Shown: positions 1-64,000 of the stretch, piece by piece | Position numbering within the stretch: the stretch's first letter is position 1 | Layout: every line of letters starts with the position of its first letter | Assembly: GCF_037042905.1 (NCBI RefSeq) | Contig: NC_087256.1 | Coordinates: forward strand, 4,278,001-4,342,000 | Length of the DNA stretch: 64,000 nucleotides | Reading direction: 5' to 3' | Source: Lytechinus pictus | Lineage: Eukaryota | Made by a program: the position numbers and the translations under genes | Notes under the pieces: generated by a model | The model's input: the letters and a program-made list of their open reading frames with translations, nothing else | Database searches by the model: none | Told to the model about the DNA's origin: nothing

Positions 1-3000
1 TGTAGTATTAATTTCAGATTCTTGGTACTAAATTTAATGTGTTTTAATTCAATTTCAATGTTAGTCCTACTTAAGAATGGATGAGATAAAGTCATTCATC
101 ATTGATATGAACATGCATGACATTTAATTATTGCTTGAAAAGGAGAATATTTAGTACACTATGTTAAAATTTCACATACATGTAGTTGCTGCATGATGCA
201 TCGCAATATAATGAAATTACATTTGAGGGAGAACGGTACCATAATTACAGAGCTAACATGCCGATAGTACATGGCCCTTGACATGAGCTCAATTTACTCA
301 ACATTCGAACCCAATTTGAGCCTCTGCTCGCCCCAAAGTGAAGTGTGCTGAGTCAGGTCAATTGCAATGTTAGATTCACCGACACTATGTAATTTAGAAA
401 GCATATTTGCCTTGATCCACTTGTAAATAGCAAGAAGATCCCTTTCTCATGCCTTCCTGGTGTGATGGATTTATAAGCTGCTCCGTAAGGACATGATTTT
501 AGCTCTTCTATTTATTTCTTCCACAAAAATCTCTCAATAAGGATGCCTATCTTAATGTAACACTGTACCATGCAAATGGATGAGAAGTTGAAAAGAACAT
601 CTGAAGTAGCAGTATTTCTTGAAAAATATCAAGAACTGGATATTTTGTTTAGCGAAGACCAGTCAGCCTTACTAATCTGAAATTTTATTACCACCAACTG
701 GGGCATAGGATGTAATATCTCAAAAAATTCTGAAAATGAAATAGAGAGGGGAGGAAGGGGGGGGGGGGTCGAGTATTTCAGATACCTTTCACTTTGTCTT
801 TTACTTATTTTGCAGGATTTTTTGTTTACATACATCTTGGTAGAATAAGAAGAATATTAGCATAGTGGCTGCAGATCCCCAGACCCACCCCCAAATATTT
901 GAGGATACCACTCCTGTTGCTTCATTTCCCTGGAGTCACTGCTTAGTCCCTAATGTAAAGTATGCGTAAGCAGCAGGTGGCGCTTTAATTCAGCTATCCA
1001 TTCCCATCGTCCAATCAATCGTGGGTCACGCTTCTTCCTGCTGGGCCACCGCTAACTCGCAAAACAGAGTAACAAAATGATCATGTGACCTTGTCATGTG
1101 ATTAGATTTTACAGAGTCAGTCTCATTTTGTGAGTGTTGCCAAGTGTAGACTTTGGGGTGATTTTCTCAGAAAGTTATGAAAGGTTTAAAATTAGTTACC
1201 TTTTGAAACCAATTCAACCTTTCTAATGTCACAATCACAAAATCAAATTACCTGTTTTAGTCAATTTCAGTCTGTTATGTTTGTCAGTGATACATTATAT
1301 TAAAGAAAGATTAAGTTTAAATTTAATACCCTTACCCTTAAAAATTCGAAGTTTACAACCTTCTCTTGTCCCGCATTTGGAATCTTTTCCCCAAAAAATA
1401 TTCTGAACCGTCCTTCAGAATCATTATGTTTCTACAAGGTACCTTTGTAGGTTCTTTATACAACCTATGGAGTTCTTGATGGTGTGAATAACCCCATAGG
1501 TTGTATAAAGGACCTTTAAGGGTTCCTTATAGAAACAACAACAGTTCTAAAGGACTGTTTAAACCCTTTTTCTGCTTTTTTGAAGATCCAAATACAGGAC
1601 AAGGAAAGGTTCTAATCAGCTCCCTTTTTTCTACAAGTGAAGGGTGAAAGAGAAAACTAGTCATCACTTTTTTTTTATTGTATATAAGGGCAAATTTGCT
1701 CTACTTACACACATAGCATAGATACAGGTATGAATTTACATGAGGAATGTCTATACAACTGGACTTTAAGAAAGATGAAAGCCGCTGTTGGTTTCTTATG
1801 CCTTGTACGCTCTGTATTCATCACACCTTAATTTATCTCTTGGGATGCACTAAATAACTGCCTCCAGCTCAGACTTGTCATCTGGCCATGATTATGCAAT
1901 TTATTACATTTTTATACCTTTCTACATAGACACAGTAACCCTCCTATCATCACATCCATAATTAAAATGGTCATTTCTTCTGCATGTAGATAGCCTATGG
2001 TCTTCTTTGGTGTCTCCTCATCAGCCCTAACCTGTATAGCTGCTGATTCTGATGTAGGAAAGTATCTTGGGTCCAAGAATAAAAACTATTTTTTATATGG
2101 GGGGGGGGGGGGGTAGTGTTCATACCTACACCGCTGTCCTTTCCAAATTACTTTTTCAAATCTATGGGGCAGTTATAATTTACATTCAGAGGGCAATTTA
2201 CCTTAGGCTAGCCTCCATTGATTTTTCCTATTTACAGCCATTATATTCTCTATAAATAGTGAACTATTGGCATTATATAGCCCACTAATTCATAAAAACA
2301 CACCCAGGTTTTGGTTCATGTTAATTGTTTCATGAAAGCAGACCATGTTCATGTACCCAGTTCAGATTATGGCACTGCATCCTCCCGAGGTACATTTAGG
2401 CTCTTTAGCTGGAGTTCATTCCATGATCTTTGCCATATTGTATAAAGTTTACTTTATGATAACTTTGTAATCAAATGCTAACTTTCTTGATTTTGATTTG
2501 CTGTTGAACATAATTGCAATAGTAGTTACCATCACATAGCAAAGTTACTATTATGGTAAGTTTTACACAATGGATAACTTTTCTGTAATTATGGGAAAAA
2601 ATTGCCCCACTTTGGGCTAGTGGGAGTTTTCAAAACAATATTTCAGGGAGGGCATATTAGGATAGAATTTGAGCAATTCAAGTAAACTTGGGCTGATGAC
2701 GATCTACCTTTTCTGAAGGCATGTTGATATCACCTATCATCACGTCAATGCAGAGATAGCCCGGCGGAATTCCAATCATCGCTGTCCTGCGATCATTAAT
2801 TCTCTGCTGTCCAGCAATTCATAAATTAGCTGCTTGATATCCCTTACCGGAAGAGATTTGGTAATTTCTGAAATATGAATTTTGTATTGGCTCTCAGAGC
2901 ATGTAATTCAATATGAAAGCGAAGCTCTGTAATTAAATTCACTTAAAAACCCGTACCTTGGATATACCTCAATGTTGCCTGTAGTTTAAATAATGTTCAG

Positions 3001-5146
3001 TTAACAATATCTTGATGACAACATAATCATCACTTTTGTTTTCTATTCTTATCTTTGTAATTTATCTGCTATATGAATTGCTCTCAAATTTGAATATTGC
3101 TTTTAATTATGGTATTTTCAAACTTGTCAATAATCTCCTATGATGCATGACTTTGAACAGTGAAATCTGAGGACATTAAAAAAGGTGCAATGCAATACAC
3201 CATAAGTAGGAACTGTCCTTAATATTCCCAAGTTGTATGTGCTTGTATGCCGGAAAAATGCCATTCTTATTGCAAAACTTTGGTCATTCTTTTCATCTAA
3301 ATAATGCATTGTTGAGAAGATGAAGAGATAATGAGAAAGATGAAACTGTAAAAATGTTCTCAATTCCGATTTAGATTGACATGTAGATGAAGCCTTGGTA
3401 CACAACGTTATCTTACTTAGATCTGAATGTACTAGGGTCAATATTGGATGTCTTATTCATTTCATCAGTATAATAGGACATCTCAGATAAAGGAGTACTC
3501 TTAATAGTGACAACCTCATTTTGACTGAAATTGTCTCCCATTTAAATTTTACGGCAGATAACTATTCATAGGCATTACAAGATTGCCATTTACATGTTTG
3601 TTACAACTCTGCAATAAATTTTTTCATGAGCAGTCATCAGATTACTTTAATTCTTATATTCCAAGGTTTTAAACAGCCCACCAACGATATGATGTATGCC
3701 AAGGCATTTCTTTTCCTTATAGTAGTTGAAGTTACCAAGACTTCTAAAAGAAACATGAAACTCGCTTTTAAAATCAGATTTCTAAAACATTTATATGAGA
3801 TCCATCTTGTTTCTGGTAAAATTTGTCATGTACTGTTTAGGTCTTTTTCCTCCATATGATCTCATTGGTCAATTAATGTCTGTCTGTTTTAGGCTAAAAC
3901 TGTGTATACTAGCAAATTTTTTCAATAAAAATTGCATCAGGGACGGAATCACAATAGACAGCTTAGAGGTCTTTGTCAAAAATTGGTGAACCTGGACAGC
4001 ACATTCTCCTGAGATTCAGAGCTGACGAAAAATTGCAAATATGTCATTTGTCCAGAGTCCAGGACGACACTGCAGCTGTTTTGATTCACCGATTTTCAAC
4101 AAAAAAGATTTGTCATAAAGGGCTTTGACAATAGTTCCTCTTCTTTCCAGAAAGCGTCTGCCTAGTAATTGCAAAACTTTCTAATAAATATCTTCAAGAA
4201 GAAAAGCAGGAAACCTGCTTCAAAAGTCAAATTTCTATATTGAAGATGGACTCTGTTTGGATAGAATCTGTCATATATGTTTTTGTAAACTCTGTTCCAT
4301 CTTATAGGTCCATCCATCTATAATTGAAACCCCCATCATAGGCCCTCCTATGGCCATCGCTTTAATTGGTGATAATCCTTGAAAGCGAAGGGAAGCGTTG
4401 AGCCTTTCATCTAGATTGCGGAGAATCTTAGTAATCACCTAGGTGTTAATAACACAATTACACCCCTATCACTAGGGACTGCACGAGAATGACGGGTTTT
4501 ATAACATAATGGAAACCTGGAAAGGTTTGGCCACGCTGAGTGTTTACCCGTTGTGTTCAGAACATGCGGTAGAAATGCTTTTGCCAATTTATTTGGAGCA
4601 ATTAAAGCAATGGTCAACAGTTTGCATCCTGTTTCTCTGATAGGAAATAGAAATCAATCTGTTAGTGTATGTTACTTACTGGGATATTGATAGGGGATTT
4701 TAGAGGGCGAGGGCCCTCATATTTTAAAGCATATTTTCTACAACTGAATTGTGATATAATGAATTTACTTTACCCATTGTACTTCATTTTTTCCATTATT
4801 TTGTTTGTATTCCCATAGAGATGTACTCCATCCCAGCAAGTTGATTAAAAACGAAAAGAAAAATAAATCAATCCTACTTTGTAACACTGTGAATTTCATC
4901 AAAATCAGATATAAAAATTCATATTATTATATTAGTTATAAATGTATAACATTTTAGAAGATATATTATATGAGAATTAAACGCTTGATTGAATCATAAT
5001 CACTATATAGTAATAGTTAATCATACATTCAAGGATGAATAAAGCCAGAAAGTTTGAAGTAAAATTCTTCTCGTTCATGAGTTTATTTCATCATCAGTTC
5101 TTTTCATTTGGATGAAATAAATCATCCACACTCACAACAACATTAA

Positions 5147-5742
5147 AAGCCAAGTCCACCCAAGTAAAATGTTGATTTACATAAATAGAGAAAAATCAAA
5201 CTAGCATAACACTGAAAATTTCATCGAAATCGGATGTAAAATAAGAAAGTTATGGCATTTTAAAGTTTCGCTTATTTTTCACAAAACAGTGATATGCCCA
5301 ACTCAGTGGTATGCAAATTAGGCAGTCGATGATGTCCATCACTCACTATTTCTTTTGTTTTTTATTGTTTGAATTATACAATATTTATTTTTTTACAGAT
5401 TTGACCATAGGGACTGACTTGACTGAATCATATAGTATTAAACAATGCTAATTCCACGTGTTCAGGAGGGAATTAGTAACTGTTTCACTTGACAATGAGG
5501 AGAAAATTAGAATATCTCATATAATAAAATACAAAAGAAACAGTGAGTGGATGACGTCATCAGCCTCCTCATTTGCATACCGACCAGGATGTGCATATAA
5601 CTGTTTTGTGAAATTAAGCGAAACTTTAAAATGTCATAACTTTCTTATTTTACATCCGATTTTAATGAAACTTTCAGTGTTATGCTTGTTGGATTTTTCT
5701 CTGTTTATTCAAATCAATTCTTTGTTGGGGTGTACTTGTCCT
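5147..5742. mobile_element. Kolobok-type MITE (TTAA TSD)
   Basis: TTAA on both sides; ~150-bp imperfect TIRs (AAGCCAAGTCCACCC.. / ..GGGTGTACTTGTCCT). Confidence 0.8.
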
Positions 5743-6673
5743 TTAAGTACATGTATACCATGTAGGTGTATATTAGCTAATCTTGTTGATGGAAGTGACC
5801 TATCGCTGTATTGCTTGTGCCCGTTAGCCCCTTTTAATCATTTTAAGCAAATCTGGCTCTTCATTCAATCGTGTGCCGGTCACTTGGGATGGGAAGAATA
5901 AGAAAGGTCAAGTTATTAGCTAATTACTTTGCAGAAGATTAGAAAAAATAGATGATGTAATGATCCAGTCCTATAGACACTCATATCATTTCCTTTTTAT
6001 GATTGCAGGTTAGTTTGAGAGGTCAAGGAGATAAGAATGTGAATTATTACACAAATGATATATTAAATTCTGAATTAAACTTCCTTTAGAATATGAATGG
6101 AAATAATCTTTTCTTTTTCTTTCATTGTATACAACTGTATTTAGAGGTTAAGTATGTTAAGATGATTTTCTTTATGAATAGCAAATTGTATGTAAATGAA
6201 ATCTAAATTCTTACATTTCTTCATGTATATAATAAAAAATGAACAGCAAAAGACTCAGGCTTATATAAAACTTTGTTTAAAATAGGCCTACCTAAATTTA
6301 AAGGGGTTATAATGTATTCTGAAATAGTAAATTAGTGCTGTCAAACTTGAATTGATATCATCACAGATTAGATTTCACTTCTGTAGTGATTATAAGCATG
6401 CGAAATATTGTAAGGCCAGCAATAGCTTATCTAAATTCATTTTTCAATGTCTAATGGAGAAAGAATTGAATTCTCATAGATGGTTGGTAAATGGTACAAT
6501 GATGATAACCTAAGGTTTATTTTTCTTCACTATATTGTATTATGTAAATCCAGGATCGTAGGGGAGTGTGAATTTCATAGTCATCTTCTAAATGATATTT
6601 CATCCGTATTTATGTATATATGTACATTATGTTAGCAATTTAATTGTCTATTTATGATTGTTGTTGTTCTTTC

Positions 6674-6812
6674 NNNNNNNNNNNNNNNNNNNNNNNNNNN
6701 NNNNNNNNNNNNNNNNNNNNNNNNNNNNNNNNNNNNNNNNNNNNNNNNNNNNNNNNNNNNNNNNNNNNNNNNNNNNNNNNNNNNNNNNNNNNNNNNNNNN
6801 NNNNNNNNNNNN
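6674..6812. other. Assembly gap (139 N)
   Basis: Run of N flanked by trinucleotide-like low-complexity sequence. Confidence 0.99.
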
Positions 6813-9175
6813 ATCATGATGACGATGATGATAATGGTGATAAGGAGGCCAAGTAGGAGGGGTAGTGGGAGGTAGAAGCAATTCAGTATTTTGTTGGAAG
6901 GAGGAGAGGGGGCAGAAAATTGTTCATTTTTGTTCTGTAAAAAAACTAACCAGAAAAAAGAAGATATAATCAAAATTTAAGGGGAGAAGGCAATGTCTTC
7001 TCTCCTAAAGTAATTACATTGATGGATTGTTGGGGGTGGGGGTAGATTTGCCACTGGTAGGAGGAGAAACAAGACATGACGATTACTGGTATGATTGATA
7101 ATGCTGCTTCTGATGTTGATGATTCCTTCTCATGTCGTCAATTACCCAATCAATGTCTCCCACTCTCCCTGTCCATTTTTCATCTGATTCATTCATATTT
7201 TTTTTCTAATGCACCTGTTTTCCCCCCAAGACTTCTTGGTGGCTCTGAGAAATGTATCTTCCTTGGCCTGTTTTGGGGCAGGAATGTTGCCCAGTAATGA
7301 TGGTATGATTACCTCTCCCTTGTTCCCGATCTGTTTGGCCTGGACCCTGTTACATAAAACTTGTTATCAATGACAAAACTATACAAGCTACTGAAATTGT
7401 ATAATTTGATTTGTCAAAAGCAGATTTTTTTAAACATTGATAAGAAAGTTTGTGAAATAGGGTCCACCTTTTAATGCTGTCAACTATAGCATGAAAGTTT
7501 GAAATTTTCAATCAATTTTTGCTCTCAATGATTTTTCAATGTTTTGTGTGCCACCTGACCTACAAATTATTTTTTCATCCTTTTTTCTTTTCTTGTAGTG
7601 ATTGTTGATTATGACAACCATTTAAATCTGGCATGCATGCTTCATGCGTATAACACTGGTTTGCTTTAAAATTCATGGATTTTTTTTATAGAAGATTCTT
7701 GAACACAAGAACTACTGTAAATCCAACTGTTGTTCATTCTTTCTTTAAAAATCCTAATGACAATGTGGAATAAATAACCTTTGGAGGTGTGTACATATTT
7801 TTGTATAAAGATATCAAATTTAATGTGTACAGTTTTTTTTTTGTATTGTTAGTCCATGTTTTTGTCTTTGAATTGCAGTTACTTTTAATTGTACATTCCA
7901 TTCTGTCGTTTATCTCACAAAGCAATAATCTCACTAACTTCAATTAAGTTTACGGAAGTATTTTTTTAAATACCCAAGTTATAATTACATACCAGAACCT
8001 TCATTTCTCAGATCATAATTAATAAACAATTTATATAACGGACATTGACAGTAGTCTACTTGGGATGAAGTATGTATTACATGGGCGGTATATATTTTGA
8101 TAGCTACATGTATACTGGTTGGTATTAGAAGAAGTAATATAATATGCCTATATTAAAAAGAAATATTTTGCTGGTACTCTCTGAATTTCCTATAGGTGGT
8201 ATTAATGGTGCTTATACATCATGATAAACTTTAAAGGAGCCAATATTGGTCAAAGGTTTTCATCTCAGAATTGACACTATGCCTGTCTACATTACTGGTT
8301 ATTATTTTGCAGATAAAATAGATTGTTAGGATGAGTTGTAGTGATTTGCAGTATTTTTGGTTTGATTTTTTGTTGTGCATGTTGTACAATAATTAAAGTG
8401 AAATCGATAAACATTAATAAATAATAATTCATAGTCATTCACTTTGCAAAGGTGAAGCCCAATTTAGCCCAGTAGGTAGTAATGCAACTTGCTCAATTAT
8501 TATTTATTTCAAGAAGCATTTCAGTCAAACTCCATTTTCAGTAACAGGTTATCCTCCTTCATTCTCCTGAATATATAAGGTCTTACTTTTCATGTGTCTT
8601 TTGACAAGTAGCTGTCAAAAGAACAAGGATTCATATTTTCCTCAAGTAAAATGCGTCTTGAGCATGTATTTGATTTGATTTCTTGATTTGATTCCCCAGA
8701 CTATATTGTATAATCTGTTATCTATCTATCTATCTATCACTCTGTCTATTCATCTATCTAATCTAATCTATATAATATATATTTGATTCTTCTACCTACC
8801 TTTCTAATATAATGACTATAGAGTGACTGTCGTCTTTTCTTTTTTCCCCCTTTTTTTTCTAATCAGTTTTAATTTCATTACCTACCCACATGTACCTTTT
8901 CCCTCAACCTAATTATAACATATCATTTTTCAAATAAAAAAAACAATGCAAAAAAATGTTCTACTTTTCCCTGTGTTTCTTTAAATGTTTTTTTTGTGTC
9001 TATCGTTGGTTATTTGTATATGATTGTGTCTGTTGTTTTTGGTAGTTGCCTATCCCAGACTTCCTTTTATTGAAGGGACAATTTTGTGAACTGTCAGAAT
9101 ATTTATGAATTTCAGTTTCGTTTCTGTTATTGTTTTAAGGAATTATGTTACTAATTTTTTGTTCTCTTCTTTTAG

Positions 9176-9312
9176 GCACAGAAGTAGAAGATGCATATGG
9201 TGCTCCAAACCTCAATACTAGTGCTAACCAATCAGGTGTAGAGGTCAAGCTGCTATGTGGGGCAGACCTTTTGGAATCCTTTGCTGTACCAGATTTATGG
9301 TCACAGGAAGAT
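9176..9312 (+). CDS. NMNAT: Nicotinamide/nicotinate mononucleotide adenylyltransferase (NMNAT1/3-like), internal exon; upstream exons not identified in window
   Basis: tttag|...|gtgagt exon translating ..[27 protein letters not shown], which contains the [14 protein letters not shown] motif. Confidence 0.93.
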
Positions 9313-10192
9313 GTGAGTTCTTAAATATTTGACATGTTTTACCATAATCTTGATGGAAAGAAGAAGATTTCTTTAAAATTCAACATGTATCATAGAAATG
9401 ATCATTGAATAAATGATGGCCATTTGAAAAAAAAAACTGAAAGGAAATAAATGTTTAAAGGTTATAAAGGATAAAAGGGTATTTGTTCATACTTACAGAG
9501 AGATACATGTTAGAATTGATATAATTCATACTTACCACCCCCTAAAAATAAAGAAGTGAAGGATATATATTATAAAGTACATGTAGATTAATGAATATGC
9601 AAACAAATGTATGAACACACAAGATGAGACACTAGATAAAGAATGATAGTTTGTTAGTTTATTTTAGATCTATAGATGGATATATTTCAGGTTAATTAAT
9701 TGATATGTAGTCAAATAAATGAATAAACTGAATAGATAGGGAGGGAGAGAGAGCGATAGATGTACATGACCTAATCAAATGATAGGAAAACAAATGTATT
9801 AAAATAATGACAAAATGGCAGAAATAATAAAATGTGAATTTAGCCTTTCACTGCATGCCAGGTTCTGCTTCACCAAACAATATGGTCAATCCCCCATCGA
9901 TTTCTCAGAAATGATGTCAGTTGACGCAATGACCATGTGATGTAAATCACCACAAGAGGGAGCTCTACAAGAATTGAGCTATCACTGCATTGTATTTGCT
10001 TTTATACCAGATCATTTGATGGTAGTACAAATTGTAATTGAATGCCACAATTCCATTTTTTCACACTCATGAAAATTTAAATCTAAAAGTATTGTAGCGA
10101 CAGTTGTTATTTAGAATTTTAGTCGCCTGGGCATTGAATCTTGGTGCAATTATTGGTTTGACCTTTTTCTATTGAATGTGATTTGATTACAG

Positions 10193-10294
10193 ATGGAGAC
10201 TATTGTTGGAAAGCATGGTCTAGTGGTTATTACAAGGAGTGGTTCAGACCCGTACAAGTTCATCTATGAATCAGATCTTTTATTCAAATATTCA
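10193..10294 (+). CDS. NMNAT: NMNAT internal exon
   Basis: tacag|METIVGKHGLVVITRSGSDPYKFIYESDLLFKYS|gtgagt, in phase with the previous exon. Confidence 0.93.
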
Positions 10295-10848
10295 GTGAGT
10301 ATTACTTTTTTCTTTATACTTCTCTAATTTTCCTATATTTGAACTTTTGTTTGTTTGTAAAATGCACATCAGATTGTTAGATTATTGTATTTGATCAAGT
10401 AGTTTTCAGTGAAATGACTGTATAGTATGACCTCATAGCCGATAAAAGTTTTTGCTTTATATTGTAGAGCTAGATTCAATTTTCCATCCTGTTAATTCAT
10501 CATTACAGAACCACAAATAACCTTAAGCCATTTGTTCTTAGTGCAAGAACTTACTTTTAGCATTATGATTTTTTTATTCAAATAGATTGCCTTTCTTTCT
10601 ATCCATGCTTGTTTCTCTTTAACATTAAAGCTAATTCTGTATTAGCCAGACAGTACTCCATCAATTTAAATTATTAAGTTTGGTAAGTGAATTAATACAC
10701 CTTGCCTTATATTTCCAATCATGAATGTTTTAGGGTGAACCCTTGCACTTGGGATATCAACAAGGCAGTGACATATTTACATTTGTATTTTGTGGACTGA
10801 ATGCTTTTGATAAATTACATCTTTGTTTATTGTTTAATTTTATTTCAG

Positions 10849-10907
10849 AACAACATTCATATAGTAACAGAATGGATCAGCAATGAAATAAGCTCAACCA
10901 AGATAAG
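10849..10907 (+). CDS. NMNAT: NMNAT internal exon
   Basis: ttcag|NNIHIVTEWISNEISSTKI(R)|gtaag, containing the ISSTKIR nucleotidyltransferase motif. Confidence 0.93.
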
Positions 10908-11129
10908 GTAAGATTTGATTCAGTTCTGTAGTACCTGGAAAAACCATACCAAGGTCTCGTAACAGAAATACTTTCAATATTAGTTGTGAATTTCAAGCAT
11001 TAGTTTTGATTGATAGTTGACAGTGAGGCTGCTGAACAAATTGAACATACAAACAATAATGTAGTTATGTAATTGCCATATTTTCAATGTATTGCAAATC
11101 TTCTTGTTACAGAGTCAAAGAATATTTAA

Positions 11130-12739
11130 AGGAGAATGAAGGTTTTGCATATTTACATTAATAATAATATCAAATATAGAACATTATTACCTACAATTTG
11201 ATGTATCAGGCAGGTCTGTAGGCCCCCAAATAATAAAGTTATTCAACTTTTAAAATTCAATCATCGTCTGCTATGAGATGCGTATTCAGTCTTTAGCAGG
11301 CTGCCATTTTTTCTTGGATTCCAGCGACCCCCAGCGAAGATATGTCAAAATCGTGCTCTACTTGTGAAATGCTCAACCTGTATCCTGTACGTAATTATGT
11401 ATGCCGCAATTAATAGGCATATGATCTTTCGCTAGCATTCAAGATCATGCCGTACTGCCAGGCCTTCGGGTGTACGAACAAAAGTGGAAAAACGAGTGGG
11501 GGATAAACCTTTCATCCTCTTCCAAACCAAGACAGAATCAAGGAACTTTTTCATAAGTGGATTGAGGCGATAAAAATTGAAAAAATTCTTCAAATCATCA
11601 TACAAATACAGGCGGCATCATGTGATTTGTAGTGACCATTTCCAGCCTGATGAAATACTAGGAGGACATGCGCAAAACTTTAAAGTAACAAATGAAGAGA
11701 GCTTACCAATGGTATATGAAATATGATGATGAAATAAAACGCTGAGGTGAAAATCTATAAGTAAAACCCTCAAATTGATCCAGACAGTACGGGAGAGAAT
11801 GAACAATGAAATAGTGTTTGCGGCAGTAGACTAGCAAAACACGCAATCCGCAGCTGAGTATGTGATGGCTTGATGATCAATTTGATGATATGAAAATTCT
11901 GATGTTATTTATGCTCTTAAACAATTCTCGCTACCCCAAATAGCGATTTCGCCGAGATCCGGGAAAATCCCTGTAACGCGCATTGCATTATGGGATAGCT
12001 TTTCGGTATTACAACTTCCTGATCGGAAGTCCAATGCACTGTTTTGCCATTCAGATCAACAGTGCCGTCATGCACAACAACACAACGTCGCTTTCGCTCG
12101 GAAAGTTCGTGATCACAACCCTCTCTTTCACATTTTCATGTGAAATATATTTTTTATTTCTATTTATAATTCAAATGGAATCAAAACTGACCAAATTAGA
12201 TAAAACGTATTATAATCTGTACATATTACGCTGATTGGCATCGATTTCAGCGTGGTGGAAAACTCAGTATCGCGAACCTCGCGCGAGCATAACTCTGAAC
12301 CGGAAGTGGTGATGACGACCCGACGAAGTGAAAATTATCTCGTCTCGCGCATTATGAGATTTTTGTTCCTATTTGGGGTAGCGAGAATTGAAATGTAAAA
12401 TTTAACCATTTGAAAAAAAAAATTATATAAGGATAGGCTAAAAACATTTTTAGTTCATTTGGAAAATACGACTGAAAATATTTTTAAGTGTTGAGTTTAT
12501 CGTATGGTTTTAATAGTGAAAGTAGGCCACAGTATAGCCAATCACACACATAGAGCGCAAAAATGTCACACTCTGGAAGTCCAAACAAAATGGCAGCATA
12601 CAGCTTCACATAAGATTGTAGCACTCGTTTGATTTCAAGTAAGATTTTTTCAAATATGTGAAATAAGACATTACATGTGTTAAGTCAAGTTAAAAGGCTG
12701 TGAGAGGCCCCAAACATGTATTTTAACCTTTATTCTCCT
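11130..12739. mobile_element. Kolobok-type non-autonomous element in last NMNAT intron
   Basis: TTAA|AGGAGAATGAAGG ... CCTTTATTCTCCT|TTAA. Confidence 0.7.
11922..12390. mobile_element. MITE nested in the Kolobok-type element
   Basis: Perfect 22-bp TIR CAATTCTCGCTACCCCAAATAG / CTATTTGGGGTAGCGAGAATTG. Confidence 0.8.
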
Positions 12740-13059
12740 TTAAAATGGAAGATGTAACCCCTTCCTTCTTTTTCTTGTCTCTCTCTCTCTCTCAGTCACT
12801 ATCTATCTATCTATCTGTCTGTCTGACTGTCTGTCTTTCTCTTTCTCTCTCTCTCTCTTTCCTCTTCATTATTTAATGCTAATTTGTGGAAGGGGATTGG
12901 AGTAGGCATTTATGAATGTAAACTGTGTGAAAAAACATTTCGGCTCTGGCAATATTCAATTTTTTTTTCTCAAAGCCATGGTACAAGGTATCATTAAGGA
13001 TTTACATTTTCTGTATCATAATCATTCTAATAATGTTATTTTTTTAATTTATATTTTAG

Positions 13060-13177
13060 GACTGCCCTAAGAAGAGACAAGAGTGTTAAGTATCTCATCC
13101 CTGAACCTGTTGTCAAGTATGTCAAAGAAAATGGACTCTACAAGGAAGCTCCGAAACAGACAGAAAAGAACCAGTGA
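13060..13177 (+). CDS. NMNAT: NMNAT last coding exon
   Basis: tttag|(R)TALRRDKSVKYLIPEPVVKYVKENGLYKEAPKQTEKNQ-TGA, a typical NMNAT C-terminus. Confidence 0.92.
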
Positions 13178-16100
13178 AAATGGAAATTATTTATAACTGT
13201 TAGAGGATATATCCTAATTGTGGCATGACTGTTCCAGTATACTTGTGTCAGTCGATTGATTGTAAACTGTCTATGATACTTGTAATCAATCAAAAACATG
13301 AATACCAATTACTGAAAAAAAATATTGCTTGCATGAGAGATTGGCCTCTCAACTGTCAGCTTTATCATTGTTTGTACTTGACATCTACAAATTATACATG
13401 GGCTAAGAGTTATTTCCCTCCCCCCCCCCCCCCAATTTTTTTTAAGCCATAAAAATGGAAAAAGATTGGTAAAAATAAACAAATCCGGTTTTTTTTCAGC
13501 TATGAAAGTCCCTTTCGATGATCGCTAGTCTCAGATATATATTACCATTTTGTTTGCGTCATATCAAAAGATCCATGCCACATGCAAGATTAGCCTCTAC
13601 CAATTTCCCTTGTCTACTGCCCTCTGTGACGAACTTTTGCCAAGCGCTATAATTGCCCAGGTACAAAAGCAATTAGATACTTATATCAGATGCTGCACGG
13701 TATTGGAAATATTTGTACCTGCTGTCTGTGCATTTATTTATTTTATTGAATAAATTGAGGAAGCAGGGTCTGTACATGTTGAAGTATAAAGTTTTTTTTT
13801 TTCAGGGGTGGGGATATTAGAAACTTCTGAAATTTGGGTTTGCTGAAACCTCAGTACTCTGATCAGTCCTTATACAGTCCTTGGAAAATCCCTTTAAAAA
13901 TAGATTTGGTTATTATCTTCTTGAAATAGATTTTCCACTAGTAAATGATATCTTTCTTCAACTTTAGCTATCAGTCACGATATATTCAATTGAATGTGGG
14001 TAATCTTATCCTGAAATTACTTTCAAATGCGACAGATCTCCTCAGATTCCCAGTAGCTTCTGTGTTACACACCATTATACTTTCAATATTTTTTACGAGT
14101 TCGGCAAAATTTATGCACTAAATTTGAATATATTGTGAAAACTGATTGAGGTTTGACAAAAGTGCAATCAAAACTGGTTGGAAAAATGCTTATGTGATAT
14201 GGTGGAACTGTCATAACCCATTCAATATCAATACATTCAATGAATGCAGAATGCAGTGTTTTGTATGATTTTCTTTTAAATATGAGGGTGGCCCCAAACT
14301 TTTGGCCAGTACTGTATACATTTGGTCTATTTATCTTGTAATGCTATGTGAACAAGTTTCAGGTAAGGCATGGTTTTATTTGTATGACATTGCCTTAACT
14401 TGCTGGTTAGAATATTATTGAAATAATGATTGTGCAAGGATTACTTTATCAATAATGAAATCTATTCAAATGCTTACATGCACATAATGAAGAATAACTG
14501 CAATTATTTGAAGACAATTGTGCCATTCAAATTATCTATTTGGAATTTCATTTTATCTCCACATTTTTATTTCAGAATAATAATTATAATAATAATAAGA
14601 GTAACATTAATTATAGGTAAGTGAAAGCAACATTCATAAGGTACTTTATTACAGGTGTTTAGATGCCCACCGATGGACTGGTTAACAAATTCCCTAATAC
14701 ATAATAATTAAACCCAACTATTTTAATTATTTTTAATGAAAATTAAAAATAAACTAAAGTGTGCATCTCCTGGGTATTACTGATTAGAAAGTAAGTCTCA
14801 AAAATGTTTAAATATTTTCATTGATAGAGCATTCTAAATATGGTTTAGGACTTTCTTGAGGACGGTAGGTGCAATGACAGGGAAAGAATGATCATGATAT
14901 TAGTTTTTTATGCATTGGCTGTGGTCTGATTTTTAAAAAGGATTTGATATAAAAAATAAAAAAAACATTAAAAAAAATGAAAGCCATTGTAAGATCCATG
15001 TCACAATGTGATAATATTATTTTTAAATCACATTGTCACAGAGAGAGTTGCAAGTGAAAATTAAGGTTCTCATTAAAGCTCAGACATTTCTCAAATGTTG
15101 TAGATGTGGGGTGGTCAGTATGTTTTAGTCAGCTTGCACTGAGCACTGTTGAAAAAGTGGTAGCTCAACTGAAAGCTGGAGTAATAATAGTTGCGCTTTG
15201 TATAACCATGCAACGGCGCTATACAAATCCAGCTATTATATTACAATTAGATTAGGCATTGAAATTATTATAGGTGAGCATCACCTATAGATCCAAATGC
15301 AAAATTAAGCATAATTGAATTTAAAAAATGTCAAATACATCTGTTGAACATAGGCTGATCCTTTTTATTGATATGCATACAGTAGTAGCCTGTCCTAAGA
15401 GAAGAGTATGCAATGATTTGAATACTGCCACTTACCATTAACCTGTATTTAGTTATAGATAATACTTTGACCCATTCATCATTTCTCCCAATATTTTATT
15501 TCTTTTAGTTTGTGCGATCTCTCTGTGTGTTTAATTACATTGATATATAATGAAGAATACCATGGCGTTCTTGAATACTAGCCATTTATCCTAAAAGAAT
15601 CATTACACTTTCTAAATTGGCAACATTTGGGCATTTATGTAATAATTTTTATGATTGTATTTTTTAGTTATGGAGGATGGTAAAATTTATAATGGTTGCC
15701 AATTTGAGGAGTCGCTCTTATAAAGATAGTCCTCAGAAAGTTATGTACATCAACAAGGGTTTTGGGGGGTTCGTAACTAATCCTACAATTTTTTTAAATC
15801 ATGAAGTGTTCCACCTCTATTACATTTAAAGAATTTGTTTCAGAATATCAAAAGGTGCTGTTTAATGTATTTTGTCGTAAAAATCTTTACCTTCTCTTTT
15901 TGTTATTTATTAGAAATATGACAAAAGGGTTATATGAAATTAGAGTGAAGTGATTGTTGTGTAGTTATATATTTTTACCTGTTAATCATCACCAGTACTA
16001 CCAGCAATCTTTCATTATGTTTGTTTGATTGCAATTAGTTATGTTTTGTATGTACTCCTGTTTATTTTCAATATTACAGTGGGATGTAAATACTTATAAA

Positions 16101-18929
16101 GAGATCAACTCAGAAATGTATGTTTCTTGTATATAATTCATAGCATTTATAAGTTTGGAATTACCTTGTTTATCATTTTATTTGTAATGATCATGGACGC
16201 ATTACCCCCTTGAAATAGAGATGTGTTCATATTCATTTTCTGACATTTATACAATTGTATGTTAAATTATTGTTGTCTCGTTTGATGATTCCATTGTTAA
16301 TTTAAACTTTGGTCTTATATGATATGACAAATCTCAGCCACTTTTTTCATAGTGTTCTCATATGGTGAGGCATGTATTTATGTTCTATAATGGCCAAAAT
16401 TGCATTGTATGGAAATATTCTGTACTCTCTTTGTGCATTTATCTATTTCTGAGGAGGTAATTTTGACATTTTCTTGGAATCTGATTTTCATAATTTATCA
16501 TACTTTTTTTCTTCATTTTAATGATTATCTCTGAATAGAACATAATGTTGATATACAATGGTATTGATGCTTTGTTAATGTAATGCCCCCCCCCCCAACA
16601 TTCTGACATCGCTACTGATCATTATTTCATAAACTTTTCTTTTAAGAATTCTGATCATTTCAGCTTTTCTAATACACCAGTAAAGGTGAAAAGTAGTAAT
16701 TATTAATCAGATGTCCCAATATTTTAGACTGAAAAAATAGGGTTAATTTTGCTTTGAAATATGAAAGAAACATCATTTCTGAATATAGTGTGTAGTTAAA
16801 CGGTTTTGAAAATGAACATTTTATCAAAATGAGCTTGCAATAGTCAAACTTCAGATTATTTTCTTAAACTCAGAATGGTTTAGTGGTCTTTCGAACAAAG
16901 GAATGTGCAATCTGTGCATTAAATAGGTGAAAAGAGTTAATAATTATATTCATCTTTATAATTATGCATAGGCTAGTTGTATATTTCAACTTAAGCTTAT
17001 ACACCTGAACAAGTCTGTGAATCCTTTTGGGTATTTTTTTTATATTTGTATGTAAAGTCATTCCAGTAGTGGTAGATATAAATCATTTTAAATGAAAGCA
17101 ATTCTGTGCTTCTTCATTTAGATATTTAGATCTCTGGAGATGCAAGGGAATGATGTCGATATATATGTTTCAGAGTATATTTTGATTTTAGGATAGATAT
17201 ATATACATATTTTTGCATGTCTTCCACTCCATCTGTTGCTCTTGGATTCCATGAAAATTTTTCTGAAAAAGTATTTTCCTTGAAGCATTATGTTCTCTTT
17301 ATATTGGTTCTGTATTTCATTGTTTTGATGAAAAATAAGCTAAACTTAAATTTCACATGTTTTATTGAAATCTAAACAAACATTGCGAATCTTCTTTAGA
17401 GTGCGTACGTCTGTCTCAGTTTGGCAACATCTCTTGATATCCTACAGATCGAGTCGGTCAACTACAATTTGTTGGTATTTTCTCAATATCTGCCGTACTA
17501 TGAAAGAGTGAATGTTTACATAAGGACAATATGTGATATATCAATATGCAATGAATGTATATGCTATTTGATATTGTGCAGTTAAACTTGCAAGGTGTGC
17601 GTAAGATCCTTGCGCCCATCAGCATTATGACGTTTGCATTGCTGAAACAGAAAATTTACTCAAATATGTGTAACCATCTTAGTTTTAATGACAGATGTTA
17701 ATATATAATCAGAAACGTAGCATTTTACACAGCTTATAATAAAAGAAACAATTCAGGCATGCTGTGTGTGAACAATGTAGTTTAATACAACAGTAATTTC
17801 CAAACATGCTTTTACAAGTGAAATGTAGTGGAAAATATGTGAAGTAATGTGTGCTTGAGTCACATGTTTGCTGTGATGTATATTTCTTTGAGGCAGTTTG
17901 TGATGACATAATGTGAACACAGACTTAGGTGTAGATATTCATGCATGATATGATGTACTATTTCATTCTGTGTATATGCCATGCAGAACATTCAATATTA
18001 TCAGGATTCTAGAGAATTGCCCTTAATGTTTTCATTAGCCGTGTGATTTTTAAGTTATGATCACTTAAGTTTGTGATTTAAGTAGAAATGAGAGAAAAGT
18101 TTTTACCCTAAGAATTTTCTTGAGAATTTAAGAAGGCATCATGTCACACTTATATTGAGAACCACTGTTGAGGAGTTGGAATATATCATTGAAATTTATG
18201 AAATTAACACAAATCTATAACAGTGAGGAAACTATTTTTGTGGAACTCTGTAATTTTTGTTTTGAGAACTTTGATCAATAGGTAAATGATATTTTGGATG
18301 AGCAAATCGTTTGAAAATGAATTAAGTCTGCTTGTGAGAATGCAGCTTTTTTGTCAATGTTTATGATGAATAAATGCTTATTGACATGCAATCTTTAAAG
18401 TGTACTCATTGTATTTCTGTGTACCTTATCCTCAAGTTTAATACTAAGCTGATATTATATATTGTGAATGTTAAGTTCATAATGACCTGAACTTAGAGAA
18501 TCCCACAATTGCTTATGAATTATTTGATTTAAAATTTTACCTTTGTAATTTTTAAGTTTACTTTCAAACTGATATGATAGCATTAGAATATTACACAGAT
18601 ACTGATTCTGTCTTTGAAATGAAAGTTTAAACCAACATTTTGAAGATAAATGTAAAACAAAATATTTACCTCTTAAGTTGACTTTTTGTTGGACATGGAC
18701 TGTATATATGTTTTGGAAATAAGATTTTAAAGAGAGTGGAACTACTTCTTTATTTGCATAATTCATTATTATTTAATCATTTACTATTCCTGTACTGAAA
18801 ACAAAAATATGTTAAGTATTGAAGCTTTTATCGTTTTTCAATTATTTCCTTGTTAATATAATATAAATGAAAACTATTCAGATATTTTTAGGGATATCGA
18901 CTTCTCTCAATAATTCACATATCTATCAG

Positions 18930-20948
18930 ACGAGAGAGAAAGGGGGAATGGATGAAATAGAGTAGTGAATGGGAGATGGAGAGGGGGGGGGGGGGATAGA
19001 GGGAGGTAGAGAGAAAAGGTGATGAGAAGGGGAACACAAAAGTTATATTTTCTTTTGGAGGAAATAGAGTAATGAATATGGGAGAGGGGGGATGGATAGA
19101 GGATAGAAAGAGGGAGGGGGTAGAGAAGTTAAAAGAGGTATAGAGAAAAGGTGACGAGAAGGGGAACACAAAAGTTATATTTTCTAATGGAGGAAATAGA
19201 GTAATGAATGGGGGAGAGGGGGGATGGATAGGGAAGGAGAGAAAGAGGGAGGGGGTAGAGAAGTTGAAAGAGGTATAGAGAAAAGGGGATGAGAAGGGGA
19301 ACACAAAATTATATTTTCTTTTTGAGGAAATAGAGTAATGAATAGGGGAGAGGGGGGATGGATAGAGGAGAGAAAGAGGGAGGGGGTAGAGAAGTTGAAA
19401 GAGGTATAGAGAAAAGGGGATGAGAAGGGGAACACAAAATTATATTTTCTTTTGGAGGAAATAGAGTAATGAATAGGGGAGAGGGGGGGTGGATAGAGGA
19501 GAGAAAGAGGGAGGGGGTAGAGAAGTTGAAAGAGGTATAGAGAAAAGGGGATGAGAAGGGGAACACAAAATTATATTTTCTTTTGGAGGAAATAGAGTAA
19601 TGAATAGGGGAGAGGGGGGATGGATAGAGGAGAGAAAGAGGGAGGGGGTAGAGAAGTTGAAAGAGGTATAGAGAAAAGGGGATGAGAAGGGGAACACAAA
19701 ATTATATTTTCTTTTGGAGGAAATAGAGTAATGAATAGGGGAGAGGGGGGATGGATAGAGGAGAGAAAGAGGGAGGGGGTAGAGAAGTTGAAAGAGGTAT
19801 AGAGAAAAGGGGATGAGAAGGGGAACACAAAATTATATTTTCTTTTGGAGGAAATAGAGTAATGAATAGGGGAGAGGGGGGATGGATAGAGGAGAGAAAG
19901 AGGGAGGGGATAGAGAAGTTGAAAGAGGTATAGAGAAAAGGGGATGAGAAGGGGAACACAAAATTATATTTTCTTTTGGAGGAAATAGAGTAATGAATAG
20001 GGGAGAGGGGGGATGGATAGAGGAGAGAAAGAGGGAGGGGGTAGAGAAGTTGAAAGAGGTATAGAGAAAAGGGGATGAGAAGGGGAACACAAAATTATAT
20101 TTTCTTTTGGAGGAAATAGAGTAATGAATAGGGGAGAGGGGGGATGGATAGAGGAGAGAAAGAGGGAGGGGGTAGAGAAGTTGAAAGAGGTATAGAGAAA
20201 AGGGGATGAGAAGGGGAACACAAAATTATATTTTCTTTTGGAGGAAATAGAGTAATGAATAGGGGAGAGGGGGGATGGATAGAGGAGAGAAAGAGGGAGG
20301 GGGTAGAGAAGTTGAAAGAGGTATAGAGAAAAGGGGATGAGAAGGGGAACACAAAATTATATTTTCTTTTTGAGGAAATAGAGTAATGAATAGGGGAGAG
20401 GGGGGATGGATAGAGGAGAGAAAGAGGGAGGGGGTAGAGAAGTTGAAAGAGGTATAGAGAAAAGGGGATGAGAAGGGGAACACAAAATTATATTTTCTTT
20501 TGGAGGAAATAGAGTAATGAATAGGGGAGAGGGGGGTGGATAGAGGAGAGAAAGAGGGAGGGGGTAGAGAAGTTGAAAGAGGTATAGAGAAAAGGGGATG
20601 AGAAGGGGAACACAAAATTATATTTTCTTTTGGAGGAAATAGAGTAATGAATAGGGGAGAGGGGGGATGGATAGAGGAGAGAAAGAGGGAGGGGGTAGAG
20701 AAGTTGAAAGAGGTATAGAGAAAAGGGGATGAGAAGGGGAACACAAAATTATATTTTCTTTTGGAGGAAATAGAGTAATGAATAGGGGAGAGGGGGGATG
20801 GATAGAGGAGAGAAAGAGGGAGGGGGTAGAGAAGTTGAAAGAGGTATAGAGAAAAGGGGATGAGAAGGGGAACACAAAATTATATTTTCTTGTGGAGGAA
20901 ATAGAGTAATGAATAGGGGAGAGGGGGGATGGATAGAGGAGAGAAAGA
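18930..20948. repeat. 131-bp tandem repeat (satellite/minisatellite), ~15 copies, purine-rich + strand
   Basis: Unit GAGAAGGGGAACACAAAATTATATTTTCTTTTGGAGGAAATAGAGTAATGAATAGGGGAGAGGGGGGATGG...; repeated minus-strand ORFs are offset by 131 bp. Confidence 0.97.
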
Positions 20949-21349
20949 TGTGTTTGAAAATCATCTAAAAACACACTTTTTATTTAATGTGGGGGAGGGG
21001 CGTCAGTGTCATCATGATTATGATGTACACGTCTTTGAAGTATTGGGTACATAATAATTGGTAATATATTTTAAGATCTCATTTCCTTACCTGAAATGTG
21101 TGATTTTCATTATCTATCCTATCATATCCTTGAACCCACTCTCTCATTCCTTTTACAGTTCCTTTTGTTCTCCCCAAGTTTCGTTTCTTTTCTTAGGATC
21201 TTTATATCTCCTTGATATTGTTTTCTTTATTCCTTTTTTTTGTGGTTGCTAGTACATATTTCTCTTCTGTAGGACTATCTTCTCCCATGCTTATCTCATC
21301 TCTTCTTGATTTACGTACCACACTCATCTCATCACACTTCGATCTGAGT

Positions 21350-21409
21350 CAGGGGCGGATCCAGAATTTTCCAAAAAAGGGGAGGCACTTTTCCTAGGAA
21401 AATTTGACA

Positions 21410-21450
<41 letters not shown>

Positions 21451-21634
21451 GGGTCCTCACTTGTGTATGCCAGTATGGACGACATATTCCACTTAAAAAT
21501 AATTGCTGTTACTCTCAAGGGGGGGGGGCACATTTTTGTATAAACAACATATTTACATTTAAAATATTGACTATGACTCTCAAAAGGGGGCACGGGCCGG
21601 ATGTGCCTCCCCCCCCCCCCCGGATCCGCCAATG
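21350..21634. mobile_element. Short TIR element (MITE) with internal poly(A)
   Basis: CAGGGGCGGATCC ... GGATCCGCCAATG inverted ends; internal A31 and G/C runs. Confidence 0.6.
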
Positions 21635-22574
21635 GTGCTCATCTCAATTTTCAATCACCTTTGATACATAATTTCCTATTATTCTATTCATGTTTCATAC
21701 ACCTTACTTGATTTTCTTTCCAATGATCTCAGACTACAAACAACGTCTCGCATTACTCTCCCCTTTCTCTCCACCCCCTCTCTCTTTCGATCTGTCCACT
21801 CATTTATTATTTACCCCTTTCCCCTCTTCCACTTCTCTCGTTCTTTCTTTCATTTTTTTTTCTTTATTCGCTCTGGGATTCGCTCATATTCATCAACCCG
21901 TCTTGTGTTATTTTAAACAACCAGATACCAAACTCATAACTAAACCCGAATACATCCTACATAGTACCTTCATGTGACAAATTACCTTCAATGTTACCGA
22001 AAGCCTGACCCGACTTTTGCCCTCGCTTTCTCAAAACTCTATCCGGTGCAGTTCCGCCTCTGGAACAAAAATTGAGTAGACCCAACCTTCCATTCGACAA
22101 TAACCTCTCTCTCTCTCTTTCCCTCTTGTTTCGTTTGCTCTATTGTCCCGGTCTATTGTGCAATGATACGGTTCGGTGCTTAGACACAATCATTTCACAA
22201 TTCACTAGAGCCGAAGCCTTTGAATTGGAAACCAGTTGACCCTATCGAAGACGCTTCATGCCCCCTTGAGAGGTGTGTTGACTCAAGAAAGAGTACCAAT
22301 TGTTGGGCGGTGGCATCGAAGTCTATTGTCATTTGTTGAAGCGGGGACTGTAACAGTGCATGGCTTCAAAATCGTATAGAAAAAACCAGTGTTTAATACT
22401 GTGTACAGGTGTCCCGCATTGAGTTGAACGATGTAGGACAGGATCGAGTGAAAGTGTTTCTCGCCTGTAACAGGTGTCGTTATCTACGTTAGATAGCTGT
22501 TGATTACTGGTAGTAGCTAGAAGACTTAATACCAGCGCACCTCTAACCATCTGCTGTCCAGATAGCTGTTCAAA

Positions 22575-22658
22575 ATGGTGTCGCCGGAGCGTGTACCAAA
22601 TAATGTCATCAACCCGTGTGTGAAGTATACGCTATATGTTCTCAGCTTTCTCTTTTGG
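22575..22658 (+). CDS. Tetraspanin, TspanC8 subfamily (TSPAN5/14/15/17/33-like), coding exon 1
   Basis: caaaATG start; MVSPERVPNNVINPCVKYTLYVLSFLFW|gtaag matches the tetraspanin CxKY..F.FW TM1 start. The seven exons join to 291 aa. Confidence 0.88.
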
Positions 22659-24997
22659 GTAAGAAACTGAGACTTTTAGTTTTACACATACTGTTTGAGA
22701 ATGGTAGATCTGAGAGACAATTACAGAGAAAGTGGAGGAAAATAGTACATGAATGTGCTATGTTGAATGACAATAATAGTGTTGTATTACCATTGAATTG
22801 AGCATGATCACATAAGCAGTGTTTACGTACATCATCATATACTCCACTTTCTATTCTAGGCTTACAATTTGGAGGTACATTGTATGTAGTAAATGTTCCA
22901 CATTTCATATAACACAAAAAAAATTCAAAAGTATGTTGTTAATTCTCACTATATAGGCCTAGTATTTTCAAGTTAGCACATAGGCCTAATCTAATGATTG
23001 TATTATATTTCAATAAGGTGCTATCAAGAAGATTTGTTAAAATCATTTATATGACATTTACTCCTGTCACATTACAAAAATGTTAACTGATTTAAAATGT
23101 TTTCCAAAATAGTTTTAAAAAAAGCAATTTTCTGATGTTTTTAATACTTCTACTTCTACGATACTCAGAAGGATCAATAATAAGTCAGGATGTTGTGCTT
23201 ATATATTATGTTTCTAGGGGAGCAAAAGCAGTTTAATAACATAAACTTATATTTCTTTCATTTTAATACATGAATTGCTAAATGACTATGAAAACGTTGT
23301 ATTAACCATATTGAAACCATACATTATGATTTTTTTTCATAATGTTAATAGCTGACATAGTTATGATATATACTTTTGCTCTAGCATGGTATAAGTAATG
23401 AGTTAAAAATGTGACTGTTAATTTTCAACTTGTCTAATTGGCGGGATAAAGATCTCCATGATTCAAATAAAAAGAAATACATAGGCCTATTATAGGATTT
23501 ATTCTAGTCTGCAAACTCTAAATGCACTTGGTAATATATGCTACATGTATTCTGCCTATAGTGTTAGTTGATTGAATTGTGCTCCAATGTACATGCATAT
23601 TTCATTTCTAATCTAACACATGCACTTTCCCATAGAAGCAATTCAGCAACATAGCATTGTTAATCAGCGTTTTGCTCTGTTGTAAAGAAGCGAAGCATGA
23701 AATTAGAAGTGAGTCTTTAGAAAGTCAAACCAGCTAATGTTCGAAGTGACATTGGACTAATGAATCCATTAATTTGGTCAGGATAATTTATTTATATTGA
23801 TAGTAACATAGCCTACAGTGACAGATCTAATATCTTAAAATATATAACTAAGGCCTTATCTTCTGAAAATAAAAAACATTAAAGTGATAGGATAAGATAA
23901 TTTTGATCGGTGCATATATATTTTTTTCAATTGGAGCACCGTTAAAAACCAATCAACAACAGATATAGTTATGAGTGAAGTTTTTCTTTGAAAAAGTATA
24001 AAGATGGAGCGCAGATTTCTGAAAAAGTAGAAAAGGAGAAGTAATTTATCGATGAATGGTGTGGAAGACATTAATTTTTTTTTAAAGGATCAGAAGAAAG
24101 ATAGAAAAAGAGAAGAAATATAATAAAGAAGAGGATCAAATAGAAAAAAAATATTGAACTTTTTAGAAGGAATGAGATATACATGTAGTCGATTTGACAG
24201 TCCCATAGGCTCAATACACCAACCTAGAAATGTTCTTTCCGATGAAGTTTTTTTCTTGATTCGTGTTCCTATGGGGTCCTAGAACAAATTCAGCTTGGTT
24301 GCCCAAAGTTGCCGTTTGGGCAATTTTGCTAATTTGCATAAATCCAAAATGGCCGCCAGATGCCATCTTTAAAACCTAACTTTTGAACCCCTTTCCACAA
24401 AATGATGAGTAATGACTCGTTTTAGGGGTTTAGATGTGTGAACCGATTTTTGGAATCATTTTTGCAATAAAAGGTCATCTTCAGGTCAAATCTAAGATGG
24501 CGCCAGATGCCATCTTAAAAAATTGACTTTTGATCCCCTTGCCCCAGAATGACGAGTAATACCTCTGTTTAGGGGTTTTGGGGTGTGTAGAATCCATTTC
24601 TGCTTTCTTTTTTGCAATATAATGTTATCTTCGGGTCAAATCCAATATGGCCGCCATATGACGCCATCTTGAAATATCAACTTTTGAACCCTTTGCCCCA
24701 GAATCATGAATAATAACTCTGGTATGTTCATTCAATTTATGCTGTAATTTTGCATAAAGGATAATCTTCAGATCAAATCCAATATGGCCGCCAACAGCCA
24801 TCTTGAAAAATTACCTTCCGTGGCTTACGTGTAAAGGCTAATGTAAAGGGATTTCAGTATAAGAATACTCATTTCTTTTATTAATTCTCACGTTTTTGTC
24901 CCAGAGTCATGAATAATCCCTCTTTTCCTGAGTTATTTGGTATGTTGATTCCATTTCTGTAAATAATTTTACAATATATGATCATCTCCAGGTCAAA

Positions 24998-25540
24998 ATT
25001 CAATTCAATTCAATTCAATTCAATTTATTTTCATTCTTCAACATAATACAAATAATTACATGATAAATCAATTCAATTCAAATAAAAGCATGAACAAAAT
25101 TCAACATTAAATAAATAATATACATATTCAATAAGTGATTCAAATATAAATTAACATGCATGTCAAATTTAAATCAATATAATCAATATAATTAAATATA
25201 ATTTAATCAATATAATCATATATCATGAGAAGAATGGAGGGGTCCACTGAAAAGCAAAGCTTGTAAAATGTGAACCCCTCAAAAAGTTAGGATAGAAAAA
25301 ATATTAAAATATACGTAAAGGAATACATGAAGATAACGAAAGGGGCAAAAAAAATCTTATATACAGGATTGTGAAATTCAGAGACAAAAGACAATACACG
25401 ACACAACACAACACAGGACGGTACATGAGGGTGGACAATAGTACGATGACAACTGCCTAGAATATAGAAAGAAAAATAGAGATAGGGAGAGGGATGCAAA
25501 GCTAATCTGCTGCATATATATTATGTCTACACAAAATAAT
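24998..25540 (-). mobile_element. 3' fragment of a CR1/L2-group LINE nested in the foldback element
   Basis: (TTGAA)n tail and AATAAA on the - strand, with a 3'UTR stem-loop like that of the LINE at 51 kb; interrupts a host subrepeat. Confidence 0.65.
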
Positions 25541-25962
25541 CGAACATGGCCGCTAAACGCCATAGGCCTATTAAGAAAAAATATATATTTCCCGAGACTA
25601 TCGAACCTTGAAGAAGTACTCTCCCTCATAAGGTTACTATTATGTATGGGAGCTCATGTAAGGGGATTTCAGCGAGAATGATTCATTTCTTTTAATTACT
25701 CCATTTTTAGTTCGAGGTCAAGTCACGTCTAAGATGGTCAGATGGTTGATAGATTTCGTCTTTAACCGCTTACTTTAGAATGAAACCATTCAAGGTTTGG
25801 GCTATGATTTCGGGAGTTCTAATCTTTTTTTTTTTTTTTCTGTCCAACCATACTTTTCCAGTGAAAGGACTTTAAAGTATTATTTGAATTAAAAAGTGAT
25901 TTATCCGTATTTTTTCAAAAAAATAGTTAACTAATGAACTTTCTTTATAATTATCATTGGAC

Positions 25963-27016
25963 TTTTCCTCCTGACAAGAGCCATTGACTTGGTCAGCAGG
26001 AGTGCACTATTTAGCCTCCTGCAGAAGATAGGCTCCCCCAAGACTGTTCTATGGTCAGGATGGATCTCATTCGTGAAATGTTGTACGGAAACGATGTCGC
26101 CCCTGCCTCTCAAGAGGTGAGAGTACAAGACCTAGTCATACATAACAGCTACCTGTCCTGTGCATGTAAGGAGTTTGGATCACCCATCAGCCTGTGAGAC
26201 AGAAATCCTGATCGACTCAAGACACTGAATGTCCTCCAGATATCTATATCAATAGCACGCACTCGTCTGTTCGTGGTGGACTCCTCACCTACCTTGGATC
26301 GAGTACATACATGTAGCTCCCTTTCACTGGACAAGTATATAAGCACCGGGATAGTAAAATCTGTCATTCATGGCCAAGCTCCTGTACGGAAGTAAGTCCT
26401 TGAAAACGTACGCCGACCGAGAAAAGTGGCCAAACACCTTCCATGTCAGCTGCCTCGGACGTATCATGCACATTAAATGGCAGGACAAAGTGAAAAATAC
26501 AGACGCCCTTCAGCGTAAGTGCTGGTATCCTCAGCTTATTCTCGCTCCTTAGTCAAAGGCACCTTAAGTGGTTGGGGCATGTTCGCCGCATGAAACCTTG
26601 GCGAATCCCTTCTTGGATTCGCCAAGGTAAGGTGAGCTGTGTGATTGGTCTCACCCCCATCGGTAGATCACACCTCCGTTATAGAGACACCTGCAAATGT
26701 GACATAAAACTTGCCGGCATAGACAAGAACACTTGTGAAGATGTAGATGATAGTCGCCATTCTATGGAGAGCTACTAAGTACAAGGGTCAAGACGTCAGA
26801 AAATAACCGAAATGCTAAATTGGCAGACCAAAGACCTAGGAGGAAGGCTAGGGCAGCATCTCTATCTAAACCTGTCTCAGCGCCATCCTCCTTCATCTCT
26901 ACAAATTTGCTATAGATACTGCCACTCTAGAGTGGAGCTCTACAGTCACTCTCGAAATTGTAAGACCTACATGTAGCGCTACACCATCGTCTTTTAAGGG
27001 GAACTGATGCCTACCA
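25963..27016 (+). mobile_element. 5'-truncated, degenerate RTE-clade LINE
   Basis: Decayed RTE C-terminus (LLYGS..TY, RIMHIKWQDKVKN, WLGHVRRM, LRYRDTCKCDIK); flanked by 10-bp TSD ATCATTGGAC (25953-25962 / 27017-27026). Confidence 0.8.
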
Positions 27017-28215
27017 ATCATTGGACACATTGATTTAGAAAAGAATATTGAGAAAACACTTTCAAATTCAAATAAGACTCTAAAGCCTCTTTAGTACAAA
27101 AGTATGGATGGACATTAAAAACAAATAAAAATGCACGCAAAATGGATCATAGCCCAAACATAAAGAGGATTCATTCTAAGGTGAGCAGTTAATGTCGAAA
27201 ACTGACATCTCAGATGTGACTTCCCCTTATACTAAAAATTGAGAATTAATACAAGAAATGGGTATTCTTACTGAAATCCCTTTACATTAGCTCTTACACG
27301 CATAAGCCTCGGAAAGTAATTTTTTCAAGATCGCGGTTGGCGGCCATCTTGGATTTGATCTGAAGATTATCCTTTTAGGCAAAATTACAGCATGAATTGA
27401 AAAAACATACCAAATGACTCATGAATAGAGTTATTATTCAGGATTCTGAGGCAAAGGGTTAAATAATTGATTTTTCAAGATGGCGTCATATGGCGGCCAT
27501 CTTGGATTTGACCTGAAGATGACATTATATAGCAAAATAGACAGCATAAATGGATTCTACACACCCCAAAACCCCTAAACAAAGGTATTACTCATCATTC
27601 TGGGGAAAGGGGTTCAACTTTAATTTTTCAAGATGGCATCTGGCGGCCATCTTGGATTTGACCTGAAGATGACCTTATATTCCAAAAATGATTCCAGAAA
27701 TCGGTTCTACACATCTCTAAACCCCTAAAACGAGTCATTACTCATCATTTTGTGGAAAGGGGTTCACATGTTAGATTTTCAAGATGGCATCTGGCGGCCA
27801 TTTTGGATTTATGCAAATTAGCAAAATTGCCCAAACGGCAACTTTGGGCAACCAAGCTGAATTTGTTCTAGGACCCCATAGGAACATGAATCAAGAAAAA
27901 AACTTCATCGGAAAGAACATTTCTAGATTCGGAAAATGACAAATCGACTAATGTATGGTCAGAAGAAAAAGTAGAAATAGAGAGAGAAAATTAAATGAAA
28001 GAATGGAAAAGAAGGATCATAGGCTACCAAAGGGTCAAAGTAAAAGAAGAGAAGATGAAGAAGATTGATCTGTCACATCCAATTAAGCACCATATAATTC
28101 TTCGACTGTTCAATCCGGGTCTGTTTTTCTTAATATTGTGCAGAAATGAGCAAATGCAAGAAAAATAATGATCATAAATTTACTCCTAATTCTACATTTG
28201 TTTTGTCCTGATCAG

Positions 28216-28410
28216 CTGGTATGTTGGTGTGTAACTGGTATAGGAATCTGGGCCCTGGTGGAAAGAGGAGATAATGTGAAGGTCACATCATATCTCGACT
28301 TCTTCACCGATCCAGCCATTGTCATGATCGTTGTTGGAGGTCTTGGTATCATTCTTAACTTTGCTGGGATTGTTGGTGCCCTAAGAGAGAACTGCTGTCT
28401 TCTTACTTTT
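28216..28410 (+). CDS. TspanC8 tetraspanin exon 2 (TM1-TM2)
   Basis: cag|LVCWCVTGIGIWAL...FAGIVGALRENCCLLTF|gtaagt, containing the GALREN motif. Confidence 0.93.
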
Positions 28411-29840
28411 GTAAGTATCCTAACAGAATGATGACGATTGTGGTGGGGAGGGGGGGGCATTGGTAATGCAGGATGTGATGATGATGATGAGGGTGATGAA
28501 TCGAAAGCTGCATATTTTATAGGAGAAATATTTATTTCACCTCACATAATATACACATAGTCCATGGCGGACCTTACATATTTAGTCCTTAGGTTGCTTA
28601 CGAACAAGCATTTACACTTTCTTAGCTATCAAGTAAAACACCAATTACCACTATATATTTTTGATATAGTTTCATTAATATGTTTACCAATTAAGTGGTG
28701 TGGAGTTGTGTAATATTTTTTCTTAGCTTCTATGTATATTTGTGATTTGTTTGATACTGTTTGAAACAACATAACTTTCCAAAATGATGTACGATACATA
28801 TATTGATTGGTATAATGGTCATCTTGTTTAAATTATAAGCCAAGAAAAGTGAGTAAGCATTTAGTTTTGGCACAAAGTGCTTAATTACTTGAAGAAATTA
28901 ACAATATATACAACCTTCCAAAGAAGTTGGATATTTGCCAAAATTTTAGCATTTTTTAGACCACGATTTGCAAAAAAAACAAAACAATTTACCTCTTCTA
29001 ATTCAAATTTCTCTGAAGTCTAACAGATTACTGTCCCAAAAAATCATGCTTGGGCAAAATTACCCTGTATGTACATAAAGATAACCCTCCCATAGCGTAT
29101 CATGAAACCAGACTGACCATATACATTATACTATTGTAAAACCTTGATTGGTGTTTCATATCAAACTTACACAGTTGGAGATAGACAAATATAGTCAATC
29201 TCCATTTGTCAGATGTGTGAAAACAAAATAAAGATGCTGAATTTCTTGTGCTATCACACAGACACCACTCCTTTTTTCCTGTGAATAGCTCTTCAAAAGG
29301 CTAGGTCTGCTTGTCTAGATACCTACGTGCTTTCCAAATTGCCCCATTCACCTGTCCATTTGTGTTGGATTGGGAATTATATGCATGGTTTTTCATATAT
29401 ATACTCTGTCAGATGTTTGAAAAACCACTGAGTGAGGAAGGCAAGTCCCTCATGATGTGAATAGAAGAATTTCATATCATACTTTTTAATCATATTTATT
29501 CATGCAAAAGGCAGGTGTCATTTTGCTTGATATGGAATACATGTACATCTATCTTTATACATTTTTTCTCTTATGTTTTATTGGGATGAAGTAGGAAACA
29601 AAAAAATACAAAGTAACAAGCATAAATATCATATTACAAAAAAAAGGAAATAGGTACGACGATGAGGGAAAATTTGATGTAGTATACAAAGGGCAGCAAA
29701 ACTGAATGAACTATTGTTGTAGTAAGATGAAATCCCAGAGGTTAAAAGCAAAGCACCAAACCAACCATATACACCCACTGTCTGATCTTTATTCATCCTT
29801 ATTTTTGTCTTCATATTTTGTTTCTACTTTTATTTTGCAG

Positions 29841-29915
29841 TTTTATCTTTCAATGATCCTCATCTTCATCTTAGAAGTTACAGCTGGTATTCTGGCTTTT
29901 GCTTTCAGTGGACAG
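29841..29915 (+). CDS. TspanC8 tetraspanin exon 3 (TM3)
   Basis: tgcag|FYLSMILIFILEVTAGILAFAFSGQ|gtagg. Confidence 0.92.
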
Positions 29916-31278
29916 GTAGGTTTAAAGTTAAATTAGGCTTATTTAAATGAAGCAATCAATCAAAATAAACATTTCAGCAATCATTGTGCAAACAAAATTT
30001 ATCAGTGGTTTTTCATCAGGTTTCATAAGCTTTACAGTGTTGGGGACAACTTATGCTTAAATTTGATTAATTAAACTTGATGTTGGACTAAAATATTTCC
30101 TCTGCAGTTAAGAAAAGGTTGAGACTTCATTAAAAGGGAGGGTTTCATTAATATGATTACATTTTTCTTGTTGGCCCAAACAAATATTAAAACAATATTA
30201 TATAAAATTAAATTTTACTGTCAATATTGGTGTAGATTTGTTTATTGAGTTGAGGAAGTGCCGAGTGAACACTGCACCTCCAGGCAAAATGATGTGTTTT
30301 TTTGTATACCCCAGTATAATCAATATTACACCCTGCTCCTGACAAGAAATTGTGTAATCTACTTGATATTTAATATGCGCTTTATCTTATTATACACAAG
30401 TAATTCTACCTTTAGTTTGGTTAATGACTCTAAATATTATTTACGTATAGCGCCACCTTTCATGATCTGATATAAATTCTGTAGTGTGGATAAGTGGAAA
30501 GAGTTATTACTGGTATAATTATTATTGTTATTTCTCTTTATTCAGTTGGTAAATTAGTCTAAAAATATGTAGATTTATAATGCAAGTTATTGAATAATAC
30601 TACAAAAAGAGCTTTAAGAGTAAGTAAATAGTTTAGAAAAAAAATACTCAAGTAAGATTGTCTCTCATTAATACTTTTCTTCATGAGGGGGATGAAATTT
30701 GCTTTCTTATAAAATTCTCTAGTTTGATTAAAGCAGGATTTTTTGATAGCATGGGTGGTAATCCCACCCCTGCCACCATATTAGTAGAAATGAAAGAAAT
30801 GAACATGATACAATTTGTATTAATTGATGACCTTGTCATGGAAATGTATTGTGAATCAAAACTTTCTCCTCTCGTATGACAGTCAGCCAATGTGAGATGG
30901 AACTATATATGTTTAAACTGTTTGTATGAGATTTCATATTGAAATAGCACAATCTGCATTTATTATAAAATCCATCTCTCCCGTTATTTATTATATATAC
31001 ATATATATGTGTTTCTTTCATTTGTCATCTCTCTCTCTCTCTTCTGTTCTCTCTCCTTTCTCCCTCCATATCTCTTGCTTTCTTCAATATTCATATTTCC
31101 TTAAAAATATTCTTCAACTGTGCTCTCTTCTAATCATATCTTGCATCTTTTCTGTTTCTGCCCCCCTCCCTATTTCACATTCCTTCCATCTGCTCTCTTT
31201 CCATCTCTATCTCTCCCACTATTCCTCTTTCTCTCCAATCTTTCCCCCTATAAATCATCCACCCACACCTACCTGCAG

Positions 31279-31374
31279 TTTTTCACAGCAGTAGACGAGG
31301 TAGTAGAGCAAGCAATAATGAATTACAGAGAAGATGGAGATACTACCAATTTCATTGATTACGCACAAAGAACG
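31279..31374 (+). CDS. TspanC8 tetraspanin exon 4 (large extracellular loop helices)
   Basis: tgcag|FFTAVDEVVEQAIMNYREDGDTTNFIDYAQRT|gtaggt. Confidence 0.9.
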
Positions 31375-31693
31375 GTAGGTACCTGCATCCCTTTCTACAC
31401 TGATTTATAGATTTACGTCATAGTATCGTATTCTAGCATTATTGTCAGCTATTCAGCTATTATATTTCCCAAAGGGGGTTTATCTTTGAATTGGTACCTT
31501 GCACTACCATAATTCATTAAATGAATTTTTCAGATTTTATTTTGCATCACATCGTTTCCTGCTAGAGATGTTTCTAAAATGAAATTAGAATTTTGTCTCA
31601 CCTAATTATGTGCAGAAGCTAATGTTGTATCATATGGATGCTATTTTTCTTTATGAAGGTCAATAATTAGAAATAATGAATATGAAAATTTCT

Positions 31694-31907
31694 GGTTCCA
31701 TGACATTTGCTCCGGCGACTATTGCTCCGATGGAAAATCTACACATTAAGCAAAACATAAAACCTAACCTCCAAAACTAAATAAACCCTAATCGTAATAT
31801 TTACATTATTCTGAACCAAAATCTCTATCACAATCCTAACTCTAATCATATGCCTTCTGAGATATTAAGACCGGAGCAATTGTCGCAGGAGCAGATGTCG
31901 TGTCACC
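31694..31907. mobile_element. MITE with 8-bp TSD (MULE/Merlin-like)
   Basis: AAATTTCT duplicated at 31686-31693 and 31908-31915; TIRs GGTTCCATGACATTTGCTCCGGCGAC / GTCGCAGGAGCAGATGTCGTGTCACC. Confidence 0.75.
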
Positions 31908-32183
31908 AAATTTCTACCCTGTACCCTTTCCTTTGAAGGGTGTCTTTCATTTTTGCCTGATATTTTGTCGAATATTAGATGCATAGTGTTTGGCAAGTTG
32001 TAAAAGTATAGGTATTCATCTCTGTTTGTATTTATAATATCTGAAATATTACTACACTTAATGACACTTTGACGTTCATAACCTTGATTGGAATATAATA
32101 CATTATGTCAATAAAAAAAGACAAAGAAAACATTCCTGAGTCTATTTTTAATTTTATCTTTTTTTCTTCAAACCTTCTTTCAG

Positions 32184-32360
32184 CTGGATTGCTGTGGTGG
32201 AGATGGGGGCTACAGGGATTGGACACTTAATAGATACTTCAATTGTTCAGATACTAATCCAAGTATAGAGCGATGTGGTGTTCCATACTCCTGCTGCCGG
32301 CCCGAGTCTCCAGATGCTATTATCAACACTCAGTGTGGCTTCAATGTACAAATACAAACG
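32184..32360 (+). CDS. TspanC8 tetraspanin exon 5 (CCG motif, cysteine-rich loop)
   Basis: ttcag|[32 protein letters not shown]..|gtatgt. Seven Cys here plus one in exon 6 give 8 loop cysteines. Confidence 0.95.
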
Positions 32361-33468
32361 GTATGTATCAAAATGATCTCATGACCCCCCAAAAGAAAAA
32401 AAATAGAGAAATAAAAAAAATATATATATCTCTGTCTCAAAAACGGGCAGCTCAGACAATGTTTTTTTAAAGATTTTTGACAATGGTGGAAAATTCATAT
32501 TGTCTGAAAACATTCTTGTAACTCCTGTAGGAAACACTTTCGAGGCAAAACGTTGCCACTGTAAAACTCTAAATTAGAGCTTTATTCCCAACTGGCCTCA
32601 TTTAAAAAAAAAAATAAGATACAATGTTTCAACTGCCCATCAACAAATTATTCCCATTGAATAAATGATAAAATCTTTAAACCCAACACTAAGCTTAAAG
32701 CTTTTCCTCACATTATTCTAAATCAACCCCTTTCTTATGTTTCACAACAATAACCCCTAAATTCTCTAAGAGATATCAAGACAGAAACATTAACCACATA
32801 AGCACATTTGGGTTATCCTTTTTTACCATGGACTAAGATTAATGTTTGTAAGCAACATTGCCAAATCTCTGTCTATATGATGTTATCTAACATGTTTTAA
32901 ATTCTAGTCTTGAGCATATATGTGTTTAAAATTTTGGAGCTGTTTGAGAGCCATTATGCTAGAAAATTAAATTAATAGTTTTGTTTTATATTTGACTAAA
33001 GAAAGTTACATCACAGATTTAAAACATAAATTAAATTGAATTTTTTTAAATTGAAAATTGACTGTGAATGATCAAGTTCTTTATCATTATTGTGCACAAT
33101 TGAATTTTCTAATAAGTTTTCATCTGGCCAATAATATGTCACTAGTTGTCATTATCGTTGTTGTGTTTGATTTCTTATGATTAATTGAATAAGATCAAGA
33201 ATGGAAAAATAATTTAAATAAAACAAAAGTTAATCAAAAGCATCCTATTATTAAGTGTTGAATTTGCCAATTTTCATTTTATCTTACACAATGTGATACA
33301 TTTACATGTAGTTGACCCATGTAATGATAATTAAAAAAACAATAGCTACATTTATTTAGCACTTAAAATACATTGTGTTTCTATCAAAGTGCTTTACATT
33401 GCAATTATTGTTACCCCTGTCATGTAAACGATGCAAATATGAATATTATTTCATTTCTATCTCTACAG

Positions 33469-33585
33469 TCAGCTGAAATAGTTGATGAAATATACGTCAT
33501 TGGCTGCGTAGACGGCTTCGTACTGTTTGTCAATGAGAAGAGCTTGATCGTTGGTCTCACTATTTTTGGAATTGCCCTTATTCAG
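33469..33585 (+). CDS. TspanC8 tetraspanin exon 6
   Basis: tacag|SAEIVDEIYVIGCVDGFVLFVNEKSLIVGLTIFGIALIQ|gttagt, containing the IY..GC motif and the start of TM4. Confidence 0.92.
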
Positions 33586-34291
33586 GTTAGTCAGCCCACT
33601 GAAAAGAGAGAGTTTGACTATCCAAAGACAGTCATGATTTTACTACCCAAAGATAGTCAAGTGTTGACTCTTTCTCATATATGAGAAAATTACTATTTTT
33701 AGAATCTTTCAATTCCATCATCATAAGGTATCCCAAGATGCCTACAAACTATGATAATATATAAATCAGAAAGTCTGTTTAGCAGCCAAGTATTGACTCT
33801 CCTCTGATGGGGGAGTGTGATTATCTTTAATCAAACAATCATAGTAGTGGAATATTGACTATCCTTGGAGATGCAACTTTTATTCCAGTGAAAGATATTA
33901 ATTTTCCATGTCATCACTGAAATCTAGATTGATGAGTAGTTTGGATATACTGTATTAATTTAGTGCTTGGAGAAAGCTTTCACTGTATCAGTGATGTCCC
34001 AGTAACTATATGTCCTGTGTATTATTGTATCATACCAAGTGAGAATTTCATGAAAATGTCTGGGACACCTAAAAACCATTACTGAAATCCATACATCTAA
34101 TTAACTGAAATAAAATTATCAGAGGAATCACTTGCAAGATGAACTGTTTGGAACATTATTTTTATTATTATCTTTGGACTCTGGTCTAAGTTGTTAAATG
34201 ATAAAAATGTGTAATAATTCGATAGGTTTTGATAAAAGACACCTTGATACTTCATAGGTTAATCATGTTTTTCTGAATTTCTTAATTTCAG

Positions 34292-34423
34292 CTTCTAGTG
34301 ATGTTACTAGCCTTCATCCTAAGCAGGCAGATAGAGAAAGAATATGAGTTCTACCAAGAGTTCAAAAGCAAGAGCACCAATGGACTTACTGGAATAAGGA
34401 CAGTGTCTGGGAACCAGTTTTAG
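34292..34423 (+). CDS. TspanC8 tetraspanin exon 7 (last coding exon)
   Basis: ttcag|LLVMLLAFILSRQIEKEYEFYQEFKSKSTNGLTGIRTVSGNQF-TAG. Confidence 0.88.
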   Translation, partial: LLVMLLAFILSRQIEKEYEFYQEFKSKSTNGLTGIRTVSGNQF

Positions 34424-35773
34424 GCAGTTGTAACCAGTTCAAACTGCCTTTTAGACTTTAGGGGAGCTTTTCATAATGCATTTTTCAGGGTTTTTGTCTT
34501 TCAAATTGGCTCTTGGCCAATCAGAGGCAAGAATTTCAAATGATTGTGAAAGTTGTCATTGGTAATCACAGAAAACTTGTATTATGAAACCCTCCCCAGC
34601 ACCTTCATGTAAAAAATAAAATGTAATCTTATTTAAGTATTTTTTAATGAGAGAACAAAATTGTGCTCAGGGACCAGTAACACCAAGATACACAATCAAG
34701 TGAAAATTTCAAACATCGCTTCCAATTGGCCTCAAGTGAACAATATGTTATAATCTTGATTGCCTATTTACAATTGATTATGTACCTTTGTGGTACCATA
34801 CCATGGTATATACTATGAATATATATTTGTAATTAGCTTGTAATTTTTCAAGATGCTGAGGTGAAGATGAGGATTTTTTTCAGAGCATAAGGAAAACATG
34901 GCTTCAAATCCCAATGTGGCAATATTCTTATGCAAGACATTTGACTTTGCCAGACCTAATGTAGACGAAGTGAAGTGACACATGGGTCCTCTTGCAATAA
35001 AGTTACTGTTATGGTAACTCTGCCATTCAATGGTAACTACCATGGTAACAATGTTCAACAACCAATCAAATTCAAGCATTCCATGAAAGATACCTTTGGA
35101 TGACAAACTTACCATAATAGTAACTTTTATGCAACAGGGCTTTGGAGGGTTTTTTCTGTAAATATAACAAAATTATTGCTGTAATTGCTGAAGCTAGGTG
35201 GCCAAGAGAATATATCCGAAAGACCCTAGGAGTACTTTGAAATGTTAATTCATTAAACAAATTAGCAATTTAATGGATGTAAAAGAATTGAAATATAAAT
35301 TCATAACAAAGATTTCAAAAGAGATCACATAGAATGGCTTGTGACAAATAAAAGAATAAAATTAAGTCAAGCTGTTGTTAATTGAAGATATAAGTATTTA
35401 TTTGATAGTTGTATAGCTTAAAAACATCACTGGATCATATATATGATGTGGTCTAGTTATTCTCATATTGAAGTTTGTGAATTATTAATTATTGGTACCC
35501 CAGAAGACAAAGACTTGGTTTGAACACCCCTTCCCATTACCCAAACATTCTGAATTCATATATTCAAGGGAAATGGTTTGAATCTTCCCATTCCCCAAAC
35601 ATTCTGAATTCATATGTTCAAGGGAAATGGTTTGAATTTTGACCATTTCAAGCTCTTGTTTTCAGATAATATTTCTTATTTTTAAAACTAATTCAATTTT
35701 GAGAATGCTTTTTGTTCACTTTGACAAGGTGCCAGGTCTGCATATAGAATGATAGCGATTTTATGATGTTCCA

Positions 35774-35947
35774 CCTGGTGGGTGTTTCATGAAAGTTGTC
35801 AGCACTGACTAAATTGTCAGTGATGACAATTTCAGTGAAATCCTTGGTTTTGATAGGCTAAAGGCACTGGCCTCTGACTGTTACTATGGTAACTGTCGGA
35901 GAAAGACAACTTGTCAGTGCTGACAACTTTCATGAAACGGTCCCCTG
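35774..35947. mobile_element. Short palindromic MITE
   Basis: GTTTCATGAAAGTTGTCAGCACTGAC ... GTCAGTGCTGACAACTTTCATGAAAC inverted repeat. Confidence 0.7.
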
Positions 35948-36988
35948 TTGTGCCTTTGTTCGAAGTTTTACTTCTTTTGAAATCTCTCAATATTTACCAA
36001 GCACAAATTATATTATATAAATGCACTATTGTCTATACACATTCACTTGCTAATGGGTAGATTTATTCCAGATTAAGTACTTTGGAATGATCAGCATATA
36101 CTGATTATAACTTCTTTCTGCACAATTACATTGCAGTTCTAAGAAAGACATCAAATTATTTTCACCTACATGTACCATTTTAGTTTTCCTGTGTTTGAGT
36201 CATGTTGTAAGAATATATTCACAATGATGTAGAATTATTTTAATTATCTATCTGACATTTTGGCTGTAGCTATATTTAGTCATGTGTTATGTCTAAGAAG
36301 AGATTATGTCTAAAAAATTCTTAGGAGTTTCAAATTCATCTACATGTAAGAGACTTATTATGGTTACACTCATCAAATATTTACCCGTTTTTGGAAACTA
36401 TTGTCTGCATAACTGCAAGCTTCACCAGCCATTTACTGTTATTTATATCATTACATTGATTAAACATTCTACTCAGCGGCTGAGAAAGCTCCCAGAATGT
36501 GTTTTTTTTTCTTGTGGTTTAGTTTTCTTGAATGTAAATTCTGGCTCAAACTTAAACAGGAAAGTAAACAGAAAAGTAATTATACTTCCGGAAGTGTGTT
36601 ATGAATTTTTTTTGCATAACTGAATCAAAATTTGTTCTGACTGTATTATTTAGATATTCTGATATATTTTCTATCAGCCATATTTCATTATATAAAAATG
36701 AACATTTTTATTGAAAGCTTTCAATGAAATCTTCTCATTCTTTGTATTCTATAATAATAATGTGCTTTGTACAGAATAATGAGACTGAGAGTAATCTAAT
36801 GATATATATATATATGCATCATGTTTAAGTGTCTTTTGATTGGTTTCATTCAATTTGATTAATGATGATGATTCTGAGAATGTTATTGAACAGCATTACA
36901 TTGCTGGTTTCATCCACACGGAAGGGAGAGAGTGATTTTGCATTTTGTATAATTGAATTTACATATCAGCTGCCATCAAAGTGGTTAA

Positions 36989-37463
36989 AGGGGAATTTCA
37001 CCCTGACATAAAGTGTATTGTAAAAATAGCAGAAAAAATAATAGAAAATATTGTTGAAGGTTTCAGGAAAATCCACCAAAGATTTTATAAGTAATTAGGA
37101 TTTATATTTTTGATTTGTGACATCACATGTGAGTAGCTTCACATGTATCGTGAATACAAAAATATTTATATGAAATGTCATTTAATGAAAAATAGGGTTT
37201 TATTGTACCTTTGGTATATCAACAGACAAAATATTTCACATCCACTCCTGAAAGAAGAAAATTTTTAGTCATAAACCATTAATAAAAAAATAAACATTAC
37301 ACAACATATGGGGCAGCTGCTCGTTTATGACATCACAAATAAAAACCTTAGCATTATAACTTTAATTTTTAATGGATTTTCCTCAAACCTTCCCCAACAG
37401 TTTTCATTATTTTTTTTTTGCTATTTTTATAAAAAAAACTTTTTGTCAGGGTGAACTTCCCCT
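36989..37463. mobile_element. Kolobok-type MITE, family copy 1
   Basis: TTAA|AGGGGAATTTCACCCTGA ... TCAGGGTGAACTTCCCCT|TCAA. Confidence 0.78.
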
Positions 37464-37672
37464 TCAACACTATGAAACCTAGGGCTGCTGGAGTATATTG
37501 ATGGATGTCATGCATGGCAAACCATTCATTTATTTTGTAAACAGGAAATCTTTGTACATTACAAACACACAGCATAGAGTTTGTTCATGGCGAATACAAC
37601 TGGAGAGGCATTATTTTGTTCATGCGGAGTGTTGAACAGGGTCCACAGAAGCTAGCCAATGCTGGTGACTAT

Positions 37673-38070
37673 GACACTGTTCTCACTACCTTCCTAAAAC
37701 TAAAACTAGTTTACTGGAAACTACTTGAACGTGTAATGAGAACGGTCAAAGCGATCTTGGATCGCTTTGTCTCGTTAAACTGGTTTTAGCGTGAGGACAC
37801 AACCATTCTTTGGGAAACGATCTTTGCACATTTTGAGCGCGCTACTCCACACAACAGGTGTGGAATGCCTACACTGCGGTTTTGAATTTTGTGCGAAACG
37901 TGTCACCCCGCACTGTGAGCATTTCCATAGCAACAAGATCGCTTTATGTGAAGTGATTTTGAAAACCACTTTCGTGCAATCAAATGGGAATGCTAGCAAA
38001 GCAATCTTCCAAACTGGTTTCCTGAACAGGTTTCCAGTAAACTAGTTTTGGAAAGCATGAGAATGGTGTC
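37673..38070. mobile_element. MITE
   Basis: GACACTGTTCTCA..AAAACTAGTTTACTGGAAAC / GTTTCCAGTAAACTAGTTTT..TGAGAATGGTGTC inverted ends. Confidence 0.7.
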
Positions 38071-39241
38071 TACTGTCTATGGACCCTTGTAGTGGGGGAA
38101 CAACTAAAGACATACAGGAACATTGGGAGCATATATGATTTAATTTTGAACAATCTCAGCCAAGATAAAAACTGTATACGATGGCATACCTCCTTAAAAC
38201 CCCTGAAATAAAACTAAAACAAACAAATGAAATATGCAACACGTCCTAGCAATGTTGTAAATTCAACAAGGCTGTTGATAGGATCAATTTTTAGATACCG
38301 TTTTCAAACAATGACTCAGATTTGCTCTACTTTGTTTTTACATCCCGGTGATACAAAAGTATTATTTTTTTCAAGGAGCAACAGTTTTCACATTTTACAA
38401 GGAAATTGAAATGGAATGTTACAAGAACCGGAAGTTAACAAAATATCATTTTCAACTAAATTACTTGGCTCGGATACTAATTTATTTAAAAGTATTTCCC
38501 GCTGCCAGATTTTTATTTTAAAGCTGTATATCATACAGGTATGATTACATCATTTTAAAGTAGCTTCTTCAAATACAATGATTTTTAATTTCTAACAAGG
38601 AAATCAAAATGACTGTTACAAAAACTGAAGGTAAAAAGAAGTATCATTTTCAATTAGTTGCCTCAGATTTTTCTCCATATATTTCTAGGTAATTCTCACT
38701 TATAATAGAGACTTTCAGACTATAATTTTAAATCTATATTGCATAAATGTTAACTTCATGTCAAGCAGACTTCAAATGCAGTACAAATATTATTTTTTTA
38801 AACTGAAATGAGTGTTGCAAGAACTAGGAGTCAAAACAGAATATCATTTTCAAATAGTTGGCTCATGCATCTTCATTAAATAGGTACTTCCTCTTTTAAA
38901 AATACAAACCAATTTATTTAGTAGATGGATTTGACCATTAATTGATGTTAGAATACTAGTAGTTAACATAAATGTACATTCAGAAATAATTTGTGATTTA
39001 GACTAATTTAAGTTCAATTTTTTTTCTGGTCAGTGTACAAACAAAATTAATTCTACATTTAAACCATTTTGGTGAAGTCATCCATTTTTTTTTTGTGTAT
39101 TTCAACAATATTCACAAGACGGCTTAAAATCATTCAAAGTGACTGTCTTATTCTTTAAATGACAAACGATAGCACATATCTCATCTTTAAATGCAAGTAA
39201 TGTGAATACCCTGACACCTCCAACCATTGTGAGTGATGATA

Positions 39242-39466
39242 CAGTGGTGCTTATAGTGAACCCCACCAGAAAATTAACACATTTTAAGTGTTCAAGTTCT
39301 GCCATGTTTTAGATATTCAATTGTGAAGTCAGGTGATAAAATATTACATTCAATAAAGTTTGTTTCTCTGGCCTTGCCTAACATTGTAGTGTTGTTGTCT
39401 ACATTCAACACTCGGCATGAAGGAGTGCATTAAGTGGTGGGGTTCATTAACTTATGAGCACCACTG
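39242..39466. mobile_element. Tc1/mariner-type MITE
   Basis: TA|CAGTGGTGCTTATA..TGAACCCCAC / GTGGGGTTCA..TATGAGCACCACTG|TA. Confidence 0.78.
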
Positions 39467-42400
39467 TATATCATTCCCAAATGCCCCAAAAGCAAATTTA
39501 CATACGAATACCAAGTACATGTGCAAACTAATTTTCCCAACACCACACTCAAATGCATTCACTCTTCATATTCACTTACTGAAAATAAACAAAAATAACA
39601 GGATGCAAAATACTACTTCTTCATGTTAAACAAAGACGATTTTAATATTTTTTTTATGTCACCATCTTTCTTACCAATTTCTAGCAAAAAGTTTTTGTAT
39701 AACCGTACAAAGCAATATATACAAATATTCTGTAGATACATCAAACTTGTAAACAAAGAAAGACGGATGACCCACAGGCCTTTGAGAAAAATGGCAGAAG
39801 TATAGAAAAGAATTAAAATGGGGGAGGCTGAGAGGAGTATAAAATGAGAGATTGAGAAGAGAAGAAGAAACAGAACAGTGTAAGCCTACAATCTCTTTCC
39901 CCAAATCTTGGGGTTTTTCTTCTTCACTAAAATGTGTATTGTGAGCACTTACAGTATGAGTTTTGGATTATCATCTTATTTCTACTTAGAACAAATGCTG
40001 TAGAACCACAAGTTTATCTCTAAATATTTATTATTCGTTTCTATGTCTACTAGTAGGTATTAGTAATAATGTTATGCCTCCTATTACTACTACGGTATAC
40101 AAAAAGGTAAAACTTAAAACTGAAGTGAGAAAAACATCAGATTGAACTTTCCAAAAACAAAGTCCGAGAGTCTAAACTAGACTGTACAAAACCACAGCAC
40201 ACATGGTATAAACACCTGTTAAAACAAAGTATCAAAAGAATGAAAAACAGATGTAAAATAAACATGACATAACAATTATATAAATGTATAAATTATGCAT
40301 AACAATATTAAGAGTGGTTGCACTTGTATTTGCAGCATGAAAACAAATCTTTAAAAAATTTTAAGTAACAAAATTAAACAAAACCCATATCTGATTGCCT
40401 ATGACAGACTGACGTTAACCTGTCTAGCCTATTAAAATAAATGATCATCGAGCACATAACCTCAATAAGGGTTATGGTTATAAAAAAATAGGGCATGTTT
40501 AAAGATTTATGGAGTTTGAACTTGGTAAAGTAATGGACTAGTATATATAGAAGTGACAAACTACACAAGACTGTCTTGTACAAATATTTATTCTACATTC
40601 ATGTATGAATTTTTAATGATCATGTTGATACCAGTATACCAAGAAAGGTTTTAAGCCTAAGAGTTGGTTTTTTTTTTATATCAACCCATTACCTATATTC
40701 AACTTTCAAGGTGTTTTACAATTACCAATATATAAAATACAAACATTTTTATGTAGAAATGTAGAAATAGCCAATGGGGGAAAAGATGTAGAACTTCATG
40801 AACAAGTATATTATCTCATTGGATTCTCACAATAGATATTAAAGATATCCCCCTCTCCTAAAAACGAGAGAACACTGACGGCGAACACTCCTGCCAATCT
40901 TTCAAAAACAGATACATGTCTAATAGTGGACAGGCAAATTGTCTATTAACATCAACAATCCTGATGATACTTCACTATCAATGAATCATGGTGATTGTCA
41001 CTTTAGGGGGGGGGGGGGCGGACAAGACCATACTCAGAAGCTGCTTTACAAAATGTAAACCCCCACCCCCCCCCCACCCCCAAATGTCCAGTGCGCTGTG
41101 CTGGAAATAACCGCCAGATTGGCTTGAAAACATGTTTCGTATTAAAAATGGCCAGAAGTATCATGTACCTGTACTTTTGCGTGGGAATAATGTTCTCTAA
41201 ATTCAGTTTCTGCAGAGATTTTGACGAAAAAAACTTGACTTCAAGTCTTCAATGAAATTATTTTTTGTATATACACTGTACATATGCATGTTACCACATG
41301 AAAAATGAATACAAAACAATGACTCTATTCAATACTACTTACTACATGTAGTACAGGCACTAACTTGACAAATTCTAAGACAGATTTCAATACATTACCC
41401 TATTAAAATAGTGTATATTAGTGTATATTAGCAAACATGATAAAATTATGCTGAGAACTGTAAAATGATTGATAGGAAATTGTCTTATAATGAAATTGCA
41501 ACATTAATTTACACAAACTGCATTTGATGATACATGTACATCATGGTAGTGTCTCCACTTTCCATCAAATGAATGTTTAAAAAAAATATAAGCCTTATGA
41601 CATATTCATTTAGCATTTCTTTCGCTTCTTAATTCTTTAATATCTTTTTCAATTTCAGAATAATTGAGACTATATTATGTCTGCCATGTATATTTGAATG
41701 TCTAGTTGGTATTTTGGGTATTGGTATAAAGTACATGTATTCAACCCATCCAAAAACATCAACAACCAATTTTTGAGACTTCCATAATCATTATGAAAAC
41801 TTCAAAGAAACTGTATGATACAGCCTATACATGAACATAGGTGTGAATAAATAGTGAATCTTATGTAAACAAACCAATCCACAGCACATGTTGTTATGAT
41901 AAAAATCAGTCACACTCTTCAAGGTAAAAACTGTTTTTATTGGGACTACACCCTTTCAATGGTGCTCCACAAGAAAACAGATGGCAGTTTATTCACCAGT
42001 CGGAGAAAGCAGGGTAAATTTTATGATTGGGAAAATATGAATAACAATGCATATTTGCATGTCTTTTGGGCAGGAGAATAATTTATGACTGTATGACTGT
42101 TTACTAGTGAATTAATCTATTTCAGCAGAAGAACAGGAAGAGGAAATCAATAACAAAATGAGCTTAAAAACAACACTGTGACCTATAACTGGAAGAATTT
42201 ATACTGAAACATGTGAAATGTATACATTCTCTGAAAGTGTATAATTTATTTCTTGACAAAGCTTTTTCAGTTACAACTCTGCAATATATTTCTTTGACAC
42301 AAATATTAATCAAAAGATACTCCTTGGGTTGGTTAGTTGCACTAAGAGCTGTATTAAGATACGAATTAAAAAAAACAAATCACAAGTGCATTCTGATTTG

Positions 42401-42571
42401 TTGAAAATCAATTTGAGTTTGACTTCTGGAGTTGTATTTAATTGTCAGTCTTTCTGCAACAGGACTCCAGGCATTACCCTATGCAGTTCTTTTAATCAAT
42501 CATTTAGAAAATCAGACAAGATATATATCGGGCCTATATTTTTTAAGGACTCTCTACATTAAAAAAAAAAT

Positions 42572-42750
42572 TGTTGTTGATCGTCTTGATATCATACATT
42601 TATGACTCGTTCAATTCATATCGCAAGTAGATACATGAAAAGTTGTCAGTCAATAAAAAAAAATATGTTGTTGATTTTCTTGATATCATACATTTATGAC
42701 TCGTTCAATTCATATCGCAAGTAGATACATGAAAAGTTGTCCGTCAATAA
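42572..42750. repeat. ~94-bp tandem duplication
   Basis: TCTTGATATCATACATTTATGACTCGTTCAATTCATATCGCAAGTAGATACATGAAAAGTTGTC occurs twice. Confidence 0.85.
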
Positions 42751-42966
42751 CATGAAAAGTGAAATGCTTAGTCTTTATTGGTTGATAAACAACGGTAATA
42801 TCGCACATGTCATTTACCGACAACTTGTGTACTTCATATAGATCGCAACCATTAACTAACATAAAACTATGTTGAGTTGAAAATAATGGAGTAGAAAAAA
42901 GTGAGGGAGTGAAAAGTTAAAACAGAGGTTACAATATTTAGAACTTTTTTCAACATTTGTGATTAA

Positions 42967-43451
42967 AGGGGAAGTTCGCCCTGAAGAAAAGTTTGTTGTA
43001 AAATTAGCAGAAAAAATGATACAAAATATTGGTGAAGGTTTGAGGAAAATCCATAAAAGATCAATAAAGCTTTTCAAATTTTAGTTTAGGATTTGTGACA
43101 TCATAAACAAGCAGCTGTCCCATATGTTATGTAATATAAAATGCATGAATTTCATTTTTTTAATGGTTCCCGATGACTTATTTCAGATTTCTTTTCATGT
43201 GAAATGATTTGTCTATTGATATACAAAAGGTTCAGTAAAACCATTTTCAATTTTCTGAGAAACCTACATTTCATTGATTTTTTACCACTTGCTATGTAGG
43301 AATACTGCTCGCATATGATGTCACAAATCAAATAATTATAATTCTAAGAACTTTCTAATTCTTTGATGGATTTTTCTCAAACCTTCGGCAATATTTTGTA
43401 TTGTTTTATCTGCTATTTTTACAAAAAACTTTTTCAGGGTGAACTTCCCCT
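42967..43451. mobile_element. Kolobok-type MITE, family copy 2 (opposite orientation to copy 1)
   Basis: TTAA|AGGGGAAGTTCGCCCTGA ... TCAGGGTGAACTTCCCCT|TTAA; the interior is the reverse complement of the 37-kb copy. Confidence 0.8.
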
Positions 43452-46341
43452 TTAAATGAACCAATAATGACATGGTCAAACCTCATCAACATTCATTTTA
43501 TGCATGGATATAAAACTCTGTATTTTCACCTGTACTTTAATAGTATAATTACAATTCCACTGCCTACCTGTAAGTATCGTAAGTTACACATATCAGCATT
43601 TCATGAATTAAATTTAAAAAAATTACCATATTGTCTGGAGATTTAACTGTCTTTACTAAACAACTCATCTTATCTATTGCATGCATTTGACCTTGGAATA
43701 TAAAACATGTTTTTTCACGCTGCTATTAAAGCAGACAAAGTACAAATTACATGTAGGTATATTCACACTTGCCCCACAAGGAAAATATTGTATCCTAAGA
43801 ATGAAGATGAATTCACACCTCCAAATTATCACATTCATACCTGCATGGACAGTAACAAAAAGGCCTATATTTCATAAGTGTTTGTAGAGACTTTTGCATT
43901 CCTTTATATCCTCAGGCCTTTAATACCTCAAAAGTTCTTGTTATCCAAAAGCAAAATATCCCTGCTACCTTTGAGAAATCCTTGTAATTTAAGCTTTTGT
44001 TACTCTGAAAATCACATGCCGATCAATGAGTATTTTCATTGGGGTATGCGTACTTTGCTTTGACACTTGCAAGGTACATGTAAATGGTAGGCCTATATTC
44101 TAATCTAATCAGAGAGAGAGGGTCAGAGAAGAATACCGATCTCATTTTTTTTTTCTGATTTAGTAGGTGTGAATACAACTTATAACCTTGTGTAATCACA
44201 TCTATGCTATTACTAGGATACAGTGCATTAAACATGGAATCCAAAGTATCAGATAACATGGGCTTTCTGAAAAATGAATGGCATCTGCATGAACAAAGCA
44301 ACCATAAAACTCTATTAAGGCTGTGTTCAAGTCAACATATTTTTTAAATATAGAAACATATGTTTTCAAAGATTGTTAGACCCCTGTTACACCGGATTTC
44401 CTAAGTAGTCTCGGGCAGGTTTCTAATCACAAAAACCTACCCGAGACCCCTTCTGAGCAAACCTATCTTGGACCACCTCGCGATGTGTTCTGAGACCGGT
44501 CTCGGGGTGCCCCGAGACTGCGTTGGATTTGGTGTAAAGGCAAACCTGCCCGAGACTATGATGAGTATTGCATACATCCCAAGTTGACCTGTACTCCCTG
44601 GGTCAAACCTACTGACCTGTGATATGCAGTGGATGGGCTTTAAATAGACAGGAACAGGGTTCATGATTGAATGCTATCCTGTAGGAACAGTGTTTGTGTT
44701 TGGATTCTCACTTAGGAAAACTGTTGGAACACCTCCTCAAAGACTTGTTCCCTAAAAAGTACTTGATTACAAACTCGAACAAAGTCTAAATACATGGGTG
44801 AATCGATGTAAACCTATGAGTAATTATCGATAACTTCTTAGAGATTCTTTGTAGCAAGGATACAATAGATGATTTTGGGGAGAATCATTACTGGAAGACC
44901 GTGTCCATTTGACCTCCATCAACGGGACCTGTGAAAAATAAAATCAGTTTTGTTAAAACCTGGTTTTCATGTCAGTCATAAAATAACAGATGTATAAGCT
45001 GTTACAATGGTAATTACCGTGATGGTAAAGATAGCACTATTATAAGTCCTTTATGAAATAGGCCCCTGAATTCAGAAGAGATCCAAACCTGTGCAATATT
45101 TATGTCCTCTAATCAATATTCTGTTGACTACATTATGATTAAAAATCGTACCTGAAGAATGACTAATTAAAAAATCAAAATCTTTCCAGATTCAAGTGTG
45201 TTTATCAAAAATTTTCATGGCAATGCAAACATGCATATATGAAGAAAAAAACATCAAGTGTATTTCTAGATTTAAAAAGTAAAGAGATGATTTCTATTTC
45301 AGAAGCAATTCTGATCAACATGTCTAATTTTTAAGAAACGTAATTATAGCACTTGGCTTTCTTGAAATCATAGGTACAGAAGTTTTGTCTTGTCAATTTT
45401 TGTCCTTAACTTATCAACTACTAAAATCTTTCATTCCCATCCACTTTAGACAAACTTCATAGCCTTGTTCCAATAGACAATAATACACAAAAATCTGTCA
45501 ATAGAAGATAAATCTCCATCCATCATATCATTCAGGAAACATGATCATGATTGTTATCATAACAAGATACTTGTGCATTGTTATTAAAGATAATATTCAG
45601 TTTCTCATCTGAAATACTATCCTAGGCTGGCAAGCCACTGATGTCCATTAGTGACCGCACTGTGGTAAACCACAAAGTTGTAAACCCACTAGTATTTTCT
45701 TTCTTACAATCAACCTATCTTTATACATAATAGTACAAGTTCAAAAGTTGAACAACCAACTCAATAACCATATAATTAACTGTCAGCTTGTTTCATGGTT
45801 TTGGCAACATGAAAATAAATAAACATGAGTTGGTGATTGTGAACATGGGACAAATAGATTCCCCTTAATCTACATTGAAAATTTGTATATACAGCATTAT
45901 TTAAAGAATACACTTTCCTTTAAAAAAAAACAGGTTTTCAGAAATCAGAGTATTTTTATTAGACAGAGTGAAGTGTAATAACTATTATCCAATGACTACG
46001 GCCTGACAATAATGAAGTCTGAGGACTATTATTTGAGAAAAATAATATCTTAACACTTGAATTATTTTGTGTGAGTGAATGAATGTCTTTGAAAAAAAAT
46101 GGTTGTTGTTATAAAATGAATGCAAAAATAGACTATTTCCAATGTTTGACAAATATTACCTGCGCCCTGTTGCATAAAAATTTCTTTTATGGTAGCTTTG
46201 CAACATCCAATCAAAATAAAGGATTCAATGGAAGTTACCACTGGATGGAATTGTAACCATTATAGTAACTTTTATTCAACAGACTCTGATGGTTATTACC
46301 AAATGACTAATAGTTGATGACTAAAGAGTTTGATAACTATA

Positions 46342-46479
46342 CCTGGGGCCCGTAACACAAAGCTTAGCAATGATCGTAGAACATTTTTCTACGATTGATT
46401 ACATTGACTGCAATGTACAATCAAACATGAAAATCAAGCGAACGATCAATCGCTAACATTTCGTGTTACGAGACCCAGG
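46342..46479. mobile_element. Short MITE (TA TSD)
   Basis: TA|CCTGGGGCCCGTAACAC ... GTGTTACGAGACCCAGG|TA. Confidence 0.7.
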
Positions 46480-46546
46480 TAACTATTACCTAATTAAGAC
46501 CAAGTTTGATTTTACCTGCTTTGTAGAAGGTAGAGATGAAAGACTA

Positions 46547-46776
46547 CTACATCCAGTCATAGAGAAGACCCATCTGTGCTAGACACACCTCAGTCACCAC
46601 ACTTGTCTCATCTGAAGAAGAATTGAGATGGTTTCTAAGTTGGTCTACATAGTCACCTATCTGGAGTAGACTGATTTGGTCATCATTGGATAGCTGTTTC
46701 CTGCACACAGATGACCAAAGCAACAAGGACTTGGAAAATGTTGACTTCTTACTTAGCTCATCCTTGGACTGACCTC
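46547..46776 (-). CDS. SIMC1: SIMC1-like last coding exon
   Basis: CT-rich tract + tag|(G)GQSKDELSKKSTFSKSLLLWSSVCRK...LYDWM-TAG; phase 1 matches the previous exon. Confidence 0.78.
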
Positions 46777-47794
46777 CTATACAACATATGGTGATAGGAA
46801 GACATAGTGAGAGGGAAGAGAGAGAGAGAGACAGAGACAGAGAGAGACAGAATGGGTGAGGGGTGGGGGAGAATGAGACAGACAGACAGAGAGAGATATA
46901 CAAAATGAAATTAATACCACAATCAATACCATTCCTGCAAGTTATTGCCTGTGCTTAATAAACTTCACAATTGGTAATAATAAGAAATTACCTCATCACA
47001 GACCTTTTCTGGGTGGTGATAAATACCAATTACTTAGTCAAAATCAATTATCAGAAGTGGTACTAAATGAATAAATAAACATGCTATCATAACCAAAAAA
47101 GAGAAATTAAAGGTGCAGGATATTTATCAATTTGATCACTAGATGTGGCAATTATCCAAAGTGAATATACCACTGATTGGATGAAAGCGTAAGTGTGGAG
47201 GCAAAGTAATTTTCCCGCCAAATCAATTATGAGGAATAATTGCTCGAATATATTTGCTTGTGATAAAATTAAATGCATATATATCTTTTCAGCTGCATCC
47301 ACTGCCAAGGTATGAAGGGGGAAATTACCTTCTTTCTCCTTTATCAAAAACAAGGAAACTTGATATTTTGCCAGATCAAGTTTTTCACATGGTCTCTTCA
47401 ATTCAATACAATATGAACATAGATATATGGATTCTGATTATTTCAAAGTCTCCATTTCTAAGTCTTTGTGCCACTTGTACATTTAATTCAATATGAGATT
47501 TTCTATAAACATAGCCTATTCATGCTCAGTGTCTTATGCTGTTTCTCACCTTTGCATGAGATGCGATCAAACCTTGAAAGCGATTACGGTAAGAAAAATC
47601 ATTCATTGGCACATTAACCTAGATAATGACATGATATAAGAAACTCCCATATGAAGCTACAGTTATACCACAAAACCAACTATTCAGTGATGAAATCTAT
47701 TATGTTATTTCCAATGGCGTATCATCCGTCTCTTTGGAGTCAGTCTGGTGTGACTGCAGTATAGAATCTAGGAGTGATCAGTGTGTGTACTCAC

Positions 47795-48071
47795 CACTAC
47801 AGCATTGGAGGTAACTCCGCAGCATGACAAGAAGCAGATAGGCCATCTCTTCTTTACTACTCTTACTGAATCTGGTCTCCATCACCTCATCTTCCATATC
47901 TCCCCCATTGTTCAAGTTTGAGGAGGGTGATTTTGGCAGGAAGAGGAAGTACTCCTCAACGATTCTTGTGATGGAGATGTTCTCTCTTGGCTGACTGAAG
48001 ATATTGGATTCAAATCGCTTGTTGAAGATCAGTTCGCTGAGCTTGAGTCTCAGCCATGGCTGCTGGAGTGT
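47795..48071 (-). CDS. SIMC1: SIMC1-like exon
   Basis: aacag|TLQQPWLRLKLSELIF...EEMAYLLLVMLRSYLQCCS(G)|gtgagt, open and in phase with both neighbours. Confidence 0.82.
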
Positions 48072-48710
48072 CTGTTAACAGTTCACAAACAAACACAAAG
48101 AAAATAGAAATACCCACATGACATCAGGTTCTCTGTAATAAGGGTTGCCTTTAATCCATTCTTATGTGACCATATCATAATTATTTTATTCAGACAAAAA
48201 CTTGTATTCATCCAATACAGTTACAAGGATATAAGACTAATCAAACAGCTCAAGGAACAAACTGCTCAAATGTACATGTACATTACATTAATCTTAATCA
48301 ACAACATTCAACTTGGTGAATAATGTACATATGAGCAAACTTTGGTTGTTGACCAAGCATCTATATTCAACATTATTTCTCACAAGAAAGGTTGCAAGTA
48401 CACTTGAATCATAAAAAAGATGCTTGCAAATGCTTTATACCATATACATGTATGACCTAAAGACAAACTTTGAACTTGGCATTTGATTTTTGAAACCACT
48501 ATCACACTGAGGTACTCCCAATTCAACTACATGTACATGTATGTGCAAATTTTTGTTATTTAAAGTGACAGTCATGAAATGATAAGTCACAAGAGAGAAA
48601 CCCCTTCATCTTTGGTGGGCACGACAAAAAATACAAATGTGTAACATGAATGAATTTAAAATTTGATTTGCATTCTCTATAAATGTATAAATATCAAATG
48701 GTCAAATTAC

Positions 48711-50543
48711 CTCAAAGAGGAGTCTCAGCTGTGGCAGTCCTTTGAGATCGCAGCTTTTCAGTTCCTCAACAGTCCTCTGTAAATGTGTTTTTAAGGTCCA
48801 AGAGTCTGCCATTCTGAAGCTTAATTCCAAGAGCTTCCCAAGTAGAGGAAGGAGATAACTCACATGGCAAGTACTTTCTGGACATCGACAGCTAAGGACT
48901 GTTGACCTGAATGTAGACGCACTGCACCCAGGTGAAGGTTCCAATTCAGAAACTACCTTATGGATCCACCTGACAACTTCTTGACAATTGTTCCTACAAG
49001 TGTCCGGATTGAGGATTGAGAAGGCATAGGACTTCTTCAGTGTGTTCCACCTTGCCTTGCGCTCTAGATCATCCTCAAGAATGGACACAAGGTAGTGTAG
49101 AGACAGCAGGTCTATGTGCCAACTATTGACAGCTAAAACACTATCATTTAGATCACCGTTTGATGGTACACTGACTAGCGCCGTTGCGACAGTTCTGACG
49201 AGATCCCACTCAATGGGAAAATCCCTTGCATTTGGATGATGTAGCTGCTGTATCTTTTTGAGGCACCTGTACACTATCAAAGCTTCTGCATTACTTTTGC
49301 CCTTTCTTAAGGTCTCATGGAAGAGTTCTTGAAGAAGATGCGGTGGTGGTTTATGGTTTATTGTTGTGAACTTTTCTATCAAGTTTAGTGCTGCCTGCGT
49401 GAATTCCTCCTCATGACAGGCATTTACTGCATTGCATTTATCATCACTAAAGGGCTTAGTTCTCTTATGCATGTGTTTATATTTTCTTACAGAAAGATCA
49501 CTGGCTTTTGTATCCTCTGGAGCTAACAAGAAAGATCCCCAGCAGGCATCTGTTACTTGTTCCTCATTTTCAGCCACTTCTCCTGAAGAATGTCTTGATC
49601 GATCATCATCTGAAACGGATAAAGGTTGTACTGGTAGCGGTGCTCTTTCAGGGGAAGGTACATGTTCTCTCTTGACAGGTCTTTGCTCAGTTGCTTCATG
49701 ACTCTCCACAGTCTGTGTATTCAAATACAGCTCATTGGCATTGCTGGATGTCGGCACAGTTGTGTATAAAGGTACCACTTCCTCAAGTATCGGATACTCC
49801 GGTAAGTCGCTGGAATCTGATTGTTCAGCATCGTCATCACCATCATCTTGAATTCTAAAATGATCTGAGCCATTGCTCACTGACACTCCATGGGTAAGAT
49901 TTGCTTGTTCACAAACGATCGCATCATCACAGTCAATCTCTGAATCTGAATAGTGTTCATGACCAGCATGATGATCAGACAAATCACTCATAGAGTCAAC
50001 GGGGATAGGCTGGAGATCTTTCTGCAAACTTGCATTATTTTGATCCAAATCAGAATCTAAACAAATCACATCAGAGTCGCTCGAGTTGAGCTTCGGCGAC
50101 CTCCTAGTTCTCTCATTTGTACCATCATTGTCTCCAGAGCTGTCGGATATGGTGTAAATCTCCTCATTTTGGGGAGAACTACATGCAGACGTTGTCCTCC
50201 TTTCCTTGAGAGTAGGCACATCTGTAAACTCATCATCTGAAATTGCCTCATAATCCGATGACAGTGACATTTTCTTTTTCCGCTTGACTGGAATACTGTC
50301 CTCTCTGTTGATGAGGGAAGGATGAATCAGTGCACTTATGTTGAAATTCACATTGACAGGAATCAAGCCACTACTCATGAGGCTGTTCCTACTTGCCATC
50401 AATGCCATGTCACTTGTTGTTGAGTGTTGATGAGTCTTTTTGTAAGTTCTCATGCTCTCCTGATCAAGGGATTTCATTCTCTGGATGGGTCTCTTATGCC
50501 GGTGCCTACGTTTCTTTGATGACCTGAAGGTCACAGCTCCCTC
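48711..50543 (-). CDS. SIMC1: SUMO-interacting motif-containing protein 1 (SIMC1/C5orf25, Nse5-like) orthologue, large internal exon (611 codons); 5' exon(s) not found in window
   Basis: ttccag| acceptor and |gtaatt donor. Acidic disordered region with SIM-like motifs (EIYTISDS, DVICLDSD), then EEEF..ALNLIEKF..PP..VYRCLKKIQQLHHPNA..LHYLVSILEDD..NCQEVVRWI, which resembles the SIMC1 C-terminal domain (recognised from memory, not searched). Confidence 0.82.
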
Positions 50544-51317
50544 CTGGAAATACAAGATAAAAAGAAAATGAACTACAGGTTTATTGAAGGGAGACAAAAG
50601 GCATTCATCACCAAATAGATGATAATTTTTCCTTGATGCTTATTGGTATAATATTACAGTCCCAAGTTTTCTGTTTTCTCAAATAAAAACTCTTCTGTGT
50701 TTTAGTATTAAGATTCTGTGTTTCTCAGTCACATCGTCCAAAACCGGTTTGACGGGCAGCGTTTTCACTGATCAATGCATCATGGTTTTGTAATATTGGA
50801 TTTGCTTTGATTTTCATTGTATTTTTCAGAATTCAATTTTGATGGGCCTGAAACATTGTGTTTTCCAGGAAATTCTATTTTGATTTTTCCTGTTTTTGGT
50901 ATCACAGAACTGGGGACTCTAATATTATACAAATGATGCATCCCCGAATTCATTACAGTCTACAAGCACCTGCACTCAACTACAGAATAGATAATTGCAA
51001 TGCTGACCTCAAAGTGCACAACAATGCATGTGGGTAATTTCCTTGAAAAGATGTTCAAGTTCAAGTTCATTTATTAAAACCAATAAACAATATAAAATCA
51101 AATACAAAACATATATCATAAGATGGTTAGGACCAAAATGAAGCCGAAGCTTGTGAATATTGGCCCTTTACATAAAATATATAAAATACATTATGAAAAC
51201 AATGTCAACAAATTAAATTAACAAGTAATCGATTAAGAAATACTTCCATACATACACAGCCTAGAAACACCCATACACACACCCACACACTCACAGACAC
51301 ACATACAAACAAGGATC

Positions 51318-53054
51318 CTATATTTCATTAAGTAATTGTTTTTTACAGAGTTTTTTAAATCTAGATAAAGTAGTACTTTCCTGGATTGAGTTATGTAAAT
51401 TATTCCAATATTTGATACCATTGTAGGAAAGAGATATTAATGACGAGGTTAAACGTAATTTGGGAAGATGAAATTGATTTTTCTGGCGAGTTGAATAGGA
51501 ATGGACATTATAATTATGAATGAATATATTGCAAAATTTTAGAGGAAACATTTTGTTTTTGATTAGATACATAAATATTAATGAATTGAGAATAGTCATT
51601 TTCTGAATAGGCAAAATATTTAGTTCTTTAAATAAAGGGGTAGAGCTCGAGTTAATATTAGATTTAGTAATAACTCTTACTGATTTCTTTTGTAAAATAT
51701 GTAATTTGCCCAGGTGGGATGTATATGTATTCCCCCAGATATGATTACAATAATTGATATATGGATGAACAATAGCATAATAAATAATTTTCAACACATT
51801 ACAAGGTAGTACAAATTTTAATTTTCGTAGAATACCAGCACCCCTAGCTATAGATTTAGATATTACAGATATATGTGGAGTCCAATCAAGATATTCATTA
51901 ATTATAACACCTAAAAATTTTACATCATGTAATTGTGAGATTGGAACACCATCAATTAATAATTGAGGTAGTGTTTGTGGTACCCTTCTCTTTCTTGTTC
52001 TAAATAATAGATAATTAGTCTTATTTAGATTCAAGGCTAGTTTGTTAGCCTTGAACCATAAGGACACATTTGAGATTTCCCTGTTTGCTGATGAGTAAAG
52101 TGTATGTAAATTTTTTTGACTAATCGTTGCTACAGTGTCGTCAGCAAACAGGGAAAATTTGAAATAAACAGAAGAATGGATGATATCATTTATGTAAACA
52201 AGAAAGAGAAGGGGACCAAGAACAGAGCCTTGAGGAATTCTGTGCTCTATATTCTTTACAGATGATTTTACACCATCGACCACCACATATTGTTTTCTAT
52301 TGTTTAGGTAACTTGCAAACCAGTTATATGCTATTCCTCTGATTCCATAATGTTCAAGTTTTTTTAACAAGATGTGATGGTCGATGGTGTCAAAGGCCTT
52401 TGATAAGTCCATGAAAAATCCAATAGAGTAATTAGATTTTTCCATTTCCTGTTGAATACAATGAGATAAATTGAAAATAGCTAAATCAGTTGAAAATTGC
52501 TTACGAAAGCCAAATTGTTCATCTATTAATATATCATTACTTTGCAAAAATTTATAAAGACGACAATAAATTACTTTTTCAATAATCTTTGAAAAAAAAG
52601 GAAGAATTGCAATGGGTCGATAATTTGACATATCACTTGAATCTCCTTTCTTATAAATGGGTACTATTTTAGAAAGTTTGATTTTATCAGGCACTTCTCC
52701 ACAACATAATGATCTATTGATAATATAACATTGAGGTTCTGCAATATAGTGAATAGAAGACTTAACAACCCTTGATGATATCTCATCTGGCCCTGTGGAC
52801 TTAGATAGTCGAATATTTGAAGTAATTCTAATGATTTCATATACGGATGTAGGATTCATAAAAAGTGAATTAAGTGTTCTATTCACTGGTAAATAATCAT
52901 AAAAAGACTTATCTGTATGAATGCTTTCCGCAATGTTTTTTCCGATCGATAAGAAATAATTATTGAATTCTTCAATGATATCTTTTTTGGAATGTAATTT
53001 CATATTTCCATTATACATAACTGAGGGAAGTTTTTTATGTTTAGTGTTTCCTAA
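51318..53054 (-). pseudogene. LINE ORF2 reverse transcriptase and C-terminal domain
   Basis: Motifs NYRPIAIL, QFGFRK, DLSKAFDTIDH, PQGSVLGPLLF, LFADD, KFLGV and YWNNL. Confidence 0.92.
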
Positions 53055-53644
53055 TGTAACAGGTCAAAATGAACTGTTTAATGGAAATTCATATATTTTC
53101 ATAACTCTTAATCATTTGTCTGTAAGTGATAGACACCTTCACAGGAAGTGCACAGGAAGTAGTAGAAAGTAGAAATATTTAACAATCTTCATGCTTTTGA
53201 GGAAGTATGATTCACACTCTTTCTGGGTAAGAGTGATGCTGAATGGTCTTTGGGTCAAAACATCACATTCCAGAGCTATGAGCTTGCATGACGTAGATAA
53301 TTATGGTCAAGGCTTAGCATCTGTGAATGGAGAGTGATAACTGCATAAAAAGGAGAGAGGATTTTGCTCCAATTCACTCCTGCACTGCACCCCATTCATG
53401 GGGCAGGCAGAGAGGCTTCTTCATTTTCGGGTCAGAATTAAAGGTATTTGACATGACATTCGTGTAGCGGGTGAGGCTCTCACCAGAGGAAATATGGTCC
53501 TCTAGGCCAGATTGTCAGGGTTTTTTCTATCTTGTGTTCTTGTACTTGGAATTTTGTATGTAACGATCCATCGATATTAAACGAACCGAAACACAAGGAA
53601 TGGTGTCGTGTGTCATCTTTCTACATCAGTTTCCGCGTGTTACA
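53055..53644 (+). repeat. 5' LTR (590 bp), intron-less form
   Basis: Identical to 55302-55690 + 56163-56238 + 56600-56725 except for 2 substitutions and one T in a homopolymer. Confidence 0.93.
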
Positions 53645-53646
53645 AG

Positions 53647-53666
53647 TGGCGTAGTCAGCAGGATCG
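53647..53666 (+). promoter_or_regulatory. Primer-binding site complementary to tRNA-Ser 3' end
   Basis: TGGCGTAGTCAGCAGGAT lies 2 nt after the 5' LTR and is the reverse complement of the eukaryotic tRNA-Ser(AGA/TGA-type) 3' end ATCCTGCCGACTACG-CCA with 1 mismatch. Confidence 0.8.
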
Positions 53667-55288
53667 ATGTTCATCGTTGGATACAACCAAGTTCAAACCC
53701 TGGCAATCTGAGGAGCTCATCCGTCTCATCTGTTGGACATCTTGAATTTTGTAAATATGAACGTAGCTTTAAGTTTAAGATGTATTGTGTGTGTGCATTG
53801 TGTGAATGCTGTAGCCGAAATGTAGTTTGTTTTAAAATAATATGAGGCTACAATGTATTTGATAGGGATTAATACTAATGGAAAGGTATTTTATGAGATA
53901 CCCTGTAAGAGTTTTCAGATCAAAAAGCTTTGGTCAAGGGAACACTGAGCACTGTTCAAGGTTCATTTTTGTGTTGTCATGGTAATGCTGTGTTTTGGAA
54001 CAGTCCATGCCCCCTTTCTTATGTAATTTTGGCTGGTTGGATGGGAACCACACATTGGGGTGTTGGAAGCTAGAGACACCAGTATTTTATATGTTGATAG
54101 GAGGGAGTACAGTATGTGCAGATTAAGCTCTGGGTTTGGCAAACATGATTAACTTGTGAATAGTTGAGGCGTTTCTTTGTCTGATACGTGAAGTTTGTTA
54201 ACTTTTTAAGTTTAGTTTTGGGTCTTGATTAATATTCGGTTTAATAAGTTATGGCGTGAATTAATGTTAATTGTTTGATCCAGAATGTGTATTTAATAGT
54301 TTTAGGGGCTACTTTTGAAAAAGTAGGGGAGCCCACGTCTTGATGAAAGTGGTTTACTTTTATGTTTATGTGTGTTATAGGTTATTATATTGTAATATGC
54401 TGATCTTTCTGATTTGTAACTGGGATTTGGCTAGGAGTACTGCTAGGTTTAGTCATGATAAAGTATCAATGTAAATTTCGAGAACCTCAATCTGAGACCG
54501 GGATTGCATTAGAGGGATACTGGAGTGACTATTTGGGCAGTAAAGTTTTTCTCTTTACCTTTGTTTTTCTGTTTACCTTCGAGGCCGGAAAGGACACATT
54601 GGTAGTTGAGTGAATTAGTCAAAAGTTATAAGATTTTTCAGTATGTTATATTGATGAACTATTGTTCCATTGGAAATTGCTAAGATTTGGGGAAACATCT
54701 GGTAATTGTTGTTATTTGTTTATTGCCTTGTAATTTTGCCTTACAGTTTGAATCAGCTGTAAGTATAAGTAGGTATATTTTGGGAGTTTTAAGGATGACA
54801 TTATAGTGATCTATTTACTGGTTATAAAGTATATAATGGTTTGTTATTCATTGAAGTACATGGATTGTGAAGGTTAATGTCGGTAACTAAACATTGGTTG
54901 GTATAAACTTTGGAGCTGTTAGGATCGGTTAGGAAGCACTTGGAATGTTAATGCTAGAAGCCTCAACATGAGACCAGTATTACATAATAAGGAGTGTAGT
55001 TGAAAACTGAAACAGTTAAGTTTTTGCACTAGATATGTCTTCTGTGTTTATTCTCGTCATGAGACCAGAAAGTTCGTATTAGTGGTGCGGGTTCGCCAAT
55101 ACCGAGTTATTGCTGAGATTTTCATATTCTGTATCGGGTGATTACTGGCTTTATATCTTAATGTCATGATTAATTGTAAATTGATTTGTTTTGTAACTGG
55201 GAACAAGCATCACCGGGTAGTGTTATTTAAAGTAGGACTTTAATTTGTAATAATTTTGGTATAGTGAGTGCCGGGACGTCACTCAATT

Positions 55289-55301
55289 AAGTAGGGGAGT
55301 A
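55289..55301 (+). promoter_or_regulatory. Polypurine tract of LTR element
   Basis: AAGTAGGGGAGTA immediately before the 3' LTR TGT. Confidence 0.8.
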
Positions 55302-56725
55302 TGTAACAGGTCAAAATGAACTGTTTAATGGAAATTCATATATTTTCATAACTCTTAATCATTTGTCTGTAAGTGATAGACGCCTTCACAGGAAGTGCAC
55401 AGGAAGTAGTAGAAAGTAGAAATATTTAACAATCTTCATGCTTTTGAGGAAGTATGATTCACACTCTTTCTGGGTAAGAGTGATGCTGAATGGTCTTTGG
55501 GTCAAAACATCACATTCCAGAGCTATGAGCTTGCATGACGTAGATAATTATGGTCAAGGCTTAGCATCTGTGAATGGAGAGTGATAACTGCATAAAAAGG
55601 AGAGAGGATTTTGCTCCAATTCACTCCTGCACTGCACCCCATTCATGGGGCAGGCAGAGAGGCTTCTTCATTTTCGGGTCAGAATTAAAGGTAAGAAAAT
55701 TATCTTATTTTGTCGATTCTGTTAGTTTTGAACAATAGTTTATAAAGTTGGTTCGCAATGCATTTTCTATTGTTTTAAATAATATGTTAGGTTATATTAA
55801 AGAGCTATCTTTGCTAGCATAGCATGTTATCTGTCTTATTTTAAAGGGGTTTGTAAATTAAATAATTCATTAGTTATGCATCTGTCTTCGTTACTTCAGA
55901 TTATTCTTATGTCATTTTGTTATATTTTGTATAATTACTTGTACGTATATACTTGATTGTAGTATGTAGTTATAAAACAGAATGTGTTCGGTTCTAATCT
56001 TATAGTGAAACAATTTAGTAAAATGATCTTTAGAGTGAAAGATTTTGGTTAAATTGATTTGGTTATTGAATTGTTAATTCAATGTTTCAGTTAAGTGTTT
56101 TCAGAGTAAAGGGTCACGATGATTACTTACTACGTGTAATAATTGTTACTTTCCTTTTAAAGGTATTTGACATGACATTCGTGTAGCGGGTGAGGCTCTC
56201 ACCAGAGGAAATATGGTCCTCTAGGCCAGATTGTCAGGGTGAGTGGTTATCATTCATTAACCACTGTATTTCAATGTTAATTTGTTGGCATATTCTAATT
56301 GTTGTTTGGTAAATTTCACTTGATGGATGTATTTCATTTATTTGTTGGAAGAGTTATCCATAACGATGGAGGAACTGAATTTGTGATTAGATGAGTTGAA
56401 TTCAGGCAATATTGATTAGGTTTTAATGAATGGGTATAGACAACATGTTTATCATTTATTATTACGAGTCTACTTGACGTCATATTGATGAATGTTTTGT
56501 CTTGGAGTCACAGACAAATATGTGTATATTTCTATTTTGTGCATTTTTCAAACATATCATAATTCTATTTAATTGTTTTGTTCTTGTTGGTTTTTGCAGG
56601 TTTTTTTCTATCTTGTGTTCTTGTACTTGGAATTTTGTATGTAACGATCCATCGATATTAAACGAACCGAAACACAAGGAATGGTGTCGTGTGTCATCTT
56701 TCTACATCAGTGTCCGCGTGTTACA
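55302..56725 (+). repeat. 3' LTR (1424 bp) containing two GT-AG introns (55691-56162, 56239-56599)
   Basis: AAG|GTAAGA...TTCCTTTTAAAG|GT and AGG|GTGAGT...TTTTTGCAG|G; the flanks match the 5' LTR. Confidence 0.92.
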
Positions 56726-58237
56726 CTAAAATACGGTTAATTTCACCCCAGACCTTTTTGGTATCAGTTTTGATTATAGAAAAGAGGGATGAATAATAAT
56801 CTGATTTTGCTATACGAAGTAATTGTACTAAGTTATTTTTATATTGTTTGTATTTTCTTTCATTTGCATTTGATGGAGTTTTCAGATATTTTTTCCAAAG
56901 TCTTTGCTTCTTGTTAATAGATTGTAATAAAGTTGTTGTTATCCAGGGTTTTTTACGAATAAATTTTGTATTTGGTTTTGATTTTATTATGGGAAAGCAT
57001 TCATTATAAAGTGAATAAAAGATTTGCAAAAATTTATTATAACAAATATTTACATCATCAGCATAATACATTAAAGACCAGTCAACCTCTTGTAATTTAG
57101 ATTTAAACTTTGATAGTTGATTATTATTAGTTAATCGTCTAAATGTACATGAGATGTTATTTAAAGATTTTAATTTGTAATTTTTCTTCAGACAAAAAAC
57201 TGGAAAATGATCTGATATATCAGCAATAAGCAACCCAGAATCAAAACTACTATCCAAGCAATTGCAAAAAATATTATCAATTAAGGTTGCACAAGTAGGA
57301 GTAATTCTTGAAGGTTTCGAAATCAATGGATATATTAAATTAAAAGAAAACATTGATTCTAAAAAATCATTTGTTTTTTCGTGTGAATCTATGTTTAATA
57401 AATTTATATTAAAGTCACCATTATGAAAATATCAGAATTCTGATTATTTATTTTTTCTAGTAAACTGTTTAATTTATCTAGGAATACGTCAATGTTTGAA
57501 CCTGGGACTCTATAAATACATCCTATAATAATTCTCTTTTTTTCGTAAGTCTGGAGCTCAATGAATAATGCTTGAAATTCAGACGTATTGTTTGAAATGT
57601 CAGACCTTATTATGTAATCAAATTTATTGTCTATATAAATCCCAACTCCACCACCTCTTTTACTTTCCCTATTAATCTGAACAAAATTGTATCCCTCAAT
57701 ATGGTACATGTTACTATTTTTCTTTTCACTGAGCCATGTTTCTGTTATACCTATTGCAGTAAATATTCTCCCAGAAGAATTTAAAAGCGTATGAATATCA
57801 TCAAAATTTTTGGGCAAACTTCGTGCATTGAGGTGGATAAGACTTAGGGAATCGTCGTTTGGGATTTCTTGTAACTCGTCAGTAAAGAAATATTTGCAAT
57901 GAGTTGGTTTATAAAAATTACCCCCAGTTTGGATGTCACAAAATATATTATCATTATCAAAGATGTCATCAATATCATTTAAACAAAAAGGATTAATTTT
58001 CATATGTTTTAATCTTTCCATATTGACGCCCTGGTTTAAGGAGAAAAAACTTAATAAGTTTAATTTAAAATCATCGTCATCCTCACAATGGTTAAAAGGA
58101 AATATATTGATACATTGAGTACATAAAGAGTTTGAAATAGGATCAGTGCACCTAAAAGAACAACCACATATACCACACACACACTGCATAATCACTAAAC
58201 ACTTCCAAAATGGCAATTGAATATAACATACACTCAC
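56726..58237 (-). pseudogene. LINE ORF2 N-terminal part: Cys-rich leader + apurinic-like endonuclease
   Basis: Motifs HLNARSL, GITETWL, RGGGVGIY, CIYR.P, GDFN (broken by a 1-nt frameshift near 57418), TLIDNIF and ISDHFPVF. Confidence 0.88.
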
Positions 58238-58640
58238 ACACCATCAAGATAATTTCTACCAAAATAATCAAGGGTGGAGAAAAAGGATTGAAGGTAAAAG
58301 TATATGTACATATAGGTTACAAGTCCTGGGGTAAAATGTTCAAAGATTTCAGCGTCCAGTTCACATAACTATGCTTTGTCAAAGGATTATACTGAAGTTC
58401 TCAAATATCCATCAAAATGGAGTTTACATTTTCATATTTCTAAAGATGCTGATCGCTTATGACAAATTTTGCATTTCAAACAAGTCAATTATTGCACAAG
58501 GATATCCTACAATCACAATACATACGTTCCTTTTTTCTTTTAAAAAAGAAGTGATCAAATGCTGCACAGAAAGGTCATGGCATCATATTGATGAACAATG
58601 ATACAATGTCATGTACTGAGGCATTCAGTATCATAATGAT

Positions 58641-59837
58641 TTTTAGGTGATCTGTCAATCGACAGATCAACTATTAATTTCGTACGAATTTTCTTTTTCA
58701 TTTATTTATTATTTTTCTTTATTTTCCGCCCTTTTCTTGTTAGCACAAAATCTCCAAATCTACATCATCAATTATCTTCAGAATATCATCAGATATGGGG
58801 ACTTATCATGTGATGTGTATAAAACAAGTTCAAGGTCAAAAGGTCATCATGACGTCATCTAGACGCCATTTTGTAAAATAGAGTATGGATGGGAGATATG
58901 ATTTCATGTCACATTTGACCCGAAATTTCATCATGACGTCATCAAAATGGCGTCGAAACTCAAAATTCCCATTTTGCTACTTATGATGTCATCATTGTTA
59001 TGCAAATTTGACTCTAACTCCATAAATATTGGTCAATTTTCGCTCAGTTTCTTATATGTTGTAGCTGAGGACATACTTTTTCTAATGTGATGGCTATATT
59101 CACATTTAAAGGAATGGATCATCCTGAAAAATGGTTATAAGAGGCATGTCATTTTCGCTCATTTTGTGTGCAATCTCTATGGGAAATGACTTTTTCTCAA
59201 AACTGGATTTTACATTCTTCTATTTCGCGAGCCATATCTCCATTTCTTTTTGTTGGTTTTCTCTGAGCTTGAGGTATGTTGTATCTGAGATTGTAAGCTA
59301 TCGCAAATGTGCTCTCCATTTTCCAATCAGATGCCGGGATCATGCCCGTATTTCTCTTGCAAAATTGGATTTGAGATCCTATGTGTAAAGTCTATGGGAA
59401 ATAGTGCTTATGTGTAAAGTCTATGGGAAATAGTGTAGCTCAGTTGATAAGGCATCAGACTTGCTTTCTTAGGGTCGAGGATTGGAACCCAGGGGTGAAC
59501 ATGAGATTTTTTTTTTTTTCTTTTCTTTTCAACATTTCACAAATGGTCCTTCATGACCATTACAAGGTATATAAGTTAAAACATTGCACAATAAAATAGT
59601 TTTAAAAAATCCTTTTAATATAACATGTACATGTACCATGTGTATCATTTACACCAATTTTCCAAAGTTTCTCATTTCTCTCTTTTCAAGAGTATTCATC
59701 ATGTTCTTTTTTGTAATAAAAGTTTAGTTTTCAATATGATCATCGTATTGATGTCAATAAACATGCTGATTGTCTTCGTGATCATGAAATCAGAGACAGA
59801 TCACCTAATTCGTCCTCATGACGAATTAAAATTCTAG
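58641..59837 (+). mobile_element. Helentron-associated non-autonomous element (HINE/DINE-1-like)
   Basis: 5' TTTT-AGGTGATCTGTC subTIR with adjacent short inverted copy (58661); 3' subTIR GACAGATCACCT (59795-59806), hairpin AATTCGTC-ctcat-GACGAATT, then CTAG|TT; no TSD. Confidence 0.72.
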
Positions 59838-61221
59838 TTTTTAATTTTTTTTTTACAACAAAAGGTCATGTAACTTTGGACAGATCATGTTTCAATACAA
59901 TTTGACAACTTTTCTAAAAATTTGATGGATCCTTAATTTTTCATGCATTACGACTTAAAAAAAGGTCTCTTGACTTTGCAGCAGATGTCTACTATCCTAT
60001 TGACTATATGTAAAAATAAAAATTGCCAAGCTTTGTTGTGTCATCTCTGAACAAGCCTCAAAGGGTGTGTTTATACTTCCATTGCGTAGACAGAATCAGC
60101 GTTTTCAAACATTGTTTCAGAACACCAGTCGCTAACGTGGTTATGGGAGTGCTGTTTATGCTTAATTTTTCAGAGGTGGAATTGCAATCTGCAGCTGGCT
60201 TCGCATCGTAATTTTTGTTGAGCAGGAATGCGAGGCCAAATTGGGCACGCCCTTTTTCGCAAGTGTTGTTTTCTAGTGTTGTTATGGTCGACTATTATTT
60301 TAAGGGATTTTAACTTCGAACAATTTTTTATCTTTAAGTAATTGCATGGAGCTACTTGACATACATGAATAGAATTTTCACCATGGTGAGGACAAGATAA
60401 AATAAAGAATATGATTTAATAAGACATCTATTTGTTTAAGCTTCTGGGGCTTTTGGCTCAGTGATATCTCATTATAACTCATGTTCAGTTTTTTTTGTAA
60501 ATCCCTCAACATCCATCGTGATGACAAATTAGAGGAATAGTAATAGTGATAGTAATCGTACATGCAAATGTGCATTGGTCATCCATTATTAGAACCAGGG
60601 AGATGAGAGGTAAATCCGTGGAGGTAGGTCCATGTTAGAACCATGCGACTATTTTGCCCACGGATTTTCATCTTACCCGAAGCATGTATCAAATGATGTC
60701 ATTTAAAACACGTTTACGGTCGCGGTCCTGTTTATACTTCCCAGAAAGCCTGATTCTGGTCAAACAACGTTTAGAAACGCACCTTTTGGTAAGTTTATGA
60801 TCGCGTTCTGAAACGACGTTTGAATGAAAGTAAGCATGGACTCAACCGTGTTTTAGACTAATCACTTATGAAAACGCTCATTCTGGCCTGAAAAGTGGAA
60901 GTATAAACACGGCCAAAATATGCCCATCTCAACAGCTCTCTCTCAGGGTGACCAGACGTCACATGTTTCAAGGGACAGTCCCATACTTTATTGTCCTGGG
61001 TCTCATACGACCCTGCCAACTGTGCCAAGGACTCTCTTTTGTCCCGTATTTCACAATTTTTAACACATTTACGTGAGAATATTCTAGCACAGCATTTTTT
61101 CATATGCATCTATAGGATAAATGGTAAAAGCTTATATTGTTTTCTGAACATCATGTAAAAATTAATCACAAAATTTGATTTGTTTAAAAAAGTTCATATG
61201 CTTGCTTGCTTGTCTATCTAA

Positions 61222-61843
61222 AGGGGCCATTCCACAGAGAGCAAGACCGCTGAAAGACCTTTCAAAGACCATGAATTTTGGTTGATCTTACAGAGGTCTC
61301 TCAATGAACCTACAATGGTCTTTGAGGTCTTACATGAGTCCTGACCAATCTTTCAGCGGTCTTCGTGGTCTTCATGGGCTCCAAAACTTTTTGAAAATGT
61401 TCAAAACAGTCTTACAACGGTCTTACAAGAAAATGGTCTTTCAGTGGTCTTTCAGCAGTCTTTCGATGAACTTTCAAAGGTCTTCATAGTCTTTCAATGA
61501 TCTTTCGGCAGTCTCTCAAGATTTTTGCGGAGATCACTGTAAGACTCATGAGAGATCATTGAAAGACCATTGAAAGACCAGGCAAAGTCCATGGAAAGAA
61601 TTCTGAAAGATCACTTGTTGCATAAAAGATCTCTGAAAGACCATTGAAAGATCTCTATAGGACTAGTCTAAGACCAGTAAGACAAGAAATATCCATCAGT
61701 CTTTCAGAGTTCTTTGAGGGGTCTTTCTGAGCCATTCCACAGAGATGACAAATTTCAGTGATCTTGAAGACCGCGGTAGGACCTCACCAATTTTAAGTCT
61801 TTCAGTGGTCTTTCAATGGTTTCCGTTCTGTGGAATGGGGGCC
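61222..61843. mobile_element. PIF/Harbinger-type MITE with internal TGAAAGACC repeats
   Basis: TAA|AGGGGCCATTCCACAGA ... TCTGTGGAATGGGGGCC|TAA. Confidence 0.7.
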
Positions 61844-61934
61844 TAACACACAGAATGTTTAGAAATTTTGCCCCGCACGTCATGTTTAGCTCTCTGAAAA
61901 TGTCTGGCTCATTACGCCACTGATCTGACTTCAA

Positions 61935-62255
61935 TGGCCCGTATTCTGAAGTCAGGTTTAAGTTAAACCCTGGTTTAAAGTCGTGGTTTAATTATGGAGA
62001 GCCAATAGTGGCATACATCTCTAACAATTTCAATGTGTCACTCAAGTAATTTTTCTCTCAAATCATTTTTAACTGTTTCAGAAGGGTAGATAAGATAGCT
62101 TTCTTCACCATTCATGAGCTAGGAAAGAGTACAGTAAATAAACATTGTAAGAAACATACAATGTAAGGAAAATGTTAACATTTTTGGTTTTCCATAATTT
62201 TAGCAGTTAGTCTTAGACCATGTTAAAGTTAAACCCGACTTCAGAATACGGGCCC
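61935..62255. mobile_element. MITE
   Basis: GGCCCGTATTCTGAAGTCAGGTTTAA / TTAAACCCGACTTCAGAATACGGGCC TIRs. Confidence 0.75.
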
Positions 62256-64000
62256 AAGTGTCTTGTATTTCGTCTGTCCAACCCTGCACTCTCTCTCTCT
62301 CTATCTCACATTAAAGGTATAGTGTATGATTGGTTGTTCTCAGAAAAGGGCAATGAATCAATTTCAAAATTATTACATTAATTAAATACCTATATTATTG
62401 CTCGATTTTATCACGGAAAAAAAACTTGCATAACTTTTCTATTTTCATGATATTGAGGGGTGAAACATGTATTATATATTTCTCGGTTAACCGTTTATAC
62501 TTAGGACCTTTCTATTGACGCCCTCTCGGGTTAAAAAATAAATTGATCTTAGAACACTGTCCGAATAATGCATATTCATTACGACGTCATGCATATTGAT
62601 GAATACGTCATCGCGCATGCGCAGTATCTAGAAATCCCCATATGTGTGTAGCTGAGAAAGCAAACGTCGAACGGTGCGTGCAAGCTCAAAGCGCCGATGC
62701 CAGCCGGCTAGCGACTTGTTTACGCTTTGCACACAAGCTACCGGTTCACATCACAGTCACAGGACATTATCATCGCATGCAAAGTACGTGAGTATAGTCT
62801 ACACATATAGACCGAATAGTGCGTGTATGCGAGTATCGATGCACGTTTTGGAATTTTAATTCACAAGCAGATGATGAGCAGAGAAAATTGAGGGATGGGG
62901 CAGACATGACGTACTCGGCAAGATTTCAACAACAACAAAAAACAGTGACAAAATAGCTATTAATTTTGCAGCCCTGCAAGGAAACTTGCATCTCGATTTT
63001 TAATAATGAGAAGTTCAGTATATTGCTCAGCAGTAAAAGTGTGATTTTTATCTGGGGATATATATATATACAGGACCGAACTCTGTGATATAGACCCAGA
63101 GTTATTAATTCTTCTTTATTTGCTTGTTTAAAAAGCACAGTCACATGCAATCATAAAAATATACACAAAGTACAAATAATAACATGAGTACAGGCAAGAT
63201 ACAATGTGTATTTGGGTCTCATTCCTAAGACGGTATTTACAATGAACGCGTGGGGAATCCGGGAAGCAAGGTACGTGAAGAAGACTACGCAAACTTGGAG
63301 AAGCAGAAGAGAACAGACCAACGTAATGTGTAAGCATGGAGCTATTTATAGCCCCATGGTGTATGATTTGTGTATCAATTTCGAGGAGATCAACTCGCTC
63401 ACACACACTCATGCGAGCCCATGAGCCGGAAAGTTGGGGGCGGCAGAAGAGAGGGTGGTAGCCTTATTACCAATGGACAGATCTAAAGCTATATTCTATG
63501 GACGGATGGAGCAATCTCCTTGGATGGAGAAATGACTGAAGATCGAGTGAAGAGAATGAATGATGGATTGATAGCTGGGCCTGGGTATGGGTGTATTGTA
63601 TCATCCGCCCGATCATCCGATGGATAGGCCTACTGATAACCCCCCAGGATGGACGGATTGAATGGATGAACGAATGGATACCAATGATAAAATGATGAAA
63701 TAAAATGAATTGGTGGCTGGACAGATGAGCTGGTCATGTAGAAAAAATAGCAGAAAATACGCATTCGCTCTATGTTTATTTGAGAAAAAAATGTAAATGA
63801 CTGCTTGTACGTGCTTGGCGGTGAAAATGACAATTACACGGCTCACACTTTGTTTGGGGGCATGAGAGGAACCACTTGCTACGGTCATCGCAAATAGATT
63901 CTCTGCCTCTTTACAAAATGAAATGGAAGTTACAGCACTGTTAGGTATATATGGGTTTCGGGATGGGTTTACCCCACTTATGCGTACATGATATGATCTT

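Follow-up and report, generated by a model that had tools for sequence, protein, structure and literature searches.

In reverse-transcriptase-mediated intron loss, a spliced RNA copy recombines with the genomic copy, and introns are removed precisely and simultaneously. Work on such intron loss and on the conversion of LTRs has usually dealt with host genes, or with LTRs that differ by point changes, and not with introns that lie inside an LTR. Non-allelic conversion between LTRs is described as common (PMC4921805, PMC7251063). For particles that carry two different RNAs, the first or the second strand transfer is described as intermolecular, and it has been proposed that an intermolecular second-strand transfer gives LTRs that are unlike for one generation (PMC5651808). 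In maize it has been reported that LTR retrotransposons give rise to spliced transcripts contained within the LTR, which are made up of three exons, the middle one short (bioRxiv 10.64898/2026.05.08.723830). One sea urchin, S. purpuratus, has been reported to have introners, which are transposons that create introns on insertion (PMC12130899), and elements such as the ta-TRIM of cestodes are known to give rise to cis-spliced non-coding transcripts driven by the LTR (PMC4558846).

Here we describe, at one locus of the sea urchin Lytechinus, an LTR retrotransposon of 3671 bp in total (53055-56725) whose 3' LTR contains two intron-like segments, I1 and I2, that are absent from its 5' LTR. All positions are those of the window, that is, of the whole 64-kb stretch of DNA that was analyzed. 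The asymmetric LTR pair is unusual and suggests that the two ends may derive from spliced and unspliced RNA copies. What the locus shares with the maize case is the position of the introns within the LTR between its own start and poly(A) site, both of which are predicted here, the division into three exons of which the middle one is short, and the canonical junctions. The maize case differs in that it is based on RNA, comes from a plant and has much longer introns, with a mean length of 1303 bp, whereas the sea urchin case is based on DNA only and comes from an echinoderm; neither intron-less DNA copies nor LTR asymmetry within one element are described in the maize report. The likeness to retroviral proviruses made from two RNAs is that the LTRs of one new insertion would come from different templates, but that system is HIV-1 with point polymorphisms as markers, whereas the markers here are two introns in a non-coding element, read from the genome sequence alone. 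The intermolecular plus-strand transfer that the original prediction had proposed for this locus does have a precedent in that work (PMC5651808).

The element and its insertion site

The element lies on the plus strand within a LINE-like retrotransposon of the opposite strand, and its features and those of its surroundings are as follows.

46550..50543, minus strand: three exons of the SIMC1-like neighbouring host gene, antisense to the element
51318..58237, minus strand: host LINE-like non-LTR retrotransposon with a reverse-transcriptase domain
53051..53054, no strand: left target-site duplication CTAA, from the sequence
53055..53644, plus strand: 5' LTR, 590 bp, intron-less form, from repeat search, blastn and global alignment
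53140..53175 (55387-55422 in the 3' LTR), plus strand: tandem U3 motifs, CACAGGAAGTG twice and AGTAGAA twice, putatively enhancer-like
53343..53353 (55590-55600 in the 3' LTR), plus strand: TATA-like GCATAAAAAGG, promoter predicted from the motif
53576..53581 (56657-56662 in the 3' LTR), plus strand: ATTAAA, poly(A) signal predicted from the motif, which would close R
53645..55301, plus strand: internal region, 1657 bp, non-coding by ORF scan, Pfam and Rfam
53647..53664, plus strand: PBS-like site beginning with TGG, 2 nt past the 5' LTR, from the sequence
55289..55299, plus strand: polypurine tract-like AAGTAGGGGAG, 2 nt upstream of the 3' LTR, from the sequence
55302..56725, plus strand: 3' LTR, 1424 bp, the form holding both I1 and I2, from repeat search, blastn and alignment
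56726..56729, no strand: right target-site duplication CTAA, from the sequence

The host LINE is interrupted by one nested insertion, which is the LTR element, and by at least one further break of its reading frame. Stop-free LINE frames extend up to the LTR on either side and agree in phase, the element together with the duplication being 3675 bp or 3 x 1225. Because of these in-phase frames and of the CTAA duplication on either side, whose length falls in the 4-6 bp range of target-site duplications, the element is taken to be an LTR retroelement that arrived by one insertion, as had been claimed. The adjacency of the LINE pieces is read only from phase and duplication, since the upstream LINE pieces gave no PDB match and the empty-site test found no second LINE copy within the 64-kb window. 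It had also been stated that the strand of the element is antisense both to the LINE and to a neighbouring SIMC1 gene, and this holds, the gene being indeed SIMC1-like; its intron bounds were taken from tblastn and are inexact.

Both LTRs have the ends TGTAACA...TGTTACA, that is, the TG..CA ends with short terminal inverted repeats that characterize the LTR order, and a polypurine tract-like site adjoins the 3' LTR. The PBS-like site next to the 5' LTR is a candidate for pairing with a tRNA 3' end, and tRNA-Ser had been put forward as the putative primer. No tRNA gene was found within the 64-kb window. Coding sequence for gag or pol (protease, reverse transcriptase, RNase H, integrase), by which an autonomous LTR retrotransposon or ERV is recognized, is absent from the element. 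When the element was scanned, its longest ORF was 81 aa and its longest stop-free frame 93 codons, and neither a Pfam nor an Rfam match was obtained anywhere in it. The internal region contains a weak duplication (54440-54606 against 54916-55086). With a rate taken over from another invertebrate the element is dated to roughly 0.6 My, and on the best reading it is a young, non-autonomous LTR retrotransposon that presumably depends on the proteins of a partner.

The element is like TRIM and LARD elements in having LTRs, PBS-like and PPT-like sites, a target-site duplication and no coding capacity, but the size definitions of both fit it poorly, as its interior is 1.66 kb and its LTRs are 590 and 1424 bp. 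TRIMs are defined by very short LTRs of about 100-250 bp and a total length under about 1 kb, and assignment to that class was rejected on the size of the LTRs and of the whole element. Identity with BHIKHARI of zebrafish was dropped, since BHIKHARI-1 has a 617-aa Gag and the element here comes from a sea urchin.

Other copies of the family were sought at the level of DNA and of protein. None was found by blastn of the element against the 64-kb window or by exact-pattern scans of viral contigs and metagenome contigs. The 81-aa ORF had no exact match in a protein look-up, and word-index protein searches with the ORF spanning U5 and the PBS and with the frame running from I2 through exon 3 into U5 gave no family relative. 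An exhaustive search of representative proteins with the frame that crosses the spliced junction returned only two weak multi-stretch matches, both to unrelated long proteins.

The two LTRs and the segments that distinguish them

The segments of the 3' LTR around which the comparison turns are these.

55691..56162, plus strand: I1, intron-like, 472 bp, 26% GC, GTAAGA...pyrimidine tract...AAG, from alignment and motifs
56163..56238, plus strand: middle 'exon' of the 3' LTR, 76 bp, 50% GC, 100% identical to 53447-53522
56239..56599, plus strand: I2, intron-like, 361 bp, 29% GC, GTGAGT...TTGTTCTTGTTGGTTTTTGCAG, from alignment and motifs

Apart from three small differences, the 5' LTR is equal to the 3' LTR from which I1 and I2 have been taken out, and the junctions in the 5' LTR that match the absent segments are at 53446|53447 and 53522|53523. 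Repeat search and blastn gave three collinear matches, in which 53055-53446 corresponds to 55302-55693, 53438-53521 to 56157-56240 (100%), and 53512-53644 to 56594-56725. As a test of the splice model, the 5' LTR was globally aligned with the three segments of the 3' LTR joined without I1 and I2. The differences are A/G at 53135/55382, which is a CpG site in U3, T/G at 53631/56712, and T6 versus T7 adjoining the I2 junction. The LTR coordinates, the segment lengths and the count of two substitutions and one homopolymer T agreed exactly with those given before. Two of the three differences are in R-U5 and the remaining one is the CpG transition in U3. This pattern is not significant, although it is compatible with unlike templates for R-U5 of the two LTRs.

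It is improbable that the LTRs are truly alike and that one of them was assembled or polished wrongly with reads of another copy of the family. The two repeats are 99.5% identical and only 2.2 kb apart, the T6 versus T7 difference is a typical homopolymer error, and sea urchin genomes have high heterozygosity (PMC9557091), all of which would favour such an artefact. Against it, the assembly has no gap in or near the element, the only N run being 46 kb away, the sequence is continuous with the hallmarks intact at both ends, and an artefact of this kind would still need intron-less LTR copies in the genome.

I1 starts at AAG|GTAAGA and ends at TTTCCTTTTAAAG|G, and I2 starts at AGG|GTGAGT and ends at GGTTTTTGCAG|G. 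Ahead of the AG, 13 of 16 nucleotides are pyrimidines in I1 and 12 of 16 in I2; a branch-like CTTAC is about 33 nt from the end of I1 and a branch-like TTAAT about 28 nt from that of I2. Thus, both segments have the extended donor, pyrimidine tract, AG and branch-like motif of U2-type introns on the sense strand of the element, and their GC content of 26-29% compares with 38-50% in the flanking parts of the LTR. The background rates in the window were 3.2e-4 per position for G|GTRAG and 1.5e-3 for a pyrimidine tract (at least 11/16) followed by NAG|G, from which the joint chance of the splice-like boundaries of both segments is about 9e-12, a rough estimate in which all boundary placements were allowed. 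The alignment and these statistics bear out the claim that the extra segments resemble spliceosomal introns on the element's own strand, and the best reading is that they are real introns of the LTR with a putative use in RNA. The 5' LTR, in which they are missing, is an indirect sign of their removal.

Both segments follow the TATA-like box and precede the ATTAAA signal, and because of this they fall in the predicted R. Transcription would start about 25-30 bp downstream of the TATA-like box. There is also an earlier ATTAAA at 53437 in the 5' LTR and 55684 in the 3' LTR, 4 nt upstream of the I1 donor. The position of both segments in the predicted R had gone without mention in the original prediction.

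A perfect 9-bp repeat, TTAAAGGTA, flanks I1 at 55685-55693 and 56157-56165 and contains AG|GT; for a random segment, a junction repeat of at least 9 bp has a P of about 2e-4. At the I2 junction the microhomology is 3-4 bp (CAGG or GGT). With such repeats the segments might have been deleted without splicing, by a slip of reverse transcriptase or of cellular replication from one short direct repeat to the other, and synthesis of plus-strand strong-stop DNA, the errors of which reach the 5' LTR only, would be a possible setting. With the CAGG alignment the difference at the I2 junction becomes one substitution in place of an indel. In foamy viruses, LTR deletions in U3 have been ascribed to direct repeats, and as the text ascribes them so, their use as a precedent for splicing was found to be unsupported and was rejected. 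Deletion is nevertheless extremely improbable, as it needs two independent events in one LTR, the repeat at I2 is very short, and both events would have to coincide with donors, pyrimidine tract and AG, AT-rich bodies and the sense strand, with a joint chance of about 1e-11.

The repeat at I1 had been noted before as a microhomology for deletion. The repeat is there, but what was overlooked is that it contains AG|GT, which is a signature of a transposon-born intron, and, together with the report of introners in sea urchin, this allows the opposite polarity, namely that the 590-bp form is the original one and the 3' LTR alone was hit by two introner insertions whose target duplications supplied the splice sites. 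In this respect I1 is introner-like, as it is bounded by two copies of a direct repeat that holds AG|GT, and splicing from one copy to the other would restore the pre-insertion sequence exactly, and the introners reported in S. purpuratus were recently active. Unlike introners, I1 and I2 showed no similarity to each other, and their target is an LTR and not a host gene. No TIRs were found in I1 or I2, the best terminal inverted matches being 10/14 (P = 0.08) for I1 and 6/14 (P = 0.96) for I2, and neither has an A/T tail or a hairpin fold (fold z-scores of -1.3 and -1.4) or a further, dispersed copy within the 64-kb window. Gain would require two independent insertions of unrelated sequences, 76 bp apart and both in sense orientation, in one target of 590 bp and in the short life of the element, while the other LTR and the internal region received none. 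The I2 junction repeat that would be the trace of the second one is only 3 bp and is within the ordinary splice consensus, and a transposon origin of I1 in some ancestor of the family would account for the 9-bp repeat just as well. We therefore regard gain in the 3' LTR as quite improbable.

Two templates or a later exchange

Our leading explanation, which we hold tentatively and at a little short of even chances, is that the LTR has real introns and that the 5' LTR, and not the 3' LTR, passed through a spliced RNA in a reverse transcription that used two templates. The LTR would have two genuine U2-type introns around a 76-bp exon in the transcribed R, and the RNA carries R at both of its ends. 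The 3' LTR would retain both introns, and the 5' LTR would be the reverse-transcribed copy of the fully spliced form. Two templates would be needed for the insertion, because the canonical two-jump pathway on one RNA gives two identical LTRs, a point on which we agree with the original prediction. The most likely setting would be a single particle with two RNAs, of which one was spliced in its 5' R and the other was unspliced. By intermolecular strand transfer the spliced template would then give the 5' LTR, and the unspliced template the 3' LTR. This may have happened in one of two ways: either the plus-strand strong-stop DNA was synthesized on the second template, or minus-strand synthesis copied the acceptor RNA across its 5' end, which was spliced and intact, and the heteroduplex was resolved later. 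The absence of both segments together is what one spliced RNA predicts and it lends support to this explanation, and the lack of TIRs, tails, hairpin, mutual similarity and other copies in the window was counted in its favour as well. Counted against it are the perfect 9-bp repeat at I1, which splicing alone does not predict, the T6 versus T7 difference exactly at the I2 junction, which is one extra change, and the fact that it is seen at a single locus.

Also counted against it is that recombination after integration yields the same end product. In that case the 5' LTR of an intron-bearing copy would have been replaced by homologous recombination or gene conversion, the donor being either an LTR without introns at another genomic site or cDNA made from the spliced RNA, and the start being either two intron-bearing LTRs or a solo LTR. 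A variant of this is a single crossover, within the 389-bp homology of U3 and exon 1, by which a one-LTR circle of the spliced form joins an unspliced solo LTR already in place; it would yield exactly a spliced 5' LTR and an unspliced 3' LTR with the duplication kept. Recombination thus accounts for a structure identical to the one observed, with the duplication and flanks preserved; the longest unbroken stretch of homology precedes I1, in favour of the polarity that is seen, and non-allelic gene conversion of LTRs has been reported to be extensive in humans and plants (PMC4921805, PMC7251063). What speaks against it is that the donor must have been near-identical, given just 2 substitutions over the 590 bp, that the element is young and there was little time, and that no intron-less family copy that could have been the donor turned up in the searches given above. 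Taken as a whole, recombination after integration is possible but doubtful. When only the two routes to the 5' LTR are set against each other, two-template reverse transcription and recombination at a later time with a copy or cDNA that lacks the introns are about equally likely.

If two templates were used, a further question is whether the family does this as a matter of course. It is unlikely, though worth stating, that introns embedded in R are regular in this family and that the copy records co-packaged, differently spliced RNAs, one for each LTR. In its strongest form this would mean that the family systematically retains an intron-less 5' LTR together with an intron-bearing 3' LTR. A rule of that kind, by which a non-canonical cycle regularly makes or keeps such copies, is very improbable, and nothing speaks for it directly: introns in R at the two ends of the RNA could be spliced independently, and intron sequence at one end could in principle aid packaging, but the canonical pathway, which is the established model, turns an asymmetric parent into symmetric progeny, and a second copy of the element was not seen in the searches given above.

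Meaning for LTR pairs

That the two LTRs are identical at birth is the assumption behind the dating of insertions, and what is known about which template gives rise to which LTR comes mainly from engineered markers in retroviruses. Introns in the transcribed repeat of an LTR are a built-in marker that is either wholly present or wholly absent. On the best reading, one spliced and one unspliced LTR in a single insertion mean that reverse transcription acts on spliced RNA of this family, and that a common template or history of both LTRs cannot be taken for granted in an insertion. If the copy stands alone, it is a rare outcome of processes already known, and its main value is as a warning where LTRs are dated or annotated. 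If it is recurrent, the very recent report on LTR introns in maize would be extended beyond plants to animals and beyond RNA to heritable DNA, and the frequencies of strand transfer or of conversion would be readable straight from genome sequence. Should introns in R prove to be regular in the family, censuses of intron-marked LTR pairs could gauge intermolecular versus intramolecular strand transfer in the wild.

Structure and insertion of the element

The element is an LTR retrotransposon of 3671 bp whose 3' LTR contains two intron-like segments, I1 and I2, that are absent from its 5' LTR.

Features of the element and its surroundings (window positions)
53055-53644: 5' LTR, 590 bp, from repeat match and global alignment
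55302-56725: 3' LTR, 1424 bp, from repeat match and global alignment
55691-56162: I1, first intron-like segment, 472 bp, 26% GC
56239-56599: I2, second intron-like segment, 361 bp, 29% GC
53140-53175 and 55387-55422: U3 tandem motifs in both LTRs, CACAGGAAGTG twice and then AGTAGAA twice
51318-58237, minus strand: LINE (non-LTR retrotransposon), RVT_1 domain present; best PDB relatives LINE-1 ORF2p and R2
46550-50543, minus strand: three exons of a SIMC1-like host gene, from protein matches
6674-6812: run of Ns, 139 bases, the only one in the window

Repeat search and blastn gave three collinear blocks common to both LTRs. When the 5' LTR was aligned globally with the 3' LTR blocks 55302-55690, 56163-56238, and 56600-56725 taken together, the LTRs differed beyond I1 and I2 by 2 substitutions (A at 53135 vs G at 55382, a CpG site, and T at 53631 vs G at 56712) and by one T in a T-run, and the LTR structure and coordinates of the original prediction are thereby confirmed. 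The LTR distance is 0.0034 and the age of the element is roughly 0.6 My, with a rate borrowed from another invertebrate. All of this evidence comes from one assembled locus, and misassembly could be invoked for the unlike LTRs, but the closest gap is 46 kb off and we regard this as decidedly unlikely.

The LTR termini are TGTAACA...TGTTACA, a PBS-like site initiated by TGG begins 2 nt past the 5' LTR, and the polypurine tract AAGTAGGGGAG stops 2 nt short of the 3' LTR. In the 1657-bp interior there is no ORF longer than 81 aa and no stop-free frame longer than 93 codons, and Pfam and Rfam searches of it gave no match; the element is a non-autonomous LTR retrotransposon. This non-coding interior also has a weak duplication (54440-54606 vs 54916-55086, 63% over ~170 bp) and an 18-bp tandem repeat (54545-54579). 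The U3 tandem motifs are repeats with a GGAA core, such as occur in enhancers.

CTAA is duplicated at both flanks of the element, stop-free LINE frames extend in one phase as far as the edge of each LTR, and the element and one copy of the duplication add up to 3675 bases (3 x 1225). The in-phase frames and the duplication indicate, as had been predicted, a single insertion into continuous sequence and not a two-locus recombinant. The LINE is interrupted by the element nested inside it and has at least one further break of its frame, and its long stop-free frames suggest that it was itself young when hit. The assignment of the neighboring gene to SIMC1 also held, since the product of a 631-aa ORF on the minus strand, 2.5 kb from the element, matches the structure of SUMO-interacting motif-containing protein 1 (7T5P chain A, E = 5e-11). 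An L. pictus protein shares 98% identity with this ORF and an S. purpuratus protein 57%; for the exons the values are 97.5-99% and 58-71%, respectively. The host is a Lytechinus sea urchin. The exons differ from the L. pictus protein at 15 of 613 residues, which, from sequence comparison, suggests a different haplotype or individual, or a sister species. The window does not contain the initial ~21 residues of the SIMC1-like protein, and the LINE and the LTR element may sit either within intron 1 or in the 5' flank. Both the LINE and the SIMC1-like gene run antisense to the sense strand of the element, as the prediction stated, and therefore host splicing cannot explain the missing segments. 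Elsewhere in the window, a 172-aa ORF (20226-20744, minus strand) has a weak DUF7652 match that is under the Pfam cut-off (E = 0.0017, 19 vs 27 bits).

Character and position of I1 and I2

The GC content of I1 and I2 is 26% and 29% compared to 38-50% in the surrounding LTR parts. The donor of I1 is AAG/GTAAGA and its acceptor has 13/16 pyrimidines followed by AAG/G, while the donor of I2 is AGG/GTGAGT and its acceptor has 12/16 pyrimidines followed by CAG/G; branch-like motifs are present ~33 nt and ~28 nt, respectively, upstream of the acceptors. From donor and acceptor context frequencies in the window, with all boundary placements permitted by the junction repeats allowed, the joint chance of both segments showing splice contexts on the sense strand of the element is roughly estimated to be of the order of 1e-11, which bears out their predicted intron-like ends. 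Slippage between direct repeats, with no splicing, has retroviral precedent but needs two independent deletions, both mimicking introns, and is extremely unlikely.

The original prediction had also named transposons as what these segments might be instead, and most of what was found does not favor them. Whichever permitted boundary was taken, neither segment had terminal inverted repeats (best 10/14, P = 0.08, for I1 and 6/14, P = 0.96, for I2), and there were no A or T tails, no end-to-end hairpin (fold z = -1.3 and -1.4), and no similarity of I1 and I2 to each other, to the element interior, or to the rest of the 64-kb window. What does point towards a transposon is a perfect 9-bp direct repeat, TTAAAGGTA, which flanks I1 and contains AG/GT; for random window segments a junction repeat as long as these 9 bp has P of about 2e-4. 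I1 thus resembles a transposon-born intron, because splicing from one copy of the duplication to the other regenerates the exact target sequence, and the sea urchin S. purpuratus is reported to have recently active introners, transposons that create an intron on insertion (PMC12130899). One of two readings of this repeat is that I1 was transposon-born in an ancestral member of the family and has since become an ordinary LTR intron. The repeat and the introners would also favor the 590-bp LTR being the original and the 3' LTR having acquired I1 and I2 after integration. This, however, needs two independent hits by unrelated sequences, 76 bp apart and both in sense orientation, in one 590-bp target within the short life of the element copy, with the other LTR and the interior left without any hit, and is quite improbable.

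R is the LTR part that is present at both ends of the genomic RNA. TATA-like GCATAAAAAGG at 53343 and ATTAAA at 53576 flank both junctions, and if these two are used then I1 and I2 would be within R. An earlier ATTAAA is found 4 nt upstream of the I1 donor (within 53437-53446 and 55684-55720), followed in the intron-bearing LTR by a T/GT-rich stretch; were it the poly(A) signal, I1 and I2 would be in U5 instead, so the choice of signal decides their placement. Polyadenylation and use of the splice donor may be in competition at the start of I1. With the PBS included, the predicted spliced leader (53375-53700) has a more stable fold than shuffled sequences (z = -2.5, 1/100 shuffles as good) and may form a structured 5' leader.

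Possible origins of the unlike LTRs

In the canonical reverse transcription pathway, both LTRs descend from one minus-strand copy of U3-R-U5. Following this pathway through led to the outcome that the prediction had stated, namely that the LTRs made from a single template are identical (pathway summarised in PMC5651808). This is so whether I1 and I2 are in R or in U5 and, therefore, an asymmetric copy calls for a second template or for some later event. When the routes at the reverse transcription stage, after integration, and family-wide are taken together, R-U5 of the 5' LTR probably passed through a fully spliced RNA and that of the 3' LTR did not. A tentative explanation, which we hold to be quite possible but short of probable, is that two-template reverse transcription joined the spliced and unspliced forms in the element. 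One particle would hold one spliced and one unspliced RNA, and an intermolecular strand transfer would also have to occur. Intermolecular transfer has been proposed for HIV-1 particles with two different RNAs, and the LTRs of the resulting provirus would be unlike for one generation (PMC5651808).

It is possible, but somewhat unlikely, that the element recombined or underwent gene conversion after integration, the partner being an intron-less copy or a cDNA made from spliced RNA. The product would be identical to that seen, and LTR-LTR conversion is described as extensive in two reports (PMC4921805, PMC7251063). The observed polarity would result from one crossover upstream of I1, within the 389-bp homology, if a spliced one-LTR circle recombined with an unspliced solo LTR already resident there. 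Nothing observed supports a family-wide non-canonical cycle, which is very improbable; an asymmetric parent would yield symmetric progeny.

Relation to known systems

A 2026 maize preprint reports abundant spliced LTR-contained transcripts, typically of three exons with a short middle one, and its authors claim the first evidence of introns in LTRs (bioRxiv 10.64898/2026.05.08.723830). Unlike the present case, neither intron-less DNA copies nor unlike LTRs are described there. Non-exhaustive word searches of open-access text did not turn up any description of an LTR element in which one LTR is spliced and the other unspliced. The element type and every candidate process are already known; it is their combination as a heritable DNA footprint that appears to be undescribed.

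Follow-up and report, generated by a model that had tools for sequence, protein, structure and literature searches.

Evidence for introns inside the long terminal repeats of a Ty3/gypsy family and its autonomous relatives in Lytechinus pictus

The usual assumption about long terminal repeats (LTRs) is that they are intron-free and identical at insertion. Several described systems come close to the arrangement reported here. Maize LTR retrotransposons produce spliced, LTR-contained transcripts composed of three exons (bioRxiv 10.64898/2026.05.08.723830). In foamy virus the major splice donor is positioned 5′ of the LTR poly(A) signal, and U1 suppresses polyadenylation in the 5′ LTR (PMC3694450). 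Ogre and EVADE use introns to generate subgenomic RNA, and artificial-intron reporters have been built into Ty elements (PMC12786077). The Barthez lineage consists of Ty3/gypsy elements with a PNMA-type Gag; the paper on it calls the progenitors intronless (PMC3670739).

The locus described here lies in a 64,000-nucleotide stretch of Lytechinus pictus DNA (NC_087256.1, positions 4,278,001–4,342,000; ‘the window’). An initial annotation of this stretch had proposed an LTR organized like a three-exon gene, with both introns in the R region. Our main reading, which we hold at a probability of about 0.6, is that the LTR contains two introns that likely lie in R, are likely needed for full-length RNA and are repeatedly lost by new copies.

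Structure of the element and its LTR introns

The segment 55302–56725 is the 3′ LTR of a non-autonomous Ty3/gypsy element that spans 3,671 bp of the plus strand (53055–56725), has TG...CA LTR ends and is flanked by a matched 4-bp duplication, CTAA (Table 1). The element cuts one LINE frame cleanly, indicating a single insertion. It has the composition of a non-autonomous LTR retrotransposon: LTRs, a target duplication, a tRNA primer site and a polypurine tract, with no gag or pol and with several dispersed copies, seven of them with two LTRs. No ORF of 45 or more residues is common to six internal regions of the family, and the internal region gave zero blastn or tblastx matches to the autonomous loci described below, and neither its DNA nor its translated sequence ties it directly to a mobiliser. 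The primer site is A/G-variable, even among sister copies. Both variants match genomic tRNA-Ser(AGA) genes, and the variation is as expected if the site is recopied from the primer tRNA. Autonomous families A and B share this primer site, and family A also shares nine bases at the LTR start. Similarity ahead of the polypurine tract reaches z scores of 4.4, 2.9 and 5.2 with families A, B and F, respectively; leader similarity is not significant.

Table 1. Coordinates of the element, its LTR introns and its insertion site (window positions)
Feature	Position	Strand	Details
Left target-site duplication	53051–53054	+	CTAA
5′ LTR	53055–53644	+	590 bp, TG...CA; both introns exactly missing, joints 53443/53444 and 53519/53520
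Internal region	53645–55301	+	1657 bp, without conserved ORF or gag/pol similarity
Primer-binding site	53647–53664	+	18 nt, complementary to 3′ end of genomic tRNA-Ser(AGA) plus CCA
Candidate leader splice donor	53751–53756	+	GTAAAT, 3′ of primer site; weak
Polypurine tract	55289–55301	+	
3′ LTR	55302–56725	+	1424 bp, TG...CA; retains both introns
Predicted U3	55302–55622	+	ETS-type cores, CRE-like and TATA-like words; boundary predicted
Initiator-like word	55620–55625	+	TTCACT; predicted start near 55623
Intron 1	55691–56162	+	472 nt, GT–AG, AAG/GTAAGA ... AAG
Exon 2	56163–56238	+	76 nt; one family element skips it in both LTRs
Intron 2	56239–56599	+	361 nt, GT–AG, AGG/GTGAGT ... CAG
Last exon	56600–56725	+	T-rich start, ATTAAA 56657–56662, GT-rich ~56682–56695, predicted short U5
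Right target-site duplication	56726–56729	+	CTAA
LINE-type element	51318–58243	−	LTR insertion splits one reading frame; RT frame 53063–51318, upstream frames 58243–57404 and 57431–56721

Two other classifications were rejected. A Penelope-like pseudo-LTR is ruled out by the tRNA primer site, the polypurine tract, the TG...CA ends and the 4-bp duplication, and the flanking reverse transcriptase (RT), a candidate sign of such an element, is part of the interrupted LINE. Self-priming at a splice junction, proposed for BEL/Pao elements, was discarded because the primer site is a full match to tRNA-Ser. The tRNA-Ser 3′ end has 21 clustered matches at G000 C20:318633–372533, which may mark a tRNA array; ARAGORN gave no output on one 401-nt piece of this cluster.

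The surroundings contain other features. A large host-gene exon occupies 48702–50545 on the minus strand, with RNA reads spliced at both sides; a feature search gave it a likeness of 0.93–0.94 to SIMC1-type proteins, a weak recognition. Both the LINE and the LTR element seem to lie in the upstream intron of this gene, the latter in antisense orientation to it. A tandem array at 18969–21105 is built from a 131-bp unit, with most copies 99% alike and a strong G skew. A foldback-like element at 24221–27929 has terminal inverted repeats that are long (220 nt at 96%) and themselves repetitive, with subunits of ~150 bp.

The two LTRs of the element, expected to be identical at insertion, now differ by both introns. 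The 5′ LTR equals the 3′ LTR minus these blocks, with 588 of 590 aligned bases matching; outside the introns, the twins differ by two substitutions and one T-run difference. Deletions that read GT..AG are rare in the 3′ LTR, numbering 5 of 952 possible deletions of 472 nt and 6 of 1063 of 361 nt. Given this rarity and a 5′ LTR without exactly those blocks, the introns are not attributable to chance, and the sequence evidence supports both as real spliceosomal introns in a three-exon LTR, much as first proposed. They show the GT–AG ends, pyrimidine tract and precise removal that define U2 introns.

The predicted U3 contains words that we take to be ETS, CRE, TATA and initiator (Inr) elements from their consensus sequences. 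The ETS-type tandem ACAGGAAGTGCACAGGAAGT lies at 55388–55407 and is followed by a third core at 55447–55453, the CRE-like TGACGTAG lies at 55536–55543 and the TATA-like CATAAAAA at 55591–55598. Among 1000 dinucleotide shuffles of 55302–55621, three ETS-type cores, two of which form an 11-bp tandem pair in the LTR, were reached once. The CRE half-site was reached in 97 shuffles and the TATA-like word in 102. The CRE-like and TATA-like words are within chance, and the promoter motifs are weaker evidence than the introns.

The promoter and poly(A) words listed in the initial annotation were all recovered at the positions assigned to them, and its spacings hold: TTCACT, placed about 30 nt past the TATA-like box, lies 31 nt from it, and donor 1, placed about 70 nt past the initiator, begins 68 nt from the initiator A, at 55691. 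The ATTAAA and the downstream GT-rich stretch are likewise present in the last exon. Among 31 family LTRs, TTCACT is found in all, as is a poly(A) hexamer (30 ATTAAA, one AATAAA). The LTR at 55302–56725 contains no true AATAAA, and further ATTAAA words occur at 55684 (polymorphic), 55796 and 55857. The expected shortening of R from ~1 kb to ~230 nt agrees arithmetically with the predicted boundaries (~1063 nt unspliced, 230 nt spliced). There is little behind the further idea that splicing serves to remove intronic poly(A) signals.

Spliced LTR copies and RNA reads

Genome searches gave at least 31 alignable LTRs of the non-autonomous family, from at least 24 insertions; seven truncated or interrupted copies (L046, L047, L051, L053, L058, L059 and L060) are left out of the set. 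Twenty-two of the LTRs contain both introns, 8 of the 31 are spliced and one has an ordinary deletion, and spliced LTRs occur in 7 of the 24 insertions. Both introns are missing from the 5′ LTR at 53055–53644 and from three solo LTRs, one of which is old and too decayed at the intron 2 joint for an exact check. One solo LTR lacks intron 1 only and another intron 2 only, and in both LTRs of one element exon 1 is joined to exon 3. These spliced copies are partial, full and alternative splicing products fixed in DNA. Splice-core columns are variable at 1 of 16 positions versus 179 of 783 intron columns, a trend that is not significant. The family is also present at ~5% divergence in organism B (runs X5 and X8), including the joint between polypurine tract and LTR and the start of intron 2.

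Autonomous gypsy families were collected through the primer site and an RT search. Five families have GT–AG-precise spliced LTR copies: C, D, E and J, with three exons, and B, with one spliced span. In all five, the last intron ends 40–75 nt 5′ of the poly(A) hexamer, and the exon that follows mostly opens with G/T-rich sequence. Family A has matching donor and acceptor words, with no spliced copy in six matches; families G, H and L were scanned for splice words only. In the RT tree, families A, B, C, D, E, F and J group together as a single clade (SH-aLRT 93, not starred), in which RT identity to family A is only 46–65%. The intron-bearing LTR is a trait of this clade. This architecture and the pattern of loss across the non-autonomous family, both absent from the initial annotation, form the strongest evidence. 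The order of pol domains is RT–RNase H–integrase, and the Pfam PNMA Gag cut-off is passed by A, C, E and F, with D falling below it.

Not every short LTR qualifies as spliced. The short 5′ LTRs of family F and one family D copy were rejected because their ends are not GT–AG, and both LTRs of one family C element carry a deletion that is not a splice product. Family J (L176–L177 = G000 C21, L175, L178 and L093) includes near-identical insertions that are unspliced, fully spliced and exon-skipped, and one insertion in this family is a tandem with three LTRs.

Intron loss seems to recur and not to spread. In an exon-only tree of the non-autonomous family, the 8 spliced rows need 7 changes, and the sole pair consists of the twins of one element. 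The spliced label changes 8 times for the 9 spliced rows of family C (of 24) and 5 times for the 5 of family D (of 12). Shuffled labels were as low in changes in 298, 389 and 500 of 500 trials for the non-autonomous family, C and D, respectively, so that the spliced copies cluster no better than shuffles; starred branches force only 1, 2 and 3 changes. The scatter of spliced copies over the tree tips suggests that loss recurs and that source lineages keep their introns, and the reading of many independent losses rests also on the four distinct loss patterns. Against this reading, the majority of copies in any family leave no descendants and recombination obscures trees of this kind, so that singleton spliced tips are expected anyway.

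Raw RNA reads were drawn from runs X19, X20 and X21, about 6 in 100 of each having been read. No spliced joints, starts or ends, and no 230-nt LTR-only RNA, were found in the 54, 45 and 31 reads obtained, nearly all of which are antisense. The strand was calibrated on the minus-strand host exon, which shows that a first mate on the plus strand represents minus-strand RNA in X20; X19 and X21 were assumed to be alike. As antisense read-through, these reads carry no information about the promoter of the element itself. Among the contig pieces listed, intron sequence is present in X1, X5, X8 and X15, runs whose RNA status is guessed or unrecorded. In X1 the element reaches a depth of ~190–560 compared with 19 for the host exon, a figure that sums all copies in a run of guessed RNA status. 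Three antisense X20 reads abut exon 2 (56163) with leader-like letters, weakly suggesting a copy in which the leader donor at 53751 is joined to exon 2; none of 36 matches in the assembly is a genomic copy with this junction.

Placement of the introns and a proposed mechanism

Their position 5′ of the poly(A) signal places the introns outside U5. The choice between R and U3 is informed by a family B element (G000 C1; L067:3965–4450 and L068:169–2056) with a spliced 5′ LTR and an unspliced 3′ LTR. In the standard scheme, U3 is copied once for both LTRs and the LTRs come out identical (PMC6894440). The family B twins are identical in U3 and exon 1 (395/395), and in the last exon they differ at 5 of 8 variable columns. 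The last exon of the 5′ LTR equals that of the C2 copies, and that of the 3′ LTR is nearest C18. The leader of this element is also nearest C2, with 17 differences in 500 nt compared with 29 and 26. A splice junction linked to the leader haplotype, together with a U3 common to both twins, fits an intron in R and not in U3. This gives indirect support to the original placement: the introns likely lie in R, and the mismatched twins likely derive from two co-packaged RNAs.

The twins of 53055–56725 are each other's nearest neighbours, with 2 differences in 571 columns and one private allele in common, and are too alike to reveal two templates. Twin pairs mismatched by splicing number 2 of ~38 (pairs inferred from search coordinates, as lower bounds). 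Both are spliced in the 5′ LTR, and two pairs are too few to establish a 5′ bias. In the family B 3′ LTR, a full-length first jump and an early one are not distinguished by the intron haplotype.

These features suggest how the introns might be used. The last 3′ splice site of a transcript is coupled to polyadenylation. In the 5′ LTR, U1 at the donors would hold off the last-exon poly(A) site, a role with a precedent in foamy virus (PMC3694450), and unspliced RNA would then read through the primer site and be packaged as the genome. Joining to the last exon by splicing would activate the poly(A) site and yield an LTR-only RNA of ~230 nt. RNAs that are spliced in R and yet read through would give rise to intron-less LTRs, which would be poor parents. 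In mismatched twins, an unspliced RNA would supply the 3′ LTR by the strong-stop route, and a second, co-packaged RNA spliced at its 5′ end would supply the R–U5 of the 5′ LTR; a single copying of U3 would serve both. That the introns matter to the element is argued mainly from their frequent one-way loss combined with their retention across 46–65% RT identity.

A third product may exist in the autonomous relatives. In A, B, C, D and F the leader before gag contains 10–18 upstream ATGs and ends in a pyrimidine-rich AG ahead of the gag ATG; the shorter leaders of G, H, I, L and M have 0–1 upstream ATGs. Upstream-ATG-rich leaders with an acceptor-like site before gag suggest a spliced gag message: joining an LTR donor to the pre-gag acceptor would give a translatable RNA free of upstream AUGs. 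Family E counts against this idea, having introns yet only one upstream ATG. Acceptor-like sites directly 5′ of the gag ATG are seen at L063:4442–4482 and in the leaders of L069, L075, L079 and L083. The wider proposal, a clade-wide LTR intron switch among packaged genome, short RNA and gag message, with intron-less daughters as dead ends and twins able to differ at birth, is tentative, and as a whole we consider it somewhat doubtful.

The mismatched twins could instead have arisen after insertion, through gene conversion of the 5′ LTR by recombination with a cDNA made from spliced RNA, the classic route of intron loss. Such an event would account for precise loss in one LTR with the target duplication preserved, and the spliced LTR at 53055–53644 does carry its own element's alleles. 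We nevertheless think this origin rather unlikely, because both mismatched elements are very young (588/590 and 395/395) and because the last exon of the family B 5′ LTR is in phase with the leader past the primer site, a region outside strong-stop cDNA.

The introns might be real and lie in R without a needed function, being passively inherited because mostly unspliced RNA is packaged or because the strong-stop jump occurs early, in the last exon. Elements with spliced LTRs and intact frames exist: spliced copies in C, D and E retain long open frames with hardly altered leaders, which counts against needed introns, and donor-like GT words are present in these leaders themselves. The introns of different families cannot be aligned, splice-site conservation within the family is not significant, and contigs of X15 and X1 (RNA status unrecorded or guessed) carry the introns at depths like those of the rest of the element. 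Passive inheritance is nonetheless unlikely in our judgement, since loss is frequent and one-way (7 of 24 insertions; 9 of 24 and 5 of 12 rows in C and D) and the last intron stays in an unchanged position ahead of the poly(A) signal in families only 46–65% identical in RT.

If the true start lay in the last exon, the introns would belong to U3 and splicing would involve only the 3′ copy in the RNA. No start was located in the reads and the TATA-like word is within chance (102/1000 shuffles), which leaves room for this placement. It is improbable, however, since a U3 copied once should not leave twins with identical U3 differing in U3 introns, and only ~57 nt of last exon would precede the poly(A) signal. 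An assembly error or ordinary deletion in the short LTR is scarcely credible: non-splice deletions do happen in these LTRs, but both joints fall on GT–AG and recur at other loci, and the insertion is bordered by a matched duplication and by LINE sequence that stays in frame.

Comparison with known systems

The reading of needed, recurrently lost introns in R has several consequences. Natural LTR introns would act like the intron reporters of yeast Ty elements, recording the copying of spliced RNA, the RNA end behind each LTR and the spread of intron-less daughters. If twins can differ at birth, dating of insertions by LTR divergence would be biased, and LTR finders split or miss elements whose twins are spliced and unspliced. 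The intron pattern also offers a testable answer to how elements with a long R avoid termination in the 5′ LTR. More speculatively, the 5′ UTR introns of PNMA-type domesticated genes, read as new gains in PMC3670739, may have precedents in progenitor elements.

No account of intron-less genomic LTR copies or of splice-mismatched twins in animals was found in the literature searched, which mostly excluded subscription papers and did not include Repbase. The present analysis contributes four patterns of loss in a non-autonomous family, a second pair of mismatched twins, trees in which spliced copies are scattered, and a link between haplotypes that favours R and two templates.

The autonomous families A, C, E and F resemble the Barthez lineage in their PNMA-type Gag. 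A difference is that the progenitors are described as intronless in the paper on that lineage. Use of host splicing is shared with Ogre, EVADE and Ty, as is the principle that intron loss marks an RNA intermediate. The natural introns of Ogre and EVADE are internal and the Ty reporters are engineered, whereas the L. pictus introns are natural and lie in the LTR. Foamy virus shares a donor within the LTR, ahead of the poly(A) site. The available description of that virus covers only a donor, and L. pictus has two whole, losable introns, acceptors included, inside the repeat.

The likeness to maize lies in a short middle exon between two long introns in the LTR, in short LTR-only non-coding RNAs and in a link to young elements. 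The maize case comes from RNA evidence in a plant and that of L. pictus from DNA evidence in an animal, with spliced insertions, repeated loss and unlike twins; intron-less genomic LTRs are not reported in the part of the maize account available. The three-exon spliced transcripts of maize LTRs provide a precedent for the short LTR RNA proposed here.
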